DNA from: Eledone cirrhosa
Lineage: Eukaryota
Length of the DNA: 64,000 nucleotides
Reading direction: 5' to 3'
NCBI GenBank assembly: GCA_964016885.1
Contig: OZ024742.1
Coordinates: 221,650,001 to 221,714,000, forward strand
In this document: piece by piece, positions 1 through 64,000 of the stretch
Numbering within the stretch: the first letter of the stretch is position 1
Layout: each line of letters starts with the position of its first letter
Position numbers and translations under genes: made by a program
Notes under the pieces: model-generated
Told to the model about the DNA's origin: nothing
The model's database searches: none
What the model saw: the letters and a program-made list of their open reading frames with translations, nothing else

Positions 1-557
1 CCAGGTTACTACGAAAAAGGTTAATGCAGTGAGCATATTTAGGTTATTTTTTTCTGCTCACTGAACCAGGTTGCAAACAATGACAAATTATTGACACCAA
101 GAAATAAATATAAAGTGAATTTAAGTTTTGTATATTTGTTTTGACTAGCTAAAACAACTCTCACTATGTATTTGCTTTAATTTCAACAAATGACCTATCA
201 AGTTGCTTGCCAGACAAATACAACTCTAAAATTATGTGTATTATCTTATCTTTCAAATATTAAAAGAATGAGAATACCAAAGCATTAAAAAATGTTAGAT
301 ATTTATCTCTATTGGTAAATACAATTATTACTTAGGCTGTAATTAATTCTGAGATTAATCTAATTTTTGCTTGTTTATGTACATATTACACATCGAGCAT
401 TCAATGCCTAGGTCTCATTACAATGCAATATCTCACTTTGTACACAAGCATCATGAAATCTATTTGCTGAAACCTTTTTTCTGGCTAGCTTTGGCCTTTA
501 GTATGTTTATACTGATTTTTGAAGTTTAGTCATGGGAGTGAACAAAACTAGATTTAA

Positions 558-767
558 CCCTTCAGCATTTACATTACTCCATATATACTATTGTATTTTC
601 GCAGTAAAGGCTTTATCCTACATAATATTGAATCTATGAGATTTTGATATAATTTATTTTGAGAACAATACCTTAACATCTGTATAAGTGGCCAGTTACA
701 GTCTGTTTCAACTGGAAGAGGTGAGAGAATTCTGGTCGGATTTGGCTGGTTTAAAATGCTAAAAGGG
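558..767. mobile_element. piggyBac-derived MITE (family A), copy 1
   Basis: TTAA|CCCTTCAGCATT ... ATGCTAAAAGGG|TTAA; internal sequence similar to the 14300-14469 end of the piggyBac. Confidence 0.85.
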
Positions 768-922
768 TTAATCAACAGCAATTTTATATAAAAAGATGAA
801 CTTTCAAAGTAATACTGTTTCTCCAAAACTTTCTAAGTAATACGAATGAGAGATGCTGCCCATGATTTTCTGATCACTTTGAAAATATTCAAGTATTTTG
901 AGGGGAATAACTTTCTCATTAA

Positions 923-1116
923 CCCTTTAGCATTCACATTACTCTATATATACTATTGAATTTTCACAGTAAAGGCTTTATCTCACATAATATCGAATCT
1001 ATGAGATTTTGATATTTATTTTGAGAACAATACCTTAACATCAGTTTGAGCGACCAGTTACAGCCAGTTTCAACAGAAAGAGGTAGAGAATTCTGGCCGG
1101 TTTGAACATTAAAGGG
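923..1116. mobile_element. piggyBac-derived MITE (family A), copy 2, nested in a family B element
   Basis: TTAA|CCCTTTAGCATTCACATT ... TGAACATTAAAGGG|TTAA; the flanks rejoin to give the family B consensus. Confidence 0.85.
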
Positions 1117-4100
1117 TTAAGTTTGTGTTTGGAACATAGATTTTTACATAAAATGATATGATGGAAGGTTTTTAGATAACTATACATATTTTAAAATAAA
1201 AGGCTTTGTATCATATAACCAGGGATTTAGTATCAAAAGATTCCTTCCTTATCATCTGCTCAGCAGCAGGAATTCTATTTTCATTATAATACTGCAAGTA
1301 TCTAGCCATTTATGATAATGTTTGGATTAGTAATATGTATAGCTTAATGGACCTGTCTAATGTCTCTCTCTCTCTCTCATATAGAGAGACATCATAATCC
1401 TTTTCTGACCATATTTCTAATAAAAGCATGATATTCAACTAATGAAAATAATGAATTTGGATGGGATTTAGTAATATAACTTTCTCGATTATGTTAGTCT
1501 TTGGAACATACCTTAACAAAGATTCTTACATAAAATTATGATGAAAGAGGGTTCTTTAATACAAGCAGTTTTAAGCCATTTGGTTTCAAACGGAGTAAGC
1601 TGATGTTTGGAATATAACTTAAAGGTTCTTACATAAAATTATGATAGGTTTTTAAATAAATATAAACATTTTTGTATTATGGGCTCCATAATGTGGTGAT
1701 GTATCAAAAGGTTAAGCTGAGATCTATTTAACTTTTTCGATAAACAAAATTGAAAAACCAGTCATGTTTTCATACCTCTGTGTGTGTGTATGATCATCAT
1801 TATCCAAAGATGAAAGAAATTTTCTTTTTTAACAGGTTAGGTGGAAATAAAGGGTTTTTGGTCTTTCTAGGCTGGCTACCTTTGTGATTAATATACTTGA
1901 TGTAAATAATTTTACCATCACTATTTCGTTATTGAATGTTTGTAAGGAAAGTTACATTTCCCTTTCTAGTTAATAAGGGTAATAATGGTTTCTACTATAA
2001 GCACAAGGCCAGTACATTTTTTTTTGGGGGGGGGGGGTCGATTAAATTGACACCAGTGCATTACTGGTACTTTATTTTATCGACCCTGTGAGGATGAAAA
2101 GCAAAACTAACCGTAGCGGGTTTTGAACTTAGAATGTAAAGGGCTGTAACTCTCTGCCGTGAAGCAGGTTGTTCAACGCTCTACTGATAATGGTAATAAT
2201 TGTTTCTACTTTTGGCACAAGGCCAGCAATCACCCAGTACATTACTGGTACTTTATTTTATCGACCCCGTAAGGATGAAAGGCAAAGTTAACCTTGGCGG
2301 TATTTGAACTCATGGTAATAATAATAATAATAAGATATGAATGTATGTCGCATTGTGGTTAGGGTGTTTGACCTATGCATTGTGTTCTTGAGCAAGACAC
2401 TTCATGTTGCTTCTTGATGATAGGATTGGTGCACTCATCATAAAATCAACTGAGAAACCTTATAGGATACCAGATAAATGTTTTACAATAACCATATAAT
2501 AAGCCTGAGGCCCCTATCATTAAAACTCCCAAGAAATCTCGTACGAGATGCAACTGTGTAGGCAGCCTTATAAAACTGCACAGGTGTGAGCTGTAAATTT
2601 GATTTCATGTTTTCACATCAGACATACCTGCACACCCATTATATTCCATATTCTCACATGCAATTTATTTATTTAGAAAACCCTCCCCTCCCTCCTTTAA
2701 ATTTTCATTTCAAATCTTCATGTTTACATTGATATGTTGAAAACAGAATTAATCAACGTTTTTAAAACTAAAACAGAAGCTTGAAAGGTGATAAAAGATA
2801 AAAACGTGTTCTTCATTCTCGAGAACTAAGAACACAGAAGTGACAAAAAATATTTTTAAAAACCTCTTAGAATTATTAATGAAAACAAAAAATCCAGAAA
2901 GCGAAGTAATATAATACATATAAAGTCAATTGTAAATGTTGCTTTTTTTCTTGAAAATGTTAATGAAAGTAATGAAAGAACATGGAAAGATAAATAGGAG
3001 AGAGTAAGCAAGAGATATAGGAGAGAGAAAGGGCTGGAAAGGTGATAGGAGAGAGGAGGAAAAGATACAGGAAAATGAGAGCAAGAGAAGGGAGAGATAC
3101 AGGAGAGTGAGAGCAAGATCAGGGGGAGGGGTATGTTTTGATTGCTAACTAAGTTAGAGCCAGCAAGCAAGCCATTTTATATAGAGAAAATTACATGCAG
3201 TATTGCAACAATAATTACTACCCAGTGAAACCAAATGTAAAATAAGAGATGGAGGTGGGGGTGCCAATAACATCAAAAGGACAGCAAAAAAAATTGAGCT
3301 TTTTACAAAAAAAAAAAATTTTTACTTTATATTTATTTATTGAGGATTGAGTTGAAGTGTTTGATAACATGTTGGGAGTTAGCTTAATCTTAATTGTAAA
3401 ATATGCAAATTGGAGATATAAAAATGCTTTTAGCTACTGCAAATTCTCTTAATCACAGGTACAGACACAGCTGGAAATAAAAATGTTATAACTGAACAGC
3501 CGATTTTGTCCACACACACACGATCTGTTAAATTTGTTCTAAAATTTTAATTTAGAATTTATGGAAGAAATGACTTCTGTCAATGGAGTAATTTTTTTTT
3601 TTTTATTAGATTTTTCTTGTATTTTTAGTCTTTTACAGCATGTTTGTAACAACAAAGTTTCTAAATTCATAATCTAATCAAAGTGTTTGACTTTGTCTCA
3701 TCAAACAACACTCCACATCCTAATGATGGGATTGTGAAAGTCTAGAAACACCAATTAAATTTAGGAATTTAGAAATTTGTTGTTTCAAACTAGCTGCCAT
3801 AAAAAAATACAAAAAAAATCTGATTGTTAAACCTCAAAGATAGTAATGTCTAAAAGAAAAGCAGTTGTCCATATATACAAATGCGCGCGCGCGCACACAC
3901 AACCCATAAACGTAGCTTTGTTAAAGTTTGGTATTGAAACCAAATATTTAATATATTTCATCTATAAAATAAGTGATTAACATGGCTCCCTTTTTCTCTT
4001 TACATTGTATAGTAGATTCTAACTCTTCAATACATTCTTCGTTTTATTTCCATAAAGTTCACATATATACACCTGTCTCTATCCACACCTAGAGTCATCC

Positions 4101-4939
4101 TATATGCATATATATTATTTTTATATCCATTTGTCTCTGTCATCTGTTGAAGCTTTTGTAAGACTGTTTCTTGGGATTGGTTTCCACCACCTCTACTTGC
4201 GTATTTTTTTGGTCTTCTTCTTTAATTCCCTTCTACTTTTTCTTTTTTGCTCTGTCTAAAAAAAAAAAAATTTAAGTCGACAGCTCTCACCTATGCAGGT
4301 TCAGCTGGCCTCCTACAAGGCTGTTTCTTAGGTGTTTTAATGATAAGGAGCCACAGTCCTATAATGTCTGTCTTGATGTAGAGTAATAGACATTTGCATA
4401 TTATTTCTACTTTTTTCTTGAACTCTTTTGATAGCAAACTGCCTGTGTTCTATATATGATACAAAACTGTTTTAAAATCGACCCCAGTAAATATTAAGGA
4501 GTGTCTTATGTGAAGGGGTGTCCAATAGGCTGGCAAATACAGTATATTGTTATTAATAATTTAGCGTTAAAAAAGGTTACCACGAAAAAATCCATTTTAA
4601 AAAATCGCCTAAGATATTTACAATTCTGTGAATATGTGGTGGTTTCCGCGAACAATTATTAGGTTCTAAGGAAAAGTCTGTGAATGTCGGGACCACTAAT
4701 GCTGGCGGGTACACTGTACACAGTAAGTTTCTAATTGTCTAACTGCTAAGTTTCAGAACATAAATGGTAAATGTACACACACACACACACGCGTGTGTGT
4801 GTATATATAAATCATTAAAAGGACGTTAAATGATAACAATATATGGGCTTCCTTACAATTTCCATCTTATGAAATTCACTCACAAGGTGCTGTACAGTGG
4901 GTCTGAACCCATAACTATGCCATAAATTTTTTTTAAATT

Positions 4940-5168
4940 CTTTTGTTACCATATTTTTAATGAAAGGTATTGCCTGTTATTTTCATACCATTTTGAAAAT
5001 AATCAGGAATTTAGAGAGATTTAGTAATATAATTAACTTTTATTAAGCTGGTGTTTGATAACATATAAAATTATGAAAAAAGGCTTTTAGATAAATATAA
5101 ACACTTCAAACTTAAGAGCTGTGTATTATAGAACCAAGGGTAAGGGAGTTTGTAATTAAAAGGGTTAA
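4940..5168. mobile_element. Abundant AT-rich TTAA-flanked MITE (family B), representative copy; further degenerate copies near 830-1240, 1400-1715, 8650-8910, 11010-11232, 30020-30240, 60574-60890, 63213-63440
   Basis: Recurrent consensus cttttgttaccata..ttttgaaaataat..ttaagctggtgtttg..taaaattatgatggaaggtttt..tcatagaaccag..atcaaaagggttaa with inverted ends. Confidence 0.65.
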
Positions 5169-5313
5169 AACAATATTTTTAATACTGTAATGGTTGTTTT
5201 TTTTTTTAGTATTTTAACAATATCATTCTTTCATGTTAGTATTGAGTTGGACAACAAATTTTAAGGCAGTATTCTATAGCCTTTTGCCAAAACAATTTTC
5301 TTTTTCTTTTTAA

Positions 5314-5461
5314 CTCTTTAGCATTTAAACTGACCATATCCAGCCAGAAGTCTCTCACCTCTTTCTGTTCAAACCGACGTTATGGTATTGTTCTCAAACG
5401 CTCGTAGATTCGATATTCTGTGAAAATACAATAATATATAGAGAGTAATGTAAATGCAGGG
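5314..5461. mobile_element. piggyBac-derived MITE (family A), copy 3, inverted and partly deleted
   Basis: TTAA flanks; reverse complement of copies 1 and 2. Confidence 0.7.
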
Positions 5462-7065
5462 TTAAGTTGTATAGTTGTTGCAGATATTTTGATATCAAAA
5501 GGGTTTAGAACAAAAAACTGAAATAATTTTCATATGCTTTCCTTTCTTGTGTGAAAACTGGTTGAGTGAATAACTAAGCTATTTCAAGTTTGTTATTCAG
5601 ATGTCCAATAAATAGTTTCTAAAAACAGAGCAGAGTATTCTTCATAGTATTCTAAAAAAAGAAGCTATCTGATTAACAAAACCTTACTAACCAACATACA
5701 GCTCATTCATTGACACAGTTACGTTACCCCTCTCTCCCACTCTCTCTCTCTCTCTCTCTCTCCCTCTCCCCCTCTCATATATATATATATATACATCATT
5801 TTACGTCGTTTTTTCTATTCTTGGTATGGCTTGAACAAGTCCTTTCCAGCACAGCCTCCTGCCATTTGGTAGTGTTCCTTTGATTATATAACTATAACTG
5901 TTATATGCACTATCATTAATGTGAAAAATTGACTCCAATCTAATACTATTCACAAACGAAACAATCAAATACCTTTAAAACACTTAATCTCAACCTAAAT
6001 TACTATACACACACACACACCACAAGTAAAACACCCCAACCATGACCATCAGAACCATACCCCCAAAACCCACTCCCATGCATAACAATAATCAAATCCA
6101 TTCTAGTTGTATGGACGCATTGGACATCATCAGAATGTTTTCTAGATATCTGTCATCATTTTCAGTCTACTTTTCATGCTGGCATCTGTTGGACAAGTTC
6201 TTTCAGTCTGACACAAGACAGTTTGGATACTATGCCTAACTCATACATTCCCTATATTGGCAAAGTTTCTGAAGCTGGATACCTTTCCCAATGCCAACAT
6301 AGAATGTACTGAGTGCATTTTATCCTGGCATTAGCATTAGCGAGCTTGTCATATACTCAGCAAAACTGAAAAGTCCTCTCTATCCTGTATTGTCTCCTTT
6401 TGATTGCCAATCACTTATATATATTGAGGTGGTTGGTGTTGGGAAGGGCTTCCAATCGTAGAAACATGTCCAAAAGGATTGAGAGGAGCCTTCAGTCATG
6501 ATACAACTTTTCTAGTGCCGATGCCACGAAAAATGTACCCAGTACATATTTTAAAATGATTGTGAGAGTATGCTTCAGTTATGTCTAACTGCCTTTGTGC
6601 TGGTGCACCCTATATCGAATGTTAGAATGTATGTAAATGAAATGAGACACCCAGCCCATCTGAGAGACCCATAGATCTGATTATGTACAGACTTGGTCTG
6701 TGATGGCCCATCAGCCTTGCTAACAAGAAAAAAAAAACAGGTGTGAACAGAACAGCCTCTCATAAAATTAACATTCAAGTGACTGAGCATTCCAATGGCA
6801 TGTATACTTAACATAGTTCTCAAAGAGATTCAGCATGACACCGGGTGTGATAAGGCTGGCCCTTTGAATTATCATTTTCCCAGCCGAGTTGACTGAAGCA
6901 ACATGAAAATAGTGTCTTGCTCAGGGCACAATGCACTGCCAGGAATGGAACACATGACCCTATGATTGTGAGCCAAACACTCTAACCACTAAGTCATACA
7001 CAAGTTACTTGTAAACCTGTTCAAAATATCTTATTCTGTTTCAGACCCAGTGGTGTATTTCAAAG

Positions 7066-7108
7066 ATGAGTTCTTACCAGATGACGGGGACCACAACCAC
7101 TAGCTCAG
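7066..7108 (+). CDS. CTNNB1: Beta-catenin coding exon 1 (start codon; MSSYQMTGTTTTSS; exon begins at 7045 after tttcag)
   Basis: Acceptor ...gtttcag at 7044, ATG at 7066, donor CAG|gtaaat at 7109. Phase 1 joins in frame to exon 2 (G+TG=Val). A short phase-1 first coding exon matches the known beta-catenin gene layout. It is short, so less certain than the other exons. Confidence 0.7.
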
Positions 7109-7359
7109 GTAAATTGCTACTTATTAATATTTAATTTTATAAAAAAAGAATATTGTTATTATCTGTATGTTTGCACCCATGGAGATGTTGCAGAAAGAGA
7201 AAGATGTTGTTCTGCAGTGAGTTGGAAGGTCAGCATGTGACATAAAGATGTCCTCATCTTTTTTTTTTATTGTTGTTGAAAAAAAGAGCATGTCAGTGTT
7301 GAGGTGGAAGGTTTGTCCTGATGTGATACCATGTGTCATCAGTTTCATTACCATTAATC

Positions 7360-7630
7360 TACATAATGGGCTGGTTGGTAGGTTGGGCCCCTGTGATCTT
7401 GTGGCAAGACATCCTTAGTGTTGTACACATGGTGGGCTGGTTGGTAAGCTAACCTCTCTTGTCTTATAGCAAGACATTCTTGATGTTGTACATATTGGCT
7501 GGTTGTTAGGTTGGCTCCCTGTTGTCTTGTGGCAAAACTTCCTTGAGGTTGTATTATAGACATGGACTGGTTGGTAGGTTGGCATTCACTTGACATGGAC
7601 TGGTTGGTAGGTTGGCATTCACTTGACATG
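7360..7630. repeat. Minisatellite: three ~65-bp degenerate units plus two 33-bp units sharing ggctggttggtaggttgg
   Basis: Direct repeats visible; they explain the repetitive ORF 7354..7629. Confidence 0.8.
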
Positions 7631-8912
7631 TCTGAAAGTATGAATCATTGTACACTTTAGTGTTGTCTTTGCGAATTTTCTGATCTCATCACCATATAGG
7701 GTGAATATTTGAACTGTCATACTCTTTGTTGTTGTATCCTATCTTGCCTGGTCTTGTTGACAGCTTGTCTCAGGCAGCACATCTCATGGGTAGTGAATGA
7801 GATGCACTGCTTATATTTTGCAATTAATTTTGAAAATAATTTTTAAAATTTGGAGAGGTTTTTTTTTTTTTTATTATTATTATTAGTTACTTAATATTTG
7901 GAACAATAAAATTTTCTGATATAAAATTATAATGAGCAGTTTTATATTGTAAAAGATAAGATAGTATTAGGCATGTTGATAGGAAAATGTTTGCATGATG
8001 CCTCACATACAACCTCAAGTCTCCAGGTCAGACTTGCACTGGTTGCACAAATAGGGGCTTTGAAAACATCCCTCAGTAAGGGAACATGACAACCTTAAAC
8101 ATATGGTCTGGCAACTCATTGTTCTGGAGCGGGACACTACATTTTATATTCATTTTTATAAGACTGAGGACCCTACATTAAAACACCTGAGATACTTCCT
8201 GTGAAACAAAACCTCTTAGGGAGCGAGCTAAACCGTGTTTGCACTTACTGTCAACAAAAAAAGTGATTGATAAAGTAAGTACTGGGGGTAATATGATTGA
8301 CTAAATCAAAGTGGTGCCCCAATATGACTACAATCTGATGGTTGGAATCGGTAAAATAGTAAAAGAAAAGGGCATGAGGTATAACACCAATAACAAATGA
8401 TGGTGGTGCCAACAGCTGTTATATAATCCATTATAGACACTCAAAATTATTGAATAAAAAATTTGATCTAGCTAAACTTCATGGTTGGGTACTTGTACAG
8501 AATGCTGTTTGTCAAGAATGTATATATTAAGTAATAGCACCAGATGTGTAGTATTATGCAAAATATACATTGAAGTAAATATATAAAAGCATACTAGGTA
8601 AACATGTTAAAGTTATTTTAAAATTTAGTTTATTTTAGTTTTTTTAATCCTTTTAACATATTCTAATGAAAGGCCTGTGTTTTTCAAATCATTTCGCAGA
8701 ATAATCTAAAATTTGGGGGGATCTCCTTATTAAACTTTTGTTGGAATATAACATGTTCTTACATAAAATTATAAAGGAAGCTTTTTAGATAAATATATAC
8801 ACTTAACCTTTTGTTACCATGTTTTTAATGAAAGTCACTGCCTATAATTTTCAAATAATTTTGAATATATACATTTAACTAATTTTCTCATTTTTAAGCT
8901 GGTGTTTGAAGC

Positions 8913-9190
8913 GTGTCAAAGTATTGGTCACTCTCTGATAGGTTTGTGTTTGAGCCATTAACAGTGGAAACTTCTGGTGTACTTGGCCTCTGGACCACAT
9001 CCCTACTCACTGTTATTGGAGCAGAGTTGGCTCCTTGCAAGTGTGGGGTTGAATGGCTGTTCATCACCATCTGCCAAAACCACAAGGCAAACTGATCCTT
9101 AACCTGCATTGATAGACTTGAAGACAATTACTCCAATGTTGTTTAATCCATATATCATGTACTAAAGCTGTTTTGATACATACATTTAAA
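8913..9190 (+). mobile_element. Degenerate 3' fragment of a CRE-like (restriction-like endonuclease) non-LTR retrotransposon
   Basis: KY..LSDRFVFEPLTVETSGVLG....LL..IG..L.......EWLF resembles the KY...F.P.AVET.G..G C-terminal motif of CRE-clade elements. Confidence 0.5.
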
Positions 9191-9268
9191 CAACATTTTA
9201 TATATACAATTATCTGATGAAAAAGTGTTTTATTTTCTTTTTATCTAGATGAGCACTACTAAGTTTAG

Positions 9269-9695
9269 CCCTTTAACATTTAAACCAGCTGTATCTGGCC
9301 AGAATTTTCTCACCTCTTTCTGTTCAAACCAGCTGTAACCAGCTCAAACCAATGTTATGGTATTGTTCTCAAAATAAATATCATCAAAATCTCATAGCTT
9401 TGATATTATGTGAGATAAAGCCCTTTCTGTGAAAATACAATAGGATATATAATGTAAATGCTAAAGGGTTAACAAAAGGTTTATAACAGGCTTGTCTGTC
9501 TGGATTTTAACCTCTTAGCATTTAAACCAGCTATATCTGGTTAGAAATCTCACACTTCTTTCTGTTCAAACTAGCCATAACCAGCTGCTCATACTTATGT
9601 TAAGGTATATCAAAATCTTGTAGATTTGATATTCTGTGAAATAAGGTGTTTACTGTGAAAATACAGTAGAATATAGTTATGTAAACGCTAAAGGG
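9269..9695. mobile_element. Two adjacent piggyBac-derived MITEs (family A): 9269-9468 and 9511-9695
   Basis: Each ends GCTAAAGGG|TTAA and starts with a CCCTTTA/CCTCTTAGCATT-like TIR; reverse complement of copies 1 and 2. Confidence 0.8.
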
Positions 9696-11918
9696 TTAAT
9701 AACCTAGAACTCTTGATTTGCACTGGGGAAAACACCTGATGTCAGCCAATAAATAGATGTTTTTCTGGGAGTTGACATGTTTTACTGAGAGTAAACAACA
9801 GGTGTTTTTCTACTCGGAAAGAATCTCAAGTACTTCAGTTGGCCATAACCAGTCGTGCATGATTTTTCACTGCTATATAGAGGCAGGTAGCACCAGGTGT
9901 CATGTCATCATGTCACATTTAGTCATTTCCATTCCTAAATGCTGCCTACACATAGACAAATAAAATTGTTGGGTTTCACTCATGCCACAGGTATCACCTT
10001 GAACAATTTTAAATATCTTTTATTGTCATTACACTGTTATGATTTTATGTATATACTTAAAAATGTTTTATGTCTGAGAAATAGGCAAAAGTCCAAAACC
10101 CATTATAAGGCTAGGCAGGTAATCAACACATTGTATTCAGATGTTGCTGTTCTGAAATTCTCACAAAGTTTTAATATTTTGATATTTAAAATGTTTTAAG
10201 TGTCGTTTATTTCACAACTCCATTATGTATTGAAATTTTATCAATTTCTGGATGTTTTGAAGGCCATATTTATTCAAAATGCACACAAAACAATACAAAA
10301 TATGAATTTCACTATGAAAGTGAAACCAGTGTAATATTCACCCACCAAAGCTAAAATATTTTAGCACCTAATTTACATCAAATTTTAAAGATGGTGAAAA
10401 TCGGCAAAATGTTGACCTCTCAAATATAAGCCACCACTCCCGTCTTGCCATAATTTTTTTTTTATAACACATTTTTCTGCTTATATGCAGTAATCATATT
10501 TATTAATCTGAATGGCGTACTATTGTTTTTGATGTTTTTCCTGCCTTCCACAAATAACAACCACACACACATTTATTTTTGCTTCAGGTTCTGATATAAA
10601 ATTATGATGGAAGCATTTTAGATAAATATCAGCATTTTATCACAGAACCTTAGGTGGTCTTGGGCAGTTTGGTATTAAAAGGATTAAGAATTAGAATATT
10701 TTTAAATTTTCAACTAAGATTTTTAGTTTTATCTGAAAAGAAAAAAAGAGAAAATATTCCTTTTTTCATTTTATCCCTCAAATATATTTAAAGTTTTGTA
10801 ACTGGGTTGACTGTTGACAAGTGGTACTTGTTAAATTTATTTCAAGATGTAGGGGATGTTTAAAAAATAGTTACATCATGGCCATCTTCAAGACAAACCT
10901 GTATATATGGTAGTTGCTCTTTCCTGCTCTGACTAAGTTTATGTGACTCCCTCATGTTCTAGTTTTTGAAATCTGAAAATTCATGAGGTCACTTTCTTCT
11001 TCACTCTTTTATTACCCTACTTTTAACGAAAAATGCTGTCTATGATTTTTAATTGATTTTGAAAATAATCAAAAATGTGTTGGGATTAACGCATTTTTCA
11101 GCTGGTGTATGCAACATAACAAAATGTTCTATTATAAAATTATGGTGGGTGATTTAAATTTAAATATGACCACTTTAAAACAAAACAGCTTTGTATCATA
11201 GAACCAGGGGCACTTTGATATCAGAAGGGTTAGATATTTCAGTTTTGGGCTCAAATAAAAAAGAAATATCTTGCTCCAGAGATTTAATAACCATTTCATA
11301 AAATTTCATATATAAATTTAAAGATTAGAATTTTTTAAAAATCCTTTTGTGCCTATATTTGTAATGAAATATCAATTAATTAATGAAAAATTCTGAAGGA
11401 TTTACTAAAATTATTTTATTACTAAATTAGTAACTTAACATGGTTCTTGTATTAAATGATGATGATGATAATCATCATCATCATCATCATCATCATCGTT
11501 TAACGTCCATCTTCCACGCTAGCATGGGTTTGGACAGGAATTTTCCCACTTGAGACAAGATTGGTTGTCTTGCTCGTATAGGACTGTCTGGCGGCTTTTC
11601 TATGGCCGGATGCCCTTCCTAAGACCAACCACGTTTATAGTGTACACTGGGAGGTTTTTACCGTGTTACCTACACGGCCACATTACAGCGTAGACTGTGT
11701 GTTTTTTTGTCGTGACACCTACACGACCGCATTTATTTAGGACTGGATGTTGTGGTACCAACATAACTTTACATCGAAAGGGGTGGTGTGCATGGGAAAT
11801 TTAAATAGGAACCCTTTAAAATAGATGGTTTCATTTCATAGAACTAAAGCTGATTTTGGCCTGGTTGGTAACAAAATGGTTAATCTCAAGATTATTTCAA
11901 GATGTAGGGAATGTTTAA

Positions 11919-14469
11919 CCCTTTAGCATTCACATTGAATTGTCAAATGTCATGTTCATCTATTCGCATTATTTTCACTTAATTATACTCAAGAGGGTTA
12001 TCAATTTTATTTGTTTCTAATTACTTTAATTTTCTATGTGCAGACTTGAAATTTTGTCAGTAGACGTTTAAAGAACTATAATTTACAATTATATATGTTT
12101 ACCTGATTTTTTTTTGTTAAATTTGACTTTTATGGGCAGGTAAAATTAATTAACAGGTGTAAAAGTAATAACTTTATGGATAAACACAAAAATTTAAACT
12201 TTATCTGCCTTACCTGTTAGATTTGTTGCAAAAAAATCCAATAATGATCTAGATGCTGATTTCCATCAATTCTAGCAGTTTTCCGAACAGGTGAATTAAT
12301 TAAAAATGCAGGTGTAATCAGTACAATGTTTTAGTCTTTCTCTACATTCTAGGCAAATATTTTCATTGAAAAAAATGTATAAAACCTTTTCACCAGTCAA
12401 AATAATATTGGCAATGTACTCTTACACAATGTACGGTGTAAAATTACGTAACAGAATGTTCCCAATATATAAGTTCATTAACAGGTGTGATGCAGGTGTG
12501 TCACAGGTGAATGCAGGTGTTTTTGTATATGTGTGCTAATATATTTTTAAAATATTGTTTTCAATATTGTCAGACAATATTTCTATCGTGATACTGCCCA
12601 AAGCACCCTTTACATAAGGGCACTTTGCAAAAGGAACACATAAATAGGGTTTGGATTGCGTAACCTTTAACAGTTTTTCTCTTTTGCAAAGAGCACAATC
12701 GGCAAACCTTCCTCCTACCATCAATTCTCTCCACTTTATGAAAATCAATATTTTCTTTGTGGACCACTGCTAATTTTGATTTTTTTTCCCAGCTTTGTGT
12801 TTGCGAGAAGTATATCCCCCACGTAGCTGGGATGCAATGTCCACGCGAAATTTCATGTGGCAGTAGTCCTTTGGTGGTGGCGGATCCTTGTGGCTTTTAG
12901 TAAATACAATATAAGAATTCACAATGGTTAAATTCACTAAAAACCACGATGTATCTCCACCATTTCTTTCCAGGGCGTCCAACTGGGTAATACGCGCAAT
13001 ATTGGTCGGATTTGTCAACCCCACCCATATATTTATTGTAGGAGAGGTTAACTAAAGGTCTACCCTCGGCCCCAACACCTGGTTGTTGGTTAGAACTCGG
13101 GAACAAAATTTGCCGTTTGTCTTTGAACACTGTGGCTAACATGTTCTCTTTTTGCATTTGGAGAATGTCTCCTCTGTTTTTTTAGTTTCGCAACTTTTAT
13201 TTCTTGGGGTAGCCCTTTCCGATTGCTCATTATTGTGCCGCAGGTGTATGTATTTACAAGGGCAAGATCCTCTGCTAAAAGCACCGAAGAAAAAAGACGG
13301 TCATAATAAATGTGTCTGTGTTGAAAGTGGAAGGGTTGAGTCAGCGACCACACAACATCGTAACCCAACCCGTGCTTTCACTCTCCGTTAAGTTTTTTTC
13401 CTGTGTAAACATCAAAGTTTACACAGTATCCCGTGTCCGATTCACACAGTTCCCACACTTTGATGCCCCATTTGGTGGGTTTAGCTGGCATATACTGTCT
13501 GAAATGAACCCTACCCTTATACCCAATCATAGCTTCATCAACACTAAGATTTTTTCCAGGTAAATACATACTTTTAAATTTTTCTGTCAACATTTCAATT
13601 AATGGTCGTACTTTGTACAGTGGGTCGTAATTCGATTCATTTCTACCAGGGGCATTTGTAGTATCAACCAGATGCAAATACTGGTTTAATTTTATAAATC
13701 TCGTTTTGGCCATAATACTAGATATATAAGGGTCACCAAACCTTATATCAGTACTCCAATAATTCCACAGTCGTGGAAATTGTTTAATACCAAACAATGT
13801 TTATGGTAAAAAACGCTTTCATTTCGGCAGAATCTGTCGGATGCCATAACAGATCGGGTTTTCCTCGATTAGAAATCTGTTGTTGTGCATAGCGATTTGT
13901 CTCTTCTGCCACAACTTCGAAGAAAGTTTGTGGTAGAAATAAAAAAAAATAATCCAGAGCTTTAGCATCGGGTGGTAATGTGTGTTGTGGTCCAGAATTT
14001 TCATTAAAATCCGAAACATGTATCGGTGTTGTTTCTTTCAACCACGTTGGTGTTTTTTCAATGGTGTCAGATATCTCTTCGCTTTCACTTTCAAAGTGAC
14101 TATCATCATCATCAGATATATCTGATTCATTTGAAGATAAATCACTGATATTATCTTCTGTTTCTTTTTTATCTTGAATGTCGTAGGATGTAAAACCTTC
14201 AAAATCGTTGTCGCTGCTTTCGGAAGCCATGTTACAATTTCAAAGTTAAAAACACGTGTTATCACAAGGTCTTTAACTATACTAAGAGTTAATTTTCGCG
14301 CGTAAGGGCTTTATCTCGCTGTAATCTCGAATTGACGAGATTTTGATGATGTCAATGTTTATTTTTAGAAGGAGATCTACGAGTGGTCTGAAATGTCGGT
14401 TTTTGTCGGTTTGAATAAATGAAAGGGGACATAATTTTGTCGGTTTTTGTCGCTTTGAACGCTAAAGGG
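11919..14469 (-). mobile_element. Full-length decayed piggyBac DNA transposon (2551 bp)
   Basis: TTAA duplications at 11915-11918 and 14470-14473; TIRs CCCTTTAGCATTCA / TGAACGCTAAAGGG (13 of 14 match); internal transposase remnants. Confidence 0.93.
12570..14230 (-). pseudogene. Frameshifted piggyBac (PGBD-type) transposase
   Basis: Six consecutive - strand ORF pieces: acidic N-terminus, SVDEAMI..KGR..RQYMPAKPTKWGIK, YYDRLFSS, TCGT..NRKGLP, YNKYMGGVDKSDQ (DDD triad) and C-terminal CxxC..CxxC..C..C..H cysteine-rich domain. Confidence 0.92.
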
Positions 14470-14889
14470 TTAAAAGATAGAGTTACATCATATTCAAAAC
14501 AAACCTGTATTTAGAGCAGTTATATTTTTCCTGTCCCCAATACTGCTGCTAATTATATTTGTAACTCCCTCTTGATCGAGTTCTTGAAATTTGAAGATTC
14601 ATGAGGATACTTTCTTCTTAAGTATATTTAAGCATTGGAATCTCATATAATTAACTCATTTGATACTAAGCCACCTCAAGTTTCTGGTTCTCCAAACAAA
14701 ACTTTTAAAGGGTTTATATTTATCTAAACATCAATTTAATATCAAAGTTAGCCATTTTACTAAATCATTGGCAGTGTTTTTTGTTAGAAATAGTTTGGAA
14801 AAAGGAAGTTCTAATTGCTTATTAAGCTACCACTAGATCAATGTTTGTAGTGAAAGGGTATATTTGATTGAACTTTATTATGTCACAGA

Positions 14890-15052
14890 GGGTCGGACGC
14901 CATGCTTTGACGCATAGTTACGGCCCTTGCCATTCTGAGTTCAAATCCCGCCGAGGTTAACTTTGCTTTTCATCCTTACGGGCCGATAAAATAAAGTACC
15001 AGTTGTAATCTGCTGGGTAATTGCTGGCCTTGTGTCAAAAGTAGAAACAATT
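14890..15052 (+). mobile_element. Second SINE family (Meta-domain-like); other copies near 1985-2310 (-, two copies), 21735-22085, 25100-25290, 26800-27030, 32807-32930 (-)
   Basis: Recurrent gagttcaaatcc(B box)gccgaggt.aactttgc.tttcatcct...gg.cgataaaataaagtaccag. Confidence 0.65.
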
Positions 15053-16842
15053 AAGTCACTGGTACTTATCAACTATTGGGAAATAAAAGTTAGTCACTCT
15101 TGGCAAAACCCTAGAGACCAGGAGTATATTTGAACCAGTTCTGTACTGTCTATAATCTTTTTCTCTGATGTCCCCTTAGTGTTGGTTCTGTGATAAATTA
15201 TACCCAGAGCACTATATGTTGATAGAACAAATGTAAGCAAGGAGTGGGCCACCAGCCTGTCTGAGAAATCAGTAGCTCCAATTAAGTACTGGTTTGATCT
15301 GCAGTAACCTATCTGACCCTTGCTAGCAAGGGGAACAGGTGTTTGATGATGATAATGGTGACTGGCATAGATTGGATAAGCCATTTTGCAGCTAGACAAC
15401 CTTCCTATTGCCAGCTGTTACTAATTTTAAATATTGTACTTATTCCACTGGTATTCACCCATCAAATTGAAACATCAGTTCCAGGTCTTCTTTTTTAAGT
15501 GGTTAAAAGACTTTTAGATAAATATAAACACTTCAAAACAAACGGTTTTATATCATAGAACCAGGAGCAGTTTCAGGTAGTTTGGTATTAAAAGGGTTAA
15601 ACAGATCTGATTATGTAGAAACTAAGTACCATACAATAGCTTTATTGTATCTTATATCATATATATACACTTGTGCAGACTTATATAGAAGATTGCAATT
15701 GAATGAGTCATTATTATTGGTTGAAGTTGGGTTTATGAATACACTTAAAATATCAGCAATGTTCTATTTTTAATTGCTGCCAAGTATATTATATGTATTA
15801 TGTATTTTATTACTGCTTAAGTATTAATTCTCCTCACACCATTCATTTGAGTCAACTGTCTTGACACAAGCATGGCTGTGTCATTAAGAAGTTCACTTTG
15901 CAACCATGTGATTTCAGGTTCTATCCTACTGTGTGACACCTTAGAAAAGTGTCTTCTAATATAGCCCTGGACTGACCAATGTGTTGTGAATGAATTCAGT
16001 AGACAAGAGCTGTATGTGGCCCAGTGGTTACGGTGCTCGTCTCGCATCTGGTTATAGGTTTGATTCTTGACTGGCATATTGCATTCTTGAGTAAAACGCT
16101 TCATTTCACTTTATTTTTCATGATAGGACTGAGTCTCTTATCTTTAAAACACTCAAGAATCTTCATACTAAGAGATAACAACTTTGTAGGAAGCAAGTAA
16201 ACCTACATAAGTATGAGCTGTCTCTTTTTTTCATTTTCATATAGGTATATGTATATATTTGAATGTATGTGAGGAAGAGAGAAAAGAATGAGAGCAATGA
16301 AGAACTCAAGAATAGCAATGGAGTGAAAGAAGCCTCAACTTTGTGTGTGTGATAGTTTATTGAAAGTAAGTATAGGGTTTGTAGTATAAGTAGAAAAGAG
16401 GAAAGTGCATAGCTTAGTAGTTAAGGTGTTGGAGTCACAATCATGAGGTCATGTGTGTGATTCCCAAACCAGGTGATGCATTGTGTTCTGATGCAAGACA
16501 CTTTATTTTACACTGCTTTTTCATGATATAACTGGGGTTCTTATCATTAAAACGCCTAAGAAACTTTCTATGAGGTGGAACCTAGGAGGCCAGCTAAACA
16601 TGCATAGATGTGAGTTGTAACATGTTAGGGCTGGGGCCCTATCATTAAAACAGCCAATTCTGAAGTGCAGCTTCGTAGGAGGCCAGTTAAACTTGCATAG
16701 GTGTGAGTTGTAAATTACATTTTTTATTTCAATTCAATTGAAGGATTTATTTTCTTTTGATTTAATGTCTTTTTTTTTTCTTTTTTTTTTTTCTGTCGTT
16801 AAACATATTCTGATATTGACTCATTGTTGTTCTTTCTTTCAG

Positions 16843-16979
16843 TGAGCCACAGTGGTAGTGGCAATAGCTACATGGACTTGTCCAATATGCCAATGGAAAA
16901 CAAACAACAGCAGACAATGATGTGGCAACAGAATCAGTACCTTACTGATTCTGGTATCCATTCAGGTGCCACAACACAG
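16843..16979 (+). CDS. CTNNB1: Beta-catenin exon 2: N-terminus with GSK3/beta-TrCP phosphodegron (..QQTMMWQQNQYLTDSGIHSGATTQ)
   Basis: Hand translation gives DSGIHSGATTQ; ttttcag-type acceptor and CAG|gttagt donor; 137 nt. Confidence 0.95.
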
Positions 16980-18258
16980 GTTAGTATATTGTAAACTACC
17001 ATACACTGTACTGTACTGCACTACACTACATAAACACTATACATTATACTACACTACACCTTTTTATTTCTCTGTGTTATCAAATTAGGATTATTATAAA
17101 TATATTTATACTAAACAGTCCATTAAAAATATACATGCACAGTTTCTATTAATTAATTACTACTATAGGTATAAAACAAGTGTTTTAAGGCCATTTTCCC
17201 CACTAGGTTAGCTTTGCAGGGTCCTATATGGGACATGGTTTTACAGCCGGATATTCTTCTTAGTTCCACCCATTTTAGTTGCTTCTTACGACATGCAGGG
17301 ATATGGTGTATTTATTTTAATGTGCACATTCATAGTCATTACTATAGATAAATAATTATAAATATCTTTATTATAGTAAGACTTATATATAACCTTACAA
17401 GGTAAATTTGTTTCACCAAAGATGGATTTTAAAAGCCTATATATTATAAAGCTTAGAAAATCTATTTTGAGAAACAAAAATATTTATATATTCATAGCTA
17501 GTTTTTTTACTATAACTTTACCTAATATCTCATGAAAACATATGAAAGTGTACTTGTGGATTTCTAACTTATTTTATTAGATTTAGATTAATTCACTTAG
17601 TTTGCATTGTAAGGCAGTAATGCTGGTTCCATGACAAAAAGTACCTTGTAAGGTGGTAGTGCTTGTACCATGACAAAAATACCCAGTCCACTCTGTTGGG
17701 TGTTAGTGCAATGATTCCAAACATGGGTGCATGCCCCACAGAGGAGCAATTTGAAAATGATGTTAATGAGAGCAAACTTCAGGTTTTACTTTAATACTCT
17801 TACTCCAAGGCAACTTTGGAACAAATTATTCTTGGAAACTCCTATCTCACCTCCTCCACACGTTATTGTGTATCTGGCATCACCCATACACCAATTTGTT
17901 TACAATTTGTAGTTGATTATTGCTGTTTTTATATCAAAGTGGGAGTATAAAAATGTGTGAGATGTTGACGTATGACATGGGGCACAAAAGGTTGGTAACC
18001 ACTGTGTTAGTGTCAGTCACAATAAAAGGTTCCCAGTCATTTCATTACTAAGACTAGCAGAAAAACCACCCTTCGGGTGGTTTTCTGCTAGTATGTGTAG
18101 TGTGTATATTGATATTATATGCAGGTATATATACATGTAGATATGATACATCAAATAAAATCGTAATTGACAATATATAATACATAGAAATTGAACAAAG
18201 ACTGTCTTATTTAATCAGTAACGTAATCCATGATACATTAAAAAAGACGATATCATTA

Positions 18259-19299
18259 TCTATAAAAGGCAGATTGTTGTTGTTGTTGTTGTGTGTGCGC
18301 GCATGTTCCATGTTTATACATTTGCACAATTTCAAACCTTTTCGACTCGGTCTGTAAGAATGTTGTAAATGGTCTTAGGTCAACAACTATTTCTTTCATT
18401 CAAACTCACCCACAATTATGGAAATAATCGATAAAACTAAATATATGACGCTTTACCCCTCTAATAGAATCTGATTACCTCTCTCTACTCCCCTTAAAAT
18501 TCAATAAAACTACATACATGCTTACAAACTTCCTTTAGGAACGCCGAAGAGAGAGACAGAACATTTGTTTTTGAGTGTGGAATGGTCAAACATTTATTTA
18601 CTTCAATGACAAAAGAGAACTTATTACATTTCATACGAAACAACAATTATTCAAAATCAACAGATAAATTTATTCAACAACAAAAAAAATAGCGATAAAT
18701 CTTTTTTAAAACCTCTCAACGAACGTGGAAGAAAGAAGTATCAGTTTATTTACTTACTATACACAATAATATATAGGTCACTAAACCTGCTTAAAACAGC
18801 TAACTCTCCCCCCTATCACACCACTACCTACTGTCTTAAAACATATCCTCTGAGGTCACTAAATCTGCTAGAAACAGCAGCTAACTCTTCCCCATATCAC
18901 ACCACTCCTTACTGTCTTAAATTTAGAAAACACATATCCTCTATGAGGTCACTAAACCTGCTAGAAACAGCAGCTAACTCTCCCCCATATCACACCCCTC
19001 CCTATTGTCTTAAATTTAGAAAACACACATTAGACAACCATGCAGAACAACTCCATCGCAGCTCTGTTGTTCGGCTGGCATCGTCTACGCGCGTGTTGCG
19101 CAAGTACTGTGAAACAATAAATTTCAACACTTCTTTGCACAGAGATAATATCCATAGGCGAAACTACAATTGTCACTGCTGGCGCAGCCCCTGATTCGGC
19201 AGTCCAGGTCTGCAACAAAAAAGTGCTGCCACAAAATGGGTGGTGCAACCTAACTTTGGTAACTTACTGACCCTGAGCAACGCCAGGCTTTAATGCTAG
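18259..19299 (+). mobile_element. Non-autonomous Helitron-like element
   Basis: A|TCTATAAAAGG start followed by microsatellite; 3' hairpin cctgagcaacgccagg followed by ..gCTAG|T; contains three tandem ~80-90-bp repeats at 18775, 18853 and 18946. Confidence 0.6.
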
Positions 19300-19993
19300 T
19301 TATATATAAACTGCATTAGGAGAAAATTAGTATGTTTATTTATGCGATAGCCAACCGAAAGTGTTGACATTTCAGAAATTTTAAAGAAATGAATCTTTAA
19401 ATAAACAAATATATTTAATCAACAGCCACGAAATTTAGGAGATAAATTGGAATATTCATTCATTATTTATTCAAAGTAATCCAACTTATTTTACTAATGG
19501 GATAAAAAATTATAAACTGTACAGTCCTGCGCTCCTTACTTTATTATAGTTTAGATAGTAAATTAACACATGGTTCTTATATAAAATTATGGATCATTCT
19601 GTTTCATAGAATCGGAGCCAGGTTAGTATCAAAAGGGCTAATAAAGAATTTTAAGGGATTTATAAATTATTTCATTATTAAGATAGCTTGACAGATAGTT
19701 CTTGTATAAAATTATGTTCAAAGGTTTTAATATAAATAAGAATCTTTTAAAATGGATGGTTATGTTGCATAGAACCAGAGGTTTTTGCCAATTTATGTAA
19801 TAAGAAAGTTATGACAAAACAAAGTGGTGACACACACACACACCCTAAACTGTAGTTCTGCCAAGACTTGGTCAATACAGAATGTGTATTTATTTAGAAC
19901 CCTTTACAATGATTGTTGTTTCTTAGAATCAGTTGGTCTTGACCGGGCTAGTATTAAAAAGGTAAATAATTAAAATTTTGATTGTATTTCTAG

Positions 19994-20117
19994 GCCCCCT
20001 CCATCAGCAGCAAAGGTCATGGAGAGGAAATGGAAGAAGAGAACATGGATAATAACCGAATGATGTTTGATTGGGATCAAGGATTTAACCAAGGTTTTAC
20101 TCAGGAACAAGTTGATG
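19994..20117 (+). CDS. CTNNB1: Beta-catenin exon 3 (APSISSKGHGEEMEEENMDNNRMMFDWDQGFNQGFTQEQVD; CK1 priming Ser)
   Basis: tttctag acceptor, G|gtaagt donor; conserved APS and GFTQEQV motifs; 124 nt. Confidence 0.95.
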
Positions 20118-21506
20118 GTAAGTCTTAACTATTAAATTATGGGTGAAGGTGCATGGCATAGGGGTTAGGGTGTTGGACTCACGATCTTAAGGGCATAGGT
20201 TCAATTCTTGGACCAGGCAGCATGTTGTGTTCTTGAGCAAGACACTTCATTTCACAATGCTTTTCATGATAGAACTGGCGTCCTTATCATTAAAACACAT
20301 AAGAAACGTCTTATGAGAAACCTCATATAAGGCCAGTTAAACTTACACTTCTTTCTTATTATTTTATCTTAATGATGGAAGGTTCGACAGTGAGCACTCG
20401 ATTGTTCAGTCAACTGAACATCTAACTCATGAAGTAACATGTAAATGGTTGAGTATTCGCAAGCAGAATATGCATGATACAATATGTAACTAGCTGGACA
20501 TTTTTGAATTACATGTACAATCCTTCTGATGGCCTTCCACACAGTTTCTGTCTACCCAGTTTCACTCTTATGGCATGGGTCAACACAATGCTATGGTAAA
20601 GATGCTATGCAGTGGGATCGAACCCAGGACCACATGATTCCAAAACAAACTTCTTAACTGCTCAAGCTAAGCCTGTGTCTGCATACAACTGAAAACTGCA
20701 GTGCACCACTACATTACTACTATACACTACTGAAAATTGCAGTGTATTAATTGAAGTTGCCCAAATAACTGTAAATGTGAACCTAATTGTTCAAGCAGTA
20801 GAATTAATTACCTACAATGACCTTTACCAAAAAAGTAGACAACACCCAAATAAATTAACTTCTCTAATTCATGTTACCATTCATATTGTAGTTATAACAA
20901 TATACTACAAGCACAGTAATTTAGTATGTGTTCAAATATTACTGATTACAAGTATTTTATGGCCATTTTTCATGCTAAAGTACAGACTAGCTTTGTAGGT
21001 CCCGTGAGAGTCTTGTAGTCACCATGGGGTGCTTTTTGAAGCAATTCGTTTATAGCCTGATGACTTTCATCATTACTGTTTAACACCTATTTTCCATGTT
21101 TGCTTGGGTTAGATGGCTGTCGCGTGCTGAGGCCAGACTTGTCAGGTGACTAGGTCCTGCTCATATGCTTTATTTTGGCTTGATCTCTACAGTTGGATGC
21201 CCTTCCTAACACCAAACCACTTTACAGCACCAACCAGAAACTTTTTAGTCACTTCTTATGACAGACAGGGATACCATGTGTATATTTGAAACTGGATGCA
21301 CTCACTGTTATATATTGTTGATATATTTCTGATTATTATTTTTAAAAAGGATGGTGGAATGACAATATTTGTAGGGTTACATAAAAATGTGTAAAAATGA
21401 GGACAAAAACAAAGTGTCCTCCTGTACTATTCTTAATTTTTTTTTTTTGTAAATCTTTTGTAGTTAATAAAAAAAAAAATCATCATTATTATTGTTATTA
21501 TTCTAG

Positions 21507-21694
21507 AGATGAACCAACAACTGAATCAGACCAGATCACAAAGAGTGAGAGCTGCAATGTTTCCAGAAACTCTAGAAGAAGGTATTCAAATACCCTCAAC
21601 TCAGATCCACCCTGATCAACCAACAGCTGTGCAAAGATTGGCTGAACCGTCACAGATGTTGAAGCATGCAGTTGCTAATCTCATTAACTATCAG
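21507..21694 (+). CDS. CTNNB1: Beta-catenin exon 4 (alpha-catenin-binding region: [15 protein letters not shown]...[21 protein letters not shown])
   Basis: ORF 21509..21724 matches beta-catenin; ttctag acceptor, CAG|gtaata donor. Confidence 0.97.
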
Positions 21695-23013
21695 GTAATA
21701 ATCCCTTCTTCACCAATTATTTAATAAAGCTAATGAATTGGCAGAATCATAGAAGTGACAGGAGAAAATGCCTTGTATTTATTTCAGCTTTCTGAGGTCA
21801 ACCGTTTCATTTTTTTCGGGGGTTGATAAAACTAAGTTCTAGTCCATGTTGGTAGATTGAGAATGGTTAGAGCATTCTATAAGATGTCTTACTGTATTTT
21901 CTCTAGCTCTCTCTGCTCTTTCAGTTCAATTCTTGTCCTCGTCAACTTTCATTCTTCCAAAGGTTGATAAAATAAAGTACCAGTTCAGGGCAGTGAGTTG
22001 GTGGAATTATTAGAGCATTGGATGAGATGCCTTGCTATGTTTGTTCCAGCTCTTTGTATTATGGGTTTAAATCTCACTGTGGTCTACTTGAGTGATAGAC
22101 TTAATCCATCATCTAGTTTAACACCACCACTTGGCTCTTGTGTGCCTTTAGCAGAGTTCATTCTCACTCCCACTATTCTGAGAGGTCCTACAATCATGGG
22201 TACTGTTCTTCTCTTTCCTAACGAAATAATGAAGAAAAAATTTTTTTTTTTCAATAGCTCTTTATGCTAGTGACTTTGTTGAATCAAGTTTTTTAAATAC
22301 CACCACTTGCCCCTTGGGTGCCTTAAGCCACATTCACTCTGCTGCAAGCAGTCTGGTTGGCTCTTTGATCTGAAGATAGCTGACTTCTACCAGTGTTGGA
22401 GGCCCTTTGAGAAATTTATAAGCACTACTTAGCTTGTCTAACTCTTACAAGCATTGAAAATGGATATTAAAGTGATGATGATGCTCTTCTGTCTTTATCA
22501 AAACCAGTAAAAAAAAAAAAAGCTATTTATGCTACAGTGACTGATGAAACAAGCTTGTTCATTTTAAACATTTTTATGTGCATAAAATTGTTTTAGGAAA
22601 GTCAGTATAATGCAAATTAGAATTAAAGGAGTGAAAACAGAAATGACTTTGAGATATTTAGGGGTTAGGAACCTTTCTTCAAAAGAAAAATGGAGTGTCA
22701 TGATGGTAGGCTACATATTTTGCAATGTTTCTTGAATCAGCTGCTTTGTTTACGTTTCTTACTACTAAAAAGACAAACTTGATAGCCAGCAGCTCTTTAA
22801 CATGGTGGTAATGCACTTGCCCAGTAAATGAGATATGTCCACTTTTTTTTTTTTGTTTTTTTTGTTTTTTTTTTCTTTTTTTTTGTTTTGTTTTTTTGCT
22901 AAGGGTACTATTTTCTCAATCATTATTTATAAGGATCAACTATTATGGTCATTTTCAATTAGATGAACACACAAACTATACTTTTTTTTTTTTTTTTTTT
23001 TTTTTTTCCCCAG

Positions 23014-23318
23014 AATGATGCTGACCTTGCCACTTTTGCTGTTCCTGAGCTGATTAAGTTGTTGAACGATGAAGACCAAGTGGTCGTAGCTCGCGCCGCT
23101 GTCATTGTACACCACTTAACCAGAAATGATGCTAGCCGGCATGTTATCCTTAATTCTCCACAAATGGTTGCGGCTCTTGTACGAGCCATGAATAATACAA
23201 ATGATTTTGAAACCACTCGCTATGGAGCTGCAGTTCTCCATAGCCTTTCACAACATAGACAGGGACTTCTGGCTATATTTAAATCTGGAGGTATTCCAGC
23301 ACTTGTAAAATTACTAAG
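23014..23318 (+). CDS. CTNNB1: Beta-catenin exon 5 (Arm repeats 1-3: [25 protein letters not shown]...[14 protein letters not shown])
   Basis: Poly-T tract plus cag acceptor, AG|gtaatt donor; ORF 22963..23322. Confidence 0.97.
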
Positions 23319-23368
23319 GTAATTTCTCTAATCTTCAGTAGTTTTTTTTTTTTCTTTTTAATTCATAC

Positions 23369-23967
23369 TGAAGGATGACAGCTGCATAAAAAGGTGCAGA
23401 GCACTAGAAGTTGATGGAAACCGCGGAGTGGGGAGACCCAAGATGACTTGGGATGAGGTGATAAAAGCCGACCTTACCCAACTACACCTCTCAAAGTCAA
23501 TGACACACGACCGTGACTTCTGGCGTCACGCAGTAATACAGGGTACCCGACCTCCCATGGGTACATGCTGAAGCATATAAACAATATGCCCCCCCCCCCC
23601 CCCCCCCCCCCCACCGCAAGGTGGTCGTGGAGGTGCCACGGCAAAAAAGCACCCAGCCCACACTGTAAAGTGGACGTGTAGACGCCACGAAAAAGCACCC
23701 AGCACTCACTCGTGGAGGTGCCACGGCAAAAAAGCACCCAGCCCACACTGTAAAGTGGACGTGTAGGCGCCACGAAAAAGCACCCAGCACTCACTGTAAA
23801 TGAGGTTGGTGTTAGGAAGGGCATCCAGCTGTAGAAATCAAGCCAGATCAGTTCCTGTATGAGCAAGGCATGGTCAGCCGACCAGACACTGCCCACAACA
23901 GGACAACCCGTCTAACCCATGCTAGCGTGGAAGAACGGACGTAAAACGGTGATGATGATGATGATGA
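23369..23967 (+). mobile_element. Short 3' fragment of the same RTE LINE subfamily, in intron 5
   Basis: Nearly identical to 43042-43553, plus an 85-bp internal duplication and an expanded poly-C; (GAT)n tail. Confidence 0.92.
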
Positions 23968-24787
23968 CTGTCTCTTATTCTTTAGTTTCGTATTATAAAA
24001 CACAATTACAGCAATCAATATTTTAAGGCCATGTTCTCTTCAAGACCTTTGACAAATTGCTCCATTTTGCCCTTTTATTTGCATCACCCCACTCCAAGTG
24101 ACCTCCATTTCCTCCTCCTTCATTTTTTCCATGTCTTTCATGGTCTTCCCTTTCCTCTACTTCCTTTCACATTCATTTCCTTCACACCTTTCACCCAGTA
24201 ACTTCCATCCTTCCTCAATACATGACCCAATCATCTCATTCCATTTCTCTTCACAACATTCTTCACTGGTTCTATTCTTATCATCCTCTGCAATATTCCA
24301 TTCAACCACTGAACCATTTCCATTCTTTACAGCCTTCTCTGCAGCTCTACATTCATCACCCATGTCTTGTTCCCATAAATCATGGCGCGTCTCATGCATG
24401 CAACTTGCACCTTTCTCTTTAGTTTCAGCAACACTTCCCTCCTCATTAGCATAGAATTGCTGCAAGAAAAAAATTACCTCTACAAAAATAATCTATATAA
24501 AAACATAGTCGGTATTAAAAAGGTGTCATGTAAAATTTAGATATATACATAAAGAAAAAAAATTCGAATTGCACCACATTTAGAATTAGTTATATGCAAA
24601 TATTAACTCTGGCTGCAATTTTGTTTAAAAATACTGCCTATAATTGTTATATCATTTATGACATATCTTATTTTCCATACAGCTCCCCAATGGAAACTGT
24701 ATTGTCTTATAACATGTTTATCTTCCACACATCTGTCCAATGTAAAATATTGTCTTATGTCGTATCTCTATCTTATCTCCCACACAG

Positions 24788-24989
24788 CTCCCCAGTGGAA
24801 ACTGTATTGTTTTATGCAATCACCACACTACATAATCTGCTGCTTCATCAAGAAGGTTCCAAGATGGCTGTACGATTGGCTGGGGGGTTACAGAAAATGG
24901 TGGCACTGCTGCAGAGAAATAATGTCAAATTTCTGGCTATTACCACAGACTGTCTGCAAATTTTGGCTTATGGAAATCAAGAGAGTAAA
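24788..24989 (+). CDS. CTNNB1: Beta-catenin exon 6 ([33 protein letters not shown]...LAYGNQESK)
   Basis: cacacag acceptor, AAA|gtgagt donor; 202 nt; near-invariant Arm repeat sequence. Confidence 0.97.
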
Positions 24990-26032
24990 GTGAGTTTATT
25001 TTTGGAAATTTTGTTTAAATAATAAAATACTGGAATTTGTAATTTTAGCTTGTAAATATTGAATATACTCATAGATAAGTCCTGTTTATTATTTTTTTAA
25101 AGGAGAATTAGCAGACTCATTAGAATGTTGGTATTTGTTTGGGGTCTCTATGCTCTTAATTTAACTCTTGCTGAGTTTCATCCTTCTGGGGTCGATAAAG
25201 TAACAGTCTGTGAATGGTGTACTGATGGAATTGTTAAAGAGGCAGATGGCATGCTTTACAGTGTCTGTTCCAGATCTGGGTTCTGAGTTCAAACCCCACT
25301 TCTTGTCACTACAAAAGTGGAGATGCTTTTTGTCAGGAGCTGAAACTAGTAGCTAGTATCAACACTGGAAAGACCAATTAAAACATAGTTTTTTTTTATA
25401 TCTTATCTGACAATTGGCTCCTTTCCTTTTATATTAAAAATTCAGCCAAGAAAAATTGCATGCATCTACTGAATCTTAATCTTGACTTTAAATTCACATT
25501 GTGTGTGTGTGTGTGTGTGTGTCCCTCTCTCTCTCTCTCTCTCTCTCAAGAATCTAGACTTGTCATATCTCTACTCAGTCTATATAAGTATTGGTGTTGT
25601 AAAGAAATATGTTAACATCTTGTGCAAAATGACTGCTTAAGCAATGGCAATGCACATTCTTGTAAATATAAATATACATGCTTTCCACATGTACAGTTGT
25701 CATCCAACTGTAATCCGGATGCTTAATGTTGCATAAATGTCATTCAATCAGGTGTTGCCATTTAAAAGCAATATAATATGTTTATTCTAGGCAGAGATCA
25801 TAGAAATATATTATGATATTTATGGCTCTGGGACTTTGCTAGGCTGTATTGAAAAGCAACATCTAACTTGTAAATAGGTCCATGACTGATCTCAAAACAT
25901 TTATCTACACGAAGTGGGTGTGCAACTTATATCTGATTGTATATGATAGTGTATTTTATTTTTTTTTTTTTTTAATTATGTTTCCTATTTTTAACTGTTG
26001 TGAACTAACCAATAACTTATATTTAATTCCAG

Positions 26033-26177
26033 TTGATCATATTGGCCAGTGGTGGTCCTGTTGAATTAGTTCGTATTATGAGGTCATACACATATGAAAA
26101 ACTGCTGTGGACTACATCCCGAGTACTTAAAGTTTTATCAGTTTGTTCCAGTAATAAACCTGGAATAGTAGAAGCTG
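26033..26177 (+). CDS. CTNNB1: Beta-catenin exon 7 ([48 protein letters not shown])
   Basis: Hand translation; ttccag acceptor, G|gtaagt donor; 145 nt. Confidence 0.97.
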
Positions 26178-27521
26178 GTAAGTAAAGTGGATGGCATCAG
26201 TAAATTGATTGATTTTTCGTCGGGGCCTTGGGTATTATGCAATGGTGACCAGTTTAGGGATTGATGTAGCCTTCAATGCTATGTGGGTCTCGGCTTTTAG
26301 AATAAGTAAAACATATACCTGCTTGCCATAAGGGGTTGACATCGGGCTATAAAACAATCTAAAAACATCCCATCCAGCCCATGCCATCAGGGAAAATTCA
26401 ACATAAAAATAATGATATAACATGGCATATCTTTCCCATCTTCACACCAGAGAGTAGTTTTACTTTCGACCTCATCAGTTTCATTGAGGCAATCTTGATG
26501 TAACAGCATTGGATTGCTTCATTTTCCACAGTTAACTATTAAACATCCTGTAATGGCTTGGCAAAAATGTCTAAAATTAGGTTTGTTAATTCATATGTTT
26601 ATAGTATCTTTACTAGTGGACAGATCTTTGTAGAAATTGGCAGTAAACAAAAAATGACTTAATTTTAGTGTGGTGTGGTTATAATGCTGTTTTGTACTTT
26701 GATGAATATTCATTTTGATAGAAATAAACATTATAAATGCTATGAACATCATTTTCATCACCATTTTACATCTATTTTCCATGCTTATATGGGTAAAAAT
26801 TGCAGAGTGGTAAGAGCATCTAGCAAAATCTCTTACAGTATTTGTTCCAGTTCTCTGTGTTGAGTTCAAATCCTGCTGAGTTCACCTTTGCCCTCATCTT
26901 TTGAGGTGTTGATAAAATAAAGTACCAGTCCATGGTAGTGGATTGACTGAATTGTTAGTATGTCCCATGAGATGCCTTGTGGTATTTATTCTGACTCATT
27001 GCATTTTGAATTCAAATCCTACTGCTGCCTACTTGTGTAGTAGACTTAATATGGTGTCCAGATTGGGTACCTTTAGCAGAGTCCACTCTATTATAAGTAT
27101 TTGGGCCAGGTTTCTGCTGCTGCTACAATAGTGAACTATAATAAATTGATATAGTTCAAGAATTAATTCCATCCCCATCCCCACCCAACCCACCCTATCA
27201 ATGTCAGTTCTTTTGTTAAGTGACCATCATTATCATCATCATCTTTAACATTAATTTTCCCACACTTGTAATGAGTTATATGGATTGTCACATTGTGACA
27301 ATTTAGGTCAGATGACCATGTCTTTCTCATACAGATCTGTATTTTGGCTTGGTTTCTATGGCTGGAAGCCCTTCCTGATGCCAACTGTGTTACAGTGTGG
27401 AGTGGGTACTTTTTATCATGGCACCAAAACAACCATCTAATAGGATAGACTTGGTGCTTTAATAAATCAATAATACTATTTAGTTTTACATTCTTAATAT
27501 TGTTGTTTTTCTTCTTTGCAG

Positions 27522-27625
27522 GAGGAATGTCAGCATTGGCTGATAATTTAGCACATGAAAGTCCTCGTGTTGTCCATAACTGCCTCTGGACTCTGAGAAA
27601 TTTATCAGATGCTGCGACACGTGTG
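27522..27625 (+). CDS. CTNNB1: Beta-catenin exon 8 ([35 protein letters not shown])
   Basis: [14 protein letters not shown] motif; ttgcag acceptor; weak GTG|gtgtgt donor chosen for frame consistency; 104 nt. Confidence 0.92.
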
Positions 27626-28616
27626 GTGTGTACCAGGATTTATATATCTCTTGTAATCGTTCAGTTTAAAATAGTTAATTAAGTCATTTATTAGAACATC
27701 AGATAAAATATGTTTTAGTGGTTATTTGTTCCAGCTCTCTGTTCTGTGTTCAAATCCTGCCATTATACATTTTGATTTTTTTGGGGGTGGGGGTGTTAAG
27801 TAATGGTGCAGCCCTCTCTCTTTTGCACATATCTTGATGTTCTGCAGCATCAAGTATGGGAGGCTTGTGAGGGTGACTTTGTTTGCTTGTGACTACAGGG
27901 ATACCACGTCATTCTCAATTACGAGTGGTGGCTGTAGTTAGTTTTAATCATACAGTAAACATTATTTCATGGATTAAAAGAAAAGGATTATATTATTTTC
28001 TCTGTACCATAAGCATTCTCTGCAAAATTCTTACCATGATAACTATTTGTTGGTTAGTGGTTGAATAGAAAATATGAACTACATGGTGGGATAGCAACAA
28101 GAGTTTGGAGGTCATTTTCATTGTTAAAGTAATTTATCTTGTGGAACCCCATGATGGACTTCATACTCGTTATGGGGTCCTTTTTTAAGCAAAGTTTTAT
28201 AGCCAGATACCCTTTCTGGTACTAACCCATTAGTCACCCTTTCCGATACACGGATATAGTGTACTTATTCTAAACAAGATACACTTAGCAGCAATATAAT
28301 TCAATGAGAGATTTTGGTCTAAATATTTAATATTAGGTTAATATTTAATTAGTCTTTTCATCTCAAATATGACCAAGATTGTGAGTGACATTGAAGTATG
28401 AGGTGGTGAACAGTGATGCGATAACAGGGAAGGCAAAGACTGATAGCTACATGTTGATAGGTGGTTGAATAGAAAACAACTTGAGCAGTGTGATAGGATA
28501 GCAGTATTGTAATTTAGTAATATATTTTAATAGTTTTTTTGTAAACTGGTAAATTATCTTGATCTGTATGTTTTTCCTTTGTATAAGTCTGACTTTTGAC
28601 TGTTTATTGGTTGCAG

Positions 28617-28823
28617 GAAGGAATGGAAGGCCTATTACAAATGCTCGTCCAACTGTTATCGTCAAATGACTTCAATGTGGTCTCCTGTGCAGCGGGGATT
28701 CTCTCAAATCTTACTTGCAATAACCAACGTAACAAGGTTACAGTGTGTCAGGTTGGTGGTATTGAAGCTCTCGTCCGTACCATAATGCAAGCTGGGGATA
28801 AAGAAGATATCACTGAACCAGCG
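28617..28823 (+). CDS. CTNNB1: Beta-catenin exon 9 ([14 protein letters not shown]...[17 protein letters not shown]...DKEDITEPA)
   Basis: ORF 28596..28832; ttgcag acceptor, GCG|gtaagt donor. Confidence 0.97.
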
Positions 28824-29676
28824 GTAAGTTGAATACCTTTATTTTTCCCTCTCTCATATGTTTCTTTCTATTTATGTTCACTTTGATGCTCTATCTGTGT
28901 TTTCATTGGTTTGGGCAAGTATCTTCTCCAGTTAACCTAGGACAACCAGTGGCTTTTGAGTAAATTTTGTAGACGGAAATTAAGGAAGATCATCACGTGT
29001 GTGTGTGTCAGTTTACCATGTGTATTTTCATATTGCCAATATTTAAAGCAAACAGTGACATTTGTTTATGTCCTGCAATGTAGTGTTTCAACATCTGCCC
29101 ATACATAAAGTTGGATATCCTGTATTTATATCCACTTCATGAACACGCAACTCACAATGGGTTGCTAATTGTCACTTTCCCTCTTTTCAAGGACACCTCC
29201 ACAACCCAAACACTTGTGCTCGCTCTCTTTTCTTCTCCCTCAGTAAGTAATATATAATTGCCATTGTGGCACTCATCTCACAGTGCCACCACTTTCACTA
29301 TACTCTCACCTCACACCAGTTGAAGACACAATAATCACCCTAGTGCTGGTGACGTGATAAAACACACCTAGTAAAGGGGTTGGCATTACAAAGGGTATCC
29401 AGCTGTAGAATTCATGTCAAAATAAAGATATGAGCAAGATAGTTATTTGTCCTATATAACCTCAAACTGTCTTATCTCTATAAAATTATGGTGAAAGTCT
29501 AGGTTGATATCATCAGAAAGAGCAACTGGCTGTAGAAACTCTGTCTTAAAGTTTCATCTAATCTATGCTGGCATAAAAAAGTAGGCGTAAAAATGACTTT
29601 AAATTATAAATTGTTTTAAGATTTTAAAAATTGGTTGATTTAATATAACTTTATTTCTGTCTATTTTTTATTGTAG

Positions 29677-29931
29677 GTGTGCGCTCTACGTCACTTGACT
29701 AGCCGACACCCAGAAGCCGAGATGGCACAGAATGCCGTTCGCTTACACTATGGCCTTCCTGTTCTAGTCAAATTACTACATCCCCCTAGCCGTTGGCCAC
29801 TTATTAAGGCCGTAGTAGGACTGATTCGCAACCTTGCTCTATGTCCTGCTAATCATGCACCCCTTAGAGAACATGGAGCCCTTCCCAGAATTGCCCAGCT
29901 TATGATCCGTGCACACCAGGATACCCAAAGG
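29677..29931 (+). CDS. CTNNB1: Beta-catenin exon 10 ([27 protein letters not shown]...RAHQDTQR)
   Basis: ORF 29677..30003; ttgtag acceptor, AGG|gttagc donor. Confidence 0.97.
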
Positions 29932-30677
29932 GTTAGCAATTTTTCTGTTCATTTTGATTTTACATTATCTATTTTTGCTTTGACTCTTTCACTACCAAAT
30001 TAATAGTGAAAGACACTGTCAATGATTTTCAAAAAAATTGAAAAATAATCTAGAATTTCAAGGAATTCTGTAAAAAGAAAAATCTGACATTTTTCTATTA
30101 AGCTGATGTTTGAAGTTTAAATTAATAAAACGTTCTTAAATAAAATTATGAGAGAAGGTTTTAATAGATACTTTAAAATGGGCAGTTTTGTATCATAAAA
30201 CTAGGGTCATTTCAGATGGGTTGATATCAAAAAGGTTAAAGAGTCTCTTACATATAAGCATTCTAAATGTCAAACATAAAATAATTTTATCAATCTATTT
30301 AACCATTTCAAATCATTTTGAAAATAATCAAAAATTTGGAGGGATTTAGTAATACAACTAGTTTTATCATTATTTATTATCTAGTGTTTAGAACAAGAGT
30401 TCTTGCATAAAATCGTGATGGAAGGTTTTCAGATAAAGTTTTGTTGCAAGGATTCATCAGTTTAAGGATTTTTTTATGATTGTTTAGTCAGAAGAAGACA
30501 CCCGTAAACCAAAGACTGCTCCTAATGTTTGCAACAGAATAGACTCCAATAAAAGCCCTCCAAGGGTCAGGTGTTGGTGTTAAACTGGGTGATAGGTTAA
30601 GTCTACTACCCAAGAGATAAAATGATGGGCACTGGCTTTCCTTCTCTAAATAGTGTGAATGTTTATTTGTTTTTCAG

Positions 30678-30839
30678 AGAGCTTCTATCAGTTCAAATGG
30701 CCAAAGTTCCAATTATGTTGATGGTGTTAGAATGGAGGAAATTGTTGAAGGTACTGTTGGTGCCCTTCACATCCTTGCCAGAGAAGCACATAACAGAGCT
30801 GTTATTCGCAGCTTGAATTGTATTCCACTGTTTGTACAG
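30678..30839 (+). CDS. CTNNB1: Beta-catenin exon 11 ([54 protein letters not shown])
   Basis: Hand translation; ttttcag acceptor, CAG|gtaaga donor. Confidence 0.97.
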
Positions 30840-31347
30840 GTAAGAAGCATCCACTCATTTATATGGTCTCTCTATGCTTTAAATATCCAGTTAGTATCTC
30901 ATGTTTTGTAATACACTGCATTTTTATATTTTAATAATTATCATCCTCATTTAACATGTTTTCCCTGCTGCCATGGGTTGGACATGCCATCACAGATCAA
31001 ATCACTACTTAATCGGTACTACAGATACTCAGATGAGCTGATGGCTGCATCTTGCTTACATACATTTCTGCATTTTACAGCGTGCACCAACACTAGGAAA
31101 GTCATGTTTTTGACACGGCTGAGGGGTCCTTTTGTTTGACAAATTTACAAATGGATGCCCTTCTTAACTACCATTTGAAGGAAATTAAAATATGTTGTTA
31201 GATTCACTATATTCATTGTATACATACAGTTTAGGGTTAGGGTTCCCTCGTCGGCTTGTGTAAAAAAAATTTTTTAGTATTAATGTACAGCTCCACGCCT
31301 ATGCAGGTTTAGCTGATCTCCTGCAAATGCCACAATGATTTTAAAGT

Positions 31348-31378
<31 letters not shown>

Positions 31379-31750
31379 CAAATAGAATTATCGAGAATCG
31401 CAACTTCGGCCCACGAAATAACGAAAAACAAGCTCCGAGATGTGTGGCAAAGTGCTCAATGGTTCGGATGAACCAGAGCTATAACTAACGTTTAATACCA
31501 AACACACTGAGACGATGGTTAAACAATCATTCGCACAGCCAAAAAAAAACGATCAAGTGGTTATGTCCCTCTCCTCTTTTTCTCTTTCACACCATCCCCT
31601 TTCCATTAAGATACTTTAATCATGTTTCAGCATTTGCTAGTGCCACCACATCCTCCTTCCCCCTCACCATCATTTTTGTATTGCATTTTATACATTTTAC
31701 ACCACAGAAACACCAATTTTATTATAATAGACAACATGGTTAATAACTAA

Positions 31751-31927
<177 letters not shown>

Positions 31928-32515
31928 TGATGCTTTAACACTGGTTCTTATAGATCCCAGTCATCCGCCTCCCTTTGTAATCCCAGGTTTCCTCAATTCC
32001 ACCTCATTTTGTACTGTTATCCATTAATTTTCCCCAAGCACCATATAGTCCAGTGTTTCTAAGAGACCCAGATAATATTCCTTGCCTTAAAATCCTAGGT
32101 TTCTTCAATTCCTCCCCTATTTTGAATTGTCATTGAATAAGTTTACACCCTTGCCCCATATTAATGTGTAAGCTTTTCAAACTTCAATAATTGTGTTGTT
32201 CGAAATAGGATTAAGTCTGAAGCAGCAATTGTTTGTAAACTGTTCATTTGTGATCACCCTTAGAATTAGATATATCGGTATTTCATTTTATGTATACATA
32301 ATGTACACTATCATTTCCCATTTGAGAATTATTGTTCACAAATATTGAGTGCCAGCAAAGTAGCCATATATCATTTTTGATACCCTGTTATAACCTAAGA
32401 TGTGTACCAGCTCTAAACTCGATACTCACAGCACTAAGCTGGTGCCTGCATTATATACTTTAATCTGAGAGAGCGAGTTCATTTTTATTTTATTTTATTT
32501 ATTTAATTTTTCCAG

Positions 32516-32640
32516 CCACATATGCTGCTGCTGTTCTTTTCCGAATGTCTGAAGATAAACCACATGATTTCAGAAAACGATTGTCTGTGGAACTAACAAG
32601 CTCCTTGTTCCGAGGAGACCAAAATATTCCATGGACAGAA
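32516..32640 (+). CDS. CTNNB1: Beta-catenin exon 13 ([42 protein letters not shown])
   Basis: Hand translation; ttccag acceptor, GAA|gtaagt donor. Confidence 0.97.
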
Positions 32641-32967
32641 GTAAGTATTTGTTTGTGTTAGTGTCTCTATTTCAAATTATGCAAAGATTTGAGTGAAAAC
32701 ATAAAATTCTCTTTTATATTTATCTTCCATCATTTTACGTTTACTTAGATGGCTTGAATATGTTGTCAGGAGCTACTGTTGTCCTAGAAACATCTCAATA
32801 CTTAAATCGACCCCAGTATTTCACTCGTATTTTGTTATTATCAGTATCAAAAGAATGAAAAGCAAAGTTAATCTGAGCTGCTAAGCATTTGTCTTATGCT
32901 CTAACAACTCTGCCAATCTACCACTCTCATGTTTTATAATAATGATAATGTGTTGTTCTCTTTCTAG

Positions 32968-33157
32968 CCACCTGGTTTTGCAGACGTGGGCAGCAATTTG
33001 CTACCCCCTCCTGCTGATGACACTTTCAGAGATCAGATATATGTGCCTCCACAACATCATGGAAGTCAGGGTAACATTCAGACTGGTTACCAAAGTGATA
33101 TGAACAGAGGTGGTGGGACTGGCAGTGGTGGTGGAGGTAATGCTGGTGGTGGAGCTG
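32968..33157 (+). CDS. CTNNB1: Beta-catenin exon 14 (Pro/Gly-rich C-terminal tail: PPGFADVGSNLLPPPADD...RGGGTGSGGGGNAGGGA)
   Basis: tttctag acceptor, G|gtgagt donor; open frame; its 190 nt are needed to bridge phase 0 (exon 13) to phase 1 (exon 15). Confidence 0.88.
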
Positions 33158-33744
33158 GTGAGTAAATAATTTCAACAAATTCTTGGATTTTAGAGAGCCA
33201 TGTGAGGGTTATGTGATTAAGAAGTTTGCTTCACGCCGATGTGATTTGGAATTTCATCCCATGGTGTAGTATCATAGATACGTGCCTTCAACCATAGCCA
33301 CAAGCCAATCAATGCTTTGTAATTGAATTTGGTAGGCAGAAACTATGTATCTATATATATATATATATATATATATCATCATCATCATTTTACGTCCGCT
33401 TTTCCCTGCTTGCAAGGGTGGGACGGGAACTGATTCTGGCTTGATTTCTACAGCTGGATGCCCTTCCTAAAACCAACCTCATTTACAGTGAGTGCTGGGT
33501 GCTTTTTTGCCGTGGCACCTCCACGACCAGTTTGCAGTGGAATGATATGGTCCTATCATCTCATTTCTATCTACAGCTGAGTAAACTGGAGCAATGTGAA
33601 ATAAAGTGTCCTTCTCAAGGAAACAACACATCACTCGGTCTGAGAATTGAACTCACAACCTTTCGATTGCAAGGCCAATGCTCTAACCACTAAGCCATGT
33701 GCCTCCATATATGCACGCGCGCACACGCACACGCACACATATAC

Positions 33745-33779
<35 letters not shown>

Positions 33780-33792
33780 CATATATATATAC

Positions 33793-34003
<211 letters not shown>

Positions 34004-34044
34004 TATATACATATATATATATATATACATACATATATATATAT

Positions 34045-34075
<31 letters not shown>

Positions 34076-34081
34076 CATACA

Positions 34082-34117
<36 letters not shown>

Positions 34118-34122
34118 CATAC

Positions 34123-34173
<51 letters not shown>

Positions 34174-34245
34174 CATATACATATATATATATATATATAT
34201 AATATATATATATATATATACATATATATATACATATATATATAC

Positions 34246-34290
<45 letters not shown>

Positions 34291-34399
34291 CATATGTATA
34301 TATATATATATATATATATACATATATATATACATATGTATATATACATATGTATATATACATATATATATATACATATATATATATATGTATATATAC

Positions 34400-34434
<35 letters not shown>

Positions 34435-34447
34435 CATGTATATATTC

Positions 34448-34555
<108 letters not shown>

Positions 34556-34738
34556 TCCCAGACCCACACTGTAAATGTGGTTGGTGTTAGGAAGGGCATC
34601 CAACTGTAGAAAACCTGCCAGACAGTCCTATGCGAGCAAGACAATCACTCTTGCCTCAAGTGGGACTACCCCCGTCCAAACCCATGCAAGCGTGGAACAC
34701 GGACGTTAAACGTTGATGATGATGATGATGATGATGAT
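34556..34738 (+). mobile_element. RTE LINE extreme 3' end (second subfamily); another antisense copy at about 11473-11795
   Basis: Matches 39060-39248 including the (GAT)n tail. Confidence 0.85.
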
Positions 34739-34744
34739 ATATAC

Positions 34745-34881
<137 letters not shown>

Positions 34882-34890
34882 CATATATAC

Positions 34891-34953
<63 letters not shown>

Positions 34954-34999
34954 CATATATATATACATATATATATATACATATATATATATATACACA

Positions 35000-35121
<122 letters not shown>

Positions 35122-35145
35122 TATATATATATATATACACATATA

Positions 35146-35179
<34 letters not shown>

Positions 35180-35216
35180 CACACATATATATATATATAT
35201 TTATATATATATATAT

Positions 35217-35347
<131 letters not shown>

Positions 35348-35393
35348 TATATATACATATATATATATATACATATATATATATACACATATA

Positions 35394-35427
<34 letters not shown>

Positions 35428-35456
35428 CATATATACATATATATATACATATATAT

Positions 35457-35705
<249 letters not shown>

Positions 35706-35754
35706 CATATATACATATATATATATATATATGTACATATATATATATATATAC

Positions 35755-35895
<141 letters not shown>

Positions 35896-35900
35896 CGTAC

Positions 35901-35937
<37 letters not shown>

Positions 35938-35943
35938 CGTACA

Positions 35944-35981
<38 letters not shown>

Positions 35982-36035
35982 CATATATACATATATATAT
36001 ACATATATATATATATATGTACATATATATATATG

Positions 36036-36108
<73 letters not shown>

Positions 36109-36225
36109 ATGTATGTATGTATATATATATATATATTTATATATATATGTATATATATTTATATATATATGTATATATATTTATATATATATGTATATAT
36201 ATTTATATATATATGTATATATATT

Positions 36226-36345
<120 letters not shown>

Positions 36346-36499
36346 TGTATGTATATATATATGTATATATATATATGTATGTATATATATATGTATATAT
36401 ATATATGTATGTATATATATATGTATATATATATATGTATGTATATATATATGTATATATATATATGTGTATATATATATGTATATATATATATGTGTA

Positions 36500-36532
<33 letters not shown>

Positions 36533-36563
36533 ATATGTATATATATTTATATATATATGTATG

Positions 36564-36682
<119 letters not shown>

Positions 36683-36695
36683 CTATGTATATATG

Positions 36696-36726
<31 letters not shown>

Positions 36727-36763
36727 GTATGTATATGTATGTATATGTATATATATGTATATA

Positions 36764-36802
<39 letters not shown>

Positions 36803-36991
36803 GTATATATGTATATATATATATATTTATATATGTATATATGTATATATATATATATGTATATATATGTATATATATATATTTATATATGTATATATGT
36901 ATATATATATATATTTATATATGTATATATGTATATATATATATATGTATATATATGTATATATATATATGTATATATATATGTGTATGTA

Positions 36992-37022
<31 letters not shown>

Positions 37023-37175
37023 ATATATGTATATATATATATGTATATATATATATATGTATATATATATATGTATATATATGTATATATATATATGTAT
37101 ATATATATATGTATATATATGTATATATATATATGTATATATATATGTATATATATATATATGTATATATATATG

Positions 37176-37206
<31 letters not shown>

Positions 37207-37359
37207 GTATATATATGTATATGTATATATATGTATATATATGTATATATATATATGTATATATATGTATGTATATATATGTATATATATGTATATATAT
37301 ATATATGTATATATATGTATATATATATATGTATATATATATGTGTATATATGTATATA

Positions 37360-37409
<50 letters not shown>

Positions 37410-37439
37410 TATGTGTATATATATATATATGTGTATATG

Positions 37440-37472
<33 letters not shown>

Positions 37473-37473
37473 G

Positions 37474-37526
<53 letters not shown>

Positions 37527-37527
37527 G

Positions 37528-37558
<31 letters not shown>

Positions 37559-37763
37559 GTATATATGTATATATATATATGTATATATATATGTATATAT
37601 GTATATATATATATGTATATATATATGTATATATGTATATATATATATGTATATATATATGTATATATGTATATATATATATGTATATATATATATATGT
37701 ATATATATATGTATATATGTATATATATGTATATATGTATATATATATGTATATATGTATGTG

Positions 37764-37824
<61 letters not shown>

Positions 37825-37865
37825 ATATATGTATATATGTATATATATATGTATATATGTATGTG

Positions 37866-37897
<32 letters not shown>

Positions 37898-38011
37898 TAT
37901 ATGTATGTATATATGTATATATATATGTATATATATATGTATATGTATATATGTATATATATATGTATATATGTGTATATATATGTATATATATATATAT
38001 ATGTATATATG

Positions 38012-38068
<57 letters not shown>

Positions 38069-38433
38069 GTATATGTATATATGTATATATATATGTATAT
38101 ATATATGTATATATATATATATGTATGTATATATGTATATATATATATGTATATATGTGTATATATATATATATGTATATATGTGTATATATATATATAT
38201 GTGTATATATATATATGTATATGTATATGTATATATATATATATGTATATATATATATGTATATATATGTATACATGTATATATATGTATATATGTATAT
38301 ATATGTATATATGTGTATATATGTGTATATGTGTATATATGTGTATATATGTATATATGTATATATGTGTATATATGTATATATGTATGTATATATGTAT
38401 ATATATGTATATATGTATATATGTGTATATATG

Positions 38434-38466
<33 letters not shown>

Positions 38467-38484
38467 GTATATATATGTATATGT

Positions 38485-38518
<34 letters not shown>

Positions 38519-38645
38519 GTATATGTATATATATGTATATATATGTATATATATATATATATATGTATATATATGTATATATATATGTATATATATGTGT
38601 ATATATATATGTATATGTATATGTATATATATGTATATATATATA

Positions 38646-39217
38646 TGTTTACTCGAGAGAAGGCTGCGTTGGTATGGACACGTGATGCGCATGAACGTCG
38701 ATAGCTGTATTACAAAGTGCAGGGCAATAAAGATAGACGGTAGCCACGGAATAGGCAGACCTAGAAAAACATGGGATGAGCTGATAAACTCCGACCTCAC
38801 ACACTTACACCTCTCCAAGACAATGTCACTGGACCGTGACCTTTGGCGGTACTCAGTAACAGAGAAGACCCGCCTTGCCAGTAGGCATCTCTAACAAACT
38901 ACACCCCGTCCCGCCACCACCCTCACCCCATCCACACCACCCCGTTCTATGTAAAGTTATGTTGGTGCCGCGAAACAAATGAGATCGTGTAGGTGTCACG
39001 ACAAAAAACACACAGTCCACGCTGTAATGTGGCCGTGTAGGCAACACGGTAAAAAACCTCCCAGACCCACACTGTAAATGTGGTTGGTGTTAGGAAGGGC
39101 ATCCAACTGTAGAAAACCTGCCAGACAGTCCTATGCGAGCAAGACAATCACTCTTGCCTCAAGTGGGACTACCCCCGTCCAAACCCATGCAAGCGTGGAA
39201 CACGGGACGTTAAACGT

Positions 39218-39248
<31 letters not shown>
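38646..39248 (+). mobile_element. RTE LINE 3' fragment (second subfamily)
   Basis: [28 protein letters not shown], 3' UTR, (GAT)n tail. Confidence 0.92.
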
Positions 39249-39253
39249 ATATG

Positions 39254-39314
<61 letters not shown>

Positions 39315-39359
39315 GTATATGTATATATATATATATGTATATATATATATGTGTATATG

Positions 39360-39408
<49 letters not shown>

Positions 39409-39459
39409 GTATATATATGTGTATATATATATATATGTATATATATATATGTGTATATG

Positions 39460-39510
<51 letters not shown>

Positions 39511-39924
39511 GTGTATATGTGTATATGTATATATATATATATGTATATATGTATATGTATATATGTATATGTATATATATATGTATATGTATATATATAT
39601 GTATATATATATGTATATATATATGTATATATATATGTATATGTATATATATATAGTATATATATATGTATATGTATATGTATATATATATATATGTATA
39701 TATATATGTATATGTATATATATATATATGTATATATATATGTATATGTATATATATGTATATATATATGTATATGTATATATATATATATGTATATATA
39801 TATGTATATGTATATATATGTATATATATATGTATATATATGTATATGTATATATATGTATATATATATATGTATATATATGTGTATATATATGTATATA
39901 TATGTATATATATATATATGTATG

Positions 39925-39957
<33 letters not shown>

Positions 39958-40120
39958 GTATGTATATATATGTATATATATATATGTATATATATGTATA
40001 TATGTATATGTATATATGTATATATATATGTATATGTATGTATATGTATATATGTGTATGTATGTATGTATGTATGTATGTATATATATATGTATGTATA
40101 TATATATGTATATATATATG

Positions 40121-40153
<33 letters not shown>

Positions 40154-40178
40154 GTATATGTATATATATATATGTATG

Positions 40179-40231
<53 letters not shown>

Positions 40232-40268
40232 GTATATATATATATGTATATATATATGTATATATATG

Positions 40269-40303
<35 letters not shown>

Positions 40304-40328
40304 GTATATATATGTATGTATATATATG

Positions 40329-40361
<33 letters not shown>

Positions 40362-40763
40362 GTATATATATATATGTATATATATATATGTATGTATATG
40401 TATGTATATATATATGTATATATGTATATATATGTATATGTATATATATGTATATGTATATGTATATATATATATGTATATATATATGTATATTATATAT
40501 GTATATATATATATATATATGTATATGTATATATATGTATATATATATGTATATATATATATATGTATATGTATATATATGTATATATATATATATTATA
40601 TATATATATATGTATATATGTATATATGTATATGTATATATATATATGTAATATATATATGTATATATATATATATATGTACATATATATATGTTATTAT
40701 ATATATATGTATATATATATATATGTATATATATATATGTATATATATGTATATATATATATG

Positions 40764-40794
<31 letters not shown>

Positions 40795-40960
40795 GTATAT
40801 ATATGTATATATATGATTATATATATATATGTATATATATGATATATATATATATGTATGTTATATATATATGTATGTATATATATATGTATATATATAT
40901 GTATATATATATATGTATGTATATATATATGTATATATATATATGTATATATATTATATG

Positions 40961-40991
<31 letters not shown>

Positions 40992-41034
40992 TATATATAT
41001 ATATGTATGTATGTATTGTATGTATATATGTATG

Positions 41035-41065
<31 letters not shown>

Positions 41066-41288
41066 ATATGTATGTATATATTATATGTATGTATATATAT
41101 ATGTATTTATATATATATGTATGTATATATATATGTATGTGTATGTATGTATATATATGTGTATGTATGTATGTATGTATGTATGTATATGTATGTATGT
41201 ATATATATATGTATGTATATATATATGTATGTATGTATATATATATGTATGTATTATATATATATATGTATGTATGTATATATGTATG

Positions 41289-41322
<34 letters not shown>

Positions 41323-41388
41323 TGTATGTATGTATGTATGTATATATGTATGTATGTATATATATGTATGTATGTATATATATATATG

Positions 41389-41420
<32 letters not shown>

Positions 41421-41836
41421 TATATATGTATGTATATATATATATGTATGTATATCATATATATGTATGTATATATGTATGTATGTATGTATATATATAT
41501 ATATATATGTATGTATATATATATATATTATGTATGTATATGTATGTATGTATATATATGTATGTAGTATTATATATATATATGTATGTATATATATATA
41601 TGTATGTATATATATATATGTATGTATATATATATATGTATGTATATATATATATATATATGTATGTATATATATATATGTATGTATATATATATATGTA
41701 TGTATATATATATATGTATGTATATATATATATATATGTATGTATATATATATATGTATGTATGTATATATATATATATGTATGTATATATATATATGTA
41801 TATATATATGTATGTATATATGTATGTATGTATGTA

Positions 41837-41869
<33 letters not shown>

Positions 41870-41922
41870 ATATATGTGTATATATATATATGTATATATA
41901 TGTATATATATATATATATGTA

Positions 41923-43553
41923 CCAGGGAAAGCCACCACTGATGCCCTCTTCCTTGTGAGGCAATTACAGGAAAAGTACCTAGCTAAAAGTAAGCCACTC
42001 TACTTGGCATTTGTCGACCTTGAGAAAGCCTTTGACAGAGTTCCACGTGCAGTAATCTGGTGGGCTCTTAGAAAACTAGGAGTAGATGAATGACTTGTGA
42101 AAGCGGTACAAGCCATGTATAGGGGAGCAGTCAGCAAAGTTAGGATTGGCAATGAGTATAGCGAGGAATTTAGCGTACAGGTTGGGGTCCACCAGGGCTC
42201 TGTTCTTAGCCCTCTCCTGTTCATCATAGTCCTGCAGGCAATAACGGAGGAGTTTAAGACCGGATGCCCATGGGAACTCCTGTATGCTGATGACCTCGCA
42301 CTCATAGCTGAATCTATGGTAGAACTAGAGAATAAATTCCAAACCTGGAAGCAGGGACTAGAGAGAAAGGGCCTCAAAGTCAACATGACAAAGACTAAGG
42401 TCCTTATAAGTAGACGAGAAAACAGAACCCAGGTCCCCTCAGGGAAATGGCCTTGCTCAGTATGTAGGAAAGGTGTAGGTAGGAACTCCATTCTCTGCCC
42501 CAAATGCAAACAATGGGTACACAAGAGATGTAGCGGGATCTCAGGAAGCTTAATTAAGAATGTAGGATTCACATGCAGCAGCTGTGCTGAAACAGCAAGC
42601 AAACAGCCACAGGAAACAAGTACCACCAATCTCTGGGAGGGCCCTGTAGAAACAGTAGACAGCTTCTGCTACCTAGGTGACCGAATTAGCAACGGAGGTG
42701 GGTGTTCAGAAAGTACAATAACTAGGGTAAGAACGGGATGGAAGAAGTTTAGGGAACTACTACCACTGCTAGCTGCAAAAGGCTTCTCCCTCAGAATGAA
42801 AGGCAGACTGTATGATGCGTGTATCCGAACAGCGATGTTGCATGGTAGTGAGACCTGGGCGCTGAAGGTGGAAGACTTACGTAGATTAGAGAGAAACGAA
42901 GCCTGCATGCTCCGATGGATGTGTAACAGTAATATACGTGAACGACAAAGCATAAAGGAATTGAGAGAGAGACTGAGCATAAGAGGAATCAAATGCTGCG
43001 TGCAGGAGATGCGGTTACGCTGGTATGGACATGTGATGCGTATGAAGGATGCCAGCTGCATAAAAAGGTGCAGAGCACTAGAAGTTGATGGAAACCGCGG
43101 AGTGGGGAGACCCAAGATGACTTGGGATGAGGTGATAAAAGCCGACCTTACCCAACTACACCTCTCAAAGTCAATGACACACGACCGTGACTTCTGGCGT
43201 CACGCAGTAATACAGGGTACCCGACCTCCCATGGGTACATGCTGAAGCATATAAACAATATGCCCCCACTCCCCCCACCGCAAGGTGGTCGTGGAGGTGC
43301 CACGGCAAAAAAGCATCCAGCCCACACTGTAAAGTGGACGTGTAGGCGCCACGAAAAAGCACCCAGCACTCACTGTAAATGAGGTTGGTGTTAGGAAGGG
43401 CATCCAGCTGTAGAAATCAAGCCAGATCAGTTCCTGTATGAGCAAGGCATGGTCAGCCGACCAGACACTGCCCACAACAGGACAACCCGTCTAACCCATG
43501 CTAGCGTGGAAGAACGGACGTAAAACGGTGATGATGATGATGATGATGATGAT
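41923..43553 (+). mobile_element. 5'-truncated RTE-clade LINE: RT domain, C-terminus, 3' UTR and (GAT)n tail; one in-frame stop at 42091
   Basis: [45 protein letters not shown] and [11 protein letters not shown] motifs; ORF ends 43245; (GAT)n at 43530-43553. Confidence 0.95.
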
Positions 43554-43567
43554 GTATGTATATATAT

Positions 43568-43636
<69 letters not shown>

Positions 43637-43687
43637 TATATGTATGTATGTATATATGTATGTATGTATGTATGTATATGTATGTAT

Positions 43688-44285
43688 GGTCACCAGTTGG
43701 TGCTACTGGTAACATGTATCCCAGTACAACCTGTCCCATGGTCGGGTCGTTGGCGACTAAACTGGCAACCCCACCAAGGTTTCTTGGTGAGGAGGGTGAC
43801 TTTGGACATCCTGCAGGACTAAAAACAAAACCTGGCAAAGGAGCTCTTAAGAGTCAATGGCCATCCAAAATCACCGGGAGAGATGACCCCTTAGCCTTTG
43901 TCAAGGCAGAATTCTAAGAGAAGGAAAACTCTGATATAACACCTGCAACCCTGATGGTATCCAATGATGTTGACTTATTCTTCTTTTTGGTAAATATCAT
44001 CTTGGTTAAGAGAGTGGGACTGGCTTTGTGCAGTGCCTTTGCTCACTATAAAAGCTTCACGGCACAGGCATTGCTTTATATCTGGAGATCTCTCTACACT
44101 TGTCGTCACATGGTACCAAAGGCCCAACACTATGTGTCAATAATTGTCACAGGTGTAGTGTTTGTACCAGAGTTTTCAAGTCGCTGGCTGGACTAAAAGT
44201 CACACTTGTTTAGCGCATCGGTAGGGGTTCTCCTACATGGATATAAAGTAGTGGCCGTACTCGAAAATGAGTTGGCAGCCACCAT
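43688..44285 (+). mobile_element. Probable non-autonomous, internally deleted RTE-type element inside microsatellite
   Basis: Discrete ~600-bp complex island flanked by (TATG)n. Its 3' part encodes a degenerate C2H2-like [15 protein letters not shown]; its 5' part resembles RTE 5' UTRs (from memory, unverified). Confidence 0.45.
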
Positions 44286-44338
44286 ATGTATGTATATATG
44301 TATGTATGTATATATATATATATATGTATGTATATATG

Positions 44339-44377
<39 letters not shown>

Positions 44378-44788
44378 GTATATATATATATGTATGTATA
44401 TATATATATGTATGTATATATATATATGTATATATATATATGTATGTATATATATATATGTATGTATATATATATATGTATGTATATATATATATGTATG
44501 TATATATATATATGTATGTATATATATATATGTATGTATATATATATATGTATGTATGTATATATATGTATGTATGTATATATATGTATGTATGTATGTA
44601 TATATATATATATATGTATATATATATGTATATATATATATATATGTATATATATATGTATGTATATATATATGTATGTATATATATATGTATGTATATA
44701 TATATGTATGTATGTGTATATATATATATGTATGTATGTATATATATATGTATGTATGTATATATATATATGTATGTATGTATGTATG

Positions 44789-44824
<36 letters not shown>

Positions 44825-44976
44825 TGTATATATATATGTATGTATATATATATGTATGTATATATATATGTATGTATGTATATATATATGTATGTATGTA
44901 TATATATATGTATATATGTATATATATATATATATGTATATATGTATATATATATATATATGTATATATGTGTATG

Positions 44977-45072
<96 letters not shown>

Positions 45073-45123
45073 TGTATGTATATATATATATATATATATG
45101 TGTATATATATATATATATATAC

Positions 45124-45167
<44 letters not shown>

Positions 45168-45169
<2 letters not shown>

Positions 45170-45984
45170 CATCATCATCATCATCAACGTTTAACGTCCG
45201 TGTTCCACGCTTGCATGGGTTTGGACGGGGGTAGTCCCACTTGAGGCAAGAGTGATTGTCTTGCTCGCATAGGACTGTCTGGCAGGTTTTCTACAGTTGG
45301 ATGCCCTTCCTAACACCAACCACATTTACAGTGTGGGTCTGGGAGGTTTTTACCGTGTTGCCTACACGGCCACATTACAGCGTGGACTGTGTGTTTTTTT
45401 GTCGTGACACCTACACGATCTCATTTGTTTCGGCCTCGATGGCGCGGCACCAACATAACTTTACATAGAACGGGTGGTGTGGATGGGGTGGGGGTGGTGG
45501 GACGGGGTGTATTTTGTTAGAGATGCCTACTGGCTGGAGTAGGTTTTACTATATATTTAGGTAAGGCGGGTCTTCTCTGTTACTGAGTACCGCCAAAGGT
45601 CTCGGTCCAGTGACATTGTCTTGGAGAGGTGTAAGTGTGTGATGTCGGAGTTTATCAGCTCGTCCCAGGTTTTTCTAGGTCTGCCTATTCCGTGACTACC
45701 GTCTATCTTTATTGCCCTGCACTTTGTTATACAGCTATCGACTTTCATGCGCATCACGTGTCCATACCAACGTAGCCTTCTCTCGAGTAAACAACATCTG
45801 ATCCCTCTTATCTCTAATTTTTTCCTTAGTTCGTTTATGCTTTGCCGTTCACGTATATTACTGTTACACATCCAGCGGAGCATGCAAGCTTCGTTCCTCT
45901 CTAGTCTGCGTATATCCTCTGCACACAATGCCCAGGTCTCACTGCCATGCAGCATTGCTGTTCGTATGCAGGCATCGTACAACA
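45168..45984 (-). mobile_element. RTE LINE 3' fragment (second subfamily), antisense
   Basis: ORF 45557..45985 ([17 protein letters not shown]); 3' UTR is the reverse complement of 38895-39248; (ATC)n tail. Confidence 0.92.
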
Positions 45985-46012
45985 TATATATGTATATATA
46001 TATATATATATG

Positions 46013-46089
<77 letters not shown>

Positions 46090-46094
46090 GTATG

Positions 46095-46147
<53 letters not shown>

Positions 46148-46160
46148 GTATGTATGTATG

Positions 46161-46228
<68 letters not shown>

Positions 46229-46261
46229 GTATATATATATATGTATGTATGTATATATATG

Positions 46262-46298
<37 letters not shown>

Positions 46299-46425
46299 GT
46301 ATGTATGTATATATATGTATATATATGTATATATATATATGTATGTATGTATATATATGTATGTATGTATGTATATATATGTATGTATGTATATATATGT
46401 ATGTATGTATATATATGTATGTATG

Positions 46426-46458
<33 letters not shown>

Positions 46459-46579
46459 GTATGTATATATATGTATGTATGTATATATATATATGTATGT
46501 ATGTATATATATATATGTATGTATGTATATATATATATGTATGTATATGTATGTATGTATATATATATGTATGTATGTA

Positions 46580-46624
<45 letters not shown>

Positions 46625-46639
46625 GTATATATATATATG

Positions 46640-46691
<52 letters not shown>

Positions 46692-46743
46692 TGTATATAT
46701 ATGTATATATATATATGTATATATATATATGTATATATATATG

Positions 46744-46774
<31 letters not shown>

Positions 46775-46793
46775 GTATATATATATGTATATG

Positions 46794-46824
<31 letters not shown>

Positions 46825-46921
46825 GTATGTATATATATGTATATATATATATGTATATGTATATATATATATGTATGTATATATATGTATATATATATAT
46901 GTATATGTATATATATATATG

Positions 46922-46968
<47 letters not shown>

Positions 46969-47189
46969 GTATATATATATATGTATATATATATATGTAT
47001 ATATATATATGTATATATATATATGTATATATATATATGTATATATATATATGTATATATATGTATATATATATATGTATATATATATATGTATATATAT
47101 GTATATATATATATGTATATATATATATGTATATATATGTATATATATATATGTATATATATATATGTATATATGTATATATATATATG

Positions 47190-47220
<31 letters not shown>

Positions 47221-47239
47221 GTATATATATATGTATATG

Positions 47240-47372
<133 letters not shown>

Positions 47373-47437
47373 GTATGTATATATATATATGTATGTATGT
47401 ATATGTATGTATGTATATATATATATATGTATGTATG

Positions 47438-47471
<34 letters not shown>

Positions 47472-47532
47472 TGTATGTATGTATATGTATGTATGTATAT
47501 GTATGTATGTATGTATATATATATATGTATGT

Positions 47533-47566
<34 letters not shown>

Positions 47567-47581
47567 GTATATATATATATG

Positions 47582-47684
<103 letters not shown>

Positions 47685-47855
47685 GTATATATATGTATGT
47701 ATGTATATATATGTATGTATATGTATGTATGTATGTATGTATATATATGTATGTATGTATGTATATATATGTATGTATGTATATATATGTATGTATGTAT
47801 GTATATATATGTATGTATGTATGTATATATATGTATGTATGTATGTATATATATG

Positions 47856-47887
<32 letters not shown>

Positions 47888-47931
47888 TATATATATGTAT
47901 ATATATGTATGTATGTATATATGTATGTATG

Positions 47932-47965
<34 letters not shown>

Positions 47966-47993
47966 TATGTATGTATGTATGTATATATGTATA

Positions 47994-48026
<33 letters not shown>

Positions 48027-48085
48027 ATGTATGTATGTATATATATATATGTATGTATATATATATATATATGTATGTATATATA

Positions 48086-48121
<36 letters not shown>

Positions 48122-48311
48122 TATATGTATGTATGTATGTATGTATATATGTATGTATGTATGTATATATGTATGTATATATATGTATATATGTATGTAT
48201 ATATATATGTATGTATATATATATGTATGTATATATATATGTATGTATATATATATGTGTATATATATATATATATATGTATGTATATATATATGTATGT
48301 ATATATATATG

Positions 48312-48380
<69 letters not shown>

Positions 48381-48381
48381 G

Positions 48382-48571
<190 letters not shown>

Positions 48572-48605
48572 TGTATGTATATATATATATGTATGTATAT
48601 ATATG

Positions 48606-48639
<34 letters not shown>

Positions 48640-48786
48640 TATATGTATGTATGTATATATATATGTATGTATATATATATGTATGTATGTATGTATATAT
48701 ATATGTATGTATATATATATGTATGTATGTATATATATATGTATGTATGTGTATATATATATATATGTATGTATATATATATGTAT

Positions 48787-48987
<201 letters not shown>

Positions 48988-48992
48988 TGTAT

Positions 48993-51900
48993 ATTAGAAA
49001 TTGGAATAAATGCTCTGAAATAGCGATATATATGTGAATATAGACATAGAATATTCGAAAATATTCTGTATGTTTATAATAAACATTTTGAAGACCTAAT
49101 CGCTATAGAATAGAATACGTCACGTATTACAATTAGATTCTCGATAAAAGCAAGGGAAGTAAGTCTACGCGTTTCATTCTTGTTAGAATTCATCAGGACT
49201 ACATATCCAGTGCTTTCATCGAGAATGACACAGCTAGAGACTTATAGAATACTTAGCTGTGTACAGGAACTGGTTTGAAAGAGCGGTTGCCGGTCAGGCA
49301 GAAATTAGAAATTGGAATAAATGCTCTGAAATAGCGATATATATGTGAATATAGACATAGAATATTCGAAAATATTCTGTATGTTTATAATAAACATTTT
49401 GAAGACCTAATCGCTATAGAATAGAATACGTCACGTATTACAATTAGATTCTCGATAAAAGCAAGGGAAGTAAGTCTACGCGTTTCATTCTTGTTAGAAT
49501 TCATCAGGACTACATATCCAGTGCTTTCATCGAGAATGACACAGCTAGAGACTTATAGAATACTTAGCTGTGTACAGGAACTGGTTTGAAAGAGCGGTTG
49601 CCGGTCAGGCAGAAATTAGAAATTGGAATAAATGCTCTGAAATAGCGATATATATGTGAATATAGACATAGAATATTCGAAAATATTCTGTATGTTTATA
49701 ATAAACATTTTGAAGACCTAATCGCTATAGAATAGAATACGTCACGTATTACAATTAGATTCTCGATAAAAGCAAGGGAAGTAAGTCTACGCGTTTCATT
49801 CTTGTTAGAATTCATCAGGACTACATATCCAGTGCTTTCATCGAGAATGACACAGCTAGAGACTTATAGAATACTTAGCTGTGTACAGGAACTGGTTTGA
49901 AAGAGCGGTTGCCGGTCAGGCAGAAATTAGAAATTGGAATAAATGCTCTGAAATAGCGATATATATGTGAATATAGACATAGAATATTCGAAAATATTCT
50001 GTATGTTTATAATAAACATTTTGAAGACCTAATCGCTATAGAATAGAATACGTCACGTATTACAATTAGATTCTCGATAAAAGCAAGGGAAGTAAGTCTA
50101 CGCGTTTCATTCTTGTTAGAATTCATCAGGACTACATATCCAGTGCTTTCATCGAGAATGACACAGCTAGAGACTTATAGAATACTTAGCTGTGTACAGG
50201 AACTGGTTTGAAAGAGCGGTTGCCGGTCAGGCAGAAATTAGAAATTGGAATAAATGCTCTGAAATAGCGATATATATGTGAATATAGACATAGAATATTC
50301 GAAAATATTCTGTATGTTTATAATAAACATTTTGAAGACCTAATCGCTATAGAATAGAATACGTCACGTATTACAATTAGATTCTCGATAAAAGCAAGGG
50401 AAGTAAGTCTACGCGTTTCATTCTTGTTAGAATTCATCAGGACTACATATCCAGTGCTTTCATCGAGAATGACACAGCTAGAGACTTATAGAATACTTAG
50501 CTGTGTACAGGAACTGGTTTGAAAGAGCGGTTGCCGGTCAGGCAGAAATTAGAAATTGGAATAAATGCTCTGAAATAGCGATATATATGTGAATATAGAC
50601 ATAGAATATTCGAAAATATTCTGTATGTTTATAATAAACATTTTGAAGACCTAATCGCTATAGAATAGAATACGTCACGTATTACAATTAGATTCTCGAT
50701 AAAAGCAAGGGAAGTAAGTCTACGCGTTTCATTCTTGTTAGAATTCATCAGGACTACATATCCAGTGCTTTCATCGAGAATGACACAGCTAGAGACTTAT
50801 AGAATACTTAGCTGTGTACAGGAACTGGTTTGAAAGAGCGGTTGCCGGTCAGGCAGAAATTAGAAATTGGAATAAATGCTCTGAAATAGCGATATATATG
50901 TGAATATAGACATAGAATATTCGAAAATATTCTGTATGTTTATAATAAACATTTTGAAGACCTAATCGCTATAGAATAGAATACGTCACGTATTACAATT
51001 AGATTCTCGATAAAAGCAAGGGAAGTAAGTCTACGCGTTTCATTCTTGTTAGAATTCATCAGGACTACATATCCAGTGCTTTCATCGAGAATGACACAGC
51101 TAGAGACTTATAGAATACTTAGCTGTGTACAGGAACTGGTTTGAAAGAGCGGTTGCCGGTCAGGCAGAAATTAGAAATTGGAATAAATGCTCTGAAATAG
51201 CGATATATATGTGAATATAGACATAGAATATTCGAAAATATTCTGTATGTTTATAATAAACATTTTGAAGACCTAATCGCTATAGAATAGAATACGTCAC
51301 GTATTACAATTAGATTCTCGATAAAAGCAAGGGAAGTAAGTCTACGCGTTTCATTCTTGTTAGAATTCATCAGGACTACATATCCAGTGCTTTCATCGAG
51401 AATGACACAGCTAGAGACTTATAGAATACTTAGCTGTGTACAGGAACTGGTTTGAAAGAGCGGTTGCCGGTCAGGCAGAAATTAGAAATTGGAATAAATG
51501 CTCTGAAATAGCGATATATATGTGAATATAGACATAGAATATTCGAAAATATTCTGTATGTTTATAATAAACATTTTGAAGACCTAATCGCTATAGAATA
51601 GAATACGTCACGTATTACAATTAGATTCTCGATAAAAGCAAGGGAAGTAAGTCTACGCGTTTCATTCTTGTTAGAATTCATCAGGACTACATATCCAGTG
51701 CTTTCATCGAGAATGACACAGCTAGAGACTTATAGAATACTTAGCTGTGTACAGGAACTGGTTTGAAAGAGCGGTTGCCGGTCAGGCAGAAATTAGAAAT
51801 TGGAATAAATGCTCTGAAATAGCGATATATATGTGAATATAGACATAGAATATTCGAAAATATTCTGTATGTTTATAATAAACATTTTGAAGACCTAATC

Positions 51901-52270
51901 GCTATAGAATAGAATACGTCACGTATTACAATTAGATTCTCGATAAAAGCAAGGGAAGTAAGTCTACGCGTTTCATTCTTGTTAGAATTCATCAGGACTA
52001 CATATCCAGTGCTTTCATCGAGAATGACACAGCTAGAGACTTATAGAATACTTAGCTGTGTACAGGAACTGGTTTGAAAGAGCGGTTGCCGGTCAGGCAG
52101 AAATTAGAAATTGGAATAAATGCTCTGAAATAGCGATATATATGTGAATATAGACATAGAATATTCGAAAATATTCTGTATGTTTATAATAAACATTTTG
52201 AAGACCTAATCGCTATAGAATAGAATACGTCACGTATTACAATTAGATTCTCGATAAAAGCAAGGGAAGT
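48993..52270 (-). repeat. Tandem array of 311-bp units (about 10.5 copies) with 10 hammerhead ribozyme motifs on the - strand; retrozyme/Penelope-type satellite, left arm
   Basis: Unit starts (attagaaattgg) at 48993, 49304, 49615...; tcatcag (reverse complement of CTGATGA) at 49190, 49501 ... 51989, period 311. Confidence 0.93.
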
Positions 52271-55200
52271 GTCATTCTCGATGAAAGCACTGGATATGTA
52301 GTCCTGATGAATTCTAACAAGAATGAAACGCGTAGACTTACTTCCCTTGCTTTTATCGAGAATCTAATTGTAATACGTGACGTATTCTATTCTATAGCGA
52401 TTAGGTCTTCAAAATGTTTATTATAAACATACAGAATATTTTCGAATATTCTATGTCTATATTCACATATATATCGCTATTTCAGAGCATTTATTCCAAT
52501 TTCTAATTTCTGCCTGACCGGCAACCGCTCTTTCAAACCAGTTCCTGTACACAGCTAAGTATTCTATAAGTCTCTAGCTGTGTCATTCTCGATGAAAGCA
52601 CTGGATATGTAGTCCTGATGAATTCTAACAAGAATGAAACGCGTAGACTTACTTCCCTTGCTTTTATCGAGAATCTAATTGTAATACGTGACGTATTCTA
52701 TTCTATAGCGATTAGGTCTTCAAAATGTTTATTATAAACATACAGAATATTTTCGAATATTCTATGTCTATATTCACATATATATCGCTATTTCAGAGCA
52801 TTTATTCCAATTTCTAATTTCTGCCTGACCGGCAACCGCTCTTCCAAACCAGTTCCTGTACACAGCTAAGTATTCTATAAGTCTCTAGCTGTGTCATTCT
52901 CGATGAAAGCACTGGATATGTAGTCCTGATGAATTCTAACAAGAATGAAACGCGTAGACTTACTTCCCTTGCTTTTATCGAGAATCTAATTGTAATACGT
53001 GACGTATTCTATTCTATAGCGATTAGGTCTTCAAAATGTTTATTATAAACATACAGAATATTTTCGAATATTCTATGTCTATATTCACATATATATCGCT
53101 ATTTCAGAGCATTTATTCCAATTTCTAATTTCTGCCTGACCGGCAACCGCTCTTTCAAACCAGTTCCTGTACACAGCTAAGTATTCTATAAGTCTCTAGC
53201 TGTGTCATTCTCGATGAAAGCACTGGATATGTAGTCCTGATGAATTCTAACAAGAATGAAACGCGTAGACTTACTTCCCTTGCTTTTATCGAGAATCTAA
53301 TTGTAATACGTGACGTATTCTATTCTATAGCGATTAGGTCTTCAAAATGTTTATTATAAACATACAGAATATTTTCGAATATTCTATGTCTATATTCACA
53401 TATATATCGCTATTTCAGAGCATTTATTCCAATTTCTAATTTCTGCCTGACCGGCAACCGCTCTTTCAAACCAGTTCCTGTACACAGCTAAGTATTCTAT
53501 AAGTCTCTAGCTGTGTCATTCTCGATGAAAGCACTGGATATGTAGTCCTGATGAATTCTAACAAGAATGAAACGCGTAGACTTACTTCCCTTGCTTTTAT
53601 CGAGAATCTAATTGTAATACGTGACGTATTCTATTCTATAGCGATTAGGTCTTCAAAATGTTTATTATAAACATACAGAATATTTTCGAATATTCTATGT
53701 CTATATTCACATATATATCGCTATTTCAGAGCATTTATTCCAATTTCTAATTTCTGCCTGACCGGCAACCGCTCTTTCAAACCAGTTCCTGTACACAGCT
53801 AAGTATTCTATAAGTCTCTAGCTGTGTCATTCTCGATGAAAGCACTGGATATGTAGTCCTGATGAATTCTAACAAGAATGAAACGCGTAGACTTACTTCC
53901 CTTGCTTTTATCGAGAATCTAATTGTAATACGTGACGTATTCTATTCTATAGCGATTAGGTCTTCAAAATGTTTATTATAAACATACAGAATATTTTCGA
54001 ATATTCTATGTCTATATTCACATATATATCGCTATTTCAGAGCATTTATTCCAATTTCTAATTTCTGCCTGACCGGCAACCGCTCTTTCAAACCAGTTCC
54101 TGTACACAGCTAAGTATTCTATAAGTCTCTAGCTGTGTCATTCTCGATGAAAGCACTGGATATGTAGTCCTGATGAATTCTAACAAGAATGAAACGCGTA
54201 GACTTACTTCCCTTGCTTTTATCGAGAATCTAATTGTAATACGTGACGTATTCTATTCTATAGCGATTAGGTCTTCAAAATGTTTATTATAAACATACAG
54301 AATATTTTCGAATATTCTATGTCTATATTCACATATATATCGCTATTTCAGAGCATTTATTCCAATTTCTAATTTCTGCCTGACCGGCAACCGCTCTTTC
54401 AAACCAGTTCCTGTACACAGCTAAGTATTCTATAAGTCTCTAGCTGTGTCATTCTCGATGAAAGCACTGGATATGTAGTCCTGATGAATTCTAACAAGAA
54501 TGAAACGCGTAGACTTACTTCCCTTGCTTTTATCGAGAATCTAATTGTAATACGTGACGTATTCTATTCTATAGCGATTAGGTCTTCAAAATGTTTATTA
54601 TAAACATACAGAATATTTTCGAATATTCTATGTCTATATTCACATATATATCGCTATTTCAGAGCATTTATTCCAATTTCTAATTTCTGCCTGACCGGCA
54701 ACCGCTCTTTCAAACCAGTTCCTGTACACAGCTAAGTATTCTATAAGTCTCTAGCTGTGTCATTCTCGATGAAAGCACTGGATATGTAGTCCTGATGAAT
54801 TCTAACAAGAATGAAACGCGTAGACTTACTTCCCTTGCTTTTATCGAGAATCTAATTGTAATACGTGACGTATTCTATTCTATAGCGATTAGGTCTTCAA
54901 AATGTTTATTATAAACATACAGAATATTTTCGAATATTCTATGTCTATATTCACATATATATCGCTATTTCAGAGCATTTATTCCAATTTCTAATTTCTG
55001 CCTGACCGGCAACCGCTCTTTCAAACCAGTTCCTGTACACAGCTAAGTATTCTATAAGTCTCTAGCTGTGTCATTCTCGATGAAAGCACTGGATATGTAG
55101 TCCTGATGAATTCTAACAAGAATGAAACGCGTAGACTTACTTCCCTTGCTTTTATCGAGAATCTAATTGTAATACGTGACGTATTCTATTCTATAGCGAT

Positions 55201-55883
55201 TAGGTCTTCAAAATGTTTATTATAAACATACAGAATATTTTCGAATATTCTATGTCTATATTCACATATATATCGCTATTTCAGAGCATTTATTCCAATT
55301 TCTAATTTCTGCCTGACCGGCAACCGCTCTTTCAAACCAGTTCCTGTACACAGCTAAGTATTCTATAAGTCTCTAGCTGTGTCATTCTCGATGAAAGCAC
55401 TGGATATGTAGTCCTGATGAATTCTAACAAGAATGAAACGCGTAGACTTACTTCCCTTGCTTTTATCGAGAATCTAATTGTAATACGTGACGTATTCTAT
55501 TCTATAGCGATTAGGTCTTCAAAATGTTTATTATAAACATACAGAATATTTTCGAATATTCTATGTCTATATTCACATATATATCGCTATTTCAGAGCAT
55601 TTATTCCAATTTCTAATTTCTGCCTGACCGGCAACCGCTCTTTCAAACCAGTTCCTGTACACAGCTAAGTATTCTATAAGTCTCTAGCTGTGTCATTCTC
55701 GATGAAAGCACTGGATATGTAGTCCTGATGAATTCTAACAAGAATGAAACGCGTAGACTTACTTCCCTTGCTTTTATCGAGAATCTAATTGTAATACGTG
55801 ACGTATTCTATTCTATAGCGATTAGGTCTTCAAAATGTTTATTATAAACATACAGAATATTTTCGAATATTCTATGTCTATAT
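52269..55883 (+). repeat. Tandem array of the same 311-bp unit inverted (about 11.6 copies) with 12 hammerhead ribozyme motifs on the + strand; right arm
   Basis: Reverse complement of the left-arm unit; CTGATGA at 52304, 52615, 52926 ... 54481 ... 55725, period 311. One substitution noticed by eye (52844). Confidence 0.93.
52298..52341 (+). ncRNA. Minimal type I hammerhead ribozyme (representative copy; repeated every 311 nt)
   Basis: gtagtc (stem I) - CTGATGA - attct aaca agaat (stem II, 5 bp) - GAAA - CGCG - TA^ - gacttac (stem I partner, one bulge). Complete CUGANGA/GAAA/UH core. Palindromic ACGCGU stem III is typical of Penelope-associated dimeric hammerheads. Predicted cleavage after 52334. 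Confidence 0.88.
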
Positions 55884-55886
55884 ATG

Positions 55887-55991
<105 letters not shown>

Positions 55992-55992
55992 G

Positions 55993-56167
<175 letters not shown>

Positions 56168-56190
56168 GTATGTATATATATATGTATATG

Positions 56191-56319
<129 letters not shown>

Positions 56320-56421
56320 GTATGTATGTATATATATATGTATGTATATATATATGTATGTATGTATATATATATGTATGTATGTGTATATATATATATA
56401 TGTATGTATATATATATGTAT

Positions 56422-56485
<64 letters not shown>

Positions 56486-56508
56486 GTATATATATATGTA
56501 TATATATG

Positions 56509-56677
<169 letters not shown>

Positions 56678-56702
56678 GTATATATATATGTATATATATA
56701 TG

Positions 56703-56737
<35 letters not shown>

Positions 56738-56738
56738 G

Positions 56739-56769
<31 letters not shown>

Positions 56770-56770
56770 G

Positions 56771-56837
<67 letters not shown>

Positions 56838-56850
56838 GTATGTATATATG

Positions 56851-57087
<237 letters not shown>

Positions 57088-57386
57088 ATATATATATATG
57101 TATGTATATATATGTATATATATATATGTATGTATATATATATATATATATGTATGTATATATATGTATATATATATATGTATATATATATATGTATGTA
57201 TATATATATATATGTATGTATGTATATGTATATATATATATGTATATATATATATGTATGTATATATATATATATGTATGTATGTATATGTATATATATA
57301 TATATATGTATGTATATATATATATATGTATGTATGTATATGTATATATATATATATATGTATGTATATATATATGTATATATATG

Positions 57387-57419
<33 letters not shown>

Positions 57420-57430
57420 GTATATATATG

Positions 57431-57463
<33 letters not shown>

Positions 57464-57474
57464 GTATATATATG

Positions 57475-57585
<111 letters not shown>

Positions 57586-57702
57586 GTATGTATATATATA
57601 TGTATGTATGTATGTATATATATATATGTATGTATATATGTATGTATGTATATATTTATGTATATGTATGTATGTATGTATATATATATATGTATATATA
57701 TG

Positions 57703-57779
<77 letters not shown>

Positions 57780-57806
57780 GTATATATATACATATATATA
57801 TATATG

Positions 57807-57837
<31 letters not shown>

Positions 57838-57838
57838 G

Positions 57839-57869
<31 letters not shown>

Positions 57870-57871
57870 GT

Positions 57872-57905
<34 letters not shown>

Positions 57906-58187
57906 GTATATATATACATATATATACGTATGTATGTATATATATATATGTATGTATATATATATATGTATGTATATATATATGTATGTATGTATATATA
58001 TATATATGTATGTATATACATATATATACATATGTATGTATATATATATATGTATGTATATATATATATGTATGTATATATATATATATGTATGTATATA
58101 TATATATATGTATGTATATATATATATATGTATGTATATATATATATATGTATGTATATATATATATATATATATGTATATGTATGT

Positions 58188-58219
<32 letters not shown>

Positions 58220-58288
58220 GTATATATATACATATATATACATATGTATGTATATATATATATGTATGTATATATATATATATGTATG

Positions 58289-58319
<31 letters not shown>

Positions 58320-58340
58320 GTATGTATATATGTATGTATG

Positions 58341-58371
<31 letters not shown>

Positions 58372-58387
58372 GTATGTATATTGTGAA

Positions 58388-58503
58388 GGCGTGTGGCTGA
58401 ATGGTTAGAGTATTGGATTCACAATCGTGAGGTTGTGAGTTCGATTCCTGAACCAGGCGATGCGTTATGTCCTTGAGCAAGACACTTTATTTCACGTTGC
58501 TCC
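58388..58503 (+). mobile_element. tRNA-derived SINE with CORE-like domain; other copies near 2350-2600, 6830-7000 (-), 16012-16140, 16405-16720, 20149-20350, 33570-33705 (-)
   Basis: Pol III A box TGGCTGAATGG, B box GTTCGATTCC, followed by tgtccttgagcaagacacttt. Confidence 0.75.
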
Positions 58504-58621
58504 TTCTACCTGGAGTTGTGACCGATAGATAGTATTAGCAATTGGAAAGACCAACGGAAACATAGTTTCCTCGGTCCGATTTGACGAAAGTCGATCGACT
58601 AGAAAAAATGTATGTATATAT

Positions 58622-58662
<41 letters not shown>

Positions 58663-59442
58663 TATATGTATGTATATATATATATATATGTATGTATGTA
58701 TGTATATATATATATATGTATGTATGTATATATATATATATATATGTATGTATATATATATCTATATATGTATGTATATATATATCTATATATATATGTA
58801 TGTATATATATATATATATATGTATGTATATATATATATATCTATATATGTATGTATATATATATCTATATATGTATGTATGTATATGTATGTATGTATG
58901 TATATATATGTATGTATGTATATATATGTATATATATATATGTATGTATGTATGTATATATATGTATATATATATATATATGTATGTATATATATGTATA
59001 TATATATATATATGTATATGTATGTATGTATATGTATGTATATATATGTATGTATGTGTATGTATGTATGTATATGTATGTATATATATATGTATATATA
59101 TGTATATATATGTATATATGTATATATATATGTATATATGTATATATATGTATATGTATATATATGTATATATGTGTGTATATATGTATATATGTGTGTA
59201 TATATGTGTGTATATATGTATATATGTGTATATATGTATATATGTATGTATATGTATATATGTATATATATGTATATGTATATGTATATATGTATATATA
59301 TGTGTATATATGTATATATATGTATATATATGTATATAGGTATTGAAGTTTTGTTGAAGACAGAAAAAGTCATAGGAGTGAAGAGTGCTCTATGTAAGTA
59401 CCAGAGCAAAATTTAATGTATAAAAAACCACAATACAATATA

Positions 59443-59520
59443 ATTACCTCATTACCAGAGGTTTCCCGAATAAGGCGAATACGAAAGAAACGTCTTCATT
59501 CGTTCGTCGGACGAGGCAAT
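59443..59520 (-). ncRNA. Degenerate type I hammerhead-like motif, unrelated in sequence to the array
   Basis: - strand reads attgcctcgt - CCGACGA - long imperfect stem II (cgaatga/ttattcg) - GAAA - CC tct GG - TA^ - atgaggtaat. Stem I has 10 bp (2 GU). The core carries U4>C and the first stem II pair is mismatched. Confidence 0.5.
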
Positions 59521-61091
59521 ATAAAACATAGCTAAATATTTGGAAAGTCTCCTCAAGAAATGCAAAAAAAAATTATGTAAATATAGGTGAAGGTAATACA
59601 ATAGACATAAAATATATAAAAAAAATTTTAAGAAATATAGTTAGGTGTGTGTGTGTATAGTGAAAATGTGTGCGTAAATATATATATGAGGGTAAGTATA
59701 TCTATGTATATGTAATTACAGACACAGACATGAATGTCCGGTTGACAGGTATACAGAAAAACAGGGTATTAGATACATTATAAGAATATGAAGGCACGCG
59801 TATAAACACACACACACACACACACACACGCGCGTACACTTATATGAGGAAGAAAAAGAGGTAAGGGAGTTTAATAGTAAAAAGAAAGTATCATTCTCGA
59901 TATATTTATAAAAATGGAACAATAATTTAGAAAGAAAAAAAATTTCGAAGTAAAGAAAACAAACAAGGTACACGCGTACATACACACATATATCTATAAG
60001 AAACGTATATATATATACACACGAAACGTGCAGACAAAAGCGTATGCAAGTATACATACGCACACAGGATGCACACATATACATACATACACCTCGCCCC
60101 ATGTATATCTGATCACGCGTACGTACGCGACTGTATACTCACACACATACGCACACTTACACATCCATACATTCAGTACGTACACACACACACATACATA
60201 CTCACGCACGTTGACCCGCTTACATGTGCACACATAAAAATAAGAATGTAAAAAACATAGATGTAAAAACACACACACACACACACATATATATACACGC
60301 ACAAGCGCGCACATACGGAGGCGTTCGTGTACATATACAGAAAGTATACACATAGATACAGGGTGTAAAAACGGCCTTGTGAATAAGTGAGTACAAATAT
60401 AAAAAAATATAAAAATGGCTGCGAAATAACAGAAAATATCTGGAGTGGAAAACGCAAGTGACTTGTATAATCAGGTAGATATACATATATATGTGTGTGT
60501 GTGTGTACCTGTTTTATTTGTCTTGCAGCTCAGCAGGTTGATGTGTAAAGATGAGTTAAATAAATACGTTAGTTAATCCTTTTGTTACTATATTTCTAAT
60601 GAAACAGTCTAATGATTTTTAAATCATTTTGAAAATAATGAGGAATTTAGTAATATAACTTTCTCATTAAGTTGGTGTTTAGAGCTTAAAGGTTCTTATG
60701 TAGAATTATGATGGAAGGTTTTAAGATAAACACAATCTTCCTTCACAATTCATGAAGTTATGCTCCAAACACAAGCTTAATAATGAAAACATTAGTCATA
60801 TTATTAAAACCCTCAAATTTTTGATTATTTTCAAAATTATTTGAAAAGTTTAGATGTCTTTTGTTCTTTTTAAATATGGTAACAAAAGTGATAGGTGCAT
60901 GTATGGCTGTATACAGTTACAAAATTTTGCTTCACAGCTTCTAGCCAAAATATCTTATGAGTGAATTTGGTAGACAGAAATTTTGCAGGAACCCATTGTG
61001 TGTGCAGTGTCTTCTTTTCATTAGAAATATGCTAACAAAAAGGTTAATTTAATGTCTGTATATTGACTATTGTGTTTATATTATTTTTCAG

Positions 61092-61294
61092 CATATGATC
61101 AAGTGCCTGTGGATTCTATGCAAGGGTTAGAAATCGGGAGCCACCAGGGCAGTGGATACGGACCAATGGATAATCTACCAGATCTTGGGCCTCCCCCTGC
61201 AGAGGACTTAAATTTTGAAAACTTAGATACTGGCCTACCTGCCCACACAGGAGATAACAACCAGGGTATGGCCTGGTACGACACTGACTTATAA
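61092..61294 (+). CDS. CTNNB1: Beta-catenin exon 15, terminal coding exon (AYDQVPVDSMQGLEI...GMAWYDTDL*)
   Basis: ttttcag acceptor; PVDSMQGLEI motif and C-terminal PDZ-binding WYDTDL followed by TAA. Confidence 0.97.
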
Positions 61295-62554
61295 AATAAT
61301 AATAATAATAATATTAATGATATTATTCAGACGTTGTACATCAAGATATTGGATGGAAACCATAGAGAAAGAAATCTATATACTACTGATACATGATACA
61401 CCATCACCACCACATGATCCATTATATTTACAATGCCCATGTCTTGAAGAAACATAACAAAACAGAAACAAAGTGTCCACAATGCATATCACACACTATC
61501 TCAGTTGATCTTTTAGAATCATTAATTATGTCAATTGGAAAAAAAACCTCATTTATTCTCTCCATTTCACCACACCACCACCACCACCACCACCACCACC
61601 ACTATTACTACTACTACTACAACCACTGAATTTACGTTGGACCATAACTGCAGAAGCCATTCCAACATCCAGCCTCCTCCACCTTCTCGTTCTCTTCCTC
61701 CTACCCCTATAGTATGGCTATTAGCCACTAAGGGACTGACTGGGATCTATCTGCAAATGCCCTCCCCCTTTTATTTTCTCTTCTGCCGTGGTGTCACCTC
61801 TGTATTAATTATGGCCTCTGTCCCACCCGATTTTGACTGCTTTTTTTTTTTTTTTACCCACCTCTGTCCCTAAAATCTCCCAAAGCAAGCCAGCTGTTGC
61901 ATACACTTAACTGTAACTGCATCTTATATTTTTTCCTGTCTGTCTGTATATATAAACTTTTTTTCTTCTCTCCCCAACCCCATTTTATTATTTACAGTTA
62001 TTACCAAAATTTATCATTTACTAACACATTGTTTGTCCCCATCTTTTCATCCCCTCAACCCTATCCAACTTTGGATTAAAATGAAATCGTTCATACCTTC
62101 ATTTCACTTATCCCCTTCCCAGATAATCTCTGACCCCCTTTCCTCATTGACCCTTCCATTCATATTTTCATTTCACTTATCTTCCCTAATAATCTTTCTT
62201 CCCCCCCTCCTTTCAGTCATTCATTCATTCATATAATTTTTTTTCTTATTTTGCATATTTGGCTTTTTTTTTTATTGTTTTCCCTGTTGTTTCTCTGTCA
62301 ATCTCTCACTTCCTATCTATTTCTTTCTCTCTATCACTCTCTCTTTCTGTCTCCTATGTTGCTTTACTCTCGCAGCCTTTCTTTCCTAATGCTTCATGTA
62401 TTCTTTATTATATATATGTATATATATATACATACCTGTCTTTTCCTTTAGCATCCCATTTAACTATAGTTCTATAAATCTCTCTCTCTATATATATATA
62501 TATCTATATATATATATATATATATATTCACACATGCACATATATGTATGTATG

Positions 62555-62591
<37 letters not shown>

Positions 62592-63522
62592 GTATGTGTG
62601 TGTGTATATATATATAATCAGTTGTTAGAGCAGATGATACTACAACCCTGTTGGTATGTCTCTGCTGCATTGGATGTTGCACCTTAGTTTACTAGTAGTC
62701 CACTCTAGCTGTGCTTTAGTGAACTATTTCTCCTGTGCTTTAGTCATGTAGTTTCACGGTTGACATCTATGTCTACCTTGCAATATTGCTGTATCATGCT
62801 CACTAGAAATATATGTATGCATGTCTTTATATAAAATAAACTGGGTTTTTTTTTTATGTCTTGTCTTGTTTTGTTTTCTTCTGTCGTAGCCCATTCATTA
62901 GTGTATTTTTAATGAAATACATTGCCAATGTTCATTGGTTTATACAAAACTGTTTTTAAATGTTTACATTTATCCAGAAATCTTACATCATAATTTTATA
63001 TTAAGAATCTTTATATTCCAAATACCAGATAAATTGAGAAAGTTGGTTCATCATCATCGTTTAACATCCATGTTCCACGCTAGCATTGGTTATATTACTA
63101 ATTCCCTCCAAGTCCTTCATTATTTTCAAAATTATAGGTTGCCTTTTATGGTAATGAAATGATTAAATTCTCAGTGGTGTAGGGTAATTGCAAGGCCACC
63201 ACTGCCATTACTTCTTTTGTTAACATATTTCTATGAAAGACACATTCTATAATTTCCAAATCATTTCCAAAATAATAATTTGGAGGTAGGTAACTAATAT
63301 AACTTTCTCATTAAGTTGTGTTGTCTCAAACGGTCCCCTTTCTTAACCCTTAATTAATACCAAACCATCACCGGTTCTATGATAGTTTGTTTTAAATTAT
63401 CCAGATTTATTTTTAAATCTTCCATCGTGATTTTATGTAAAGACTTTTCAGTTATGCTCAATGCTATTGGATAATTTCAGGGCCAGTGCTGTCATTAAGG
63501 CCAACTAGACAGCTGTCTAAGG

Positions 63523-63695
63523 CAGTGGTTCCCAAAGTGGGTTCCTCAAAGGATTGTCTAGGGTTCCGTGAAAAAAAAACCTAGAGGAGTATATTTATAT
63601 TACAACCATATAACAGTATTAGGCTTTGGGGTCTCTCTCCCCCAAGTTTCCGAACCAAAAAGGGTTCCGCATTTGAAAAAGTTTGGGAAACCCTG
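63523..63695. mobile_element. hAT (Charlie-type) MITE
   Basis: TIRs CAGTGGTTCCCAAA / TTTGGGAAACCCTG; 8-bp TSD gtctaagg / gtctaggg. Confidence 0.85.
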
Positions 63696-64000
63696 GTCTA
63701 GGGCATAGACCTCAGAAGTACATTACTGAACTTTAAAGGATCAGTTTTATACAAATTTTTATAATTAATTTAAGTATTTAATTTCCTGCAATCAATAAAT
63801 AAATCACTAAACATCTTTATTGCATAGCAGTGTTGTGGAAATATCCAAAACAGTGAGAGGTTTGTTAGTGTTATGACTTGGCATGGATGAGTGTGGATTA
63901 TCATCATTTCATCATCATTTTACGTCTGCTTTTTCCCTGCTTGCAAGGGTGGGACTATATAGTGAAAATTGCAGGCTTAGTAATTCTTTTAGTATAGTCA

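Follow-up and report, generated by a model that had tools for sequence, protein, structure and literature searches.

Introduction

The closest described relatives of the repeat analysed here are metazoan non-LTR retrozymes and EN+ Penelope-like elements, whose published accounts we draw on as far as their accessible text extends. In vertebrates, retrozymes have been tied to Penelope pLTRs by phylogeny (10.64898/2026.07.22.740005), and the hallmarks of Penelope insertions are a 30–40 bp tail at one end and head-to-head arms (PMC8557442, PMC3846280). A purified Penelope protein, a predicted dimer, can cleave and extend both strands, and its synthesis begins at two internal positions that delimit the tail; in the same assay ribozyme cleavage was dispensable, with unprocessed RNA as the main substrate (PMC11167929). 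Only one of nine Xenopus retrozyme dimers cleaved in vitro (10.64898/2026.07.22.740005). In a dimer-active hammerhead design, multimers cleave and monomer circles are spared (PMC4209133). A circular template that yields tandem cDNA has already been proposed (PMC4209133, PMC7229834), as has fold-back self-priming for Penelope (PMC3846280).

The origin of tandem and inverted Penelope-like insertions and the role of their hammerheads are debated: a circle has been proposed, cleavage is dispensable in vitro and local amplification has been discussed. Inverted insertions are also made by L1 through twin priming, in which two target ends prime on one RNA to give a head-to-head inversion with a microhomology join. 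L1 starts at the poly(A) end and at an internal site that varies, and each stretch is copied a single time.

A two-armed array in the last coding intron of beta-catenin

We analysed a window of 64,000 nt from the octopus Eledone cirrhosa (contig OZ024742.1), within which positions 48993–55883 consist of 311-nt units carrying 22 hammerhead cores, 12 on the plus strand and 10 on the minus strand. A preliminary description had taken this for a single tandem array. Tandem Repeats Finder instead returned two arrays of opposite orientation, 48993–52270 and 52269–55883, which meet at 52269–52270; this two-arm architecture and the fixed 3′ ends of the arms, the features that bear the mechanistic information, had been overlooked. 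The features of the locus are as follows.

32968–33157, plus strand: exon preceding the host intron, probably of beta-catenin (AG/GT borders, open frame)
45984–48992, no strand: microsatellite target of (TA)n/(TATG)n on the left side; its strand bias matches that of the right flank
48993–52270, minus strand: left arm of 10.54 units with 10 hammerhead cores; its 5′ end, at the centre, is unit position 6
52269–52270, no strand: head-to-head arm junction, 2-nt overlap GT (microhomology)
52269–55883, plus strand: right arm of 11.62 units with 12 hammerhead cores; its 5′ end, at the centre, is unit position 246
55884–59338, no strand: right (TA)n/(TATG)n microsatellite target
61092–61294, plus strand: last coding exon of beta-catenin (Argonauta match, intron borders)

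The repeat is close to perfect. Set against a periodic monomer, the 3278 nt of the left arm show 0 mismatches and the 3615 nt of the right arm show one, at 52844. All 22 of the complete cores counted in the preliminary description are present, with the motif CTGATGA-ATTCT-AACA-AGAAT-GAAA-CGCG-TA recurring at a period of 311. Units have a GC content of 34% and no coding capacity: the longest stop-to-stop frame is 55 aa (39 aa counted from ATG), in keeping with the earlier statement that no unit holds an ORF of 60 aa or more. With no RT/GIY-YIG ORF in cis within the 311-nt unit, this is not an autonomous Penelope-like element.

At its outer 3′ end the left arm stops at unit position 173 (the site B side, with the tail; see below) and the right arm at unit position 128 (site A), and both abut TA repeat. 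The TA/TATG flanks on the two sides have the same strand bias, so the insertion interrupts one continuous repeat. RTE fragments are present in the same microsatellite.

The placement of the array inside beta-catenin agreed with the exon matches. An armadillo exon in the window matches beta-catenin (E 3e-48), the last coding exon is 98% identical to Argonauta beta-catenin, and the array sits in the GT-AG intron 33158–61091, the last coding intron of the gene. The assignment of exon 32968–33157 follows from its position between the armadillo exons and the last exon. Beta-catenin pre-mRNA would contain a 3.3-kb perfect hairpin, within an essential gene.

A predicted type I hammerhead in every unit

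We next list the features that recur from unit to unit, given for the start of the right arm.

52274–52363, plus strand: first plus-strand type I hammerhead domain (sequence and folding)
52335–52645, plus strand: monomer from cleavage site to cleavage site, 311 nt; predicted circular RNA
52466–52500, plus strand: tail of 35 nt in the first full plus unit, from site A (unit position ~131) to site B (~166), placed from arm ends at 26 two-arm loci
52515, plus strand: unit position 181, T in all units of both arms here and G in other arrays

From motif and folding, each unit is predicted to contain a self-cleaving type I hammerhead. In the first plus-strand domain, an outer helix (52274–52289/52348–52363) encloses stem I (AGTC/GACT), the core (52304–52310) and stem II (52311–52324), which is followed by GAAA and a palindromic ACGCGT stem III. 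Folding reproduces the 16-bp outer helix and both stems I and II of the original description, and the hammerhead consensus predicts cleavage after 52334. For the circular monomer the folding energy is −66.2 kcal/mol, a z of −4.0 relative to 100 dinucleotide shuffles. Helix III (ACGCGU) is unfavourable as a hairpin, where one pair closes four bases (+6.0 kcal/mol), and favourable as a duplex of two units (−7.5 kcal/mol).

Rfam models, which had been suggested as a check, gave no match at gathering score over the whole window. The best ribozyme match was Hammerhead_HH9 at 17.8 bits (E 0.16), below the gathering score of 52, and the ribozyme call therefore rests on motif, folding and covariation, not on Rfam. 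Conservation among other genomic copies, a second suggested check, came out in favour of the ribozyme: stem I, stem II and the outer helix are retained with different sequences in three families (this one and two sisters), and core position 7 and loop II vary among family members. Rfam miRNA matches at the arm junction were rejected as a product of the inversion.

A young and abundant retrozyme family

We then examined the family across the 3.0-Gb genome. A search for copy number, as the preliminary description had advised, returned 3,924 occurrences of the exact core and 17,895 matches to a loose ribozyme pattern that admits variants. The reversed control gave 12 matches, so the pattern does not arise by chance. 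Among the first 100 loose-pattern matches listed, 99 belong to this family and fall at 16 loci over 31 Mb, from which we extrapolate a family of roughly 1,500–3,000 loci. Core order at these 16 loci was minus-then-plus in ten, single-strand in five and plus-then-minus in none, the remaining locus being incomplete in core order. Two sister families were also identified (homology z of 25 and 16). This is a real retrozyme family, young, abundant and dispersed, in line with the sequence-level definition of a non-LTR retrozyme.

Insertions have two arms and paired ends

Insertion anatomy was compared at 30 loci, namely the window, 14 loci that ranked highest by sequence match, a further 11 selected on contig C1 by position and 4 picked for their 181T allele, with outer end positions entered by hand. 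Two head-to-head arms were found at 26 loci and one arm at four; among the C1 loci taken by position, 10 of 12 were two-armed. Outer 3′ ends fall at two sites of the unit. Site A lies at unit position 128–140 (131 where the TA overlap is readable), and site B at 165–173, mostly 166. At 25 of the 26 two-arm loci the pair of outer ends comprises one A and one B, and the remaining locus pairs A with position 155 (near-B). No A/A or B/B pair occurs among these 26; if ends were independent, the chance of 25 A+B pairs would be 0.5^25 = 3e-8. Sites A and B, which bound the tail, are probably two start sites of reverse transcription.

The central 5′ ends behave differently from the outer 3′ ends and are uniform round the unit (KS p 0.54, n=52). 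Of the 26 loci, 1 has its two 5′ ends no more than 10 nt apart, with 1.8 expected by chance, and the arms are thus unrelated at this end. Near the cleavage site there is a slight excess of 5′ ends (8/52 against 4 expected, p 0.045, in a window chosen post hoc). Central junctions comprise 13 overlaps of 1–6 nt, 2 blunt joins and 11 with filler, a count that is rough for the C1 loci. The centre of one locus, L041, is palindromic.

TA-type repeats flank 29 of the 30 loci. The other, L050, lies in AT-rich unique DNA and has a target duplication of 9–12 bp, a feature that is unreadable inside the TA runs elsewhere. Thus a ~35-nt tail at one end, a head-to-head 5′-truncated copy and an AT-rich or microsatellite target, all features of Penelope-type integration, are present. 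The sister families end at sites homologous to A and B. One sister copy, L109, is exceptional in having A/A ends with mirrored flanks.

Short-read contigs from an independent run contain 14 other joints between a left and a right arm, together with one site A–TA end, and the two-arm layout is therefore not a long-read artefact. Two 340-nt contigs that close one unit (X5, X6) were considered as evidence of an RNA circle and set aside, being contigs of unknown kind.

An autonomous Penelope-like element leaves the same footprint

The genome holds 10,596 GIY-YIG candidates, among them a young autonomous Penelope-like element with many intact frames of 900–905 aa that contain RVT_1 and GIY-YIG. We take this element to be Poseidon-like, and others to be Neptune-like, from their motif layout. 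Its two-arm insertions carry A+B ends in 10 of 10 pairs (eight plus L197 and L201, with L177 left out for a missing end), have an A–B distance of 44 nt and lie in TA repeats. One arm is a tandem of 3127-nt units.

A terminal repeat (pLTR) homologous to the 311-nt unit was not found among six sampled Penelope 3′ ends, which come from a small part of the 10,596 candidates and score z −0.8 to 3.0 against the 25 and 16 of the sister families. The suggested search for linkage to a GIY-YIG/RT Penelope ORF likewise gave none joined to the unit at the loci sampled, namely 38 GIY-YIG loci, 30 sister-family loci, 15 other ACGCGT hammerheads, 30 loci in which a variant base follows the conserved tail motif and 30 Poseidon-like loci. 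Sister-family copies at L061 and L148 adjoin Penelope ORFs, in opposite or nested arrangement.

The genome-wide evidence nevertheless upholds the proposal that this is a young non-autonomous non-LTR retrozyme moved by a Penelope-like element. The evidence comprises thousands of near-identical dispersed arrays, a Penelope-type tail, a head-to-head layout and TA targets, and the genome contains intact Penelope-like ORFs whose insertions have the same A/B footprint.

A probable single template per insertion

Our main reading, which we put at roughly 70%, is that the two arms of an insertion and their fixed outer ends come from one circular 311-nt RNA, copied by a Penelope-like RT/endonuclease acting in trans. 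Penelope-type integration taken alone is very probable. The observed arms, A/B ends, TA targets and haplotypes would be accounted for as follows. Tandem transcripts would cleave themselves through double hammerheads, in which the palindromic ACGCGU helix III is formed between neighbouring units. Monomers would be ligated into circles, in which a lone hammerhead could not form helix III. A Penelope protein would then bind the A/B region and cut both strands of (TA)n, whereupon the two target 3′ ends would prime on a single RNA molecule, one of them at A and the second at B. Each reverse transcriptase would circle the RNA many times, giving concatemers of a single haplotype, and end joining of the two cDNA ends with short overlaps or filler would create the head-to-head centre. 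Weighing against this reading are the four single-armed loci among the 30, the lack of a homologous pLTR among the six Penelope ends sampled, the weak excess of 5′ ends near the cleavage site, and the in vitro findings that cleavage is dispensable (PMC11167929) or fails for most retrozyme dimers (10.64898/2026.07.22.740005).

Sequence variation bears directly on the number of templates. Among 271 full units from 29 loci we distinguished 14 locus haplotypes, and the major haplotype agrees between the two arms at 19 of the 20 loci with full units on either side. At the remaining locus, L057, the left arm has a single full unit, which departs at one site. The probability that two C1 loci share a haplotype is 0.036, and 0.17 in the biased full set. 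Units that depart from the locus majority are few (26/271). Only one minority type occurs twice in one locus, in non-adjacent units three apart, and no minority variant was present in both arms of any locus examined. Such an all-or-one pattern is expected if one unit passes a bottleneck and is then copied over and over.

Three alleles illustrate the pattern. The window's 181T has 26 exact matches in the genome, of which 21 are at this locus and five are lone units on other haplotypes; by genome-wide exact matching there is no 181T donor array in the assembly, which is haploid and could lack one. Alleles 36T (73 matches) and 159G (37 matches) occur in one of two ways, throughout an array or in a lone unit. 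We rejected them as private alleles, since they are common to several arrays and so mark lineages, and for the same reason they do not by themselves exclude a linear donor.

Such a donor underlies the strongest alternative, which we regard as improbable although well ahead of the others. Here Penelope primes at the same two sites and copies a long linear transcript, multimeric and derived from a homogeneous donor array, with no circle. Most arrays do have a haplotype in common with other arrays, and in the available text of the in vitro study the substrate was mainly unprocessed RNA, and reads ending at the cleavage site were absent (PMC11167929). The slight excess of 5′ ends near the cleavage site may also be counted here, as a linear cleaved template would give the same. 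However, the assembly offers no donor for 181T, and no minority variant recurs in both arms of a locus. A new variant would need a one-unit bottleneck in order to fill an array, and the variants seen are fixed or lone. At least 10 internal ribozymes would, moreover, need to stay uncleaved in the transcript. We prefer the circular template.

A less likely possibility is that the insertion began short and two-armed and that each arm then grew by local tandem expansion, through unequal crossing over or slippage, as proposed in the accessible part of 10.64898/2026.07.22.740005. Expansion would also yield one haplotype in both arms, and the host sites are unstable microsatellites. It should leave blocks of adjacent units with a common minority variant, yet none was found among the 271 units; arrays of 5–25 units recur at most young loci, and a tandem arm of the autonomous element, with 3127-nt units, ends in the same way.

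We consider it very unlikely that the inversion arose by fold-back self-priming on an antisense template, or that the repeat was moved by a LINE such as the RTE elements of the intron. The RTE fragments in the host microsatellite and the palindromic centre of L041 could be cited for these routes. Self-priming is largely refuted and was rejected on the unrelated positions of the arms' 5′ ends (within 10 nt at the 1 of 26 loci noted above). For a LINE, there is no poly(A) or simple-repeat tail, and the fixed internal A/B ends match Penelope rather than the RTE 3′ ends seen in the intron. Finally, although identical units can be mis-counted or polished to uniformity, which bears on the exact unit number only, a long-read fold-back or assembly artefact is scarcely credible and a read chimera was rejected, given flanks that are not mirror images and have the same G skew on both sides, arms that end at different sites, singletons that are retained and the arm joints and A–TA end in independent short-read contigs.

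Discussion

Retrozymes are already known. The integration footprint, with its two arms and paired A/B ends, was not found in the literature searched. In the main text of PMC7229834 the terms ‘inverted’, ‘head-to’, ‘rolling’ and ‘octop’ are absent, and in the accessible part of 10.64898/2026.07.22.740005 neither inverted arms nor fixed ends are reported for retrozymes. Our search, which left aside subscription papers, repeat databases and the supplement of PMC7229834 (a possible place for a cephalopod family or a fuller model), returned no octopus retrozyme and, within the same scope, no two-armed retrozyme, paired start sites or per-event haplotypes.

In a young and abundant family, each insertion records one reaction, with its paired start sites, its one haplotype and the many turns per arm. 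These records link retrozyme mobility to Penelope enzymes by footprint rather than by co-occurrence. They also suggest a one-step route to palindromic satellite arrays. With somewhat less confidence than in the main reading, we favour a broader statement: Penelope machinery would copy one ribozyme circle in rolling-circle fashion from both cut ends at once, leaving a palindromic satellite array of 3–8 kb per event at a thousand or more sites of the genome. The arrays would then be direct genomic proof of a circular-RNA intermediate, and host introns, that of beta-catenin included, would be loaded with kilobase-long perfect dsRNA hairpins. The family supplies a 311-nt template, mapped start sites and intact 900-aa candidate enzymes, which make the circular-template model directly testable.

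Comparison with the known systems places the family between two of them. With metazoan non-LTR retrozymes, as described in the accessible text of PMC7229834 and 10.64898/2026.07.22.740005, it has in common tandem units of 150–450 bp and low GC, a type I hammerhead and no ORF in each unit, a U-U variant at the base of helix II and co-occurrence with Penelope-like elements; a weak palindromic helix III is a point of likeness with the axolotl and newt families. Those retrozymes form head-to-tail arrays, whereas here we find two-armed insertions with paired A/B ends. Cleavage and circularisation have been shown for metazoan retrozyme RNAs, whereas for the 311-nt family they are predicted. In Xenopus, 21 of 57 retrozyme families match a pLTR, compared with none for the 311-nt family among the six ends sampled. 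The helix III energetics of the unit, calculated here by folding, fit the dimer-active hammerheads in the available text of PMC4209133.

EN+ Penelope-like elements (Poseidon, Neptune and Naiad; accessible text of PMC8557442, PMC3846280, PMC11167929 and PMC4209133) resemble the family in their head-to-head inverted copies, their 30–40 bp tail at one end, their AT-rich or (TA)n targets with microhomology at 5′ joins and their minimal hammerhead with a palindromic helix III. Their target duplication is 8–10 bp, and at L050, the one readable locus here, it is 9–12 bp. These elements are copied one or two times, whereas the 311-nt unit, which has no RT/EN ORF, is present in up to ~17 copies per arm. 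L1 twin priming, lastly, has the same head-to-head outcome, but here both start sites are fixed and the whole unit is copied many times.

Composition of the host intron

A TA/TATG microsatellite (window 33700-59340) makes up most of the 28-kb beta-catenin intron that houses the hammerhead array, with insertions stacked within it, including:

about 38650-39240, RTE-type piece
about 41920-43550, RTE-type piece with a 383-aa frame carrying RVT_1
43690-44283, a further element
about 45140-45980, RTE-type piece

Where the microsatellite ends on the right, there is an insert without repeats (59340-60460); it has a non-canonical hammerhead-like motif near 59490-59520 and may represent the 3' end of a Penelope element in minus-strand orientation. 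Elsewhere in the window, broken minus-strand frames (12570-14300) have what we take to be a likeness to a piggyBac-type transposase.

Variation within the 311-nt family

At unit position 181 (window 52515), which is located within a GC-rich hairpin, an identical G-to-T change was found in lone units (genomic loci L056-L059) on several unrelated haplotypes, and this position may be a hot spot for RT error or damage. Near junctions or within arms, five other loci (L035, L036, L037, L041 and L045) display small duplications, one-base slips and an additional short inversion, suggestive of RT template jumps.

Autonomous and related families

A young autonomous Penelope-like family (L218; L173-L217) contains many intact frames of 900-905 aa, pairs arranged head-to-head and one 3127-nt tandem arm, and its hammerhead is strongly reduced, with a palindromic AATT helix III. 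This family readily offers a candidate enzyme.

A hammerhead of another sort, with a palindromic ACTAGT helix III, was found in a 511-bp tandem repeat (L092:8054 and 8565), which is likely to represent an additional retrozyme family. A palindromic short repeat in L087 and L090 (8091-8190 in the latter), with TA repeats as its insertion site, carries a hammerhead-like core; this core and stem II are close to those of the 311-nt family.

Finally, we identified two older sister retrozyme families, the first with 2,675 candidates (L061:2425-2880 and L098-L127) and the second represented by L128, L136, L140 and L141. Both share with the 311-nt family the end sites and the A/B region (unit sites ~131 and ~166, where outer arm ends fall), whereas their hammerhead stems differ and their arms are shorter.

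Follow-up and report, generated by a model that had tools for sequence, protein, structure and literature searches.

How does a non-coding ribozyme repeat enter an animal genome, and does its own cleavage shape the insertion? Integration of animal retrozymes has been proposed, and its mechanism left open, in the available text of two studies (PMC7229834; bioRxiv 10.64898/2026.07.22.740005). The question is posed anew by the window analyzed here, a 64-kb stretch of DNA from the octopod Eledone cirrhosa, in which Tandem Repeats Finder delimits two abutting 311-nt tandem arrays, 48993-52270 and 52269-55883, that meet head-to-head inside a beta-catenin intron. Positions within the unit (U, 52269-52579) are numbered from U1 = 52269, and the features are collected in Table 1. 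The locus is a real, young retrozyme-type array with the anatomy of a Penelope insertion; how it was made, and whether ribozyme cleavage placed its central joint, is weighed below.

Table 1. Features of the array, its ribozyme unit and its surroundings (window positions; U, position in the 311-nt unit)
Feature	Position	Strand	Description
Left (inverted) arm	48993-52270	minus	3278 nt, 10.5 units; inner end U72, outer end U239; 0 mismatches to unit
Right arm	52269-55883	plus	3615 nt, 11.6 units; inner end U1, outer end U194; 1 mismatch (52844)
Head-to-head junction	52269-52270		2-nt microhomology fitting both arms; known here from assembled sequence
Left outer end	48993-48994	minus	Sense 3' end U239 entering (AT)n; microhomology of 2 nt; candidate site of second priming
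Right outer end	55879-55883	plus	Sense 3' end U194; microhomology of 5 nt to (TA)n; candidate site of first priming
Type I hammerhead, first unit	52298-52341	plus	6-bp helix I carrying a single bulge; 5-bp helix II; 2-bp palindromic helix III
Long imperfect hairpin, hammerhead at apex	52274-52363	plus	Arms U6-21 / U80-95, 15/16 complementary
Host intron (last intron of beta-catenin gene)	33158-61091	plus	28 kb; GT..AG ends
Left target microsatellite	45984-48992	plus-strand G	(TA)n interrupted by G; 45984-48993 contains 328 G and 0 C
Right target microsatellite	55884-58370	plus-strand G	Same polarity as left; 200 G, 8 C in 55879-58370

The anatomy of the array, its homogeneity and its microhomologies are read directly from the assembled letters. 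Across both arms there are 22 units with a single mismatch in 6.9 kb, as would result from copying of one circular template, from a source array of very recent origin or from smoothing of the consensus. The two arms join as the original prediction described them, diverging from a 2-bp microhomology in which both bases fit either arm and running unequal lengths to different end points. The first base of the right arm lies just ahead of the outer helix, 5 nt before the 5' strand of the long hairpin (U6-21), again as foreseen. Both inner ends fall inside U1-97 (P about 0.10), and the arm lengths are similar, with a ratio of 0.91 (P 0.05-0.09 if the arms are independent). At both outer edges of the array the repeat reaches (AT)n with the 3' end of its sense strand, and the two ends are offset from each other by 45 nt of the unit; U194 and U206 are the only two unit sites with at least 5 nt of microhomology to (AT)n (joint random weight 0.026), and between them the predicted fold places a small UCACAU loop. 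No ORF of at least 100 aa was found inside the array, and no second copy of the unit was found elsewhere in the 64-kb window. The arms also constitute a 3278-bp near-perfect inverted repeat (48993-55617) with a spacer of 69 nt at 52271-52339, and the DNA palindrome so formed should be unstable.

Each complete unit holds a hammerhead core, 12 on the plus strand, spaced at 52304 + 311n, and 10 on the minus strand. The core consists of CUGAUGA (U36-42) and GAAACGCGUA (U57-66), the latter beginning with GAAA (U57-60), and forms a type I hammerhead whose predicted cut lies between U66 and U67 (52334/52335 in the first unit); the palindrome ACGCGU is also present. The helices were assigned by hand and from folding energy, and the unit fold has a z of -3.0, with none of 100 shuffles equally stable. 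Rfam returned no match at the gathering score, the nearest being a weak Hammerhead_HH9 match on one unit (17.8 bits, E 0.077, under the gathering score of 52), and exact hammerhead patterns gave 0 matches against metagenome and viral contigs. As helix III is short and palindromic, the hammerhead needs a second copy for a partner, and in a two-unit slice the modeled double-hammerhead fold reaches -81.4 kcal/mol against -82.1 for the free fold, 0.7 above the minimum. Self-cleavage of a unit transcript at U66/U67 is predicted on this model. The closing pair of helix II is A-U rather than the conserved G10.1-C11.1, and this closure together with the bulged helix I would count against strong ribozyme activity. 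In metazoan type I hammerheads, a short palindromic helix III is likewise described as making activity depend on a second copy, in the part of PMC4209133 available; the unit resembles these ribozymes in its 6-bp helix I, short palindromic helix III and tandem context, and differs from them in a 5-bp helix II closed by A-U and in a helix I bulge that is missing from most of the depth in one sequencing run, X4.

That run is one of four (X3, X4, X6 and X24) with which a single monomer (52430-52740) was compared. Part of the unit is present in 20 of the 24 runs listed, from 17 studies and under 18 organism codes, with a best share of 0.77; none of these 20 is listed as RNA. For near-identical unit words under so many codes, carry-over or diet is just as plausible a source as horizontal transfer, and since the low-level holders X6 and X3 yield one contig each, horizontal transfer is not claimed. 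The X6 contig is a 340-nt circular unit, while X24 yielded 0 reads and carries no weight either way. The X3 contig (depth 3) has both ends on the only GANTC site of the unit (U92-96), presumably a Hi-C restriction site, and looks like a restriction/ligation product; both X3 loose-end rows were excluded from the end counts.

X4 is one sample, which may or may not be related to the animal of the window, and it comprises 798 contigs, of which 317 match at 99% or more, 274 at 95-99%, 137 at 90-95% and 70 at under 90% identity. Its main unit type departs from the window unit in three respects, at 52515, at 52594 and through the absence of one base at 52648, and as the exact window unit is not in X4, this run is unable to confirm the array junction; among the X4 joints listed for the 798 contigs there is the tandem joint only, with no strand change, and such contigs show presence, not absence. 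The loose-end evidence comprises the 8 rows listed out of 48, six from X4 and two from X3. Among the six X4 rows listed, 8 contigs end into (AT)n at U206 and 2 do so at U239, the two sites being 33 nt apart, and 4 contigs have a 5'-side end at U183. The U239 end is the same base as the left outer end of the array (random weight 0.005). The clustering of ends at the cleavage site that the original prediction anticipated found no support, at low power: among the six X4 rows listed, 5'-side ends are absent from U60-80, and the X4 matches listed show no position where many ends accumulate. Candidate ends at U67, U68 and U225 carry element letters and were set aside as indel variants, and a contig of depth 5 that breaks at U66 and rejoins at U113 was left out of the cleavage-end count because CGTA is common to both places. 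X4 also holds an indel polymorphism equivalent to 52647-52648, directly after the predicted cut, the commoner form of which is without the helix I bulge; the inserted, bulged variant may be the slower-cleaving one.

The surroundings of the array bear on whether the assembly can be trusted. The 14 exon matches of P0001 lie on the plus strand, collinear on both sides of the array and contiguous across the intron, and the final exon shares 99% identity with a protein cluster of octopod beta-catenin. The target is a TA/TATG microsatellite, and a check for a target-site duplication found a flank match of 13 nt, a length reached by 47% of random flank pairs (P 0.47); such duplications are optional in PLEs (Penelope-like elements). 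Since neither flanks nor exons are mirrored, a simple fold-back artefact is unlikely: a folded read would mirror the flanks, both of which carry plus-strand G and not C, and the exons keep their order on either side. That a chimeric long read or consensus smoothing more generally produced the junction or the copy numbers is considered very improbable, in spite of the absence of the junction from the joints listed in the compared runs, of single-base irregularities in the flanking tracts that resemble read errors, and of perfect units that could reflect equal polishing; both outer ends coincide with sites used or favored in X4, and the layout is that known for PLEs.

The intron microsatellite holds further rearranged and inserted sequence. 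At about 36000 the (TA)n tract switches from C-type (33739-36000) to G-type within pure microsatellite, which represents an inverted segment or a tail-to-tail join without ribozyme involvement. Inversions of some kind thus occur in this intron, and they lend something to a DNA-level origin in which a direct array, either inserted or amplified on the spot, later had its left part inverted through template switching during replication of an unstable AT-rich tract. Such an origin is nevertheless rated as hardly probable, as the left flank was not inverted together with the arm, the outer break would have had to coincide by chance with U239, where an X4 end lies as well, and near-zero divergence allows little time for a second event. 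Three 5'-truncated copies of a single LINE 3' end with (TGA)n tails, which we take to be RTE, also lie in the intron microsatellite (34555-34738 and 38648-39248 on the plus strand, 45170-45985 on the minus strand), with 0 mismatches in about 155 nt compared. A longer related LINE fragment with RT and PHD domains (41920-43554) has a near-identical partner at 23369-23967; the RT ORF at 42094-43242 belongs to this separate fragment and is outside the array. An insert in the right-hand microsatellite (58380-58600), presumably SINE-like, has relatives at 16401-16599 and 20143-20342, and upstream of beta-catenin a broken DDE transposase remnant (12570-14239, minus strand; PF13843 at 13378-13797) is assumed to be piggyBac-like.

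The closest relatives of the array are found among described ribozyme elements. In animals, retrozymes are built of type I hammerhead units in tandem and are expressed in circular form, and their copying into tandem cDNA by PLEs has been proposed in the available text of PMC7229834, and the accessible part of a more recent preprint links them to the pLTRs of PLEs by distribution and phylogeny, calls the mechanism open, and reports cleavage of one of nine predicted dimers (bioRxiv 10.64898/2026.07.22.740005). Like the non-LTR retrozymes of these two sources, the array consists of non-coding tandem units, which span 170-400 nt there, each with a type I hammerhead and a self-paired fold; it differs in its internal head-to-head inversion and definable priming ends, neither of which is described in those parts of the sources. 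A full-text literature search, covering mostly titles and abstract starts outside the subscription papers, returned no octopod retrozymes and no inversion points at retrozyme cleavage sites, and the portions of PMC9977147 and PMC8490949 available hold nothing on inversion points. Hammerhead loci have been counted in the giant squid genome.

The second relative is the PLE insertion itself. In the text available, such insertions are described as partial tandem arrays next to an inverted copy truncated at its 5' end, with a tail of 30-40 bp on one end and a bias toward microsatellites (bioRxiv 10.1101/2021.04.23.441226), and their head-to-head junctions often contain palindromes (PMC3846280). The inverted 5' segment that the original prediction ascribed to a Penelope-like process agrees with this anatomy. 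The anole PLE, as far as PMC11167929 is available, nicks and extends both strands at AT-rich DNA in vitro, starts at two internal RNA sites whose interval equals the 30-40 bp tail, and primes without target homology. In common with these three sources, the array has tandem copies with an inverted 5'-truncated copy, a palindrome at the head-to-head junction, offset outer ends, an AT-rich/(TA)n target and a hammerhead in the repeat. It is set apart from PLE insertions by the lack of an RT/GIY-YIG ORF, by its 22 short units, by the 45-nt offset and by target microhomology at its ends. By analogy, the array would work like a non-autonomous PLE.

The reading preferred here, held with evenly balanced confidence, is the recent insertion of a non-autonomous Penelope-type ribozyme repeat (a non-LTR retrozyme) into (TA)n/TATG, with both target strands primed and the cDNAs joined at the hairpin. 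For the enzyme, the form of the template and the order of the steps, we infer the following. A PLE endonuclease/RT acting in trans would nick both target strands, the 3'-OH of the right flank priming at U194 and that of the left flank at U239, with the 45 nt between the two priming sites likened to the PLE tail. Each RT would then copy about 11 units from one type of template, either a rolled monomer circle or an uncut young multimer, until the cDNAs halt in or at the long ribozyme hairpin, at U72-74 and U1-3, and the two cDNA 3' ends would be joined through the 2-nt microhomology and filled in. The closeness of junction and cut would be due mainly to the position of the ribozyme at the tip of the hairpin, and cleavage would not be required.

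Several results speak for two-strand priming. The flanks are of one polarity with the gene collinear, and the X4 ends at U206 and U239 represent, respectively, a favored microhomology site and the very base used here. The recency of the insertion is supported by the single mismatch in 22 units, as opposed to the broad identity spread of the 798 X4 contigs. On the other side, no autonomous PLE partner was found within the 64-kb window, the 13-nt flank match gives no evidence of a target-site duplication, the X4 support amounts to two sites in one sample, the offset exceeds the 30-40 described for PLEs, the ends here use target microhomology whereas the anole PLE primes without homology, and the junction is not a clean product of annealing of the 16-nt hairpin arms, 27 extra nt having been kept. 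The similar arm lengths need an added assumption, such as simultaneous synthesis.

Arm length is where a single-cDNA explanation does better. By this account, a cDNA started at U194 copies 11.6 units to U1-3, folds back at U72-74, 69 nt away, returns over 10.5 units and joins the left flank; the RT stop would be U1-3, beyond an uncut ribozyme, and U72-74 would be the landing site only. Self-priming of this type accounts for the similar arms, as the 3278 nt of the left arm lie within the 3544 nt available and end 266 nt short, and the junction stands at the base of a palindrome-like hairpin, the situation in which self-priming has already been proposed for head-to-head PLE junctions in the available part of PMC3846280. 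It is still thought unlikely: the register of the hairpin predicts landing near U96 as opposed to the observed U72-74, the recurrence of U239 as an X4 end is left unexplained, and the variant at 52844 is without a mirror at 51766, the last being a weak point as a later change or error is possible.

The remaining question is whether the joint was set by cleavage. The left arm does begin 5 nt downstream of the predicted cut, or 7 nt without the microhomology (U72 as compared to U66/U67), just as the original prediction had it. Under uniform breakpoints, one arm falls within +0 to +5/+7 of the cut with P = 0.019-0.026, either inner end does so with P = 0.038-0.051, and either inner end falls within +/-7 with P = 0.094, while a microhomology of at least 2 nt is expected in 18% of random head-to-head joins. 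If the 3' arm of the hairpin fixes the junction, landing at most 8 nt from the cut has P about 0.27. The junction is also compatible with another parse, full run-off to U67 with 2 nt lost and 3 nt of microhomology, U67-69 read in reverse complement being identical to U3-5; the extra fit of this parse has P about 0.05. Proximity to the cut therefore exceeds chance only weakly, for one case chosen after the fact, and a single case is unable to separate cleavage from hairpin structure as the cause of the junction site.

Cleavage would enter if the left cDNA ran off the U67 end of its template, lost a few bases and was then joined or switched to another cDNA or molecule, the template having been either a long multimer with one cut or a circle that opened while being copied. 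Beyond the distance to the cut (P 0.02-0.09) and the run-off parse, this alternative draws on the modeled ability of a tandem dimer to take the double-hammerhead fold at +0.7 kcal/mol, and on the geometry of twin priming or post-insertion inversion, in which the left inner end would be the 5'-most point copied. In L1 twin priming, the inverted 5' part is primed from the second target strand and the junction shows short microhomology, as does the array; the array differs from it in lacking poly(A) priming, in its putative internal AT-rich priming sites at either end and in its tandem template. Run-off, in effect a variant of the two-strand priming model, is judged distinctly unlikely. It demands at least 10 uncut ribozymes downstream of one that was cut, a monomer circle would be without a partner for helix III, the predicted A-U closure of helix II is unfavorable, and to the post hoc single case and the P of about 0.27 is added the absence of any 5'-side end at U60-80 among the six X4 rows listed, at low power. 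In the anole PLE, according to the available text of PMC11167929, ribozyme cleavage is dispensable, 0 RNA-seq reads start or end at the cut and uncut RNA is the main substrate, which by analogy would also argue against it.

Of the proposal that reverse transcription reached a ribozyme-made 5' end, the retrotransposition origin is thus upheld by the priming-like outer ends, whereas a stop at the ribozyme end has behind it only the coincidence just described. Its suggested sequel, a fold-back from that end, fails on length, as the left-arm cDNA provides 3038 nt of template and the right arm needs 3615, a shortfall of 577 nt; a template switch to another molecule after run-off is possible. The further suggestion that the near-identical units come from rolling-circle copying holds insofar as one template type serves for 22 units, but a very young multimer fits equally. 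A circular template offers no 5' end, and a lone copy gives helix III no partner, so the circular-template and ribozyme-end proposals pull against each other. A composite in which the array is a frozen intermediate of retrozyme mobilization, with a PLE enzyme priming about 11 rounds of rolling-circle RT on each target strand at two fixed internal sites and one cDNA ended by template cleavage at U66/67, is regarded as quite doubtful.

For the host gene, the insertion means that beta-catenin pre-mRNA carries 12 sense hammerheads along with an almost perfect inverted repeat of 3.28 kb. Pairing of the repeat would engage 10 of these 12 with their antisense counterparts, while the first core would lie in the loop and the last beyond the paired part; a double-stranded-RNA or processing effect on the pre-mRNA is possible. 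For the element family, the link of the junction to the cleavage site is one weak coincidence, and the value of the locus lies in its youth, its four readable ends and its Penelope hallmarks, which make an open mechanistic question testable. A family-wide survey of ends in one octopod genome would test mobilization by PLEs, a circle as opposed to a multimer as template, and the role of cleavage. Were a cDNA here truly ended by cleavage, the ribozyme would set the length and the 5' boundary of the insertion, and were the array truly a frozen intermediate, it would be direct genomic evidence for trans-mobilization of animal retrozymes by PLEs and for a ribozyme role in integration.
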